A stretch of DNA of 64,000 bases from Kondoa subrosea (lineage: Eukaryota): positions 2,094,484 to 2,158,483 of the forward strand of contig BCIN01000002.1 in assembly GCA_039545335.1 (NCBI GenBank). The letters run 5' to 3'. The stretch's first letter is position 1. Each line of letters starts with the position of its first letter. A model generated the notes under the pieces. That model saw only the letters and a list, made by a program, of their open reading frames with translations. It was not told the origin of the DNA and ran no database searches. Below are positions 1-64,000 of the stretch, piece by piece. The position numbers were made by a program, and so were the translations under genes.

Positions 1-3000
1 TTCGGCCGCATCTAGAACAACTAGACGACTCGACAGATCTGAGATGTCGCGTTTGATGATATCTGCGTTCTTGTTTGCTTCATTCATTTCTTCTTTGAGC
101 CGCACGATTTCGGCGGAATATTTGTTCAAAGCGTCACATATTTCTTCCTTGAAATCGTCAATGACCACAAAGTCGGGGAAAAATGGTAAGATATCTTCGA
201 TCTGCAGTAATTGAGCGCTTTCGAGGAAGCGAGCGGCACTGCGTAACAATATTGATCAGCCATGACACCCGATATGCAAACAAGTCTTACCTTTGAACGT
301 CGTGCTGCTGACCTACAACATGTGCAGCTACTTTCAGCCAGAGCGACTTGCGCACCAGAGTACGATCTTCGCCTGGCATGTCGGCATAGTGTTTCGCTAA
401 ATCGATATCACCAATCTCGAGTGCTAGATCCACCGCGCTTTCCCACATAGCCATTTTGCCGTAGATATAGACGCTGGCTCGATGACATTTGAAAGATTGA
501 CTAAGTCGCAAGGCGTAATCTAGATCGTAGGGCGGCAGACCAGTTTCGGAATCGTCTGTCGCTCGCTCGAGTACGTTTAGAAAGCTACTGTCGTCTTCTT
601 GTACTAGCCGAGCATGCATCATGAGTAGGGCATTATATGCAGCCGAGTCATTCGATTGAGTATGAAGGATGCTGCGTTCCAGATAAGAAGCGATAGCGAG
701 GTTGACTTTTCTATCTGTACTTTGTATCGAAAGAAGAGCAGGAAGTAGCCGAGAAAGATCCAATGCAGGCTGACGGAGAAAGGCATCAATGGCTGCAGTC
801 GTAGAATGTCGCATTAGAGCGGGAGCGAAGATATAATACAGCTCGACATCGTTTTGGCGATTAAGAGCGTCAAGCGCTTTCGACCATTCTTCTTCTTGCA
901 CCCAATATCGTACAATGCGATCGTGATGACCCATAATTTGGGAGTAGTGTATTGAGAGCATTGGTCTGCCATGACTCGCAAGCAGATCGTAGACTGTGTT
1001 GTCATCCAAGTTGTCCTGAGTATCATCATTTCCAGTTAAAAAGACAGCATAGCATAGATACAACTGACCTTGTAGGTGTTTAGAAAGGCTTTCAAATCTT
1101 CTTCTAGTATAGACCGCTCCAGCTCAAAGTTCTGGGCAATTTCGCTGTGCCCTTCGGAGAAAGCAGCGTCTTCCAGCTCGTTGATCTTGCCAAGAGTATT
1201 CTCAAGTAACCAAGATGCGAGCATCAAGCGCTGTATTGTGTCCTACCCGCAGTGATCAAAGTCCATTTTCCGCGCAGTTTCATAGCCTTTCACGTACTGT
1301 TTTCCGCAGTCGACTCAATCTAGAACTCAAATATGTCCTCAGAGCATCCTTTTCTGACTTCTCAGAGAATTTGATGGCAACCTCTTCGAAGCTCTTTGTT
1401 GTTTGAGCATAAAGATCTGCGGCTTGAATGTATCGACCAGCTGTATAAAAGGCATCTGCTTTCTTGGCCAGAACAATATCTCTTTGCGAAGGATTCTGAT
1501 CGCTAGAATCAGCTCTATCTCACAGCCAAATGGATGGAGTTCACCTTTGCCATAGTAAGAGCAGTGTCATATGCTTGTCTAGCTAAGTGAACAGCCCAGA
1601 TATCCCTATCTTCATCTGAAACAGACAACTCATAGATCGCGGAACTTGTGAAGAGCCAATAAGTCTGAGCTGCTCGATCGGTGACCAAGCCTTGAATTTG
1701 GTCATTTCCGGTCAAATTGAGCGTTTCTTCGAAAACAATCTTATCGTCTAGTACTCGGATGATCCTAATCGATGCTGTGTAGGCGAGAACGAAGTGAAAC
1801 TCGGTCAAAGCCATGCTGACTGGTAGTTCGGCTTGAATTTGTCTTGTTGTTCGGTCATATTCATTAGGTGAAGATGGAGCTTGCAAAGCCGGGTAGGGAA
1901 GTAGTTGTGCGGCATCAATGAGACCATCGCCAGGTTCTTGGGACGAGTAGGTGAGATTGCCATGGTATATGCCAGGCCCTGTTTGCATGTTAGTCTTTCG
2001 ATCATTTATAACGTGAAGCTTTGCAGACGAACCTGTTGACCAGGCCACAGATTTAGGCGGTTCTAAAGAGCTGGCTTTGTCCTTTGTAGATTGCCAGAAA
2101 TGCAGCTCGCTGTATGGCGTATCTCCAGGTAGTTCAAGCGATTCTGACACAACATGAAAAGATAGCTTGCTATCAATGATCGATCACCTACTTGGTGCTG
2201 TCTCCTTGAATACTTGGCTCGCAGTATCAAACAATCCTTCTTCTGAAGTTTCGGACGGAGCTGCGCTACAGTACTGTAATATCCTAGTACTTGTAGTAGC
2301 TATGACAGCAAGACGTCGCTTTGAGCTACCCATACGATTCCAAACTTGATAGCGTAAACCAAGAATAGCTTGACGTTCTTGCAACATCAAGACAGGTTTG
2401 AGGTATCGATCATGAGAAGTTCGTCCAAAAGGTCTAGATCCACCTTCTATATCTCCCTCTAACCAAGTCTCAAAGATTCGTCCATCCGCTGTTCCGATGA
2501 GCATCTCTTTTGTAGAACTGGCGCTCATCGTTTTGGCTGTTAAAGCTTCGGTTGCCCATGCTATCGATTCAACAGGCAATCCTTTAAACTTGCTCAGTAC
2601 TTTGGCTCGCTTCCGACCACCTTCTGAAGGCCAACCAGAGTAGAAATAATAGTTATCGTTTGCCGTGGTACTCAATAGCAAATGTTGACCTGAAGGATCA
2701 ACGAAAACCCGACGAATCTTCTGTTTTGGAGCTGCAGAAGCATTATTCGTTGAGCCAGGAGCAGAAGGTAAGATGATCACAGTCTCATCGTCAGACTTGT
2801 CAAGGTCCATTCGAATGATTTGCGAGCCCGTCGCTGCTGAGACAGCCAAATAAAGGATATTTGAGGCACAGCATAGATGCGTAAGCGGTCCAGGTAAGCT
2901 GTACTGCAAGACAGATCCAATCTCAGCTTTATTGACATGCACACTCGAGATTGCACGAGCTTACTTGTACTTTGCTCAAGCTAAAGACAGGCTGCGCATC

Positions 3001-3188
3001 TGCAGCTTGCGAGGACTCTTGTGTGGACTGCATTGACTCTGTCCATTAGAGGTCGCGGTAAATGCACTTGCTTTTAGACGAACTGAATGACCCAGAGCTC
3101 TTCTTATAGCTTCATCTGATCCACTAGCACTCTCTTGCTGCTCGAATCCCTGTTCTCGAAACCCCTCAATCCCGAATGAGTCTTGCAT
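1..3188 (-). CDS. VPS18: Vacuolar protein sorting 18 (Pep3), HOPS/CORVET subunit; multi-exon, 3' end runs off the window
   Basis: ORFs 2184-2942 (VFVDPSGQHLL, LIGTADGRIFE), 1515-2150 (ALTEFHFVL, EDRDIW) and 287-1063 (YDLDYALRL, LWLKVAAHVV). The reverse strand at 1-240 reads IEDILPFFPDFVVIDDFKEEICDAL, typical of the Vps18 C-terminal region. Confidence 0.92.
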
Positions 3189-3346
3189 GATTCATAGTCT
3201 CAAAAGGTTACCGGGAAAGAGGTTGCTTATTATTCAACTGATCGCAACTTGAAGTTTATTACTAGGCATTATGTTGCTGATCAGGTCCGGTACAAGGTTT
3301 GTCGTTTTCATCTATCTATCTACGCCTAGTATTCCCCGTCATTGCT

Positions 3347-5542
3347 CTAGTAGATATACGGTACAAAGCGATACGGAACCTGTTGGGCGACATCAGCTAA
3401 GGTGCAGTTGCGAGTATACAGCACACGCACGATTTCACAGTACTTGTCCCAATCTTTGCCTATAGCGGAACATCAGCAAACACAACATGGCATTGTATAG
3501 CATTCTTACCATATTTGCGCTCGCACCTGTAACCTATCAGCTTCTGAATGATCCTAAAGAAATGACAAACTCACCTGGCGAAATCTCTACCGCAACGGTG
3601 ACAAATCCTGCGTTTTAGATCATCAGCAACGTGTACATGCAGAGGCCAATTAATTAAACTATTCCTACATGATCAGGAAAAAGAATGGATACCAGTAGAT
3701 GATTGGTGTTCCAAATCCAGCGCACAAACCCCAAGTCAATACTTGAACGATATCCGCCGCATAGTTCTGTTTCCCTATTTGTCAGATTTTGCTTCACTTT
3801 CAAACTACACGTAAAGAGAAGTTACTGGTTTTCTGAGATAAGCCCACCATCCATCAATGAGTAGCTTTCCTCCTTGAGCAGTCTGAATGTATTTCGGATT
3901 CTTGACTGTATTCCATGGTAGTTGAGGGAAAGTCCATCGCGGTTCATGATGACTTCCATCCATTTGCATCTTGAAATGAGATTTTTGGGCCATAGAAGTA
4001 TCGAAGCTGTTTCATTCCTCCTCTCTCAGACATGCGTACCGATTAAATGCGCGACGTACATATAGTGCGCGATCAGATGGACAGCAAATAACAAAACATA
4101 GACTGGAGTGGAGAAGCGATAAGTAGCTGGATCGTGAGTTGCCATCCAAATGATCGAATAGCAATAGGTGAAAGGCACGCCTGGAACCTTTCAAGTCAGC
4201 CCCATGCATATGCACAACATGATTAATGCACCAGCAAAGTTCCAGAACGCAAGCTGATTGGATGACTTAGCTCTTGCTTGAGATGGAAAGAAGCTTGCTT
4301 ACTAGCCAGCCAAACTTCTCACTTTACACATGGTCAGGAATTGTTTCAAGCAGCAATAAAAGGCATACTATGCCATATCTGATCATCGCTATGTTAATAC
4401 GATATTACGGATTCAGCGAGAAGGATAGACTCACCCCAAGTTTGAACAATCAATTCTTCTCCTTTCGCGCATCTATACGAGGCTCAAAAACACTAGATGA
4501 CAATTCAATACCTATACTGACGCATTAATCTGAAGGCCTGAAGCCATGACCATAAAGGCTTGATTCGGCGAGACGTATCCGTAAGTATCGTATTGCTTGA
4601 TGCAACCACCAATAGCCATCAAGAATAGCCAGACCCAAGGTATTCTGACTTCTGCCCACCTGTCCGCGCGAGAATCAGCGATTATTCACACCAAGTACAC
4701 TGAACAGGACGTACATCTTGATGTCAACGCCTAAGATTCTTGGATTAAGACTGGCTCCCACTTTCGGACACATCAGCGAAGTCAAATATTCCTTCAAGCG
4801 GACGTACTAAAGTAATCGTAGATTGGGTTGCCAGACATTCGGATCGGTCGACCAAAGAGTACAGTTCCCAAATAGCATACAGTCGAAATGGCAAAGCTGA
4901 CGATAATTGCAACAGTCATGACCGGTCCAAAATGATCAATGAGTTCCGATAGACGGAACAAGTTAGTGTAGTGTAATCCAGCGCAGGTGATCATTGTGAT
5001 GTAGAAAGCTCCCAGAGCGTTGCAATTGTACATCAAACGACCACCATTGAGCGATTCGATGGGTAGACCTATTTGTTGGTAGCCAGGTAGGACGACAGCG
5101 AGCGAAAGTTGGAAGGCCATAAGACCCAAGTAGATCTGGGCTCCCTTAGCATTTGGGGCCGCATGCTGAATTCACAATATGGTAAGTACCTCACCAGAAG
5201 AAAGGAACAGACTGACCTCTAATACGATCTGCGCAAAGTTGCGAAACCAAGATCCAGCGTCTGCAAAACTCGTAGGTGCTTGCAATTTTCCATCATAGAG
5301 CACCAAACAACCCCAGAGATAATAGAGAAGGCAAGGGAAGAACACCATCATCGCTCCGCAGCCCAAGGGCCCGCCAAACTCATACTCGTGATGAACTGTG
5401 ATGGCAGTACTGCCTCAGTCTGCTGCTATCCATGGAAAGCGAATTGGATCGCACCATCAGGATCTATAGGTCCTTGAGCTTTTGCTTCGGCTTGCTTCTC
5501 TTCCGCTGTCTTTCCTCTTCTCTTCAAGGTTGTAGCGGCCAT
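3347..5542 (-). CDS. ERG4: Delta24(24(1))-sterol reductase (ERG4/ERG24 family), multi-exon
   Basis: HEYEFGGPLG, YNCNAL, MSGNPIYDYF, QKSHFKMQ...FPQLPW...GKLLIDGWWAYLRKP, and C-terminus VPYRFVPYIY*; ATG at 5542. Confidence 0.92.
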
Positions 5543-5699
5543 GTGCTGCGATGATTATTGTGCACCAAGGCCACTAATAGAAGAAGCACCTAATCGCTGT
5601 TTTAGTGCAGATGTTTTTTTTTTTCTGGATTCAAAGCGCGATCGCCGCGACGGATTCAATGCATGATTTACAGGTACAATTGACGCAGTAGTCTACTCT

Positions 5700-8600
5700 T
5701 TACAAAGTCTGCCAACCTCCCGAATCAATTCCAGCTTCCAGCTTCCTCGCAACTACAATAGGTATCGTTTGCTTTAACCACATAGATCTCAATTCTTCGT
5801 ATCGCTTTATGTTCAGATACTGAGGTCGATGTCGTTTACATCCCATATCTGTTTCACCATGCGGATCGAGATAAGGTGAATTGATCATGCAGCCGTTACT
5901 CGCGTAGAGTGCAACGATGCAGGACTTGCGGATGAGAAGGAAGAGACCACTAGATCCACTGCATCTATAAACGGTATAACTAATCAGGTCGCGCTCGCGC
6001 GACGGCAACAGGAGAACCTACGAAAGCATATGCGAATTGCATTCCCCCAATTCTGGCTCATTCTCAAAATCCCGGTCCATGCAACAGAAGCTCTGGTGGC
6101 AAACAATCTGACCGCATAGAAGACATAGAGCCGGATCAGGTGGAACGTTGCCGCATTTCTTACAAACAGTTGCAGCGGCTCTTTCCACCAAATTGTCCAA
6201 TGTTGAAGGCAGAGATATGAGACCGTGAGGTAAAGGTGACTCAATAGGTACGAGTGATGGCGGAAGTGGAAATTCGAGGTAGGATTTCAGCCAATACCGA
6301 ATTCGAGCCATGAAGGGTTTTCGATTACTGGTATTGAAATGCATTAGGGTTGTTGGATTTGGTATATGAAGGAGTCCAAGTAATTGGGAAAATTCTTGAC
6401 TGGTGCCTTGTGGTATGTTAGTGAGCTGCGCAGATTCGGGTAGTAGAGCTTGGAGAAGGAGTTTCGCTCGACGAAGGAAAGGAAGTGCCAGACATGACGT
6501 TAGCTGACCAAGATGCTGAAGATGAACGGATTGTAGCGGAAGGATATAGGGATGTTTGGCATAGTGTCGCGTGAGCTCGAGCACTACCATCCCGATTTGT
6601 TCACATTCGACAGATTCAGTGTAAGGCTGAACAGCAGCGAGACGGTCGAAACCGCCAATTCGATGCATATTGACCAGGATCCGCAGCAATTCTAAGTAGA
6701 AGCAAAGAACCATATGATATCTGATCGTCGAGGGGTTCAGGGCTGCAAGCTCGACCAATAGCTCGAACGGGTCTCGCAAAAGAACCGGTGTACGAAGATA
6801 AGAGGCGTGTCGAAGAGGCGTTGATATTGTAAGTCGAGCGCTTGCGATCGCTGCAAGATCTTCTGCTAGCACAGTTTGCGCTGCGCCTAATTGTGCCAAC
6901 TGTCTTATGCATAGCAGTAGACTATTGATAATTAGCGAAGACTTTGCTGACGCTTCATCGTCTACAGCCGATATCGCCTGACTTCTCTGCTGGATTTCCA
7001 TCACTGCGATAGTATAGGCGACCAACTCGTTCGGAAGATATGCCGAATGAGTCTCGATCGTTTTCACTGTATTTCGATGCGCTTCGATGCTCAAAGGCCA
7101 GGCAACTTGCATCAATCTTTGCAACATTGCAAGCTCCGATCCACTTGCTTCGCCGACTGATGCTTGCTGGTGAGCAGCGGGTAAGTCTTCATCAATTTTG
7201 AGAGTTCGCAATTGGCCAGCATCGGAACGAGTGAAAGCTTGCAACAGATCCGCCGTCCGGCCCGCTAATTCGGTAATAGCTGGCCTGGATGCCCAATCTT
7301 CTAACTCGTCAATAATCGTTGCGTCTTCCTGCGCCGGAATTGGTGCTACTACTGGATCTTGATGAGAGTATGGCAGCAAGACATTACCGAGACTTTTGCA
7401 AAGCGGACAGATGAATTCTCTTCGACCAAGGTTTTCCGGATGATTTCTAGTAGGCTGACCCGCGTGTCTAGTTTCGACTGATTGACAATAGGTTTGGAAG
7501 CAGGCAAGGTGCATCTTGTGACCGCAGCTCGATAGATAAAGACCAGCAAGATAAGCTCTTGAATGGCCTGTCCCGAATGACATCTCGAAATCGTCATTGG
7601 ACACAGACAGGGTCGAATTAGATGCCAGAATGTCCATAGTAGCCTCAGAGTCCTCTGGATCAAGACCACGTCTGGTAGAGCTCGATTGAATCAAAGCTAG
7701 AGATCCGAAAGCTTCCTGCTTTTTGAGGATTTCTTGACAGACGATGCAGCTCCCATAGATTTCACTTGCTTCTGCTGACGAACTTTGATCCATGTCTTCA
7801 TCATCGTCAACGTCATCAAAGTCTATTGGATTATCGTCAATGAACGTCTGCCGTGCTTTAGCGAATTGTGCTAGGACAGCTGCTTGACGGTCTTTGGCAG
7901 CTTGTTTCTTTGCTTCCAGAGCTTGAGCAGCGATATCGAAACTTGAGCTCTCGGACAGAATGCTTGGAGTTGGTGGCAGAACTGGTTGCTGAGATTGAGC
8001 TTGACATTGCTGAATGCATAGTTCGAGCTTGATCTTTAGCAGCTCTCCATTGATTTTGCTTTTCAAGTCGATTAAAGATTGCATAGCGGAACTCTCACTT
8101 AGAGCAGCATTAATGTTGAGTATGGCTTCCGGTGTTCGCAAAGCCATCAAGAGCAATTGAAGGGTCGCGTCCAAAAGAGGCTCGGAGACGTCACTTCTGG
8201 CTTGCTGCCATTGCAGAACTCTTGCAAGCAGAGTGCCAAACAACTTTGTGCCAAAGGCTTTGTATAAACTGAGAAGTAAAGCTGATGATTGAGATAGTTG
8301 AGATGTCGCATCGAACCATCTTGACATGTCCGGGAACCGATTGCTCTCTTCTATTGCAGATGTCACTTCATCCCTTTGGTTACGAGAATAGCGGAAATAG
8401 AAAGGATGTACTTCATCTAATAGATTTGGTAGAAGAGTGTAGACGCCATGATCGAAAGCACCTTGAGGTTTCCGATAAGTCGACACTTCACTCAAAATTC
8501 TATCTAATTGGGGTGATTCGGAAGATTGATCCGCTAGCTTTTTGACCAGTTCGCTATGAGAGCAAGATCCGAGAGCTAAAGCATGCACTACATCTCGGCG

Positions 8601-11073
8601 AATACGTTGATCTGTTGACCATCCAGCTAGATTGGCAGGCTCGCCGAGCAGCACCACCAGTAGTAGCAGGAACTCTTCTAGCATAGTCTGACTTTGTTGA
8701 GCATCATAGTGATTCTGGTTGTTGTCTTGCTGATCCAGGATTCCGACCAGATTGTATCGATCGAGAAGAGCGACCAGCATCTGTTCAGGTCTGTCAATTA
8801 GTCCAAGTTGAAGGAGATAGGTATCTTGATCGTAAGTATTCTCCCGTAGATTATATTCTCGGTAATGTAGCTGTTGGGCTCGGACGCTGAAGCCGTTTCG
8901 AACCCATAAACCAGCTCGGATTTGCGAGACCAGAACACATGCTGCAATCATCTGATCAGACCTCACTTGTCAATGTATGCAATAACTTACTGCTTAGGGC
9001 ATCTTCTACAGCAAACAGCGAGCCAAAGCTGACAGCCAATCCAGGTAGAGAGAGGAGTGACATTTGGTTCCCGATTCCGTTGCTTTCCGCAATAGCCGAA
9101 ACGTTCTTGCACACCTCTCCGAACAGCCAAGAGACCGGATGATGGAAACTAACAGGGTCGACCAAAACATTATGATTGACACATTCATAGACGATGCCAT
9201 CGAAATTGACCTGATGGAAAGCTTTCGGTGTGTTTTTCTTTGCAATAATGGATATAGCTTCTTGTACTCTTGCTATATCGCTTGAAGAGCTGAAGACTTC
9301 TCCCACTGATCGACAGGCTTTTGCCATATGCATTGTCAAATTGAAGGCCGTGACCCAAGTATCGGCCTCAAATTCCACATGTTCCGTCACTGCTCGAACA
9401 ATTGGATTCATTCCTGTGAAAAGACCTGCGAAAGAAACGAAGAAAGCGATGTTCGAGGAATTGGATGCTAAAGCTTGTTGTGCCTCTGTGGACTGGATCA
9501 AGCGCCGGAGATCTGAGAAGATGTAGAGGTATCGTTTGTGCTTGAAGGAGCTGCTGTCGGGCGAAACATGGGTAATGCTCAGATTAGGTGGAAGATTCAG
9601 ATGTTTTCCAGATCGATCTAATTGTTCAGTGAAGAAGGCGTGTAAGATACAAATGATGATAGGGAAAGCGTTGTGTGCTGAAATAAGATAAGTCGCAATG
9701 TTGGGTATAGCGAAAAGTTGCATGCTCAGTTGAATGATTGAGTATTCTGGTTCTCGATCGGAAAACAGATAGGTGTCCATAAGTACTGGGTATAGATGCA
9801 TGAAAAGACCAGCTGATAAAACAGATCAGACATCGGGGAAAGCGGGAATTGAAAGGCTCACCGAATGTTTGTCTGACCAGACCGCCCAATGACATAACTC
9901 GAACGACCAACTCCCTGACACCTAACCTAGTAGCTTTCCACAATCTACTATCATGTAATAGAAGCTTGCTGAACCTCGACGCATTTGGCAATCCACCTAA
10001 AGATTCCGCAATGATTTGGAGGAAGATCGGCGCTGCTTGCTTTTCACCTTGTACATTGACTTGAGCGAGATCATTCAAAAAGTCAATGATGACGCCAGTC
10101 GCTAATTCAGCAAAGACTTGATCTGCTGGACTGATACTTACTGCGAGATCGATATTGGCGATAGTACGGGATACATGCCGCAGACGAGCGTCGACGGAGG
10201 AGAGCAAGACGACTTCTCTTCCAGTTGAGTCGATTCTAAGAGCGGCGTCCAAGGCGGTAGAAGTAGTCATAGTCGGTACAGCTCGACATAGCTGATCAAT
10301 AACTGCATCGAAACTGTGCTTCTCGTCGTTCCAAAGTACGACACAGGATAAAACATCGGCTTGGATAGAATCCAATTGTTGTACGATCTCGGTAGAAGCA
10401 GGTGAAGCACTCCATGTTTCGATGCAAAAATCCAGTAAGGTTGCTATCAGATGTTTCCATTTGTCTAGAAGATCTGAAGGAAGTACTACTTGTGTGAAGA
10501 TGTTTTCGGAAGAGGGAACATCTGAAACCGGTCCTTGAGTGTTCTTCCATAATTCTGGATCTCCAGCTGAACAAGCCAAAGCACCACCTGCATGAATTTG
10601 AAAGGTAATATCGTGTGAGATATGTCGTGATGGATCGTAGCAGTCGACGCAGAGGAAAGAAGCTTCGTCGTGTCCGCAGTCTCTGCAATTCCTTCGTCAG
10701 CTTGACGGTATTGCTTTGAAGTCTGCCTCGCTGACCGACAAGCATATACACCTTGACCTTGTTTAAAGATATGCCCGCATCTATTCTTTGTGACCTTTGA
10801 GCTCATCTCCTGCTGTTGCCTGCTGTGCAAAGTCCAGTCGAGCGGCACATTTGTTTGCGAGAGTATAGACAATCCAGGCAAGATCTCAGGCGACTCGCCC
10901 ACGGTATCAAGTAGACCAGAGTAAAGCACATGTCTCAAAGCTTGGATGACGCTTGCTGTAGCTCCAGAGTAATCTGCAGCTTCACGACATTGCGCTTGAA
11001 TTTGAGCCAATGATGCACGCAAGGCCGAGAGAGATGAAAGCGGTCCTCCATCAGAGCTGTCCGAAGTGTTCAT
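5700..11073 (-). CDS. UBR1: E3 ubiquitin ligase Ubr1 (N-recognin)
   Basis: UBR box (RCGHIFK...CRDC), ClpS-like VLWNDEKHSF, QIRAGLWVRNG, RING (CIVC...SCGHKMHLAC...CPLCKSLGN), and C-terminal PYLDPHGETD. Confidence 0.95.
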
Positions 11074-11135
11074 GTCTAGCTTCGACCTTCTTGTTTAATC
11101 CATCGCAGTTTGACAGCAACCACCAAACTTGAGAA

Positions 11136-12174
11136 ATGTCATTACCCAATCTCATTCCAGCCGCAAACACGTCCAGTGCATCTTTAGTCAGCGCAAACAC
11201 TAAGTTGTTAGCAGACCCAGAGCGTAAACAGCATGTAGATAGCAGGTTGTTCGAATATCTGACAATAGAGGTGAGCTTGTATTACATGCACTTCCTGGTG
11301 ATGCTCAGTCATGTTCATATAGATGCTCGACATTTTGGCAGAATCAACGTCTAGACTGGCGGAAATACGAAGGAAAGAGACTGCATTAGATCCGCCAGAC
11401 AAGGACGAAGTTACTATCACACCTCTTCGGCTGGATTCAGCTCCAAGTGCTGCAGAAGTAGTGCAGCTGACGCAACAGTCGTTGATAGGGACGAGGTCGA
11501 GGATGGAAGCTATGGGTTTTGCGATTGGGCGAGCATTGGCTGAAAGGTATCTCAAGTTACAAGACGGTACTGAATGGAGCTGATCCTGTTTGTAGGCTAA
11601 CGAAAGATCGAGCTATCTTCTCGAGAAGTCCGGCTGCTCAGGAAACAGATACTATTCCGCCGTTAGACTCGCTGGAAGTCGTCAAATGGATGTATGTCCA
11701 CTGTTTACAATATTCAAGTCCTCTCTCATACGTAGAGCAGATGTAAAGATCTATGGACTGCTCTGTACGACAAACAAATGTGAGCCTTTCCACCATATCG
11801 CACATTCTATCTGAAAATCGCATCAGAGACAATTTACGGACGAATCATAGAGGCGTCTTTGTCCTGCACGACAACAATCATAGACCTCTTCTGAGGTTCA
11901 GCACTTCTTCTATATTATCAGAAGACGCTATACTAGCGGAAAGAGTTTTAACGGTTCTTCATCCCACTTGTCTGCTTGACTGAAGCTTACATCAGTCTTT
12001 AGACATTACAATTGCCATGCGGGATAATAAGAGGCGCTTTGACATGCTTGCGATTACCATGTACAGTGATACCGGATGTATCTAGTGGGGCTGTTTGTGA
12101 GTTTTCCAGCGCTTGGTTTGACCCTGTGGGCTGAGCGCCATACAGGTACATTCCAGATAAAGCTAATGAAGTAA
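11136..12174 (+). CDS. TRS33: TRAPP complex subunit Trs33/TRAPPC6, multi-exon
   Basis: RMEAMGFAIGRALAER, LEVVKW-CKDLW, DNLRTNHRGVFVLHDN, CGIIRGAL, C-terminal TFQIKLMK*. Confidence 0.9.
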
Positions 12175-12179
12175 TCTCA

Positions 12180-12564
12180 TCAATCGCTCTCGATGAATTC
12201 CTGAAGAGCTAGAAGTATGGCTAACTTGCCTTTGTTTACCTTCTTTTTCGTAAGGACTCTACTAGCTTCTTCTATCTCTCGCTGCTCCCTGTCTGCATAT
12301 GACCGAAGAGATAAGATTGTCGTCTTGCGATTTGCGCTCTCTCGCGGGTCTACACTGAGGCGATGTCATGAAAGCGAATCCATCTTCTTTTCCTGTTCTT
12401 CTTTCCATACGGTCGACGACCAGATTTCTATCAGCTTCATATAAGAATGCCTCTAACAAAGAATGCAAAGAATGCAAACGGCGCAACTCAAGCTGGCGCA
12501 AGTAAGCTTTCAGTGAATTGACATCCATCGCGATCTCATCTGGATCAGCAGAGCCATCAATCAA
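12180..12564 (-). CDS. Small hypothetical protein, one intron
   Basis: MDVNSLKAYLRQLELRRLHSL... joined across a GTATGG..CAG intron (~12356-12410) to VDPRESANRK...LQEFIESD*. Helical-looking sequence; start codon uncertain. Confidence 0.4.
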
Positions 12565-13217
12565 ATTCAGCCTAGATTCGGTTGGTGCAATTTATGACTT
12601 CGCTGGCAAGCCCAGGCCGAACCACGTACCAGCCTTCACGGGCACTGTTCCAGCTCATCTGCCATCACCGACTTCTCATCGGAGACCTGACCAACACCAA
12701 GACACAGCTACTGAAGCTTGGCCAAAGCATCACAATTCAGGCAAGCCAGAACTCAGCCATACACGTATTGAAAGTTCTTCATCGCCCACAGCGGTTGCAC
12801 GCCCTTCTGTTCCGTTTGGTCTTACCAATTCTCGCACCTTCGACGCTTCAGTTGCTCAATATCCACCAGCACTTCCGGCCAGCGCAAAACCGGTCTCTCA
12901 TGTTGCGAATACAACTTTCACGCCAACTTTTATCTCCCAGGATAGTAAGACAAACACTTGGGGAAGCGGTGACTCGGGCTATCATTCCGACAAGGCAAGC
13001 ACCGCAAGACAATCTCACCAATTGCAGCGTAAGGCGGCCTTCCCTTCCTTGAGAGGCTGATTCAGCAGTGTCATCACGCTCCCGTGTATCATAGAATCAT
13101 GCAGATTGTACTCTCTAGCCCTTTGATATTATATAAGACTTAGCATCTTTTCGCTCTCTTTCGCGCGTGAAGAGACGTGCTTGCTTTTTGTACTCTGACG
13201 TTGTCCTGAATGCCGCA

Positions 13218-13979
13218 ATGAACCGAAGTCCCTACAGCAGCAGTCTACAGCCAGGAGCAGGTCTTTCGCATAGAGAGAATCGCGTTGCATCGTCTTCTGG
13301 TCGAAGTTCACCTTTCGATGCTTCGAGCGCGGATTTCTCCAATAACAGGACAGCGGAACAGCTTGAAGCGTGCGCAACAAAGTGATTGTCAATAGGATTG
13401 AATGGCTTATGTCTATCACAGACAGAATGACGAGGAATTGAATGGGTTAAGTGCGAAGGTTTCAATGCTCAAAAACGTATGCTTGCTGCTTTGCACTGCT
13501 ATCGTTGTGTCTGATTGACAGAAGTGATATAGATCACATTATCGATAGGTCCGCTAGCAATTCCTTCTTATTCGCAAGCTATGCTCATCATCATCATCAT
13601 CATCACTGGATCATCAGGGAATGAAGTCCGCGATTCGACAAAAATGCTCTCGGGGATGGTAAGCACTGTGTTGTTGATTTGCCCTTTACTTCATGACGCA
13701 GCTTGCTTTCCCTCACTCATCAGAACGACAACTTTGATACTACTCAAGGCTTATTATCTGGAACGTTCAAGCGACTGAATGATATGTCAGCGCGGCAAGG
13801 AGGGAGATGGTGGTATTGTGCGTCCTCTTACCGCCTGCTCGGAGCGAAAATCTCAAACTGCCATACACAGGGTTGGCTTTTCTGGTCATTGTGTTCTGGA
13901 TCTTTGTGTGAGTTAACCGCTTCTGAGTTTGATGCAGGCTCACTCAAAGATCAGATTGCGCTGGTTGCATTTCATATGA
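13218..13979 (+). CDS. BET1: Golgi Qc-SNARE Bet1, multi-exon
   Basis: Spliced reading gives NDEELNGLSAKVSMLKN-ITLSIG-NEVRDSTKML...NDNFDTTQGLLSGTFKRLNDM plus a C-terminal transmembrane segment. Confidence 0.88.
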
Positions 13980-14494
13980 GACATATCAAACGTTTCTTCC
14001 CCTTCCCCTTCGAGCACCCCTGAACCTCGCTCTTCCAAATACAGTTTCTCGGCATCGTAGATATTTTCAGTTTGACAAGCAGTTCCTTTTCTGTAATCAA
14101 GAGTCTCATCGCCTTGTGGGTCCTTGGTAGATGCAAAGTAGCATAGTCTTATGGTACATTCACAAATGACCTGAAAAGTCACAGACATCTGAACCGCATG
14201 ATGAGCCAATCCAGCAGAGCTCTTCGCAGCATTGTATCGCTCACACGACACCTCACATGTGGTGAGAGTCTCAAAAGAAAGTCTTCAGCTGGACTTGTTT
14301 GGTACAGCACGTGACTTTTTTTGTAAGCTATAACCTTGGTCACTGGCTCACCAGAGATTTGGGACGCCCATCGACTTCAACAACCATCCGCGAACCTTGC
14401 AAGTGGTAGCAGTTGCTTAGGCTCAAATCCATCTATAATGTCCTCTCATCCTATAGAACCCAACCAATCCGCCAACATTGAAATCCTGGTTTAT

Positions 14495-15001
14495 CGGAGT
14501 CGAGTGAATACTTGGAACTCGTCAAAGTTCAACCGTCGAAGCGAGTAAATCTCCAATGGTCATTCATCCATGTCACTCCCTCGTAGGCCTGGACCTCGGG
14601 ATTCGTTAGCGGTCGAAGCACGCGTCTGCCCCTTTTCCTTAAACGCAGTTCGCAGTCTCCTGCTTGGTGAGGTCTCTTGACCAACATGCCGTACTGAGAA
14701 CTCACACTATCCTCAGGTCAAGCCTTGTCATCGCTTCATTTATCTTCTGGAGGATTTATCCCTAAATTCGCGTGACAAGCTTCCTGTGAGTTGAGCTCAG
14801 CTCTCCTTGACTTTCGCGCATCTTAACCGGCTGCATAGCATACTGCCTGCATCGGAGTACGCCTATCGGAGTCTGTGGTTATAGAAGCGCGCGTAGTCAA
14901 GCTGGTGCGCTTGTTCGACCTTTGTCTCAGTAGAGAAAAGCGAGTCTAACACGCTTTGTGGGAAGCAGGTCTTGACTCGAAGTACATCTCGTCAAAGGAT
15001 A
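14495..15001 (+). repeat. Split direct repeat A1 (507 bp, intron-containing)
   Basis: Matches 20048-20554 at offset 5553; one difference spotted by eye (G14893 vs A20446). Confidence 0.95.
14667..14968 (+). other. Spliceosomal introns within repeat A1: 14667-14716, 14786-14838, 14905-14968 (same positions +5553 in A2)
   Basis: GTGAGG..CTCAC..CAG, GTGAGT..CTTAAC..TAG and GTGCGC..CTAAC..CAG. The second and third are precisely absent from the copy at 15152-15467; the first is supported by the TG|GTCAAG junction at 15150-15157. Confidence 0.9.
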
Positions 15002-15149
15002 TTCTTCTTAACAATCTCACTCACTCTTTTATCGCGAATCTTACCTCAATCTCTTTCTTTCGATTCACCTTATGTCGGCGAACTATGACAAGGTGGTTAA
15101 CCTCATCAATAACTTCGATGAGAAGGAAGCTATGGATGTCGCAAGCGAA

Positions 15150-15467
15150 TGGTCAAGCCTTGTCATCGCTTCATTTATCTTCTGGAGGATTTATCCCTAA
15201 ATTCGCGTGACAAGCTTCCTCATACTGCCTGCATCGGAGTACGCCTATCGGAGTCTGTGGTTATAGAAGCGCGCATAGTCAAGCTGGTCTTGACTCGAAG
15301 TACATCTCGTCAAAGGATATTCTTCTTAACAATCTCACTCACTCTTTTATCGCGAATCTTACCTCAATCTCTTTCTTTCGATTCACCTTATGTCGGCGAA
15401 CTATGACAAGGTGGTTAACCTCATCAATAACTTCGATGAGAAGGAAGCTATGGATGTCGCAAGCGAA
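15150..15467 (+). repeat. Tandem intron-less (processed) duplicate of the element leader and gag start
   Basis: 15152-15220 = 14717-14785; 15221-15286 = 14839-14904; 15287-15467 = 14969-15149. Confidence 0.95.
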
Positions 15468-16982
15468 GTCATTCAGCTTGTTGCAAAGGATCTACTCGAA
15501 CGATCCGAGGCCATTTCTTTCCTGTCAGTCTATCTCGAGAGCGACTATCATGAAGAAGACTGGTTACCCCTTTTGGATAATCTCATCGAAAACAGTCCTG
15601 ACGCAGAAGAGCGAGAACTCACGCACCTTCTTACCGAACAACCAGTTGAACCTGAAACTGAACCCGCCTCTGTTATCGGTGGATATGGCATGCGAAAATA
15701 CAGGGTTCCTAAGCAGCCGTATGGTCAAGAACGTGTCGATGGTGATGATAGTTCCGATGAGTTACCTAAGAAGCCAAGTGATCCGAAGGGAAAGCGGAAG
15801 GCTGTTGAATTTGAAGTGGATCAATTATTCCAACCTCCTGCTAAGAAAGGTCGACTTCAAGATTCTCCTCCTGTTGCTTCCACTTCAAAAGTCCCTTTGT
15901 CTAGCCAATCTGCACCGCGTCGAGCTTCAGCTGCTTTACCTAAATCTGCCAAAGCTACAAAACGGCAAGTCCCCAGTGATAGATCAAAAGCTGCCGAAAA
16001 CAATAGGACTCTCTTTTCTCGATCAATCTCCCCGGAACCTGTGCCAGTCGGAAGAGTTAATGATCCAATTCAACCAAGTCAACCTTTGCCTGCGCCCAAA
16101 CCCAACCCCGCCGAAGCTGAGTTATTTGCTCGCTTGGCAGAAGAGCTGCGCCCCTCTCTCGGCAAGAAGCCTGCCGTTGAACCTCCGAAAGCTAACTCTT
16201 ACATTCCCTCTCTGGCTTTACCAGCTCAATCTTCTAGCTCCGCGCAATCCAATGGTCGATCAGATGTATTGGCACGCTTGCAGATGCTGCGAAGACAAAC
16301 AATCGTGGACGCTTCATGTCCTATTCTCAAGCAAACGCTGGAAACCAGATTGGTTTACTTGGGAGAAGTCGATAGCGAAGGAGCTGCTGAAACCCTTCGC
16401 CTTGGAGCAAATATTCGTTTCCCCAAAGATGGCATGCTCAAGCTCATCCACGATGACTACGTCGATATGTCGGCGGTTTTGTCCAATTTGTTTAATCAAC
16501 CCAAAGTTGTTACAAACTTCGAGACCTGGCTTATGGCATGGCAGCACTATTCCTCAGTTGTTGAAGTCTTCTACCCTCATCGGTCTAAGGAACTATCATC
16601 GTATGCATCGCTCATCAATTCTTGCTTTATCGAGCACCCAGCAACTGCAATCGAGACCGATCGACGAATCAGGCGAGAATACGCTACCTCCCATAGCTTT
16701 TCCCTGCTACAAAAAGAACTGTATTCAGATATCCGTATCAATGTCCGATTGGCCGCTGCTTCAAGTGCGCTACCCTCTACTTCTTCTTCTTCTCCGGGTT
16801 CTGGTCGGTCTCGTAAACGCGATCCCCGTCCTCTTGAGGAGCAAATTTGTAATAAGTACAACTCTGGTATCGCTCACGACTCATGCAAGCGACGACATGT
16901 CTGCGAGAATTGTAGAACAGACAAAGACGCTCATCCCGCCATCAAGTGTGCCAAGAAACGCAGTGCAAGCAACAGCAAGTGA
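15390..16982 (+). CDS. Gag-like ORF1 of the YR retrotransposon
   Basis: 530 aa with a helical region (WLMAWQHYSSVVEVFYPHRSKELSSY) and a C-terminal Cys/His knuckle (CNKYN...CKRRHVCENC...HPAIKC). Confidence 0.88.
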   Translation: MSANYDKVVNLINNFDEKEAMDVASEVIQLVAKDLLERSEAISFLSVYLESDYHEEDWLPLLDNLIENSPDAEERELTHLLTEQPVEPETEPASVIGGYGMRKYRVPKQPYGQERVDGDDSSDELPKKPSDPKGKRKAVEFEVDQLFQPPAKKGRLQDSPPVASTSKVPLSSQSAPRRASAALPKSAKATKRQVPSDRSKAAENNRTLFSRSISPEPVPVGRVNDPIQPSQPLPAPKPNPAEAELFARLAEELRPSLGKKPAVEPPKANSYIPSLALPAQSSSSAQSNGRSDVLARLQMLRRQTIVDASCPILKQTLETRLVYLGEVDSEGAAETLRLGANIRFPKDGMLKLIHDDYVDMSAVLSNLFNQPKVVTNFETWLMAWQHYSSVVEVFYPHRSKELSSYASLINSCFIEHPATAIETDRRIRREYATSHSFSLLQKELYSDIRINVRLAAASSALPSTSSSSPGSGRSRKRDPRPLEEQICNKYNSGIAHDSCKRRHVCENCRTDKDAHPAIKCAKKRSASNSK

Positions 16983-18876
16983 ACTGCAACTGCGTGAACA
17001 TCCTTCGGGTTTACCTGGCATCGATTCGATTCCGAAATATAAACGCCAGTTTGTGTTTAGTCCCGATGAAATCCCTTCTTCCCCGTCTGTTGAGCGCACC
17101 TATACTCTTCCTGCACCAGCTCTGATTCCTCCATCCTTCTTATCGGATCCGGTACTGACATACTCGCTTATGAAAGCAAAGCACCTCATCAAGGTCGAAA
17201 CTCCATTCAATATTGCATTGCTTGAAAGGCTTCTGAGGCACCACCCAAATCAACCTCTCGTTACTTGGGCAATTCACTCGCTGCAATACGGTTTTTGGCC
17301 TGGTATGGAAGGCAATTCGCAACGTTTCGCCTCTCGCTCGGAAATTCAGTATGACCTGGATATGGCTGATTTGCGCTTGCTGGCCACCAATGCAATCGAT
17401 GAAGTCGCTAAAGGTCATTACTCTCCAGCCTTTGACACCCTTCTCCCTGGAATGCACGTCTCACCTCAATTCATCGTTCGAAGAGTCGATGACAGTCCGA
17501 ATCAAGGTCGTGTTGTAACTGATCAGTCAGCTTCGGGGCTGAACGATGCTTTAAATGCGGGTCAAGTCCAGTACGACAATCTTCGTGATCTTTCTCGACT
17601 GGTGCGATATAATCGTTTCCGTGATGTCGACCGTTTCTTCTCTACTGGCTGGAAAAGCGACATCTCCGGCGCTTTTCGTAACCTCCCTATGCATCCGATA
17701 TGGCAACTCTTTCAAGTCGTTCGTGTGCCGGTCTTTGAAGAAGAAGTTCATATCGGCTGGAATTATCACATAGATCGGCGCGGTGCTTTCGGCAGTCGCC
17801 GCCTGCCCTTTCTCTTCACAACTATCATGGCACTGATTTCATGGGCTGCTCAGCACGAGTTTCGACTGCCGAATCCCCTCTTCTTCGTCGATGATAGTTT
17901 TGGCCAGGACTGTTCCGGTGTTTTCCGCCCACTTACTCATTTGGGTGAGACACGTCTTGTCCCTGCGCAGCAATGGATTCTACTACGGACTTGGCAAATG
18001 CTCAACGTGCCGTGGAAATGGGTCAAACAAATTTTCGGGGTTCGCATAGTCATCCTTGGCTTCGATTTCGATTTTCGCAGTCTCACCATACATATACCGA
18101 AGGCAGCGATTGATCGGCTGGAAGATACTATCACTCGTTTTCTTCGCAACAATAGTCCACCGCTCAAAGAATGGCGTTCCATCATTGGTTACCTTAATTG
18201 GGTTTTAAATGTCATTCCGCTGGCTGCTCCTTTAATGGAATGTCTTTATGCCAAGACAAAGGGAAAGCAGGTCGAGTCAGCCGGTATTTGTCATAACCAG
18301 GCAACTAGGAGTACCCTACTTTGGTTCATCGCTGAACTCCGACAAAACCCATCTCTCGACCTTCTTTCTTTACGGTGTACCAATTGGCAACCGCATGAAG
18401 CCGATTTGGTTATCTTTACGGATGCATGCTTGCAAAGCCGTAAGTCACAGGGTGTCGGTTTGGGCTTTCATTACACTGTCGAGGGTCGTCTATATGGGTT
18501 CTATCATCGGTCTTTTTCTCTTCCCGACGACGATATCTACTTCAATGAAGCGTATACTATTCTTGCAGCTATCCGACATGCTACAGAAATGCCCACACCA
18601 CCGCGTCGTTTGCTGGTCTATTCGGACTCGGCTCTATCATGCTATGCTTTCAATCGAGGTCGTGCAGCTGGTTATCCCAACGCAATCATAGATGCTGCTT
18701 TCCATCTTCTTCGCCTGCACGACATTGAACTGCGGGTGTTTCACATTCCTGGCAAACAGAATGTGGTTGCGGACGATTTGTCTCGTTTGGTTCTTGCGGC
18801 ACTTCGCAGTCTTCATGGTTTTTTCTCCATCCAGCATTTTCAACCCCCACCTTTGGCGTTGGGGGCAGCACTGTGA
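15403..18876 (+). CDS. Reverse transcriptase / RNase H ORF; its N-terminal ~525 codons overlap gag in the +1 frame
   Basis: RT motifs KSDISGAFRNLP, AFGSRRLP, FVDD, ILGFDFD; RNase H motifs IFTDA, NEA, YSDS, NVVADDLSR. Confidence 0.93.
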   Translation: MTRWLTSSITSMRRKLWMSQAKSFSLLQRIYSNDPRPFLSCQSISRATIMKKTGYPFWIISSKTVLTQKSENSRTFLPNNQLNLKLNPPLLSVDMACENTGFLSSRMVKNVSMVMIVPMSYLRSQVIRRESGRLLNLKWINYSNLLLRKVDFKILLLLLPLQKSLCLANLHRVELQLLYLNLPKLQNGKSPVIDQKLPKTIGLSFLDQSPRNLCQSEELMIQFNQVNLCLRPNPTPPKLSYLLAWQKSCAPLSARSLPLNLRKLTLTFPLWLYQLNLLAPRNPMVDQMYWHACRCCEDKQSWTLHVLFSSKRWKPDWFTWEKSIAKELLKPFALEQIFVSPKMACSSSSTMTTSICRRFCPICLINPKLLQTSRPGLWHGSTIPQLLKSSTLIGLRNYHRMHRSSILALSSTQQLQSRPIDESGENTLPPIAFPCYKKNCIQISVSMSDWPLLQVRYPLLLLLLRVLVGLVNAIPVLLRSKFVISTTLVSLTTHASDDMSARIVEQTKTLIPPSSVPRNAVQATASELQLREHPSGLPGIDSIPKYKRQFVFSPDEIPSSPSVERTYTLPAPALIPPSFLSDPVLTYSLMKAKHLIKVETPFNIALLERLLRHHPNQPLVTWAIHSLQYGFWPGMEGNSQRFASRSEIQYDLDMADLRLLATNAIDEVAKGHYSPAFDTLLPGMHVSPQFIVRRVDDSPNQGRVVTDQSASGLNDALNAGQVQYDNLRDLSRLVRYNRFRDVDRFFSTGWKSDISGAFRNLPMHPIWQLFQVVRVPVFEEEVHIGWNYHIDRRGAFGSRRLPFLFTTIMALISWAAQHEFRLPNPLFFVDDSFGQDCSGVFRPLTHLGETRLVPAQQWILLRTWQMLNVPWKWVKQIFGVRIVILGFDFDFRSLTIHIPKAAIDRLEDTITRFLRNNSPPLKEWRSIIGYLNWVLNVIPLAAPLMECLYAKTKGKQVESAGICHNQATRSTLLWFIAELRQNPSLDLLSLRCTNWQPHEADLVIFTDACLQSRKSQGVGLGFHYTVEGRLYGFYHRSFSLPDDDIYFNEAYTILAAIRHATEMPTPPRRLLVYSDSALSCYAFNRGRAAGYPNAIIDAAFHLLRLHDIELRVFHIPGKQNVVADDLSRLVLAALRSLHGFFSIQHFQPPPLALGAAL

Positions 18877-19874
18877 TGACTAGAGCAAGAAACGGATCCG
18901 CTAGCAAGCGGGTCCACCCTGCCTCTCAAGCGGTGAATTCTCTGTCAAAAGAAGAGCTGGTACAGTTTAGTCGACACCTGCAACTGTCAGCTTTTGAGGC
19001 ATCCACTATCAAGGGTCATCGCGCCGCCCTGAAGCTCTGGCTTGAATTTGTCAATGTATACAACTTCCCCGTCTTACCGTCGGCTTATACTCTTGCTCTC
19101 TTTGTCAGCTTCGCAATTCGGCGCATCAAATCTGTCACGTCTTATCTAGCTGGCGTTGGACATTACTTTCGCGACTATACACCTTGGGATGAAATTCGCT
19201 TCCATCCGCTGGTCACAGAAACCCTGAAGGGAGCTATGAAATGGAAGGGACAGTCTGTTCGTCGTCGCGATCCCCTTACTTTGGCTCACATCCGGTTCCT
19301 CTTTGACCGCGCATTGGATCCTCTCGCGTCCTTCGACGACATTCTGTTTGCTGTTCTCATCTGCTGTGGCACCTTCGCAATGCATCGACTTGGAGAACTC
19401 ACTGCTCCGCGAAAAGACGATCCATCTGCTCATAGAAAGGTCATTCTGCGCAGTTCCGTCAACCTTTCTCCTGATGGTTTCTCTTATCACCTACCATACC
19501 ATAAAGGTGGCGCTCTCTTCCAAGGGGACACGGTTCGGCTCGTCCCAGAATCCTGTCCTGATCTACCGATCCTACCTTTGTTCGCAAAATATCTTCTGAA
19601 GCGCGATACACTTGTCGATTCGCCTTACCTTTTCGTCCGCGAAAATGGCACACTTCCTTCAGCAGCTTGGTTCCACTCTCGCCTGTCGATACTGGACGAG
19701 AACAATCTCGGTGGTCATTCCATGCGGGCTGGGGGTGCTACATATTTCTTTTCTCGTGGTATCCCGCCCGAAATTATCCGCAAGCTTGGTCGTTGGTCTT
19801 CAGCAGCATTCGACATGTATATCCGTCAACATGCCTCAGTGCTCATGCAGGCCTTCGTCGCCTCGGCCGAATGA
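18876..19874 (+). CDS. Tyrosine recombinase (YR)
   Basis: Catalytic R (HRLGEL), HxxR (GHSMRAGGAT), GRWSS and Y (FDMYIR). ATG 18876 overlaps the RT stop codon (TGATG). Confidence 0.95.
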   Translation: MTRARNGSASKRVHPASQAVNSLSKEELVQFSRHLQLSAFEASTIKGHRAALKLWLEFVNVYNFPVLPSAYTLALFVSFAIRRIKSVTSYLAGVGHYFRDYTPWDEIRFHPLVTETLKGAMKWKGQSVRRRDPLTLAHIRFLFDRALDPLASFDDILFAVLICCGTFAMHRLGELTAPRKDDPSAHRKVILRSSVNLSPDGFSYHLPYHKGGALFQGDTVRLVPESCPDLPILPLFAKYLLKRDTLVDSPYLFVRENGTLPSAAWFHSRLSILDENNLGGHSMRAGGATYFFSRGIPPEIIRKLGRWSSAAFDMYIRQHASVLMQAFVASAE

Positions 19875-19922
19875 TCGCCTTTTCTTCTTTTTCGCTCTTT
19901 TTCATCTCTCTCTAGCCTTTTA

Positions 19923-20047
19923 GCGTTTTCGGCTCTCATTATCGATTCTGTTCGTCTGTATGTGGCTATTACCCAATGTATACTCGCACGTTTTGCTACT
20001 TCAACGCCCCATATCACTTGGAATGCAACGAGCAAGAAACGGTTGGT
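19923..20047 (+). repeat. Split direct repeat B1 (125 bp)
   Basis: Matches 20615-20739 (GCGTTTTCGG...CGGTTGGT). Confidence 0.95.
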
Positions 20048-20554
20048 CGGAGTCGAGTGAATACTTGGAACTCGTCAAAGTTCAACCGTCGAAGCGAGTA
20101 AATCTCCAATGGTCATTCATCCATGTCACTCCCTCGTAGGCCTGGACCTCGGGATTCGTTAGCGGTCGAAGCACGCGTCTGCCCCTTTTCCTTAAACGCA
20201 GTTCGCAGTCTCCTGCTTGGTGAGGTCTCTTGACCAACATGCCGTACTGAGAACTCACACTATCCTCAGGTCAAGCCTTGTCATCGCTTCATTTATCTTC
20301 TGGAGGATTTATCCCTAAATTCGCGTGACAAGCTTCCTGTGAGTTGAGCTCAGCTCTCCTTGACTTTCGCGCATCTTAACCGGCTGCATAGCATACTGCC
20401 TGCATCGGAGTACGCCTATCGGAGTCTGTGGTTATAGAAGCGCGCATAGTCAAGCTGGTGCGCTTGTTCGACCTTTGTCTCAGTAGAGAAAAGCGAGTCT
20501 AACACGCTTTGTGGGAAGCAGGTCTTGACTCGAAGTACATCTCGTCAAAGGATA
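20048..20554 (+). repeat. Split direct repeat A2 (507 bp, introns retained)
   Basis: Copy of 14495-15001 directly abutting B1, forming a circle-junction-like B|A joint. Confidence 0.95.
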
Positions 20555-20614
20555 CCCGCCCGCCCTCACCTGTTTGTGTTTGTATGTATTGGGAATGTTG
20601 TGTATTGGGATGTT

Positions 20615-20739
20615 GCGTTTTCGGCTCTCATTATCGATTCTGTTCGTCTGTATGTGGCTATTACCCAATGTATACTCGCACGTTTTGCTACTTCAACGCC
20701 CCATATCACTTGGAATGCAACGAGCAAGAAACGGTTGGT
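20615..20739 (+). repeat. Split direct repeat B2 (right terminus of the element)
   Basis: Copy of 19923-20047. Confidence 0.95.
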
Positions 20740-22152
20740 GAAGACCAACCCGCAGGTAGAGTTGCCCTGGAGTGTCACCATAAACCTCGGCGGGAAAGGT
20801 CTAATCACATCAGAAGACTCTTGAAGGATCGTCCAAAAGGCACCAACGCAAAGCTAAACCAACCGTTAAGCGATATTGAAGACTTAGGCAGGTTGTGGCG
20901 TCGCACTGCCAAACGATTGTCTGCGGTATCTACTGGATCGGAGGATGACAGGTTTAACGTCGACGACGTCTCATTCGAAATCTCTGTAGAGCCCTCATCA
21001 ACAACATTCAAAAGTTCGGTCGAATCATCAACGGCGTCAATGTCGTCAACTTCCTCTGGATCATCTTCTAGATCAGCCTCCCGGAGCTCTCGACAAGAAG
21101 CCAAACATCGCAAGCGAGCTCCAATCGGCGGCGAAGGCAAAGTGGTGAGCGTGCATGTGGAAACTTATAAGAAAGGTTCTCGAAATGTATGTGTTGTCTG
21201 TTTTCTTATCACGCCTTAGCCTAACTTGCTTATTTTACATTGGCAGTACTATCATCAAATGCAAGGGGAGATAGCCAAGGCTCAACTAGCTCAAAAGATT
21301 GCTGAATTGGACGCTGAAAGAGAGCGTGCGGAGCATGAGAAAGAGAAAAGAAAGTTGGAGGCAGAGCGCTTGAAAGCTGAGGTGAAGCGTTTGGAAGCTG
21401 AAGGGAAGTTGGCGGAGCACCTTCGAGAGACGAACAGCAAAATCCTCTTAAATTGGCAGATCTCCGTATTGGTCGTGGAAGGTACGATTCAATCAAAGCC
21501 TCCATCGTTTGCTCCTTGTCTCATATCTTGCTGTAGCTACAACTGTATGGATGAAATCCCTCGACCCTGAATCTACGAAGGAAATGGATAATATGACTCG
21601 TACGCTCGCGGCTTCTTTCGCAAAGGCCTGTATGGTAATGTCGAGCTACAGTGCGCCAGAATCTCCTTCGAATGTCTGTTCCACAATCACAAACATGGCC
21701 GGTCATAAAGGAGATCTTCGATACGCTGCCCGCAGCAATACAGGAACTTGCCCAGAGCGCCTGTTTCAATTTGAAGCCGGCCGAAGCTCAAAAACGTCAT
21801 GCTTACTGTCATCCACAACCCAATAGAGAAGAGCTGTACACCTACTTTCTGCGAGAAACCCAATGGTCCGATAAAGATCGCGAAGCTATCTCAGCAATCG
21901 ATAAGCTTGCGCGACAGAAGATAAAAAGATCAGGCGCTTCTCCAGATGTGACGGAAGCATTTCCAGTTTCGTAGACTGTCTTCCTCGCTGTATGTCATGC
22001 TTTGGTTAGAGTTGAGTAGTACATACTTGCTGGATGAAGCCTTGCTTGTCTCTGAGATTCGACAAACTTGACAGCTCCTTTGCCCATGGTGCGAGACTCG
22101 ACGCCTTCACGAGATTACTTAAACTTCTTGCTTTTGACCACCAACCCTAAAT

Positions 22153-24138
22153 ATGGATTCCGCTAGCGCACAAGTGTTCCGTAACGCAAAGCTCAAGTGA
22201 GTTATAAGTACTCTTTGCTCGTGCTAGCGACCTGCAAGCTGATGTAGGCTGGCTAGTCAACAGATCTTATCTTTCGTTTTGCCCTCTGTTCCAGCTGAGG
22301 AAGTGCTGCTGCAAGAGTTTAAGACCTTGCAACAGGATTATTCGTACGTGCGCACAATCTAATTCAGCCAGACTCAGCTAAAGAAAGCTCCTGACAGATT
22401 TCCCCCTGATTTGAGAGACGAGTAAATATCTGTTCTGTGTAGCATTTGATGCCTGCTCATTATGTGCTACTAGGAGTCAACCACGAACAACACGCTCCTA
22501 TGGCGCGCCTATACCGACTACGCTGACACCAAGACTCGACTCGTATGAACCTTCAGAGGCAAAGTACTTTGCCAATCTCTGCTTGGTGAGAAAGGAATGG
22601 ACACCTATAGCTCAGAAGTACCTTTACGCCTACCAAGATCTTACCGACCTGGCCAAATGCAAACTTCTTCGTCGAACTCTGACCGATAATCTTGATCTAC
22701 GCAAGTTGGTCATTGGCATTCGTTGTGGTTTCGAAAGACAAGCTGAAACGCCAACAAAGGAAGATTGGGCAGTACAGATTGCTATCATGGTTTTCGCTTG
22801 CGCAAACCTTCGTGTTCTTCGGATTCAAGGCATAGCTTATCCTGGCCTACGGCTCATGATTACCAATATTCAAAGAATGGCAGCTCTCACTCATTTGGAA
22901 GTCTCTCTTCGTCGCGATTTTCATGATCAAACAGGAAGGGGAATGAATGGGTTGGAAAACTTGCATCATTTGCTAGAAGCTCGAAAGCTTCATACTCTTC
23001 TTATTGATGGCGGTATCTCTAAAGTGAACGCGACAATGGATGGTCGATTCCTCATTGCAGCTCATTTGCGCAAGATCAGCAGTAATCTAGAAATCACAAA
23101 AGCTCAGATTATGATGTTTGCCAATTCCGCACCCAAATTGGAGTCTTTCTGTTTCGACGCTCAGCATTGTACGATTGATCGAGAACAACTTTACAAAGCA
23201 GTCAAAGCTTGGTCAAAGACTTTGGTCACTTTACGTATCAATGCAAAGAATTTCGACTTAGATTGTATCAAATACCCTAAATCAGCTTTTGGTCATCCAT
23301 TGTACAATATGGGCGAACTACTTCAGTTCGAGGCTACCAAACTCAAAGTCTTGCAAATCTCTTCAGTTCATCTTGATTTCCCCGATTTCCTCTTATGTCT
23401 CGATCAAGCCAATCATCTTCGAACAGTCGATTACACCATGTCCATTGACGATTTCAGCACCTTGTACTACGAATACAAGAGAATCAACGTGGACCGACTG
23501 AAATTGAATTGGCATACCTTGGATCCAGATACAGGAGCGGTAACGGAAGTTGAAGTTGGTGATATTGATCGAAACTATGAAGCTGCTTTTTGGAGTAAAA
23601 TGAAACGAAGAGGCGTGGAGCAATTGAAGGAATATTGGTGGACTTCTCGACCTTCGGATCATTTATTGGAATCTGTTCCTATGGTGGAAGAAGTCTTTGT
23701 CCCTGCTCCTGCGGAGAAGAAGACTTGCAGTCGGAAAAAGAAAAAGAAGAATGGTAAAGATGTAGTCATTCAAGATGTTCCAGTTCCTTCTTTACCACCT
23801 GCAGACGCTTTACCAGATCCTGTATCTACAAGTCCTCTCATTGGGCCAGAACCACTAGAAGAGGACGTATCACCTCTGCCAACTCCTCAGGCCCAGATTG
23901 TTGCTCGCGAGCCCTCTGGCACCGAGGTTGCATTCGTGGACCCAAGGATGACAGAGCACGCGCCTAGTGCTACTTCTCTGGGCAAGAGGAAGCAGATGGT
24001 ACATTCATCATTTCGCTTTGGCAAACTTAATCTGACATTTGCCTTCAGGACGAAGAGCCTGAAGAATCCGCTCAAGATACTGCTGGTCCCTCGCGCTCCA
24101 AGAGACTCAAGGCTACTCTGGCACATTTGCTCAATTGA
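22153..24138 (+). CDS. Hypothetical protein with F-box-associated/RNI-like leucine-rich repeats
   Basis: Long ORF 22583-24184 with LCLVRKEWTPIAQKYLY and repeated LxxLxI motifs; short 5' exons from ATG 22153; last intron ~23999-24048. Confidence 0.55.
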
Positions 24139-24525
24139 AAGCGTATGTCTTTGCTTACGCGTGTATTTCGATCTGGCGATTTGACTGTTGTGTTGGCGAT
24201 CAGAAACCCTTTACTTCTTCCATCGTACCACATTTGATCAGCATCGCACTCTTATACCCTGGCAAGTGTACCTCCCGCGCGATTTCTCAGTACATCTACA
24301 TCATCTGGTTCTAGCGTATAATTCGTCGGTCTTGGGCTCGTTTGTACAGACATCCATAGTCATTCATAATGCATTCCACATTGTTCAGTCTACGCGGAGT
24401 CACGCTTACATCAGACAGAACGCGGTGGGCACAACTTGACATGACACGATGTTAGATGATCGCATTTCCGAAAGGCTGTTTTTTTCTGGGTTGTCGACTA
24501 ACCATTTGCGCCTTTTACTAACAGA

Positions 24526-25626
24526 ATGCCTGACTATCCGCAGCAAATGGCTTTTCCTGAGCCTGAGAAATCTAGCGACCAGGGCTATTCAACGGAAGCT
24601 ACCAACACTCCGATTAACCAATCCAATGACCGAGGAATGCTTTCTGGACTAGCTATGGGAGGTGTAGCGCATCATTTCATGTCCAACAATCAATCGCATC
24701 AGCAGCAGCAACAGCAGCAATACTCCTCGCAACCTTCCAGCGCACCGCCTGCTTGTAAGATCACTCCGACTTGTTGTAACAATGTCGATACTGAAAGACA
24801 GATATAGATGCATCGACTAGTTCTTCTGCTCCTCCTGCTGGTAACAGAGTACCGTGTACTTCTTCTCAAGTAAGTCCTGTTCTCGGATGCCTAGGTATAA
24901 GACAGATCTTAACGATAATGTACAGCCTTTCCCTCAATTGGAATACTTGGGTCCTGCGCCTTTCCGAGATTTAGGAGGTCAACCAGGTTCGCAGGTGATT
25001 CAAATCTATCGGTCTAGTGCTGATGTATTGTATACATTGCGAATAGTTTATGTCGCTTCTGCTATTCTTGGCGATTCCGTACAGCCATGTAAAGCTGCAC
25101 CACACGTAAATCTGCTCTTCTAAGTCAGAGACTTAGACTGAATCAGAGAACACAGCTTCCTGTGGCATGTCATTTCCCTTTTGCTGGGGGTGAAGAAGAG
25201 GTAGTCTTACATTGCTCCTGTGCATTTCTGTATGCTCATCGGATCATGATTGACTACAGCATCAAGGTCGTTACGATATTCTACCAATCACACAATCAAT
25301 GGAATGGGTTCCGACTTCTAGGGGTTTAGTACCGAAAGGAAGGAAACCTGTTGAGGGCGGGTACGAAAGGGACGGGAAACATTTGTTTCATGCTGCTGCT
25401 TCGATTCAGGGCGTTCGAGTGCCGGGTAAAAGTGAGTTTAGTATTGATTCTGATGATAGGTCAGATTTGCTGACATTGAGATCTCTCAGCTGGATCTCAT
25501 CTTGTAGGTCAAACATTCTTCTGATGAAGAGTTGAGCTGACTGCTTTGCTCTAGGGCGCCGCTAATATCGCTTTCGGAGGTCAAGAAGTAATTGTGCAAG
25601 ACTACGACATCCTTTGCTGGCGCTAA
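24526..25626 (+). CDS. DM9-repeat (DUF3421) protein
   Basis: VYVASAILGDSVQPCK..., MEWVPTSRG...PVEGGYERDG..LFHA...VPGK, FGGQE...YDILCWR*. Confidence 0.85.
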
Positions 25627-25902
25627 TCCTTCCTGATCGACTGCTACAAGATCTGTAAAAGAACACTGAAAACGAAATCACTCAAACATGCATACATGCT
25701 AAGATTATTCCTATCATTTCCCTTCGCAGTAACACCGATAATTATATAGAACAACCCGAGCACTTGCCTTGAAGAATGGAATACACGGCCGGACACACAA
25801 GAGAGTTATATGTAGAAATAGATCTTTAACATGCTATTCCTTTAAGCCACGAGTTTGATTTGCGACAATGCCACTTTCAATACATGTTGATCACTTGCAA
25901 CC

Positions 25903-28089
25903 ATGTCGGCCGTCAATGGAATACCCAATGGCGTTCATCCAGCTAATGGAGAGCCTACGACGACATCAGGCAAAGTCAAGACGAGTCGAGCAGCGTTGAA
26001 GCGACAGAAAAAGAAAGCAAAGAAAGCTTCAAACAGTCAATCTGCTACTGAAAGTGAATCTGAGCTTTCTTCTGCTGCTGAAGATGCAGAACCTGAGCAA
26101 CCTTCATTGGTGCGTCTGTCCATTCATTCAGCAATCAAGGGTGAGAAACTTATTAAGACACGATATTTACAGGCCAAGTCAAAGTTACCTTCTATTGTGG
26201 ATGAAATCTTAGCTGAAGTCAAGGACGATGAGGAAATGACTGATGCACCTGGTCTGGCTCAATTCAAGGATGTCTTTGCCAAATTCAGATCAGAAATAGC
26301 AGATGTATGTTTGCCTCAATTTCTGCTCTATGGATATGCTAATATCTGTTCTTATGTTATTAGGAAGAAGAAGGAATTGCTGCAGATGAGGGACCATTGA
26401 AAGGACAAGTCATTTACTCGGACGATGAAGCAGACAGCGAAGGTTCTTCAAATGAAGGCGAAAAGGGAGAAGCGCCAATTTCCAAACGCAAGCTAAGGAA
26501 AGAAACTCGATTATCTGTTGCTGAACTCAAACGATTGGTCAAAAGACCTGAAGTTGTTGAATGGGTTGATGTCACAGCAGCCGATCCAAGATTACTCATT
26601 TGCTTGAAATCATATAGAAACGCTATTCCAATACCTCAACATTGGTCAGCGAAACGTGATTACTTGGCTGGCAAACGTGGAATAGAAAAACCTCCCTTTC
26701 AACTTCCTTCTTACATCGCTGATACCGGTATTGGTATACAAAGAGAGGCGGTCAAAGAGAAAGAAGAGGGTCAATCCTTGAAGCAAAAGACTAGAGAAAG
26801 AGTGCAACCAAAGATGGGCAAGATTGATATCGATTATCAGAAATTGCACGATGCTTTCTTCAAGTATCAAGTACCAGGAAAGATGACCTTGTTTGGAGAA
26901 ATGTGCGCATTTCATTCATACTTTCCGCACTCTTGCAAGTGCTAATAGGGTGCTGCTGTGTACAGGTACTATGAAGGCAAAGAATTCGAGACCGATTTAC
27001 GAAACAAACGACCTGGTGATCTATCTAAAGAACTTATCGAAGCACTTTCAATTCCTCCTCTAGCGCCTCCGCCTTGGTTGATCGCCATGCAACGATTCGG
27101 TCCACCACCTTCTTACCCACAACTCAAAATCGCAGGTCTCAATTGCCCTATACCTGAAGGCGCTCAATGGGGTTTCCATCCAGGTGGATGGGGTAAACCT
27201 CCAGTAGATGAATACATGCGTCCTTTGTATGGTGATGTTTTCGGAGTCAACACTGCAAACGCTTCAACAGATTATAATGCCGATCCCGGTTTACCTATAG
27301 AGAGTGAAACTTGGGGAGAACTAGAACCTGATGAAGAATCAGATGAAGAGGAAGAAGAGGAGGAGGAAGAAGAAGAAGATCAAGGAATGACAGATGCTCA
27401 AAGTTCTGCAGATGGAATGCAAACTCCTGCTGGTGGTTTGATCACTCCTTCTGGAATGGCTTCTACTGCTTCAACAGTTCCTGGTGGATTGGAGACTCCT
27501 GATTTCATGGATCTCAGGAAAAAGAGGGAAGGAACGGACTCGATTGCTCCTTCATCAGCAAACGAAAGAAGAGATCTTTATACTGTTGTGCAAGAAAAGA
27601 GGGGAGCGCCTGGCTCTGGTGGCTTTTTGGGCAGCGAGAGGACGTACGATCTGTCTGGTATGGCAAATACTGCACCACCAGTTGGTATTCTCGGTCAAGA
27701 AGATCGCGGTTCAAAGGTGAGTTTCCATTCAGCATCATTTGACCTCCGACTGAGATCTATTTGCTATAGCGGAAGGGCGGTTCTGGTGTAGATATCGCTT
27801 TGGATCCAGCAGAGCTCGAAGGCATGACCGAACAAGAATTGAGACAGCGATATGATGCTCAAAAGAATCGGGCTGCCCAAAGCGGTGGTGGAGCAGCAGG
27901 TCAAGCGGGTCGCGAAGACTTCTCCGATTTCGTTCAAGAAGAAGTCGCTAAGCGGAGAGCTCGAGCACGTGAGTCATTCTCGTAATGAAACAGTTGAGTG
28001 GTTCTGACATTGTGATCGTTGCAGAAAAGAGAGACGGAGCTGGAAGTGGAAGGAGCAGCAAGGACAACAAGGAAAAGTTCAAGTTCTGA
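25903..28089 (+). CDS. SF3B2: Splicing factor 3B subunit 2 (Cus1/SAP145)
   Basis: LSVAELKRLVKRPEVVEW, IEKPPFQLP, QPKMGKIDIDYQKLHDAFF, PPPWLIAMQRFGPPPSYP; ends KEKFKF*. Confidence 0.96.
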
Positions 28090-28122
28090 TCTATCATGGT
28101 GTACTCGATGTAAATATCAAAT

Positions 28123-29601
28123 TCAATATACCGAGAACCCTCTGCCTCCTGCGCATACGAGTATGTGCTCTCGTTCTATCACTTGCACTACCTTCTCTCC
28201 CTCCTCTTCTGTAGCACTGCCAAATTCTTCTAATAACTTTACATTTCCCCCCTGTAAGGCTGCTTTGTAGGGCAATCCATCAGAAGACCCCACGAGCAGT
28301 GCATCATTACCAGACCAGGTAAGAGAATTGATAGACGCGCCCTCTGTTCTTTGCCAGGACAACAGACTAGAAGAAGTCGGATTGCGCATGTCCCAAAGCG
28401 AAATAACTCCATCTGCATCGCCCGTTACAAGCATCTGTTCGTCTGGCGATAAAGCTAATGTTGTAGCAGCACAACGCTGCGTGCATGATATATTGCCAGC
28501 TGTTGTTTTCGCTCTTATGTCGATGATTGAGACAGGCGATGTGGAAGAGGACCGAGAAGATGCATAAGCAGTTGTGCCAGCAGCATTGACTTGAACGGAT
28601 GATATAGGATAGTCGAAATTCCATTTGGCTAGCTGACCTGGACCACCAGTAGACACGTCGAATTGTCGGACAGTACCGTCAAGAGAAGACGAAAGGATCT
28701 CTCGACCTTGCGTAGGCAGTATGAAAGCAGTGCCGGATATTGCTCGAGTATGACCTGTTCGGGCACAGGTGAGATTTGTGAACCCAACCTTTGCATATCA
28801 TTTACCTGTTAGTGTTTGAGGATTGCTTCCAGTAGCAAATGACCATAGCCGTAGAGTAGTGTCTAGACTTCCAGTCAGAACAACTTGTCCGCTCGGGAAC
28901 TGAAAGCAGTTGAGCAACTAAATTTACCCTTCGCAGCCAATTCAGCTTACGAATTTCGCAGTGCTTATATCTGACTTGTGCTCTTTCTTCGGCTCCCGTA
29001 AGACTTGTTCCATGCCCGTGCCGTTGGCAATTTCGCCAAACAGCAGCTGTCCATTCTTCCCTGCACTGGCGAAAGATGTGCTACCTGAAGAAGAAGTAGA
29101 AGGTGATAGATCGAAAGCTTCGATCTAGCCCTCCAATTAGTATAGACTATGGAACAGAAGCATAACGTACACCTTGAGGATGTAAATCTTTAGCTAAGCG
29201 TTTCCTTCGTTTTATAGGAATGTCCTTGATTCCAAGGGAGGGAGCGGAGACGAGGAATGTCTTCTGCGAAGATATACTGTAAGTCGGTTTGGAGTGCGCA
29301 GGTTGTGCTTACATCGCTTGATTGCTGCAATGTGATTCCATCTCTTGCTTCGTAAGTCAACCCTCCTTCAGCTGTTGCCCGACACCTAGCTTTGCCATGT
29401 ACAGACGCTTGACCGCTCTGATATGCAGAGATCCAAATATCTTCAGCTCCTACGTCGCCAGACTGGAGAAAGCGTGCATTCATTAATTGGACAAAACTAT
29501 CGCAGACTAGCAGGACGCACGAGGATGTCTAGCTCGACAGCTTGATGGTCTCTCTGAATGTCGACGAATGCCAAATGCAGCACCTTCTGCTCAGTCGACA
29601 T
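28123..29601 (-). CDS. RPN14: WD40 proteasome assembly chaperone, Rpn14/PAAF1-like
   Basis: IWISAY...SVHGK N-terminal motif; HKSDI...FPSGQVVLTGSLD; GHTRAI...ILSSSLDGTVR; TGDADGVISLWD. Confidence 0.78.
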
Positions 29602-29850
29602 CGTTGATCACGCAAACCAAGAAAACATCGGAAATTGTGTGTATTACGTAATCCGAGGGAACGAGAAATGAGACTCGAAGGTCTATCGAAGCATGGAAGG
29701 CGCGATTAAGCAATCTCACATTGCATACAATCTGCTTGTGAACTAAACGAGTGTATGGAAGCTCCGCTTTCTTTTGTGTACAAGATCTAGCTATACAGGT
29801 TTTGCAAACCGAACAATATTAGGGAGCGAGCACTTGAGAGAGGTGATGCA

Positions 29851-31815
29851 TCAAAGCGCCAAATCTTCTACACTCTTACTGTCTGCCTTCTCAAAGTCGC
29901 TCTTGAACATTGCAGGCTTCATCTGATAAGTGTTTCCTTTGCCGATTTCGATATCATCGAAACGAGTGTCCACAGCGACATGAACTTCAGTAGCAACAGA
30001 GATCTTGTCGATAACGGATCTGTTAGGGAGAATTAAGCTCGAGCACAGCATCGATACTGCAAGTAACAAACAAAGGAAGACCAAGTGCTACTCGGACTTG
30101 ATCGTCTGCGGTCCGTTTCCTGGTCCTGCCAGTAGACAAAGACGTTTCTTTCCAAGTTCGAACTGCAAGCGTCAAGAGACCAAGTGTTCCAAAGATAGAA
30201 AACTATAAGAGCATTATTAAACTCCACGATGATGATAGGCATGTCAACTGACCACATAGAATTGCCCAACAGCTGAAATTGTGTAAGCCCGCTCGTTCGT
30301 GAAGAAGGAGGCGTAGTTGGACACAGGAGGTACAGCGAATGCAGAGTATCCGACTGTGGCAGCACTAATGCAAGCTGCTTTGATTAGAAGTAACTGTCGA
30401 TTCAAGACTGGTAAGATAAGCAACCAACGAAGTAGCTCGCCAGACGTACCTGATAGGTGAACTTCAGTTCATTCACGCTTGACCGCTTGGCACCCTCATC
30501 TCCGGAGTACATCTGCCCGAGTTGCGTCACATCACGAGATATTTGTCTCCTCAAAATACGTGTGTAGAAAACAGCGGCTGATAGCTGTATACAAGAAGAA
30601 GTCAAGGGCTGTCAAACCCGTTGAAGGCAATTGCTTACGAAGAAGACAGTGACGAAAAGTAGAATACTAAGAAGGATAGTGTAAGTGGTTTCTGCAAGTC
30701 TCGAGTAGGTTTTCATGGTATCCAGAATGCTGGTAAGTTGCCCGAGCCATTGCTGAATACTCTCTATGAATCCGTGTGCGGGATCCGCATAGCAAGGACT
30801 TACAGGTTGAAGCTGTGGCGGCGACACACCATCCCATGTTGCTGCTGCTTCCATCAAGCTGGCTTGAAGATCAATGACCTTTTCCCATCCTGAACGTACA
30901 ATAAGCAGAAGTCATACTCGCTTTTGCTTTGGCTCTTACCTCTTGCGAAGACTGGTGGGCAAACAATGCACATGGTCGCAATTGGTGCGACTGAAGAACC
31001 CAAATGAGTAAAGCAAAACGCCGGACTTGGGAAGAACTGACAGCAAGCGATATAGCTAAACGCGAAGAAGAAGTTGACGATCCAAGCAGGTACAACGTAG
31101 AATTGCGATCGGCGAAGGTAAAGACTGAGGTAGATTGATGCTGTCATTCCATGACTTTCCGCTATACTGTAAAGATTGGTTGAGCTTGTGGTACGGGTCG
31201 TGAAGGAATGCTCACAAGCTCGCGAAGAGAAACATCCACTGTCCGAAGAATGAGCTCTGAAGTACTACCAATCGGCAAGTTCACATACCTTAGGAAATTG
31301 ACTTGCCACGAAAGCACGCGGGTCCATCGAGCGATCTGAACCCTTGAGCAGAATCCAAAGATCGACTTCGGCGAGCGTGATATATATGAAGGAGAAGATT
31401 AGCCAAATGAAAGTGGCATTTGGCAAGTATAAGATTCCGTGGTCTATTTTACTAGCATCAGTGAAGTGCAATGGATTTCGAGATTTGACTCGCTGGTCTC
31501 CTTGGCTCGGAGAAACCATGTATCTTTATTTCGGAATTTGCCTGCCAAGCTTGCTACACAGAACTGGAGCATAATGTAAGCTGGGGGTCAAAGTGCACAG
31601 ATATGGACCTACTATCCAAGCAAAACACAGCAGCACACCATTAGCGATCAAATTGACTGTCAGCGATTCTCCAGTGGGTGGAAGAATGAGATCCGGCAAA
31701 GCAGCTGCAAGGCAAGAGTCAGCAATCAGAAAAGCGCGCATTGAGATGACGCACCACTCAGGTAGCCATAGGGATTGACTCCAGCAGGAATAGTCGAAAT
31801 GAGGGCGACAATGGC
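29851..31815 (-). CDS. Hypothetical multi-pass membrane protein, many short exons
   Basis: Chain of hydrophobic minus-strand ORFs separated by intron-like gaps; family not recognised. Confidence 0.5.
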
Positions 31816-32772
31816 ATCCATGTTGAGAAAATTAAGAGAGTGCGAACGAGAGAAAGGAAAAGCACGAAAACTACTGTAGGAGCGAGCGAGGATAAGACCA
31901 CACCGCGAGATGGGCTAGAAGAACATTTCTGACCACGTCTGGCGGCCACGCTATCGTTCTCATTTGATGAAGTTGCTTTCTAGCCGCGTGAATGATTAGA
32001 AGAGCACGAGCTTGTCAGGCTGGTTTTTGATACACGCAAATAACAGCGAGTGAACCTCCTCACACATCACAGGTTGAATTGAAGGGTCAAGTGTGTGGAA
32101 TATAGAAGGCAGAAGACATGCCAGCGAACTTTGAGCGGAGCAAGAAAGAAGGAAGAAGGACTCAATGACTGTAGTAGCGAGAGAGCGCTATCTCCATCGC
32201 GGGAACGCAATGCTAGTGACTGTACTGTATGGCATAGCTGATAGATAGAAGCACGATAGGCAGATCACTGTTTGCAGTATACATTGCAAGGTTGATAATC
32301 CTCAATTTGGCCTCTACAAATTACAGTACATGTACGTTAGACTTGACGCAAAGCTCTCATACACCACAACACCTCTACAAGAGTGACACAAGCGACCGAG
32401 AGAAGTGTGAAACTTCCCCGAATACGTGATCCGCGGGCGCCGTACAGATACAGTCAGTGGGTTCAAGTAAGCAGACCACCTCTGTCCATATCTCCGGCCA
32501 ATGAATCTATCGCTATAACCCTCAAAGGTGGATACAGTAATCAGGCCGGATGAACGAGATACTCGCCTTCTGACTGTATCCCATCGATCGCACTAATTAT
32601 ATTCTTGTGGACTAGAAGTCGCCGAGCCAGTTCTGACGTTTGAAAGGAGGAGTAAAAATTGCACACGCGATTTGCAAATTGAGACTTCTGGGCGCTTCTA
32701 TTTGGTATTCGCTTATGCAAGCCGTGCCATATGCTTTACTGTGTATTTCATATGCATGTGGACGAAAGCGTT

Positions 32773-33968
32773 TCACTTTAAGATAGGAACGGCGACATCC
32801 CAATCCCCTTGTAGCTGTAAATAGTTTCAACCTTCGTTCTATGCAAGAAGTTCTCAACAGATTTACCTCGCTGCGAGCTATAATCAGCTTGAATACTTCA
32901 ACAATCGGCAGAGGTGACGACTTACTTCTTATATCCTTGAGCCCAAATAAGCAAAACAGGTGTTCCGAAATTCAGAGCCGCCATGACTATAGCGTACAAC
33001 ACTGCTACTGTCTTGTTCAGCAAGCAATATCCAGCTAAAGCTATCGTAGCTAGTATTATAGTAGTCATGATCCGCTTCGTGCATATTTCAATACAATGAT
33101 AGAAGCAATGTAAGGAATAGACGCACTGGCAATCTTGGTCTAATGATTGGAAACAATGCGAACCAAGTGACAGCGAAAAAGAGGAAAGCAAAAACTTGAT
33201 GATTCTCTTCTAATCGAGAAGCGAGAACTACTGAAGCTGAAATCGCTGCGTTGAGTGATAAAGTAGCTGACAAACTAAAAAAATGCGAGACAACATGCTA
33301 AGACAAAGCCATTTTGTGAAACAATAACTTACTGTCCCGAATCGGTAGATGGTTGTATGTAATCGGCTAACAAAGCGTTGAAGAATAGAAGAACAGCTGA
33401 TAATGCCCAAATGGAATCGCTCGTTGTTGCTTTTGTCAATGTTTTAAGGACAGGCGCCAGCAAGTATACAGTAAGAGCAAGGATAAGCATGGACGACAGA
33501 GCCTGTGATGCTGTAGAGATATTGTCAAGGATGGTCGGACAAGGTGCAATAAGCGTACTAGATTTGTGTTGCGATGATGATGCTGGTGACAGAGTCCATA
33601 CGAGCCATCCAGAGACACAAAGGAGGAGTGTAGCAGAATTCAATTGATCAGACGAGATATTGCCTGCCACGAGCAGGTGAGACATGGCCTCAAAGTGAAC
33701 AATGTACTGCCTCACCTTGATATAAATGAGCAAAGACGGCGACAAAGATCATTATAGAAGAGAAATGCTGAGAGACAGGAAGAGTGCCATAGACTAGCTC
33801 TCGATATGAATATATCCGCAAGCCAACTATAAGGGAATGAGAGAAGAAATGCATGCAAGAGACTTCATAATCACCATTCTTCTTCAAATTGGACAGGAAG
33901 GAAGGATCCACATAGTTGTCAGGAAAGTCCTGCTTGACATAAAGAACTCGTTGCCATTCCTTTGGCAT
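32773..33968 (-). CDS. GPI2: GPI-GlcNAc transferase subunit Gpi2/PIG-C
   Basis: WQRVLYVKQDFPDNYVDPSFL, LAPVLKTLTKATTSDSIWAL, SLNAAISASVVLASRL, GDWDVAVP. Confidence 0.94.
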
Positions 33969-34186
33969 TCGAGTGAGCGGAGTCAATTGAAGAGGCAATA
34001 CGGCCAGCCAGTCAGCAAGACTGCACAATACAGCCTTATCTGTCAGAGGCAGTGACAGGCCCTATTCGTCTGTGAACAAGGTTGACTCGTCATAATATTC
34101 TGGAACTCTCTTGCTCCGTACCACCATCAAACCTTTCTCAAATTCTCACTTGCATCTAAAGCAGCACCTATCACATCTATTAAATC

Positions 34187-34934
34187 ATGTCTAACGTCGA
34201 CTGGGATTCCCAAGTGAGCTACAATTTGCGAAACCAAAGTTACATTCGATTTGATTCTAGATTCAAACAGACTGTTATTGGCTCTAGAACTCGCGGAGGA
34301 GGCAAATTGACAGCAGAGCAAGCGGCTAAAGAGAAATTGTGAGTCTGACAGAGATCCCGAGGGTGTTGTTGATTTTGCCTCTAATGCTCGATTACGTTGC
34401 TAGAACGGGAGGATCTGTTTCGACGGGCAAGAAAGGTCAGCGGCATGAAATTCGTGTACTGTAGAGTGGCTAACAATGCCATGCGTTGACAGACTCGGGA
34501 GGCAGACAAAACACTGGACCTGCAGATCATCAGCGGATAGCGAAGCTTGATCGAGAGAAGTAGGTCCTCATCATTCACCACTTCTCAGTAATACGCTAAT
34601 CTATATCCCCTTGTAGTGAAGTAGCACCACCTGAAACTATTGATAGAGAATTGGGCAAAGTCATTTCTCAAGCTCGACTGGCCAAAGAACCATCCATGAC
34701 CCAGAAAGATCTTGGGCAAAAGATCAACGAGACAGCTACTGTTATTCAATCTTACGAGAATGGGAAAGCTGTACCGAGTCCGCAAGTTTTGGCTAAGATG
34801 GAACGAGGTATGCTTCAAGTGGAATTGCTATGTGAATCGTGACTCATATTTTGTTACTAGTGCTCGGAATCAAATTGAGAGGGAAAGATATCGGACAGCC
34901 TCTGGCCCCTAAAGGCAAAGATGCGAAGAAGTAA
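34187..34934 (+). CDS. MBF1: Multiprotein-bridging factor 1
   Basis: MSNVDWDS..., DHQRIAKLDRE, MTQKDLGQKINE...YENGKAVP..QVLAKMERVLGIKLRG. Confidence 0.95.
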
Positions 34935-35461
34935 AGCTACCAATGTCAATTGAAACTAAAAGAAATTGTCGTGCAGCAGACGTTCATTGTGTGCTTGAAG
35001 CTCCTTCCTTGTCTGTTCAATTTTTTTGTTGCCTGCTTCCTCTTTCCTGCTATCTGTGATCTGCGTTTCCTGTGCTTTTCTATTTTCATTTCTTCCTCTT
35101 CTTGAGACACGTTTCGCTCACAGTTGGCTCTAAAACCCTGCTTATGCGCGATCGCTCGTATTCGGACTGACGACTACATGTGCATGCGCGTCATGCTAGA
35201 ATCAGGAGACGCATTTAATCTCCTCAGCCCTCACATAAGAAGCAGAATGAATGCCTGGAACAGCTACTCAATTGACTGAAGGGCAAATGATCAGAAATAG
35301 CTGCTAGGGTGGGATACTTCTTGTTATGTCCAAATGAATGTACATGTTGATATGTAGAGTTTTAGCCTTGCATGCGCGCGCTCACCAGCCACCCTGAGCT
35401 GCCGAACATCAGACAAAAATTCATCTCTAAGGGTATAAGCACAGGGAATCTCATCAATTCG

Positions 35462-36747
35462 TCACCAATCCGTTTCATAAATTTCTCGATCATACTCCTC
35501 TTGCTCATTTCCACCCACAAGCAGGATCCAGCGATGAGTCATTACCGTTCTCTTGATCCTTGTCTCTAACCTGTAAGCCAAATCATCCAGCTGAGGGTCT
35601 GAATCCGGGAAATAGCATTGAATCAACTCGATCGAATCAAGGTGAGGGAAAATGTCCATGTCCTCTAAAGCAATCAGGAGATTGGAAAGAGGTTGAAGAG
35701 TAGGAATGGCAACTCGACGAAGATAAAGAGTCTCAAGTTGAGTACAACTGACGATGGCCCTGACCAATAATGCGTGTAAGGAGGAGAAAGAGGTCCAAGG
35801 TTGCCCCTTTGCAGCTGCGCCATCAAGATGAAGTGATTTGAGTTGGCCCTTGAGAATTTCAATCGAAGGAACGATAAGTTGACTGAAAGCATAGTAATCG
35901 GATCTTGTTAGGAAAAAATACGTTGGCGACCAGAATTGTACAAGAACCAGATGAGTTAGGTTAGTAGGTAATGCCAACGCGTAAATTCCAAACGCAAATT
36001 TTTCAGCTCTGCGGGTGTAACTGAGTTCCAGAGTAGTGACTGCCTGCATATCATACATATTGAAACTCCCGCTGGACAATCGGCAATTTTCGAAGGCAAT
36101 ACGATCAGGCGCCAACTTCTTGTAATCTTTGTGGTATTCATACCTCGTCATCTCAATTCCTGCAGCATCACCGAGTGCGAACTCTTGCAGATGGTGTTGA
36201 GTTGGAAACACAGCAAAAAGTCGATAAATGCTCTTACTCAACTTCTTTGCTTGCAGACCAAAGATACGGAGACCAACAAGATTAGACAGACAATGCTTGA
36301 CCAATTGTATCAATCGAGGTAAAGTGGCACCTTTGACCTCTTTCAAATCGAAATTCGAGACCTTGAGATCAGACGTCAGGCGATATGTCAAGCAAGACTT
36401 AGAAGGAAGTGGGAGCGTACATCGATGTATTGAATCAAAGCACTCAATGACTGCAAACCCTGCAAACCCTGCTTTTCGCGCTCTTTCGCTACCTCGCTAT
36501 TCGGATTCAAAGTATTGAGAATTTGAATCATGGCATTATCAACCAGGTCAATACTTCGATAAAGAATCTTCTCCCCCTCTGCTCGGAGACCTTGACAGAT
36601 CGAAGGATACGCAACCAGTTTGTGAGATTCGACCCGTGAAACGAGACCACTTTCAGGATCTCTCTGCTTGAAAGGAGTTTTACCATTGTCTTCTCCTGCA
36701 TCACGCAAGATCTGAATGTATAGCTCCAAAGGAAGTCGAGAAGGCAT
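35462..36747 (-). CDS. F-box-like/LRR hypothetical protein
   Basis: N-terminal LPLELYIQIL motif followed by LxxLxL repeats; 3' end approximate. Confidence 0.55.
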
Positions 36748-37075
36748 CTTGTTGTTTTTGCTTGAAAATAGTGCAACTTAAAACGCGACAAGAGGCTGCT
36801 AAGTGTTGAGCAGGGTAGCCTGCAGCTAGTACAGTCAGGCAACGCTGGCGCAAGACTGCTGAGTCTTCGCAAGGCTAAAGATCACTGTGCAAGGTCAAGA
36901 AGCAAGATGCAAGTCAACTAGACTCTAGCTCAGCGCTCTTTCGTCGAATCAATATAAGCAGCACATAGTACATTTGCAACTCGCAGACAATTCGATCCCC
37001 TCAGTCATTCAAACCGTTCCCTTGTTATCTTACATACAATCTCACACTCGCTCTGCTTTGACGCTCTTCAGTAGC

Positions 37076-37548
37076 TTATCTGGATGATGAGCCAACTACT
37101 TCAGCAATGACGATCTCAGGCTTTGAATCAGTATAGTTCTTGATATCAGCCAATACAGCTATCAAAGATATTCAGCTTGCAAGTAATTACGTGAGGGTTT
37201 CTGCACTTACGTGCACTGGCTTCATTGTCTGCCAAAGCTGCTTTGGCAGCATCAACTGACTTGAAGTCGAGAACAGCTAGGACATCATAGCCTTCTTCAC
37301 CATGTCCTTTGAGGACTTGATAAGCTGTAACAAAGTCACCCTGATCAGCTTGAATACTGAGGCATGCCCGTGAATGACGCGCACCACTCATGCCGTGGGA
37401 TTTCCATTGCTTGTGGGCCAAGGGCATATGAGATGACAAATACTGTATGGGCTCAGTTCAGCTTGATTCAGATAGCACAATTTTGGCCGCATACATAGTC
37501 CATGTTGAACTTGGGGTCTTTATACGTGACAGTAACTTGGCAAGCCAT
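37076..37548 (-). CDS. EthD-domain (dimeric alpha/beta barrel) protein
   Basis: VTYKDPKFNMDY..SHMPLA..W..HG...DIKNYTDSKPEI pattern across introns. Confidence 0.8.
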
Positions 37549-37748
37549 TGTTGAGAGCAATTGAATCGTGGTGAAAGAAAGAGGGAAGAATGCAGGCGGA
37601 GACAGGTTTCCCAAAAAGCGGGGTAAAGATTAAGGAATAGCCGAACAGGGCACCCGCTGTACTTTCTATCACACAGCAGTCTACATATCTAGTGTTATGA
37701 GCGTACAACTTCATACAAGGGAAATACGGGTGCAACCCACATCGATAT

Positions 37749-39150
37749 TCAATCCTTCCTTCTACTTTTCTCTTCATCTCTATATTTCCTCTTCCTACCA
37801 GAATCCCGCTTCTCATCCCTGTAAGACGACCGTCTTCTGTCTGGTGATCGACTCCTTGACCTCCTCCGACTACTGCTACTGCTCTTGCGGTCACTCCTAT
37901 CTCGATCTGATTTCCTTTCATCTGAATCCCTTTCTCTCCGTCTTCGATCATCTGAATCATAGTTTCTGCTACTTCGAGAGGGCGGTGAATCGGTATGCTG
38001 ACGAGAGGAGGTACCAGACCGAGAAGGAGGTGGCATTAACGCTCGGTCTTCAGCTGGTGTGGACTGCAAACGAAGAGTCAGCGGAAGGTGAATTATGCTG
38101 GGTGTAAGTACTCACAGTACCAGAACCAGAGCCGGAAGCGACTTCTCTTCTCATCAAAGGAACAAAGCGCATTTCTTCTCTTCGACTCTTCTTTGGTGCA
38201 GATCGACTACTGCTACTTTTCGATGACCCAGGTTCTTCGGTCAAAGTCAAAGGTTTCGCTCCAATACCCAGTAAAGCAGGTCGAGCTTTAGGAACGATAG
38301 CTTCTGTGGGTTTCCTTGCTTCTCTTTCTGAAGCGTTGCTTCCCCATCCCATTCCTCGAAGCAAAGCAGCGCCAAATTGTTCTACTGGTACACGAGCGTA
38401 ATCATCCAAAGTGCTCTGTAAATGAATCAGCTCTGAATACGAGAACGAGCAGGAGAGACGAACGGAATCTGGCCTGGATTCGAGATCCCTTCGAAAACTA
38501 TCACTCTCATCTCCTTCTTCCTTTGCGCCCAATTTGAATGTATCATCTGCGTGTTGTAAAATAGCATCTACTTCTGGCGCATCTTGCCCATTTTCGCTAA
38601 TACCTTTGAGCAATTCCCTCAAAGCTTTCGCATCTTCAGTTTCTGGTTCTTGTGGTACAGTAGCAGCAGGAGAAGGAGCAGCCGATACAGCTGGTGATGC
38701 AGAGGCGGAAGCTAAGGTAGTATGGGCTAGAGCACCTCTTAATTCTGTTGTAGGCGTAGCAGTACCATTTCGACTTGCCTGATTGTTGCTCAAGCCTCCA
38801 ACAACATTAGCTCTGATCTGATCTGCTGCTGCTAATTCGGCTTCCGTCAAAGGTCGACCAGTATTTGCTGCCCCTGTTGCTTCGTCTGGCAAGTATGTCT
38901 TCACTTTCCGCCTTGAGCCTGCTCGCAACAGCTGAGCTTCTTTCTTCCAATCCTTGTTAGGTTGAGATGGGATGATCAGAGCCGGTTGACCATTCTCTGC
39001 TTGCTTTTTACGTTTCGCTGAAGCAGACGCATCGAATTCGCTCAAAGATTCGACAGCTGGCTGTTTCCGACTATCCGAATCCGAGTCCGAGTCTGAGTCG
39101 CCTCTGAGATTCTGTCTAGGCCTTTGAATTGTGAAACTGATAGGCGGCAT
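37749..39150 (-). CDS. SPP2: G-patch splicing factor, Spp2/MOS2-like
   Basis: TLDDYARVPVEQFGAALLRGMGW...RPALLGIGA; RS/RD-rich tail. Confidence 0.85.
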
Positions 39151-39842
39151 GGTGAGCAAGAGACAACAGCGTTTTATCTGAAATTGGCTTTATCTTACTC
39201 AATGGCGATCATCAAGCAGGTATGGAGGCCGCCAAATGGACAGTATGTATCTACACAAATATCTATACAAATTGAGGCCAAAATCTTCAACGTTGTGAGT
39301 CGCTAACAGAATTGGTTTGTAGACTGTGGGCATTCCTCTTATCAATAAAGAAGACGATCGTCGGCGACCATGCAACTCCTGCTTCCTGCATTTCCAGCCC
39401 GCGATTCAGGAAGACACTCGCGACTGCAATTCGGTTCAGATTCAGGCTTCGCTGGTAGTGCCGATACACCAGATATAGCACAGAATACCTTTCAGATCAG
39501 TATACCTCATTCGCCAATTCGTTGAGCATTGTAAGGACATCCCAAGGAGAAGCTCAGGTTGTAGAGTCATATGTTTAGTTGCATAATTGTAATTCGAGGT
39601 TATGAATGATTCGCGAACAATGTTACAAGTCTAGGAAAGGATACTTAGCGAAAAGATTGACGAAGCGAGTCGAGATTAATCTGCATTTCAGCGACCGACC
39701 AGTTCTTCACATCTTTTGTAGATCATGTGAAGGCGTAGATTATGCATCGTTCTGTGCTCGTTTTGTCACCTCACAGCCCGAAGAACTTCAAAGAGAATAA
39801 TACGCACTGGAACTCTTCCACAGCATCATGTCGTCCGGAATC

Positions 39843-41726
39843 ATTGTTGTACCCTTTCACGTATTTCATATCCTTCAGTCTTTGCTGAGCTATCCAGCTC
39901 AAAAAATCGAAGAACTTGTCGGGGCGCTCGTTAGCGGTGTTCTATCGTGGCCATCAGTCTTGGCACCTGAGCTGGTGATGCGTCTTACCTGAGCTGCCTC
40001 CAATGATTTGCGCAGAAACGGGTGGTTCACTTGGTAGTCGCTGACTACAACCTTGATATGGTCATCAAATGCAGCCGGTACCTCCTTCATGGCTTGAACG
40101 GTCTTATATGGGTTGTGTGTAGGATCGCCAATTTCAGTCTCACCAGAATTGCCAATGTGGTAGCCGTCTGAGTCCACACACAGCCTGACGAGTCCTTGTT
40201 CTTGCGATATAACTGGCGGTGGCGGTATATTTTGCTTCCGACACTTTGCCTCGCGATCAGTGACCTTTTTCGCAGATTTGTCCATCACTTGCTTGCTTTC
40301 ATATACCTCTGAAGACACGAAATGAGTACCGATAGACCCAACGAAGTCATCGACACCTACCGAGTCGCACAGGTAAGCCCTCCACAGAATATCTTACAGT
40401 GAACGAATAATTCCCTCTCTCCTGCAGAACAGCCGGACAGATGAGGCGCGCTGTGATCGCAGGGCCGGCACTGGCAGCGACTCGTCTGGGTGTATTCTCG
40501 ACTTTGTAACCGCAAATCAGCTGCTTGATGCACAAAACAGCGAGTCGACTTACTCGGAAGGATGTGCTCAGGTAAACCTGCAAGGTTGCATGCCCATGAT
40601 CCGAAGATGACTGCATGTGCAAGATTGTCAATCACTTGAGCGGTAGTTGTTGTGTCTGTTCTTCAACTGAGCAAATGGCAAATACTTCTGTAGATGTATC
40701 GACTTACCTTTGCCGAATGGATGCTGTAGCGCTTTTATCAGATGTTCGTCTTCATACAACCGACAAAAGAGGTATATCATGTGTTGTCGATGCTCTGCAT
40801 CAAGTCTGCGCGCTTCTGCGACCTGCTTAAGAGAATTGATAACATCGGAAGTAGCTTTAGCCATTCGAGAATAATGTGCATGTGCGTGCGCGAGATCGCC
40901 AAAGTGCTTCCTGAGATTTTTCGCTTCCTTGTCAGCATTCTGGATTGCGTCCAGATCACCAGCGAGGAAAGCCGGTAGCGGTTGTGCCAACTTATGCAGC
41001 TCAAATTTGCAAGCTATCATTGCCTGCGCAAGCTCCAACTGTGTCTTTAAAGGCTTTGCAGTTGCAGAGAGATATGCTAGCCTCTTTGCTTGAAGGCAAT
41101 CTCCCACAATTGTCTTCCATTCGGCGTGTACTCCAGGGCCTGGATTTTGAAGCTCCTGCTTGATCTTGTTTGCTTCATCGACTAGTTGTGTGGTTCGTTC
41201 TTTTGTTTCGGTGTTGACTTTGATCCTCTGCTTGTGTTGATCTTCCATGGTCCTCATGTTGCTCTCCGCTACAAGTGTCTTGGTGACATAATTATTCGCG
41301 CGGCTTTCACATTTGTTTAATGTCTGCTTGAAGACACTCTTCCTGTTGTAATCGCATATTGCAGCAGCTAGAGGGACGCGCAACTGCAGTACTTGCTGCT
41401 TCAGTCCGTCTGCGAGCTTCTTCAGGGTATCCTGCATTTCCGTAGAGCACTAATCTACGTGTCAAACAGACTGAGTAGCAAGGATGCTTGATGGACGAAC
41501 CTCCGTCGACTTCAGCTCAATATCCAGGATACTGTCGATCTGCTTTTCAAGCTCGACGTTCTGGAAAGAAGCTTTGAAAGTGGCTCTGGCCTGGCCATTC
41601 CATCCCTTTGTCCTCCTTCAGCTTTAATCTTACAATAGCTCTGACTCTACTCACAGGAAAGCCTGTCTTGATGGCGAAAGCTGGATGACCGGAAACAGAT
41701 AATCTGACGGTATCGGTTCTATCCAT
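39843..41726 (-). CDS. Orphan coiled-coil-rich hypothetical protein, multi-exon
   Basis: Protein-like ORFs 40628-41437 and 39899-40318 with intron-like gaps; family not recognised; ends approximate. Confidence 0.45.
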
Positions 41727-42599
41727 GATGGGGGGAGCTTGATAGGTTCTACTTTCGGCATTACTTCTAGTCCATGGATGAAAGACTATAGACTTACCTG
41801 GTCTTTCTGGTCTTCCAATGAAGCTTAGCTGCCTCAAATAGAGTAGGATAGTCTTTGTTGTATCCTTGTTCGCTATATGACTCTTCAGAGAGCTTGATCG
41901 CGGCGGGTACGAGAGCAGCAGAAGACATGGTAATGTTATCAAGAAGATGAAAGCAGGCTTAGAGGAGATGATCAAATGAGAATGAATAAGATTTAGGAAG
42001 AGAGAAGAAGAGTGATTCGCATTTGAGGAATACCAGCAACAAAGGGATGCAGGCGTCCGTTTACTCACTGAGGTCTTGCTCTATAATCCATTTACAGCCA
42101 GAGCTACAGAACGATATGAATGGATAGTTATCGATCGAAATGGGTCAAATGATCGACCGATCCGGTCGATCATCGCCTGAAGTCAACATAGGAGCAGATG
42201 TAGTCAAAAGGTTGAGAAATGGAGAGATGGAGGCAGAGACAGACAGCGAGATCAAACTGCTGAAATGCCAATGCACGACACGAGATATCGTGCTTTTGCT
42301 CAGCCAATAATGAATAAGGAGAGGCTGGAGAGCATAACACTGATGCCAAATGGGAATCGGCTCGAAGACGGCTGTCACGGTCCAAGCCAGTCGAATGTCT
42401 TTTCTCTTATCCTCAGCACTTCGTCTGATACCTCCATCTTGCACTTCTGATGGTTTCAGCTGACGGGCTTCGCTAGATCGGAATATCTGGTGCCAAGACT
42501 GAACCTTCGGACGGACGCTGAAAAGCTAAGGAAGAGCGAGCTCATCAGCAGGTCGCCCTCAAACCGTTCAGCAACAAAGTGCCCAAGCAGCTATTGATA

Positions 42600-43620
42600 A
42601 TGAGCGCTGCATCCAAGCAGAGCAAGGCAGCTAGCGAGAGGAATGCTCGCCTTCTGAATGATGTTGCGAAGGAACCGGGCAACACTCAATGTGCGGACTG
42701 TGGAGCATCGAATCCTCGCTGGACATCAGCCAATCTTGGTGTCTTCATATGTCAGCAATGCGCGAGCATCCACAGGGATATCGGTGCTCATATTACTAAA
42801 GTGAAATCGTGAGCACACTTGTATCTTTCGTATTGTGAACAAGTGCTGACATTTACATTTAGGATGAACTTAGAGTACGGAACTCATACATCAGATGCGT
42901 ATCAGCTGATTCGGGAGCAGCTTTTGGACTAAAGAAATGGTCGATGTTATGAAGGCCATGGGCAACACTCGTTCCAATGCGATATACAACCCTGAGAATC
43001 GTCCACCACCTGCTGGAGATAATATAAGATTAATGAACAATTACATTAGGGCGAAGTATGAATACAGGAAATTCATGCAAGAGGAGTCACCATCTTTGCC
43101 TGAGCGAAAAGGTTCAGCCAGAACGTCTACCTCTTCGCCTGATCTTCCACGGCGACCGGCATCTTCTCAGCGTTCCATGTCGAGCGCAAATCCTGCTCTT
43201 CCTTCTCGTGCAAATTCAAGTTTACAGCAGCCATCGACTTCTCAGTCCGCACAGGCAGCATCTGTTTGGGCTGACCTTATAGACATGTCAGACTCATCTC
43301 AACCAGCATTACAGCACCCGATGGCTCAAGCGGCTCCTCTACCTCCAATGCAGTATGCGTATCAAGCTTCTTCTTCCTTGCACCCTGCTGTATCTCCATT
43401 CCAGCAATCGGCAGCATATCAGCCAGGTATATCGCCATATCAACAACCTTCTCCGTCTATAGTACAGCAGACGAACCCATTCTTCGCTATGCAATCACCT
43501 CAATATGTTCCTTCACCTTCGTTTAGTCCAACAAATCCTTTCGATCAACAAACGCAGCAGAGCTATATTGGTCAACAATTGCAGGGGTATCCGCAGCAGC
43601 AGAATTATTGGAATACGTAG
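42600..43620 (+). CDS. ArfGAP (SMAP/Age2-like)
   Basis: CADC...PRWTSANLGVFICQQCASIHR...ITKVKS, MGNTRSNAIY, YIRAKYE; NPF motifs in the tail. Confidence 0.92.
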
Positions 43621-44091
43621 TAATGGCAGGAAATGCAGAGGGTATCATTCTTAGATAGTAGACACGGTTGCTGGTGAACACAAGTGTAAATCAATCATGT
43701 ATTAGTGTATTGTGAGTCAGTCAACAATGTATCATGTTATGCAATCCGCTGACATCAACCAGTTTCGTGTGTCCCGGCAACCAGTCTTCATGCAGCTTAG
43801 CTTAGCTGCTCTTCAGAAAGTTCGGCTCCGGGGAAGTCTCTTTCCTTTCTTCCAAATCTCCTGTGGTGGCTCGATCCACCTTTGAAATTACTTCCGTTTC
43901 GCTTCTCGCAGGGCATTTGCAGGGACTGACCTGCGCGAGGCACAGCCAGACAACGGTGCATTGGTATTATGCTATCCAGTACTTTCTTATGACAGGACTC
44001 CATACGTCCGTCGTCCATTGTCATCGCCTCCTCGTATGACCTGTTTTTGCGATGATTGGCTTTCTTTCTTCTGTTTATAACTACAAACAAT

Positions 44092-44899
44092 ATGATCATC
44101 ATCAGGTTTGCTCAAGAGGAAGAAGCTGATGAGATGGCAGAAGTTTACGCCTTAGCTTTTAAGGGCTCGGAAGGCAAACTCTTCGCACAGCCTAATTACG
44201 CCAATTTCCTACCAGAGGTCCTTGAACTCGCTAAGAAGACCTTTATTGCTGAAATACAAGATCAAAGAGTTGTTGTTGCTGTTTCTGAAGAGGAAGAAAG
44301 AATAGTTGGTATCGCTTCGTGGCATCTACCTAATTCGGTTGAAACCAGAGCAGAGACATTTGGTAAGTTTCTTAGGAGAGCTGGAGATTATGCTGACTCG
44401 TTTTAATCAGTACCTCCTGAAGGCTTCTGTGACAAGTATAGACGGTCGAACGAAGGCAGATCTGGTTCAGCCGTCTGTAAAAAGTGAGTTGACGATTCTT
44501 CGGCTAGCCTTTCGAGCTCAAATAGTTTCAGATACTTCGACGGTCATATTGTAAGACAAGGTCTTTGCGTTCTTCCTCACTATCAAGGTCAAGGGTCGGC
44601 GCCTGATCTTTCGCCCACCGACTATGACTGATTGATGAGATGGCAGAATCGGCAAGATGCTGGTCAATTATATATCCGATATGGCGACAAAGCTCAATCT
44701 TCCGGTCGGCGTCAACGCTATCGCTTCGAGTCAGAGATTACATCAGCTTTGTGGTTACGAAACTATCGAAATAGTCACTGTTTCGGATGATCGTCCAAAT
44801 TGTCCAGCTAGTTTAACTTACGCTGTGCAGAGATGGATACCGCGTGCTCTAGTAGGACCAGTACAGCATTCGAGGAAAATTTATCATATTTCAATTTAG
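44092..44899 (+). CDS. GNAT-family N-acetyltransferase
   Basis: IRFAQEEE...IVGIASW, L.VLPHYQGQGIGKMLV, LHQLCGY. Confidence 0.7.
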
Positions 44900-45313
44900 T
44901 AGCAACCATAATACTTTGGTCAATGTCAACCACTAATCAATCACTCCTTCTGTATCTTGATCGAATGCTGCCTGATGATCTTTCGTACTCTTTAGAGAAG
45001 GGTTGCCAAAAATGATCTTCGCTTTGCTTCGATTCTTTTCACCGATTTCATGCTGGCTATGTTAGACAAGCTTCGCCTTCTTTGCTTCCTTCTAGGTGAG
45101 GTGACAGGTCTACTTTCCACCATAATATTATAATGGAAGCACATCAAGTTCCCCTTCTGGGCCGCGACGAAGTGAGTTTGCCAATATCTACACCTTGTGA
45201 CTTTTCCCTGATAGGCCTGCCAGCCTGTCTCCTCCTTTCCTTCTGATGCAAGTCTCAAGTCTCACCAGTATCCGCCGCTCGATGACTACACAAGTGAAGG
45301 ACAAGAAGCTGCC

Positions 45314-47088
45314 ATGAAGAGCTCCCTCCCAGGTCACGACAGCAAACCTTTCGGTCAAGTCTCTGTGCGATTCATTCTACTCTCTATCATTCTCCCTTCT
45401 TTAAGTGCTGTCGTCTTGATTCTGGGTCACCACTTCTACTACCAATACTTGAACGGCAGACCAGATTCTGCAGCGAACAAGTTGTCTCAATTGGCCGATT
45501 TGAAGCAGTACGCCTTGAGTCAACGGGGAGCTCAGGCTATCGGAAATGCCTTCGCTTTCCTGGTTCAATCTTGTTTAGCTGCAGTCATTGGCGTGGCTTT
45601 CACTCAGCTCAGGTTTGCACTTCCTCTGCAAAGACAAATAAATAATACTCAGTTGGGCCTTTGACAGTTGGCGTATAGCAGCGCGAAAACCTTCTCAAGT
45701 TTCGACTTTCGATGCCCTTTTTTCAAGCAGAACTGAGATCTTATCTTTTTTCAATTTGCGCCTCTGGAAAACAGCGTCGCTCGTCATTGTGGTACCAATC
45801 TTGTCTTGGTGTCTGCCGCTTTTTGCTCTCTTTCCGGCGAGTAGTATCACCATCAAGAGCATTATCGATCTAGAGTTCAATCGATGTTTGGGTAACCGGG
45901 TGGATTTCAGTCTCTTGCCGACTGGGTACTTGTATGACGGTGAATCCTCTCCTTAAGAGGTAGGATAACATCTGACTCCCTTTTGCCGCCAGGTTATCCG
46001 AACGGTGTTGAGCCTTTGGAACCAAGTAACATCACTATTCGTGCGAATGCAGTCACCTATCTTTCGTCCAAGCCACATCCTCCCTTCAAGCCAAGCTGCG
46101 TTGGTAATTGTACTTATAACACTGAGTTCTTCGCTCCTTCGGTAAAGTGCGAAACGCCAAGTTCTGAAGCCGACGCCGCACTTGCTGAACAATACGCGTA
46201 TCAACCAGCTGGAAGTTCACCTACTTGGTTGGCTGTAGGTTATGACAATTCGTCTGCTGGCGAAACAAGTACGTAACCATGTGCAGCTATTGTTCAGTAC
46301 TTTCGCTAACATAGCCAGCAGACTTTGATTACCCGTCCCGCCTGGCAATACACTACGAGCCTTCTGGATCGGCTGTCAATACATCCTGCAGTTTCTTCAA
46401 TTCATCTTATCTCGTTTCCTATCTCTTCAACGATTCGTCAGCTACTGCGAATATTTCTAAGCTCGAACAGATCAGTCCCTTTCCTCAGCTTACTTTCGAG
46501 CAAGTCAATCCGCGCCCCTCGTATCCTGATCCATTATATGCTGCTCTCAATTACTATGGAATGATCCAAGCCTTCTTATCGCCCTTATTTGGTCGAATCG
46601 ACACTCATCCAGGCGGTTTCGGCAAAGGAGTGCTCAGCAGCGCAGGTCTTTCAGTCTTGCAAACGCCTCTAGTCGGACCAGGTCAAGATTTAGTCAATTT
46701 CTCTGACAACCTTCTTAAGGTCCTAGAAGACATGTTCACCAACTTCACCTTATCGATCGCTTCACTCGATATGGGCTTACCCAGAGAAACGAATTACTGT
46801 ATTACGAACAACCCCGTTAATCGATTCTCTTACGAAGCCAGTACGCTTTTTGCTGCCTATGGAACCGGGCTTGCAGTCACTTTATTCTGTGCTGCTTGGG
46901 GAGCTGTAGCATTGTTAAGTAATGGGAAAGGCACTGAAGGAGGGTTTGCAGCTTTCTTTGAAGCGATCAGGCATTCCGACCTAGATCAACTGAGCGAGAA
47001 GGAGACGATCAGATACGGTAGGTTGAGGCAAAGTGGGTTCAGCGGATTTGGAAAAGAGGGGGATTTGGTCAATCGAGGAGTAGCATGA
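45314..47088 (+). CDS. Uncharacterised fungal membrane protein
   Basis: GHHFYYQYLNG, GNAFAFLVQSCLAAVIGVAFTQ, CTYNTEFFAPSVKC, C-terminal TM (YGTGLAVTLFCAAWG). Confidence 0.65.
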
Positions 47089-47237
47089 GAGCATAATGGG
47101 GCAAATCACTAGCATTGCGATTATTCATTACGAATGCGTCAATAGGCACTCACTTTCATCTATCCTAATAATACATGCACTGAATTCCTTTACACCCCAA
47201 TAATGATTACATTCCCATCAATCTCACTGACCCTGAT

Positions 47238-48230
47238 TCAACCCATCGCCGTCTTTCTCGCATTCTGAGCAGCGACACCTAAACTCTCGACAAATGCTTT
47301 CCTCATTCTCTTGAGGAAGACGGAAAAGTCTCTGGTTTCGTTTAGCGTCTGCACATGCTGTATAAGGACGGTCGAAGGTAGCGAAGGCGAACATAGAGGA
47401 ACTTCGATGGGTGGGTGAGCAAGGTGGAAAAGAAAGTTAATGATGGGCTTACCTGCATATTCCGAAGTAGATAGGTCTAGATCGAATGTAAACGGCCGCG
47501 TATATGAAGTCGCGTCTACTTGCGTGAAGGTAAACGAGATGAGATCGCCTGAGAAATCATTAGCCTTGATGGAAATTTGGCTGGCGAAAAGACGTACGAC
47601 CTTTACCGGACATGGTCATGCCTAGCGACTTTTCGAAGAAGCTCAGCTCGGGCTTGTTCTTGGAAGCTTGCAGCGCTATCTGTTCTTTCATCTCATTTCG
47701 ACCTGAACATAATCTCAGTATTGGAGCTGAAGATCAGAGCAAAGATAGATACCTGACTGCTTTCGATCCAGCTTGTTCTGCCACTCGTCAATGTCGCTCT
47801 TGAGACTCTCAATTTGTTCCGCCATGCCTCGTTTCCGCTGTTCCAAACCTTTTACCACAGTCGACCCGCTTTCCGTTTCTTCTTTCTCCTTGGCTAACAT
47901 CTTTTGCATCTCAGCAGTCAACTTTTCCAACTGATTCCGTTCAGCTTCCACACGTTTGCCTTCTTCCAGAATATCGGCCAACTCAGCTTCGAACAATCTC
48001 TTGCGTTCAATCTTGGTATTGACCAGAGCTCTGAGCGTAAAGTCCAAAGTAGACATATCAGCGTGTAGATTCGCTTTCAATGCTGCATCGCTAGCAAAAA
48101 TCGTCGAAGGTAAAACAGCAGAATGAATTTCAGCTGTAGCCAACGCAGGTTTCGACGGTGTGCGGAGAGCTCTTCCAGGCGATCGAGTAGGCGTACCAGG
48201 TGCTGGTGCGTAAGATATTCGACCAGACAT
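47238..48230 (-). CDS. SPC25: Kinetochore Ndc80-complex subunit Spc25
   Basis: Coiled coil followed by PELSFFEKSLGM, LISFTFTQVD...FTFDLDLS, LNETRDFSVFLKRMRKAF. Confidence 0.85.
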
Positions 48231-48383
48231 GATCTCCGTGGTCGGAAACAAGGAATGTGATAAAATTCGAAGTGAGTATAGACGCGTCAATGAAGCTACA
48301 AAGTCGGAACTAGAGCTGCTCTCAGCTCGTCATATGGAATTTCACGCGACTGAGCGCTATTTGTACATTTTGATCTCTGGGCA

Positions 48384-50210
48384 TTATGCTGGTTCTGCTG
48401 CTCCAGATGCATCGAGGCGAGCTCTCTTCGGCGATGTAGGCATCGCAATGTCATCTTGGACCAATGACCGTTTAGTTGAGCCTGGCTGCTGGTCTTGCGA
48501 TAAGTGTTTGAATGTATATGGCTAACATGAGACGAACCTCTTCTGCTTCCGCCTGCTTCGAATCCTCTACCTCTTGCAACGCAAGCTGATCTCCCGCTAC
48601 TACTTCAAATTCTTCAGTAGCTACTCTCTGTGTCGACTTCTCCTCTTCTTCATTATTCTCTGCCGACATTGGCCCAGAGCCATTCTCTGCTGGCTCTGAT
48701 TTCGCCTCGACAACAGGTTTCTTCTCCTCTTCATCTTCTTCTGGTTTGATTCCTTGACTATTGGAGAAAGAAGCTTCAATGTTGTCTAATTCGGCGAAAT
48801 CCGCTTCATCGAAATCGTCGTCGAATTCTTCCTCTTCTTCATTCTCGCTGTTATTTCATCACTCAACATAGAAAGAGATGACGAGAAAGTGAACTCACGG
48901 TCTTTGATAGGTGTATCTGTCCATTTTTTTTTTTAGCCTGCTGCAAAATCAAGTACGTGAAGAACCTACTTCCCCTCGATTGGCGAAGTCGTCTTACGGT
49001 CTTTCCAAGCAATCTTGGTCTTCTCTGTACGATTCGACATTATTCAATCAGCCTTGAGGCAGAATGAGTAGAGCCAAATTCGTACCTCTGAATTTCTGGC
49101 GGATAGCAGTCCGTTTAGCCTGGCAAGAACATGAAACACAGGACAGCGTTTACCTTCTCAAAGCCTGTGATAGCTTCCTTTTCATTCGCCCAAGGTCCTT
49201 GAGTTTGATTCTTGCCCTCGGTGTCTGTAAACATGACCTCTATCGTAAGTCTATGCTGACAAGAGAAGAGCCTGATTTACCTATCCGACCCCATCTTGTG
49301 AACAACCTGCATATCAAGTCAGACCTGACAGGTCTCGAGGTATAGCAGCTTACCAGAACAGACTTTGCGTGGTTGACTTGAGGATTTGAATCTTGTAGAA
49401 CTACGAAAAGGAAAAGAAGACATCAGACGCCAAGTTCTGGTGTTGCAGGCGCTTGGCGATTACCTTGTGCGAGCCTTTACTACCTTCATCTTGTGTCCTG
49501 TACAGAAGTTCAAGACCGCAGCACAGTGTAGGGAGCTCCCGGTAACGCACATGTAAGCATTCCAGACCGTTCGCTGACTCTTGTGCAATTTCACTTTGTC
49601 TGATAAGACAAGGATCAGACTCAGCGCATGCTACTCGAGCGGAATTTTGCTGACCCGCCAGCGAACAATGCTCATCTACTTCCACAGCAGAAGTACTCTG
49701 TTTCGGTGCTTCATCATCTTCTGGATCTGTACTGCCTTCCTGTTCTTCCAATTTCCTCTTCTTTCTTTCAGCTTGTCTAGCTTCCTTCTCCTCCCTTTCT
49801 AACCGATCATACTCTTCTTCGCTCTCGTCTGCATTGAGGGCTAGATCCCACTCGTTCCTATCAGCAAATCACTTCTTCAATTACTTGAAAGTAAGTAATG
49901 CAGCATGAAACTGACTCATCCTGCCTAACACCAGTATCGCAAGTCTCAGCTAACCAAGCCTGACCAACAATCCAAATCCGAGTCTTGTCTTCATCTTCAT
50001 TATGCGCCAATACAGAACGCGTTTTAGCACCTCTTTTGATCCATTCGGAATCGGAGATCAATAAATGGGTTACATGGTCATTCAGTTTAGTAGAGACTGA
50101 TCCGCCTTGATCACAGATGGTTGCAGTGAGGGCTTGAATTGCAACATTGAGTGAGAGTACGCTAGACATTCAGAAGTGGGGAACGTACTGTTTGTATTCT
50201 GCTTATGTGC
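48384..50210 (-). CDS. BRCT + WGR domain protein with acidic tail
   Basis: BRCT (GGSVS...VTHLLIS...IVGQAWLAETC); WGR (FYKIQIL...LFTRWGRIG...EKTKIAWKDR); start approximate. Confidence 0.72.
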
Positions 50211-50666
50211 GTATGATCCGCAAAGCAAGAAAGTGCAGCCGACTAGGAAAGTCATTAACAGAGAGACGAGGAGGTTGACAACAGATTTGCATACCCAGTG
50301 GGGCAGCTAAGCTCGACATAATGAAGAGAAAGCGCGAAGACGCGAAGTGAGTTTAGACAAAGCAATGTCCAGCGATGCAAACGGTTTTGTAACACAAGGG
50401 AAAGCAGCAGAATAAGATTAAGGACAGGTCCAGAAGATGGAGAGCTGGAGCAGAGAAAGGCAGAGTTGGTCACCTCGTAACAAGCTTGCAGCATTGCTTG
50501 GTCTCAACCACGAGCAGCGGCTGGATTCAGACGAATACCATAGCAAGAGTACGCTTGGATCATATCCTTATAGGCAGCCTAGCTTGCGTTGGACTATACC
50601 CCTTTGAGCTTTGTTAAACTTCAGACACACCCTGATGCTGCAATCGCACGGAGTCTATGTCATGCT

Positions 50667-53345
50667 ATGAGCTACCCTTCTGGTGCTTCACCACCTTCTC
50701 CTTATGGTCAACCATCAGGCTCAGCCCGACCGCCATCCAATAGAACGAATCAGCCTACACCAGCACCGACAACTCGCAAGGATGATGCGACCAGCAAAGA
50801 GGCTAAAGTCGATCAGATCATCCAGGTCAGCTTCAGTATCTGTATTCAGTACTGTAATAACTCACCTAGAATGAATGCAGCATCTTTACTCAAAGACCGC
50901 GCAAGTTATTGTCGAAGGCCGACTGTCGCACTTTGACGATCTGGTCTCCTCTTCTCGCAAAGTTTCCAGCTCCAGTGCTTCTTCGAGGCGAGCGAGTGTA
51001 GGGCAAGCACCGATAACGGGATCATTCACCAAGAAGATTGACAAATGGGTCAGTACCCCTCCTAATGTGACACTATTGTGTAGCTCATGCACGTCTTCTC
51101 GATACAGTTCAATCTTGAAATAGAAGAGACAGACATCTTCCGGGACGAATTGAAACTATGGCGGTCCGCTTCAACTCATCTTTCGACTCTGGGCTCTCTT
51201 CCTACAATGCTTATCGATGTAATCCTAGACACATCTGAACTTTCTGTCAATCAAGCGCTGGTACTACATGACTCTACTGGTCGACGCAGTCGAGTCAATT
51301 TGAAACCTTCGACAACCGGGTCCGGATCAGCTAATATTGTTCTCGAAAGATGGTCTCTTAGTCTACTGCCTGCTCCTCCTGCTGATCCACCTGAACTTCC
51401 TGGACTATACAAACAAGGCATTGTCATCTTTCGAGCTCTCTATGCCTTGCTACGAAGTCTACCTTCATACCCGTTGAGCAAGAAACTTCGGACCAGAATA
51501 GGCGGGACGGGAATGGGAGGTCTGAAGATCGCTTTGAGGATAGCATCATCTACGTCGGGAGAATCGTCAGACGAAGATCTGAAGACCAACCCAACTCGAG
51601 TTAAAGAATTGGATCTAGATACTCCTCTGAGTGAAGATCCTGCTTCTGCAAACAGTCAAGTCTTCACTTTCGCTCCTGTTCATACACCTATCGGTAGTCT
51701 GTTTCTCGAATGCAAATATCGTTCTGTAGCAGATTTTGGGGTCGAAGATATTGAAGCTTTATTGAGCTCTAGATTCTTCGACGAGGACTTCTTTCGTCCT
51801 ACTCTTTTATCCAAAGGAAAACAAGCTGGATCATTACCTGAAGCTAGTCAGAAGATTGAAGCGAAACCTTCAACATCTTACGGGTCGAATCTTAGTTTGG
51901 CTAAACCCAGTATGCGTAGACAATTGTCTCAGCAATCGCAGAAGAAAGAAGAAGTCATAGAGGAAGATGATGCTGAAGGAGCGTTTGTCACAAGTTCAAG
52001 TAGATTGGCGAAAGGGAAACAACCTGAATCAATCGCTATGGACTTACCCGTTCGAAGACCGTCTGTTGGAGGCGCGCATCCTTTCAAAGGTGTTTCACCT
52101 TCTGGCGGCTCACCATTTCGACCGTCTTCATTACCGTCGACTTCTCCCATACCTTTTCCTCAACAGCCAGATGCCTTTTCAACGTACTATACTGGCCCCT
52201 CCGCTTCTTTTCAAAGACTATCTTCCAGTCCAAACTTTGGTCCTTCCTCTTCTTTGAGATATACCTCTCTTTCTCGCGGTTCGCACGAGCCTCATTCTGC
52301 TCTTTCCGGTAGTCCATCTTCTCGACCCCAACCCATTCAACGCTATTCCAGCGCAAGATACGCTCGATCTTTTGGTCACAGTTCTGGCGGATCAAGTGAA
52401 GCTCCTTCGCCTGCTTATGGTCCAGATTCGATCGGGAGAAGGGCGAGATTAGGTTCTACTGCCAGTGGAGGCATTGTCCCGTCGCCCTCCTCGTCTACTA
52501 GAGCTCCGCCTCAAGATAGTGAAGATATCAACTCTTTCTTGGCGATGATCGACTCTCGTCCAACGTTACAAAGGGAGAATATTGCGAAATCAGCAATCTT
52601 ATCTCGATCGCAAGCGGATGAAAGACTAAGAATGTTAGCTGGTAGCGTATACAGAGAAGGCGAAGAGATAGGACAAGGGCAATCTGGACAGCAAAGAACA
52701 GCTTCGCACAACTCGGCAAGCGAAAGTATAAGAGAACGAATGCATCGCTATTCGATAGAAGAAGAGCGGCCTTCGGATGAAGTACTCAGTATTTCACCTG
52801 CTCAATTACCTTTACCTATTTCCTACGCGACAAGTCCGCATTCTGCTGCTTCTTCAGCTTCTCCTCAACTTCCAAGTCATTTGCAACCTTCTTCTTATCC
52901 TCGAATGAGCCAACATCGGCCTTTAAATATACAGGCTGGGTTTCAAACAGCTGTTTCTGCTTCCACATCACCACAAACCCGGACAACGGTTAGCACAAGA
53001 CCTTCGTTTCCTCGCTACATTTCAAGCAAAGATCGAAGATCCACGAGCGAGCAAGGTGGCCCTCAATCAAGTGGCATATCAATCCCTGCAGCTCCTTCGC
53101 ATCGAAGTCCTGTCTTATACGATTCAAGCGATGGAGCTATAGGTCAACTAGAATTTTCGGATGAGCAGCAAACAATGTTTCCTGTTCAATTGGGCGCTGA
53201 TTCGACTACTCTGGCCGCAATGCAGGCTTTACCGCCAAGCAGAGAACCAAGTACGACTAGAAGAGGTGGGTATTGGGCTGCACAAAGGGAGAAAGAGGAA
53301 GATCAAGTCAGTGAACAAGTTAGTGAAAGTAGTTCTGATCCGTAA
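50667..53345 (+). CDS. ATG13: Autophagy protein Atg13
   Basis: HORMA-like N-terminus (KVDQII..LYSKTAQVI, DKWFNLE, VLERW, LYKQGIVIFRALYALLRSLP) followed by a long Ser/Pro-rich disordered tail. Confidence 0.9.
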
Positions 53346-54223
53346 CCAACATTTTTTTGGGGGTTTGTATTTATATATCAAGATAGCAGAATTTCCGCAT
53401 TGTATATAAAATTGGCACAGCTCTCATTAGAATTTCCTGATCGCATTGTTTGATCAACGAGCTGAGCGAATGAGTAACATTGAGCTGCAAATGCATGCTT
53501 CATGTTGTTGGCATATATATATAAATACATGATTTGCTCCGCTATCTGTCAGAATGCGGTCAGCAAAGCGCATAAATGCACTTTTGCAAATACTTTACTG
53601 ACCTGTTTCTTTATGACGAGGTAGCTTCTTCAGCAGTTGAAGCAACCTTAGCGGTCTCCGCATCCTTTTGCGCTGCAGTTGGAGTAGTGTTCGACCCAAC
53701 TGCCAGCGGAATCATTAGATCGACACGGTAGCATAGAAGAGCAGGTCAATGCTCACGGTCTGAATCTGAGATATCGCTCTTCTTTCTGGAAATGACTGAT
53801 ACATGAATCATGATGTAAGAGCCTTGCGAGCAGAAGCTTACAAGGAATCCTGCCAAAACCGTTCACGTCAAAATATAGTAATCAAATGCTAGTCATGTAA
53901 ACACACGATAGTCGCTTGTGAGGCTTCCTTCTGAGCATCAGGTACTTCATCAGAGTTGATAAGGCGTTCGTGTGACTTGACTGTGCAGCGCGAACAAAGA
54001 ATGAGTCTCGAGAGAGCGGAAACAAATAATGGGGACTCGCTGGCCTCTTCGACGCTACAGCAGGAAGCATTCAGCAGATACAAAAGAGAGACTGGCAAGC
54101 CATGCGCACTGGGAGGGAGTAGAAGACATGATGCGACGTGGGTTGGTTGAGTGTAAAGAATGCTCAATGATGAAATACAAGAAAGATATCCTCAATGCGA
54201 GCTATATGACACATGATATGTAC

Positions 54224-58290
<4,067 letters not shown>

Positions 58291-59229
58291 GATCGCTTGT
58301 TTTGCCAAAGATCAAAGAGACCAAGAAAGTGGAAGGCAAGGCAGATAATTCTACAGGCCAATACGTGCAGCTGGAAAGCAAACTTTGAGCATTTGCGAGG
58401 CAGACCACTTGCCGACGAACAAACAGAGGACGGTCACAGCTCGCAATCTCTTGCCTTTGGCTTCAGTGCATACGATGTTACAGCTAGAGGCGCTATGGCT
58501 GAAGAGTTGAGCAGACGGACCGCCAGCGCTTCGCCGTAAGCAGAAGAGCTTGGTTGCGAAATTGGAGAGACTGTCTGTCAACGGCCAAAGGCATGGACTG
58601 GTGTGATGTGCTTTGCTCCCGATCTATGTTACTTGTCTAACCATTTTATGCTTTTCTTGTGCTCTTTCCATCTGCTCCTCCTCGCTTGATGTGCGTTCTC
58701 GTGCTCGAAGCGTTAATTCTTGTGCTTGTCCCCTGACTTTCCCTGCCTGCTGACATCCCCATCTGATCTTCATCTTTGAGGCTGCGAGCTCTATTTTGGC
58801 AGCTACAGAACCGCTGCCTCTTCTTGTTGTAGAAATATCGTTGCTCATCAGTTATTGTTGAAATGCTCGGCTGTCGTTTGCCGCTTTGCCTCGAGCCCGC
58901 ATCACCTAGCTGTAGTGTACTGCGCCTCCATGCTTGAAAGAAACTTCGTTAACTGAACTGACCTTCATCTGGGATGTGAGATCTGGGATCAAAAAAGTCA
59001 CGATATGATTCAGCTATGCTTTTGATATCTTTCGTCGCAGACATTGTTGCAAGCGATTTTACACGGAGCAATGATGTTTGGATTTTGCGTGCAAGCAAGA
59101 AGAGAAATGCAAGTCGCATCAAAGTAAAACCATCTTCTGTCGGATGGTTCGGAATTGGCTACAGACAGTTATCTCCTAAGTCCGAGCGTTCATGTCCTCA
59201 TGCTGTCACTGAGAATCTGGTGAGAGAGC

Positions 59230-60971
59230 ATCGAAGGGGTGATACTCGCTTGAGAGATAGCTTCATCCGCACATTCGTAGTGGGATCTGGCAGCTGGTCA
59301 GATCCTGTTCAGCCCATTGTCAGGTCTACAGTCGATGATGCCACAACATAGCATGAGATGAAAGAGCGGGTTCGACCGATAGCCAAAGCGAGAGAGTTGT
59401 CGCATAGTTTGCAACACCGAGTTCTGGGCCGCAAAAGAGCATACGCTGAATGCTGGAGCAGGACAATACCCTGAGCCAGTAGCACAATCAAAGCTTGAGA
59501 CTTGAACCAAAGCATTATCAACGAGATTCTGCTTAAGTAGAGCAAACTTGAGCAAGATGGAGGAGACCAACGAACTTGAGCTTGGTCTAGGCAATCCAAA
59601 GGGACAATTGACAGCGCGCATCAAGATTGGCATATTGCAAAAGACATGCACGGTTGTCAACGGGAGAGTCAGAACGAGCAGTCTCACGCGCAGACATAAT
59701 GCACGTATTTTGCACAAAGCAGACCGACTATCTACTCATCTTACAGTGATCCAAGAACATCCCAAAAGAAACGATGCAAAATCCGAGACTTGATGCCTCA
59801 AGGAGTGTGGCCAAAGTACGATTGGGGTTGATGTGGTACTTGCTGATAGGACAGCTGACTGACTGGCGGCGAGTGATTCCACTGAGGTTTGTTTGGTGAT
59901 GGAGGATTACCAGAGGGAGAAGGGAAGGCGTTAGCTGCGGCCTGATTCGCTTTTTCGTCCGGCTGGTATATGAATGCAAACAGCATGATGGCTGCGGTCC
60001 AGAAAATTGACAAGTTGCCTCTGCATCTCATCATCAGCAAAATTAGACGAGCTCGAAGAAACCTCTTACAATCCAGCACCCAGTGCTGCAAGTAATTGCA
60101 GAGGTGGTTTCCTTCGATGAACGCAGCTCTTGCAGCTATAATTGACCAGGAATCTGCGATTGTTCAGGTCGCTTCCAGCGAGAGTCTGAGCGTAAACAGC
60201 AGCACTCTGCATGCCAGCAGAAAGGGTTCTGATCGCCGCGACTCCGCTTGTCGATGAGATAGGAAAGCCGCCAAGGGTAGTGCCAATGCTCATATCGACT
60301 AAGGACTGGTCGAAAGGTGCTTCTAGAATGCCAGCCGGGAGATTAGGAACTTGAGTATAGTTTTTGAGCGTTATTGACAGAATGTTGCCTGCAGAACTGC
60401 CGAGAATCGATGAAGCATTGGCTCCACTGTCCGCAAGGAATAGAATCAGCCTTTCTGTCTAATTCCCAGGCCAGATACGAACATGTATGCCAGAATGTTG
60501 TCATAATTGTCAAACAGTTGGACAAATCCGCCCAACGAACCCAGTGTCGTTTGTGTGCGTTGCGAATCGATTAAGGAGCACCTAACAAGCTGTTAGCAAT
60601 CCTGTAAAAGTGTTGCAGGAGACCTCTCTCACGTAACCCTCAGATCGTCACCGCAGTACCAACAAGTTTGAGTGGTGGACGAGCTTGAATCAAGACGAAG
60701 AGTTATGTAAGTGAAGAACAGATGACACTGAAACGTTGAAGAAGTATAATTGAGAGATTGCCGTGAATAGTCGATTTGCGCGTTCGGGCTGCCATCTCCA
60801 AAACCACCAAGGAGCCATGGAAAGATCCCAATGCTTGTCAACGATTGACCAGATGTTTGCACAGTATTCTCCGAGACCAGATTGGGTCTGGTGTAATAGC
60901 TCGAGCCGAACAGAAGATTTGCGCCAGAGCAATTTTGTGCGTTGTAAGTCAACGACGGTGCATATGAACAT
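59230..60971 (-). CDS. Hypothetical multi-exon membrane/secreted protein
   Basis: Series of protein-like minus-strand ORFs with intron-like gaps; boundaries uncertain. Confidence 0.35.
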
Positions 60972-61528
60972 TCATCTTCAAAGCCGTTGAAGAAATAATA
61001 AAAGACAAGAATGCCGGCAGCCGCACAGAACTGTATGCAAAAGCTTTATCAGATTAAATCATGCTCGTCCAATAACAAGAACTTGCACCCAGAGTTCCTA
61101 GAACCAAGCTGACCTGCTCACTCTTATAAACTTTTTGCTTTCAATCCCGTGATAAGGACACTCACGCCTGTGGTGAATGGATCACTTCTCGGTGCCTGCA
61201 CTCTCAAGATTTTCTTCCAAGGAATTCTCATTCGTCTTCTTTCTCTGCTTGTGCTTGTACTGGAGAAAGCGTAGGAGCAATGAGCTGATCGTGAGAGCCT
61301 CTCCGCAATGTCTCTCGTCAAGGTTCCCGCGCGTTATTGCGTGGATTCGTGGATTGCTTTGCCGTCCGGTGCATTACATGATTGCTGTCTCTCCCTCTTT
61401 CTGTTTCCTCCGTCCAAAGCTTCAACCTAGCCCGGCTCCGCGCAGGCCTCTCATCGTCGAGATTGTCGGCAATCTTTTGTCCCGTTCTCTTTCGCGACTA
61501 GTCTCTTGGACCTGAACACAGCAGCAGG

Positions 61529-64000
61529 ATGAGACCGTCTTTGATGTCCTTCACATGTACGTAGTTCCTCAAACAAGATTGCAGAGACTGCGCTTATTCA
61601 TTATTATATAGTCCTTTTGGTTTTCTCCGCACAAGCAATGGTAGTTCCCCGACAAGCGAGCGATTCATCTGATGGACCTCCATCGCCAACTTCACCAGAA
61701 GCACAGACTTCTGCGCAAGAAGGGTCGACGCTCACCAAAGCTAGTTCATCTGTCACGGAGCCAGTCAAAAAGTTCCCTTCCAGCTCGACTGCTCCTGCAA
61801 GTTTCAAGAAGACAGATACTTCTACCGCAGACACTGTTCAATCTCCTGCAAGTAGCAGCACTACATCTAGTACCGGCTCCACCACTGAAACTTCAAGCAT
61901 CTCTACTTCTACTTCCAGCTCTCTTTCCTTTGACATATCTTCAGGTTAGTCCATCCCTTGTCTGCAAGCGGGGTTCGTCGTTAAATCAATGATCTTAGGA
62001 ACCACAACTGCATATCAGATCACCTCGGCTGCAGCTTCAATGACGACGGATGTTTCTCCAGTTGGTGAGTTGCAAAAGAGCTTTGCGGAGCCAACTGATC
62101 AATCGTCTAGTGACTTCTGCTGCTCCAAGCGGAACGACATCCGCCGGTACTAATTCAACTGCGCCTCTGACCGCGGGTCAGCCATACAGTGAAGAAGATC
62201 TTCAGAGCTGTAGAGATCCAGGGTAGAACTTTGATCCTGAGGCGATCTCGTACTGACGACTTGCGCTTGATAGGGATTCTATCAATGCAGCCTGTCAACA
62301 AGCGATAGATCAATGCTTCGCAGACTACCGAAACGCTTCTGATCAGACATATGCCAACTGCGCCTGTACACCCCAACAGATCGGCTATGAGCTGGATTGT
62401 GTTACTGATTTCACAGTCTCCTTTCCAAATGACACGCAATGTGATCCTCAACAAGGCTCTGATATTTATTAGTATGTTTTTGTTTTGCGTAGTTTGCCCA
62501 ACCTGGCACCTTCTTGACAGCCAATGTAATCTTTGCGAGCCTGGCACGACTATTGGTGATTGCGCGGATGAAGTGGCCGCTCGAAGCAATAGTCAGATAG
62601 CATCTGGCTTGGGCTTTTTGAGTAAGATGGGCTCCGTTGTCTCTTCGCAGCTCACTTTGCACGATGTAGTAATAGAGGAAGGAGGCGATGGACAACCGCG
62701 TCCGTATCGTTCTGATAGACGGTGAACAGACTGACCATGTCGCATGCAGCGGTCGGCAGTTCCATAGATTGCAGGCAAAGCTGTAACGGTCTTATGACGG
62801 CGACTGACCCAAAAACATTCTGTAATTTTGCTGACCAGATTTCTAAGTAAGTCTTAAGTAATGGCTCGTTATTCTTTTGCTCACTTTGACATAAGATGCC
62901 ACGACAACTGGTAGGTGATGCTGTCTTTAGGCCGACAGACTATTCTCACAATTGATGCGCATGCAGCCCAAGCATGACATGGCCTCTCCCAACGAATTGG
63001 TACAGCAGTGAGTCCGGTGTCTGAGGATTGCTTCAATCTGACGTCTGATATAGGCGCCCTCTCTTTCGTCGCAACCAAGTGCGCGAGTCTCGGTAAGTGG
63101 GATGCATGGTCTCGCTTGATGTCAGCTTACAGCAATACGCAATGAGCAGGAAGCTCTTCTCCACCGGCAAATGCAAATGGAGGTAGAGACCGCGCTTTGT
63201 TGAGGCAGAAACATAGCTAAACCTGTCCCCTAGGTTCGACCGGCAACAGTGGCTCAAATGCGGGCGGCACAAGTATTGCTGGACCTCTGCGGCGGCGAAA
63301 TTTAGCTGATCTCGCCCTACAGATTCATCCGCAGGTGGTACAAGCCCAAATTCCAACAGCGGCTCGAACAGCGGCACAAGTCAATCTGGCGGGACTGGTA
63401 GTAATGGTACGCCAGGAGGTATGCATTCACTTTTAAGTCAGCTTTCGGGAGCATGCATTCTCATGCATCTTGCAAATCAGGAGATTCCGCTTCCGGAGGA
63501 CAAGCTCCCGTCATTATTCAGCCAGCTAGTGGCGGAGGAGCTCCGATTACATTGAAACCGGTCGTCGTCGAGCAAGGTGGACGTACTATCACAGCTTGTG
63601 TCAATCCTTCAGCAAGCATCAACGGCAGACCAGTGGCATTCATTCCTCAATCAATCACCTCGAATGGTGCCGTTCAGACTGTCTACCAAGGCGTAGTACC
63701 AGTACAAATCTCAACAACAGTCAATGGCGTAGCTACGGTCATTCAAGCTTCAAGAACTGTCGTTGTAAACAGCGTTGGTAGTACCCTGACCAATATCGGA
63801 TGTCAGTGAACTCACTCAGAGTATGTTGCTCCTTTTACTGATGAATTGCTTGGCAGCACAATTGACCTACACTCCTTTGGACTCTATTCCGATCGCTACA
63901 GCATTACAAACGACATCTACCGGTTACAGTATCATCAGCAACACTACCTCTTCAGCTCGGAAACTCGGTTCCAGCTCACTCTTTTACGTCACCATCGCTT
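61529..64000 (+). CDS. Putative secreted Ser/Thr-rich, Cys-containing cell-surface protein; runs off the window
   Basis: Hydrophobic leader then VVPRQ, S/T-rich exons, Cys-rich exons (CQQAIDQC...CAC) and a Thr/Val-rich tail. Confidence 0.5.

Follow-up and report, generated by a model that had tools for sequence, protein, structure and literature searches.

A single-copy Ngaro-type tyrosine-recombinase retrotransposon with a probable reverse-transcribed copy of its own spliced leader in tandem with the unspliced leader

The template RNA of retroelements is exposed to splicing, and these elements therefore do not as a rule keep introns. The replication of tyrosine-recombinase (YR) retrotransposons is still largely a model, and introns were reportedly mentioned in some YR elements by Goodwin and Poulter (2004). 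In the portions of text covered, elements of the Ngaro type are described with the order A1-[ORFs]-B1A2B2 and with gag, RT/RNase H and YR genes, and the absence of a methyltransferase separates them from DIRS1 and PAT (PMC8547959, PMC3783388, PMC13465315). The strings 'intron' and 'splic' were absent from the covered text of the YR-element surveys PMC3783388 and PMC3266345, and 'intron' was absent from that of PMC4157794. For a marked DIRS-1 element both spliced and unspliced cDNAs were detected, and the DIRS-1 primer is given as unknown in the extract used (PMC7192593). Outside the YR elements, the sections covered call Penelope-like elements highly unusual among retroelements in keeping introns (PMC8557442) and place a 75-bp intron of Penelope in the 5' UTR within the pseudo-LTR (PMC2377424). 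Besides, excerpts on LINE-1 describe spliced RNAs of this element integrated into the genome as SpIREs (PMC5860796), and RNA-templated break repair with intron loss has been reported in the text covered of another study (PMC12065846).

We analysed a 64-kb stretch of DNA from Kondoa subrosea (the window, from whose first letter all positions are counted). From its repeats and reading frames, the locus is one intact-looking, single-copy Ngaro-type YR retrotransposon at about 14494-20739 with the order A1-[gag, pol, YR]-B1-A2-B2. The split direct repeats were found to follow this order through whole-window repeat search, alignment and exact comparison, and the element consists of the following features:

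14494..15001, + strand: repeat A1, an ungapped match to A2 at 20047-20554; it holds a putative promoter, exon 1, three intron-like segments, exons 2-3 and the start of exon 4
15390..16982, + strand: ORF1, gag-like, 530 aa with a Cys/His-rich C-terminus
15403..18876, + strand: pol frame, RT/RNase H by its relatives, with homology to them beginning near 17020 and the frame open across all of gag
18876..19874, + strand: predicted tyrosine recombinase ORF, 332 aa
19923..20047, + strand: repeat B1, 100% identical to B2 over 125 nt and adjoining A2
20047..20554, + strand: repeat A2, with all three intron-like segments kept and an A at 20446
between A2 and B2: spacer of 60 nt
20615..20739, + strand: repeat B2, the right end of the element

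By profile match and predicted structure the 332-aa ORF is a tyrosine recombinase. A profile of this ORF and 24 homologues (25 sequences) matched Cre recombinase (E ~1e-6) with H-x-x-R, W and Y aligned, and its AF2 model (mean pLDDT 87.8) matched Cre 4crx_A in Foldseek (E 4e-9, TM 0.58); a single-sequence PDB search with the YR protein returned 0 matches. The Pfam search of the gag, pol and YR proteins gave no family at E 0.01, with RVT_3 alone appearing in pol at E 0.15, and the pol profile matched PDB entries at E 0.02 only. Pol was 31-39% identical to 12 aligned relatives at 88-100% query coverage. In the 13-member pol alignment RVT_1 was detected in 6, RVT_3 in 4 and RVT_thumb in 2 of the 13, while the window's pol, itself a member, carried none of them. 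As these relatives match RVT_1, RVT_3 and RVT_thumb, a reverse transcriptase appears to be encoded on the spot, the RT/RNase H assignment of pol being made through the domains of its relatives and not through a direct domain match; a FVDD box was present in the pol translation. The named relatives were hypothetical proteins of Leucosporidium, Phenoliferia, Microbotryum and Pilatotrama. Homology in pol stops at the pol stop codon and the YR ORF starts there (18876), so there is no room for ~200 extra residues, and the absence of a methyltransferase is judged by this size alone. The neighbouring UBR1-like host gene had no relative closer than 52%, which places the host in a fungal lineage that is poorly sampled.

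The two A repeats were compared over 14488-14997 (A1) and 20041-20550 (A2), where they aligned ungapped with 3 mismatches in 510 nt and the match extended 4 nt further. As this alignment is ungapped, the introns are kept in both A repeats. Two of the mismatches fall at the 5' edge; the remaining one is at 14893, where A1 has G while A2 and the duplicated leader described below have A. This is the sole sequence change since the duplication event.

Reading of the sequence at 14400-15800 together with a repeat search identified three collinear blocks in the leader region:

14716-14785 = 15151-15220: block 1, 70 nt, 100% identity
14839-14906 against 15221-15288: block 2, 68 nt, 99% identity
14963-15149 against 15281-15467: block 3, 187 nt, 99% identity

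When 14717-14785, 14839-14904 and 14969-15149 were joined (316 nt) and compared by script with 15152-15467 (316 nt), a single mismatch was found, G at 14893 against A at 15275, and over the 167 nt common to both the spliced copy and the A2 exons had 0 mismatches. The insertion as a whole measures 318 nt (15150-15467) and stands head-to-tail behind the unspliced leader, in the following arrangement:

14717..14785, + strand: leader exon 2, unspliced original, 100% identical to 15152-15220 and, in A2, to 20270-20338
14786..14838, + strand: intron 2, 53 nt, GTGAGT..CTTAAC..CATAG, missing from the copy
14839..14904, + strand: leader exon 3, unspliced original, with the G at 14893 as its sole difference from the copy
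14905..14968, + strand: intron 3, 64 nt, GTGCGC..CTAAC..AGCAG, missing from the copy
14969..15149, + strand: leader exon 4 and the first, truncated gag start, with an ATG at 15072
15150..15151, + strand: junction dinucleotide TG, creating an ATG at 15149-15151
15152..15467, + strand: spliced copy of exons 2-4, reaching gag codon 26 and then running seamlessly into the element body

At 15468 the copy passes into the element body, and the sequence shows neither an A-run there nor a duplication on its flanks; this lack of a poly(A) tail and a target-site duplication marks it as a chimeric joint and not a free-standing retrocopy. A preliminary description of this DNA had taken the element for a YR retrotransposon whose leader is copied minus exactly two GT..AG segments, each with a branch point and both kept in A1 and A2. 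The closer comparison bears this out: the copy agrees with the joined exons but for one position in 316 nt, CTTAAC and CTAAC are present in introns 2 and 3, the A repeats align ungapped with their 3 mismatches in 510 nt, and the repeat layout and the Cre-like recombinase support the class of the element.

The missing segments were examined as candidate spliceosomal introns. The 53-nt segment 14786-14838 has a single possible placement, whereas the 64-nt segment 14905-14968 has 4 equivalent placements, of which one is GT..AG. The chance of finding GT and AG at both is about (1/256)x(4/256), or ~6e-5, with the branch motifs and size left uncounted. A rough scan of the window, in which a GT..AG segment counted if its removal would connect two open frames of at least 60 codons, gave 235 raw candidates. 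About 12 of the 235 are predicted introns with a YTRAY branch motif, a YAG acceptor and a donor near the consensus, at sizes of ~48-63 nt. Predicted host candidates joining ORFs include:

8942-8990, 26305-26363, 27717-27769 and 38064-38115: candidate host introns
26903-26965: candidate host intron with a GTGCGC donor, as in intron 3

In having GT..AG ends, a branch motif and a host-like size, 14786-14838 and 14905-14968 resemble these predicted introns of the genome. The intron-free DNA copy is in turn indirect evidence that the two leader introns may be spliced in vivo. Folding of the leader RNA was unremarkable, with z 0.06 for the spliced and z -0.87 for the unspliced form.

Copy number was estimated from contigs of two sequencing runs, X1 and X2, whose pieces were compared with 14300-15800. 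The longest contigs reach 250 kb and 132 kb, which marks both runs as genomic DNA libraries. The depths (X1 / X2), with the multiple observed and the multiple expected without a duplication, were as follows:

flank: 142.7 / 51.9, 1x, expected 1x
element body: 133.3 / 47.8, ~0.93x flank, expected 1x
A-only pieces: 252-287 / 91-110, ~2x, expected 2x
14972-15149 (exon 4 and gag start): 266.2 / 88, ~2x, expected 1x
exon 2: 408.5 / 184.1, ~3x, expected 2x
exon 3: 387.4 / 139.3, ~3x, expected 2x

These depths show that the element is present in a single copy and that there is no solo A-B remnant at 95% likeness or above.

We also looked at relatives of the element in metagenomes, where 32 loci encode them; 4 of these were scanned for repeats and 11 by self-BLAST. 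Among the scanned loci complete A/B pairs were present in L028 only, whose A1 and A2 are ungapped and which has no leader duplication, and L002 carried B1 and B2 and no A1. The DNA of none of the 32 relatives aligned to the window's element, and a 26-nt string taken from the exon 2 end had 0 exact matches in the metagenome contigs. One relative, L023, contains a 344-nt GT..AG segment (944-1287) inside its RT frame with CTTAAC before the AG, and removal of this segment leaves an open pol frame. L011, which differs from L023 at 19 of 906 aligned positions, lacks exactly this segment, and L006 (82% identical to L011) is also without it. The difference between L023 and L011, seen in metagenome contigs that derive from DNA or RNA, may be intron loss through RNA or gain of an insertion.

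The exact loss of two introns, together with a copy that runs into the element body, points to passage through spliced RNA and reverse transcription. Very probably, the duplicated leader arose when spliced leader RNA of the element itself was reverse-transcribed and the product was joined without homology to the unspliced copy within gag, at codon 26. The reverse transcriptase, in the simplest case the one encoded by the element, would have copied the spliced transcript toward its 5' end. Its product would span from the first base of exon 2, which lies at most 2 nt from the exon 1 junction or the 5' end of the RNA, to gag codon 26; this product would then have been joined, with TG at the joint, to the unspliced copy at gag codon 26. 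The tandem copy had been attributed to spliced element RNA in the preliminary description, and the exact removal of two GT..AG segments supports that attribution.

The 5' edge of the copy was read as GCGAA|TG|GTCAAG. Upstream of exon 2 lies a further intron-like segment:

14667..14716, + strand: putative intron 1, 50 nt, GTGAGG...CCTCAG, from the sequence read

If this segment were spliced, the exon 1|exon 2 reading ...CTTG|GTCAAG would fit 2 nt (TG) upstream of 15152, while the unspliced reading ...TCAG|GTCAAG fits 1 nt (G). The support for its splicing is the single T at 15150, and an RNA 5' end at ~14716-14717 plus 1-2 untemplated nucleotides would fit equally well. The dinucleotide TG may be either the end of exon 1, or the G of an unspliced AG with 1 filler nucleotide, or untemplated or cap-derived nucleotides. 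Each reading of the edge requires an estimated coincidence of ~1-4%, namely a jump 2 nt beyond an exon joint or a start site directly behind what looks like a good 3' splice site. No ATG-free stretch of the 64-kb window is longer than 14686-15072 (386 nt), in keeping with a 5' UTR, and the last upstream ATG, at 14686, lies inside putative intron 1 and is compatible with both readings. Of the earlier proposals on this edge, the start of the copy with TG|GTCAAG stands as sequence, and the third intron at 14667-14716 drawn from it comes down to the T at 15150. Likewise, GTCA does occur at both 15152 and 15468, and its proposed role as a switch site fails by 2 nt of register: a GTCA-guided template switch would give GCGAA-GTCAAG, whereas the observed joint has TG. 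An origin of the joint by back-splicing or trans-splicing was also rejected: the gag break is followed by a GT, but such splicing predicts no TG.

Capture of Ty1 cDNA at breaks and non-homologous recombination in retroviruses are familiar processes, and the reverse transcript may have reached its place by either of two comparable routes. At close to an even chance, the resident copy was broken and then mended with spliced RNA or cDNA as the template. Here the break would have fallen at gag codon 26, with homology on the gag side and the end of the transcript joined to the broken end on the other. With a somewhat smaller yet still substantial likelihood, the reverse transcriptase made a non-homologous template jump from spliced to unspliced RNA during a replication cycle that ended in normal completion and integration; it would have jumped to gag codon 26 of the unspliced RNA, finished the leader there, and then made the normal transfer to A2. 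The single copy number and the 2-nt filler speak a little better for break repair, which needs a break exactly within the element. The intact element ends and the higher per-event frequency of RT jumps fit the template jump, which also predicts a parent copy, and such a copy is absent at 95% likeness or above (body ~0.93x flank). The TG is not uniquely explained by either, and one later A-to-G change in A1 would explain the 14893 site under both. In the earlier proposal the reverse transcriptase copied spliced mRNA and then switched to an unspliced template; the first step is retained, and the second becomes one of at least two routes to the same product.

The same final structure could result from recombination between DNA molecules, by an unequal non-homologous crossover joining intron-free and unspliced DNA copies or alleles, or by integration of a spliced cDNA circle into the resident copy with later pop-out of the tandem body. 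In yeasts, sequence between long direct repeats often pops out. Besides, splicing of exon 1 to exon 2 would create TTGGTC, a hexamer also found at the B|A joint on which the recombinase acts. However, a cut in register at this pseudo-site gives GCGAAG-TCAAG in place of the observed GCGAA-TG-GTCAAG, and direct action of the recombinase at TTGGTC was rejected as the cause since its in-register cut predicts a different joint. Recombination between DNA molecules moreover requires more steps and would involve copies of which there is no trace, as neither a second copy nor a solo A-B remnant was found and the ~2x depth of the A-only pieces equals A1 plus A2. We consider this origin unlikely.

An assembly artefact, in which the assembler placed spliced and unspliced haplotypes, or contaminating cDNA, one behind the other, is very improbable. 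The X1 and X2 contigs come from a single sample and study, from which the window itself may also stem, and are thus no independent evidence; no junction is bridged with 31 letters on each side among the pieces listed, and the support consists of break points and depth arithmetic. However, among these pieces there are ends at 14745, 15149, 15151/15220 and 15221/15288. The end at 14745 is the last word containing A14715, 15149 and 15151 mark the duplication joint, and 15220/15221 and 15288 mark the spliced joints; the piece 14756-14868 is bounded exactly by words with intron 2 bases. These ends are the forks required if a spliced path, an unspliced path and the duplication joint all exist in the reads, and they argue that all three do. 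A contig end at 15149 and a contig start at 15151 mean that a second successor and a second predecessor are present in the reads, against the artefact. Collapsed haplotypes would also predict 1x at 15002-15149 and 2x at exon 2, whereas ~1.7-2.0x and 2.9-3.9x were observed. Contaminating cDNA would not produce depth ratios of this kind either. In X2 the bins over 15116-15217 had depths of 49.5 and 37.2 with no listed piece there, which suggests that the joints are covered, at roughly single-copy depth, by some of the 12 pieces outside the list.

An origin free of any RNA step, through two chance DNA deletions in a plain tandem duplication or through intron gain in A after the duplication, is scarcely credible, for although the repeat-containing 344-nt GT..AG segment of L023 could be a gained insertion, this origin needs two independent exact GT..AG events with branch motifs and host-like sizes (the ~6e-5 given above covers the dinucleotides alone) or an intron gain that strikes A1 and A2 identically yet spares the copy.

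With the reverse transcript of spliced leader RNA as the preferred origin, the duplication would bear on the element itself. The gag start ATG at 15072 now opens 42 codons and stops at a TAA at 15198 inside the copy, and six ATGs lie upstream of the true gag ATG at 15390. These six ATGs and the 42-codon upstream ORF in transcripts started in A1 suggest that translation of this copy is impaired, and gag and pol are probably poorly translated from A1 transcripts; poor translation would fit the failure of the element to multiply. As the introns are kept in both A repeats, the usual replication template is probably unspliced RNA, and the same retention makes it reasonable to infer a retrovirus-like split between spliced mRNA and unspliced genomic RNA. 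A further, speculative reading that we regard as doubtful takes the leader introns as a retrovirus-like switch, 14716-14717 as the RNA 5' end used for A1-to-A2 strand transfer, and the duplication as the fossil of a mis-aimed transfer. Spliced RNA would then be the messenger and unspliced RNA the replication template, and a reverse transcriptase loaded on spliced RNA would mis-aim Ngaro's obligatory A1-to-A2 transfer. If this were true, the locus would preserve, through its introns, a natural trace of a replication cycle whose priming and transfer steps have no other record.

As a single locus in one genome, the element does not by itself change the understanding of YR retrotransposons. It does present a YR retrotransposon that keeps two or three leader introns in both A repeats and that stores, by accident, a spliced leader as DNA beside the unspliced one. 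The locus thereby indicates that a reverse transcriptase can have access to spliced RNA of the element, and the 5' edge of the copy is a probable marker of the RNA 5' end. In the main texts of the open-access literature searched, we found no YR element with a spliced copy beside its unspliced leader. The ingredients are known, and their combination (a Ngaro element, leader introns in repeat A, and spliced and unspliced leaders in tandem) was not found described in that literature.

Among the systems compared, Penelope-like elements share the short spliceable leader intron kept within a terminal repeat; in the text covered, both spliced and unspliced RNAs occur and partial tandem structures are common (PMC2377424, PMC8557442). 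They differ in belonging to another RT clade and in using GIY-YIG, not YR, as the integration enzyme, and the covered passages do not describe their tandems as a spliced beside an unspliced copy of one leader (PMC2377424, PMC8557442). SpIREs are alike in that a retrotransposon's own spliced RNA is reverse-transcribed and ends in the genome, as the excerpts have it (PMC5860796), but they are separate insertions without the spliced-out part, whereas here the spliced copy stands in tandem with the unspliced one inside one element. RNA- or cDNA-templated repair of double-strand breaks and RT template switching likewise give precise intron loss end-joined to genomic sequence in the portions covered (PMC12065846, PMC11390984); at this locus, in contrast, the donor is the recipient element and the product is a leader duplication, not intron loss or a foreign insertion. 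With respect to artificial intron-marked reporters, the locus is a natural counterpart. The nearest relation is to Ngaro, as described in the covered parts of its sources, with which the element shares the repeat layout, gag, RT/RNase H and YR, the lack of room for a methyltransferase and the basidiomycete-type fungal host range, and from which it differs in having introns in repeat A and the 5' leader and a tandem spliced copy of that leader.

Over window positions 15403-16982 the pol frame, which lies at +1 to that of gag, remains free of stops for the full 530 codons of gag. It opens with an ATG 13 nt downstream of the gag start codon. Synonymous shuffles of gag gave an expectation of 11.1 stops in this frame, with a minimum of 4 in 20000, and permutation of the gag codons gave 12.9 with a minimum of 2. 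Similarity to the pol of relatives begins only just past the gag stop. As this 1.6-kb overlap stays open without detectable homology, the sequence suggests that pol may have an overprinted extension at its N terminus, or that it may be expressed by leaky scanning. A comparable open overlap was not obviously present in the relatives L002 and L028.

No other part of the window runs as far without an ATG as the leader of the element (14686-15072, 386 nt), whose counterpart in the downstream repeat A2 (20239-20584) is ATG-free over 345 nt and ranks third. The joint of the duplication that carries the spliced leader copy creates a new ATG at 15149-15151. Inverted CTTGAC/GTCAAG motifs flank intron 3 and the putative intron 1 (window 14673-14723, 14896-14980 and 15277-15295). 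In the spliced leader a 7-bp hairpin spans exons 3 and 4, with arms AGTCAAG and CTTGACT around a 5-nt loop, and is present in the predicted fold. For the whole leader, predicted folding was no better than that of shuffled sequences.

At the left end of the element (window 14485-14494) the flank ending in GGTTTA meets TCGGAG, and at the right end (window 20733-20746) GGTTGGT is followed by GAAGACC. The internal joint where repeat B1 abuts A2 reads GGTTGGTCGGAG. Comparison of these ends with the B1-A2 joint revealed that target and circle joint have GGTT..T in common, which is likely to be a crossover core for the recombinase.

A neighbouring host gene in the window was delineated as follows.
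6018-11094, minus strand: multi-exon host gene, largest ORF 983 aa, UBR1-like
Relatives of this ORF contain PF22960 and PF18995. As the closest of them is only 52% identical, the host lineage is evidently thinly covered by the protein collection searched.

Copies of the element's relatives on metagenome contigs differ from one another in several respects. In L019, a coding-like stretch of 539 nt (L019:741-1279) whose limits are not GT..AG is absent from L017 (site ~780), and the pol of L026 has a deletion of ~489 nt relative to L004 (L004:837-1325). A repeat search of locus L002 detected B1/B2 repeats and no A1. Within the RT frame of a related YR-retrotransposon family, L023 holds a 344-nt GT..AG segment (L023:944-1287) which L011 lacks exactly (site L011:~724-729), the two differing by 19 mismatches in 906 aligned nt, and its removal restores the open frame of L023. 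An internal 40-nt repeat lies in the segment, which might therefore have been gained by insertion instead of being an old intron.

Follow-up and report, generated by a model that had tools for sequence, protein, structure and literature searches.

Introns in the terminal repeat of a predicted Ngaro-type retrotransposon from Kondoa subrosea, and an intron-less duplicate of its leader

Introduction

Retroelements copy themselves via RNA, so introns should be lost from them; Penelope-like elements are the usual cited exception. Ngaro retrotransposons, reportedly described by Goodwin and Poulter in 2004, are said to belong to the DIRS order. A missing methyltransferase domain separates Ngaro from the DIRS and PAT types. 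[quoted passage not shown]

The Ngaro layout is given as A1-[gag, RT/RNase H, recombinase]-B1A2B2 in the available portions of two descriptions (PMC3783388, PMC8547959). In the available text of the fungal survey (PMC3783388), the words “intron” and “splic” are absent. A literature search, whose reach lay outside the 2004/2005 papers of Goodwin and Poulter, returned no title or abstract opening on introns in Ngaro repeats. For DIRS-1 of Dictyostelium, another tyrosine-recombinase retroelement, the accessible sections report that most of the left repeat, the suggested promoter, is missing from the transcript and that the lost ends are rebuilt from an internal copy; a DIRS-1 carrying an engineered marker intron gave both spliced and unspliced cDNA forms (PMC7192593). 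Penelope-like elements retain spliceosomal introns in their genomic copies, and the portion of the literature at hand leaves open whether their template is unspliced sense RNA or arises by another route (PMC3846280, citing Arkhipova et al. 2003). In the long leaders of retroviruses and pararetroviruses, short uORFs and splicing shape translation and replication of the pregenomic RNA, according to the available part of PMC5902531.

Here, we analyze a retroelement of K. subrosea within a 64-kb stretch of DNA (contig BCIN01000002.1 of assembly GCA_039545335.1), hereafter the window, in which all positions are numbered. The element shares the Ngaro layout. It differs from Ngaro as described in that its A repeat appears to carry at least two working spliceosomal introns, its spliced leader is duplicated, and its pol frame stays open throughout gag. 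Judged against the available text on the other systems, it shares a tyrosine recombinase with DIRS-1, whereas in DIRS-1 the repeats are inverted and accompanied by an internal complementary region, the intron described in that text is an engineered marker, and the start site, here inferred from sequence, is known. Like Penelope-like elements, it keeps introns in its genomic copies and raises the same question of template. Those elements have, in the text available, a different RT class, a GIY-YIG endonuclease, pseudo-LTRs, and no tyrosine recombinase; here, in addition, an intron-less fossil adjoins the intron-bearing copy. Retroviral and pararetroviral uORFs, as presented in the accessible source, were shown in the transcript and tested, whereas those discussed below are known from sequence alone.

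Results

Self-BLAST finds a single such retroelement within the window, at 14494-20739 on the forward (+) strand, the strand of all features below. We predict that it is an Ngaro-type tyrosine-recombinase retrotransposon, fungal-type, young, and single-copy. It has split direct repeats in the order A1-[gag, RT/RNase H, tyrosine recombinase]-B1A2B2. The 5′ repeat A1 (14494-15001) matches A2 (20047-20554) over 508 nt with one mismatch, at 14893, and A2 holds all four candidate introns. B1 (19923-20047) and B2 (20615-20739, the right end of the element) are 125 nt long and 100% identical. The stretch 14495-15071 is the front repeat (A1) plus the leader of this Ngaro-type element.

The left flank (14481-14499) contains GGTTTAT, and both the B1/A2 junction (20033-20052) and the right end of B2 (20726-20745) contain GGTTGGT, with one shared T. 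Insertion by a recombinase is expected to involve a brief resemblance of this kind between target and circle junction. The element lies in the same orientation within a putative host ORF, the start of which is at 14438-14494. When 14495-20739 is removed in silico and the flanks (the right one being 20740-21219) are read together, a single 178-codon ORF runs from ATG 14438 to a stop at 21217; as present now, the frame from ATG 14438 stops after 36 codons, at 14546. Given this position, read-through from the host promoter could supply RNA spanning all of A1.

Unitig depths came from two DNA runs of one sample, which may be the assembly's own source and are thus not independent of it: 143 for the flank, 133 for the element interior, 252-287 for the A repeat (287 for the intron-3 unitig), and 408 and 387 for the exon 3 and exon 4 unitigs. 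These depths fit one element copy in the genome that carries three copies of exons 3-4. None of the short unitigs listed bridges 15149/15152.

The coding region comprises a gag ORF (15390-16982, 530 aa; from the ORF list and alignment to relatives), a pol-frame ORF of 1157 codons (15403-18876, ATG at 15403) with its RT/RNase H part from ~16951, and a tyrosine recombinase ORF, ORF3 (18876-19874, 332 aa). A representative protein library contains 1534 relatives of the pol part at E ≤ 0.001, the best at only 38-40% identity, and the pol part shows kinship to the RT/RNase H of tyrosine-recombinase elements. A pol profile gave weak matches to solved RT chains (E = 0.026). RVT_1 appeared below the cutoff in three of six relatives (E from 1.9e-5 to 4.5e-4), and RVT_3 did so in a fourth (E = 0.001), as well as in the query itself at E = 0.17. 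The pol translation also contains an FVDD motif, which we take to be the RT motif. At E ≤ 0.01, Pfam assigned no family to gag, pol, the recombinase, or the pol-frame N-terminus of the query.

ORF3 encodes a tyrosine recombinase, instead of a DDE integrase. It aligned with relatives in their C-terminal parts (E as low as 5e-58), and a profile including it matched both Cre recombinase (E = 1.1e-6) and, at E = 8.8e-4, a XerC-like recombinase; as a single sequence it had no match in PDB or Pfam. Alignment of ORF2 to relatives covers residues 20-636 of 641 and leaves no room for an extra domain. No methyltransferase family was found in Pfam at E ≤ 0.01, a weak silence given that Pfam misses the RT as well.

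Neither the protein library, nor a word-index protein search, nor a metagenome scan yielded a close relative. The nearest named relative is fungal (Basidiomycota-type): a Leucosporidium protein of 38% identity, labelled “Tyr recombinase do...”, which was the one match of the word-index search. In the metagenome scan, 80 loci showed 28-39% identity; of these, we examined the 23 longer ones. A1/A2 pairs occur in only two of these 23 (L052 and L080), and two others (L002 and L058) have only B-like pairs. The closest metagenome relative, L002 (39% RT identity), has its B1/B2-like pair at 7831-7903 and 8607-8680, and no A1 copy was detectable upstream of the RT in its 10.4-kb contig. A search of 14300-15600 against Rfam yielded no match at E ≤ 1.

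The open pol frame extends from 15211 to 18876 and overlaps all of gag (15390-16982). This +1 frame of gag contains 0 stops, against a mean of 12.9 and a minimum of 4 in 5000 codon-order shuffles, while pol (641 codons) has 13 stops in its +1 frame and the recombinase (332 codons) has 7. The context of the gag ATG (15390) is weak, with C at -3 and T at +4. The pol-frame ATG (15403) follows 13 nt later and has A at -3. The open frame and the AUG pair together suggest possible leaky scanning or an overprinted protein. Residues 258-521 of gag match the N-terminal parts of 15 of 150 relatives; the N-terminus of the pol frame (516 aa) has no match among these same 150.

Two introns of the leader are recorded in the element itself. 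The segment 15152-15467 repeats 14717-15149 minus exactly 14786-14838 and 14905-14968 (316 nt, one mismatch). The first missing interval, intron 3, is 53 nt long (GTGAGT..TAG), and the second, intron 4, is 64 nt long (GTGCGC..CTAAC..CAG); neither contains an ATG. GT..AG borders combined with precise absence from an RNA-derived copy were found for introns 3 and 4 only. As both are exactly absent from the re-copy, they are real spliceosomal introns, and the copy derives from spliced RNA. The arrangement thus indicates that spliced RNA of the element has been reverse-transcribed at least once. The initial annotation described the terminal repeat as rich in introns; the leader does contain these two, while the two intervals that bear its ATGs are candidate introns.

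The re-copy of leader exons 3-5 (15152-15389) lacks any ATG, and unitig depth over exons 3 and 4 is about 3x. It starts at the counterpart of 14716/7 and is joined to codon 26 of a truncated duplicate of the gag start, 26 codons long (15072-15149), through a filler of 1-2 nt (T or TG, 15150-15151) that matches neither gag nor exon. Self-BLAST detected no intron-less form of exon 1-2 sequence within the window. The sole difference between A1 and A2 falls at 14893/15275/20446, where the intron-less copy agrees with A2 (A) rather than with A1 (G); two templates or a later mutation could account for this.

Other origins of this structure were considered and rejected. Trans- or back-splicing would have used a poor donor (GTCATT) at a junction that contains filler bases. 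Excision of the duplication as one large intron is not available, as by eye no choice of GT..AG restores the gag frame. Nor do 14786-14838 and 14905-14968 resemble insertions into A: both are bordered by GT..AG and have host-like lengths, and 14905-14968 has a consensus CTAAC branch motif.

The leader proper (14717-15071 minus the two introns) is 238 nt long once spliced and contains no AUG. In this copy, the proposal that splicing makes gag, taken to start at 15072, the first AUG applies to no more than a stump. ATG 15072 opens 42 codons that end with TAA at 15198, and the duplicate of the pol-frame ATG, at 15085, opens 41 codons that end with TGA at 15208. Full gag starts at 15390, and a transcript started in A1 has six ATGs before it (15072, 15085, 15118, 15132, 15136, and 15149), even when fully spliced.

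Upstream of 15072, the counts agree with the initial annotation. Between the left end of the element and 15072, there are exactly three ATGs. Two (14556 and 14570) lie in candidate intron 1 (14545-14586) and one (14686) lies in candidate intron 2 (14667-14716); the candidate exons contain none. Candidate intron 1 (42 nt, GTAAAT..TAG) has A instead of G at +5 and no CTRAY branch motif, is shorter than all 12 harvested host introns, and has a CCAAT (14553) overlapping its first ATG. Candidate intron 2 (50 nt, GTGAGG..CAG) has CTGAG or CTCAC near its 3′ end, which coincides with the start of the intron-less copy, and a length within the harvested range. By these signals, candidate 2 would be plausible and candidate 1 weak.

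The harvested host introns (n = 12) measure 49-112 nt, eight of them 49-59 nt. They were collected as GT..AG intervals bridging two open frames of at least 70 codons, a noisy set of 120 loci from which 12 passed a consensus score. This score favored G at +5 and CTRAY, so that only the lengths are unbiased.

Discussion

The ATG pattern upstream of gag exceeds chance only weakly. Under dinucleotide-preserving shuffles, the five candidate exons (368 nt) have 0 ATGs against a mean of 2.67 (P = 0.04), the 238 nt of proven spliced leader also have none, with 2.0 expected (P = 0.09), and the whole stretch 14495-15071 has 3 against 5.3 (P for three or fewer = 0.17). Candidate exons 1+2 (130 nt) are expected to hold just 0.35 (P of none = 0.68), so the absence of ATGs there is uninformative. 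Drawing an intron around an ATG is also easy. GT..AG intervals of 40-70 nt can enclose 961 of the 1096 ATGs on the + strand of the window and 1043 of the 1152 on the - strand (88-90%). With GTR..YAG these numbers fall to 493 and 566; with GTRA..YAG, which both candidates satisfy, to 193 and 219 (18-19%); and with GTRAG..YAG, which only candidate 2 satisfies, to 69 and 74. The pattern might thus be meaningless, the leader being short and moderately ATG-poor by composition. We consider this improbable. Two real introns lie within the same leader, there is the boundary coincidence at 14716/7, and translated mRNAs generally have leaders with few AUGs. Even so, the claim about upstream ATGs comes down to three ATGs and two candidate introns, and is not yet a result.

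If transcription instead began near the left end, candidate 2 and perhaps candidate 1 could be leader introns whose ATGs survive because selection acts on the mature 5′ UTR, with no switch involved. Several observations favor this. The start of the intron-less copy coincides exactly with the 3′ end of candidate 2, a kind of position that covers 0.2-0.5% of the window; candidate 2 has a GTGAGG donor, a CAG acceptor, and a host-like length; all three ATGs fall within 92 of 577 nt (positional P = 0.004, although the intervals were chosen post hoc); and the sole leader ATG of L080 lies in a GTGAGC..TAG interval. Against it, we can name no process that would leave an RNA 5′ end, or a cDNA junction bearing filler, exactly at a 3′ splice site. 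Splicing leaves no filler, and gag after the breakpoint reads GTCATT, a poor donor that shares only GTCA with the exon start. Furthermore, candidate 1 is weak, fewer than 51 nt of element sequence would be left for a promoter, and exons 1+2 are too short for their lack of ATGs to count. We judge this reading unlikely on balance. The full hypothesis of the initial annotation adds regulation to it: spliced RNA would be translated with gag as its first AUG, and unspliced RNA, muted by three upstream AUGs, would be reserved as the RT template. Every point in favor of unregulated leader introns counts here too. Unspliced RNA would, if the upstream region is transcribed, carry uORFs of 17, 36, and 3 codons, of which the shortest has A at -3; and the weak gag ATG followed by a better-placed pol-frame ATG is an arrangement that needs an AUG-free leader. 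However, such a switch requires everything that unregulated leader introns require plus the regulation, the intron-less copy shows that spliced RNA was reverse-transcribed too, and the first AUG after splicing gives 42 codons, with five more ATGs before that of gag. A regulated switch is therefore, in our estimate, very unlikely. We would give as little credence to its most elaborate form, in which Ngaro RNA would be sorted by splicing: upstream AUGs would occur only in two of the four repeat introns, unspliced RNA would be the template, the spliced AUG-free leader would feed a leaky-scanning AUG pair 13 nt apart (gag and a 1157-codon pol-frame ORF overprinting it), and the intron-less fossil would be a failure of sorting.

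The reading that we tentatively prefer, to which we give somewhat less than an even chance, is that 14495-14716 is a promoter, that RNA starts at or next to 14717, that the three ATGs are never in the leader, and that the duplication is a one-off product of strand transfer. The RNA behind the intron-less copy may have begun at 14716/7, that is, downstream of all three ATGs. Both the filler at the junction and the lack of intron-less exon 1-2 sequence fit such a start. ATG density also fits: 14495-14716 as a whole has 3 ATGs against 1.9 expected, a normal density, while the proven leader has none. We also count in its favor two motifs in this part, CCAAT at 14553 and ACGCGT at 14620 (0.049 expected per 222 nt on both strands), the small space left for a promoter if exon 1 of the initial annotation were real, and the DIRS-1 precedent. 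The A1 repeats of two distant relatives count likewise: L052 has a TATA-like box at 3319 and a CCAAT at 3272, L080 has a TATA-like box at 3037, and in both there are ATGs upstream of the box.

Some evidence opposes a promoter at 14495-14716. This part contains no TATA[AT]A. Positions directly after a GTRAG..YAG interval of 40-70 nt number 128 of 63,890 (0.2%) on the + strand, and those after a GTRNG..YAG interval number 307 (0.5%), so that a copy starting right after one is a coincidence at about the 1% level. In L080 (~30% RT identity), only one ATG, at 3103, occurs between the TATA-like box and the start codon of gag, and it falls in a 55-nt GTGAGC..TAG interval (3096-3150). This fits the idea of ATG-bearing leader introns and stands against a promoter, as one anecdote. 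In L052, where two ATGs (3438 and 3581) precede the 317-aa ORF, no strict intron candidate encloses either, and the strict pattern GTRNG + CTRAY + YAG gave no candidates in the leader of either locus. Both leaders, from two of the 23 loci examined, are not alignable with the leader at 14495-15071. Within L080 3070-3150, a near-repeat (ACCTTCCGTCT..TTGTATCCT) ends just before the GTGAGC start and again at the ..TAG end of the intron-like interval. Overall, a start at 14716/7 comes out slightly ahead of a true 3′ splice site between 14716 and 14717.

With a start at this position, the life cycle could run as follows. The first ~222 nt of A1 (14495-14716) would be the promoter part, absent from the RNA 5′ end and rebuilt from A2 in each cycle. 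Transcription would start at or adjoining 14717. The three ATGs would then be ordinary promoter sequence at normal density, one of them inside the CCAAT motif. The leader proper (14717-15071) would have two introns and be AUG-free once spliced, the usual state of a scanned 5′ UTR that feeds the first ORF. Since neither A1 nor A2 has lost its introns, replication would normally use unspliced RNA as its template. Reverse transcriptases that run off the end of a template leave filler like that at the junction. On one occasion, cDNA at the 5′ end of a spliced RNA would have gained 1-2 bases in this way and jumped to gag codon 26 on a second, unspliced template. The jump would have produced the tandem of A1 plus 26 gag codons followed by the intron-less leader plus full gag.

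We thus describe what appears to be a tyrosine-recombinase retroelement in which each of the two terminal-repeat copies retains at least two working introns, next to a record of its own spliced RNA having been reverse-transcribed. It offers a concrete system for asking how the RNA of such elements is assigned to translation or to templating. Furthermore, the start of the re-copy could map the 5′ end of an Ngaro transcript.
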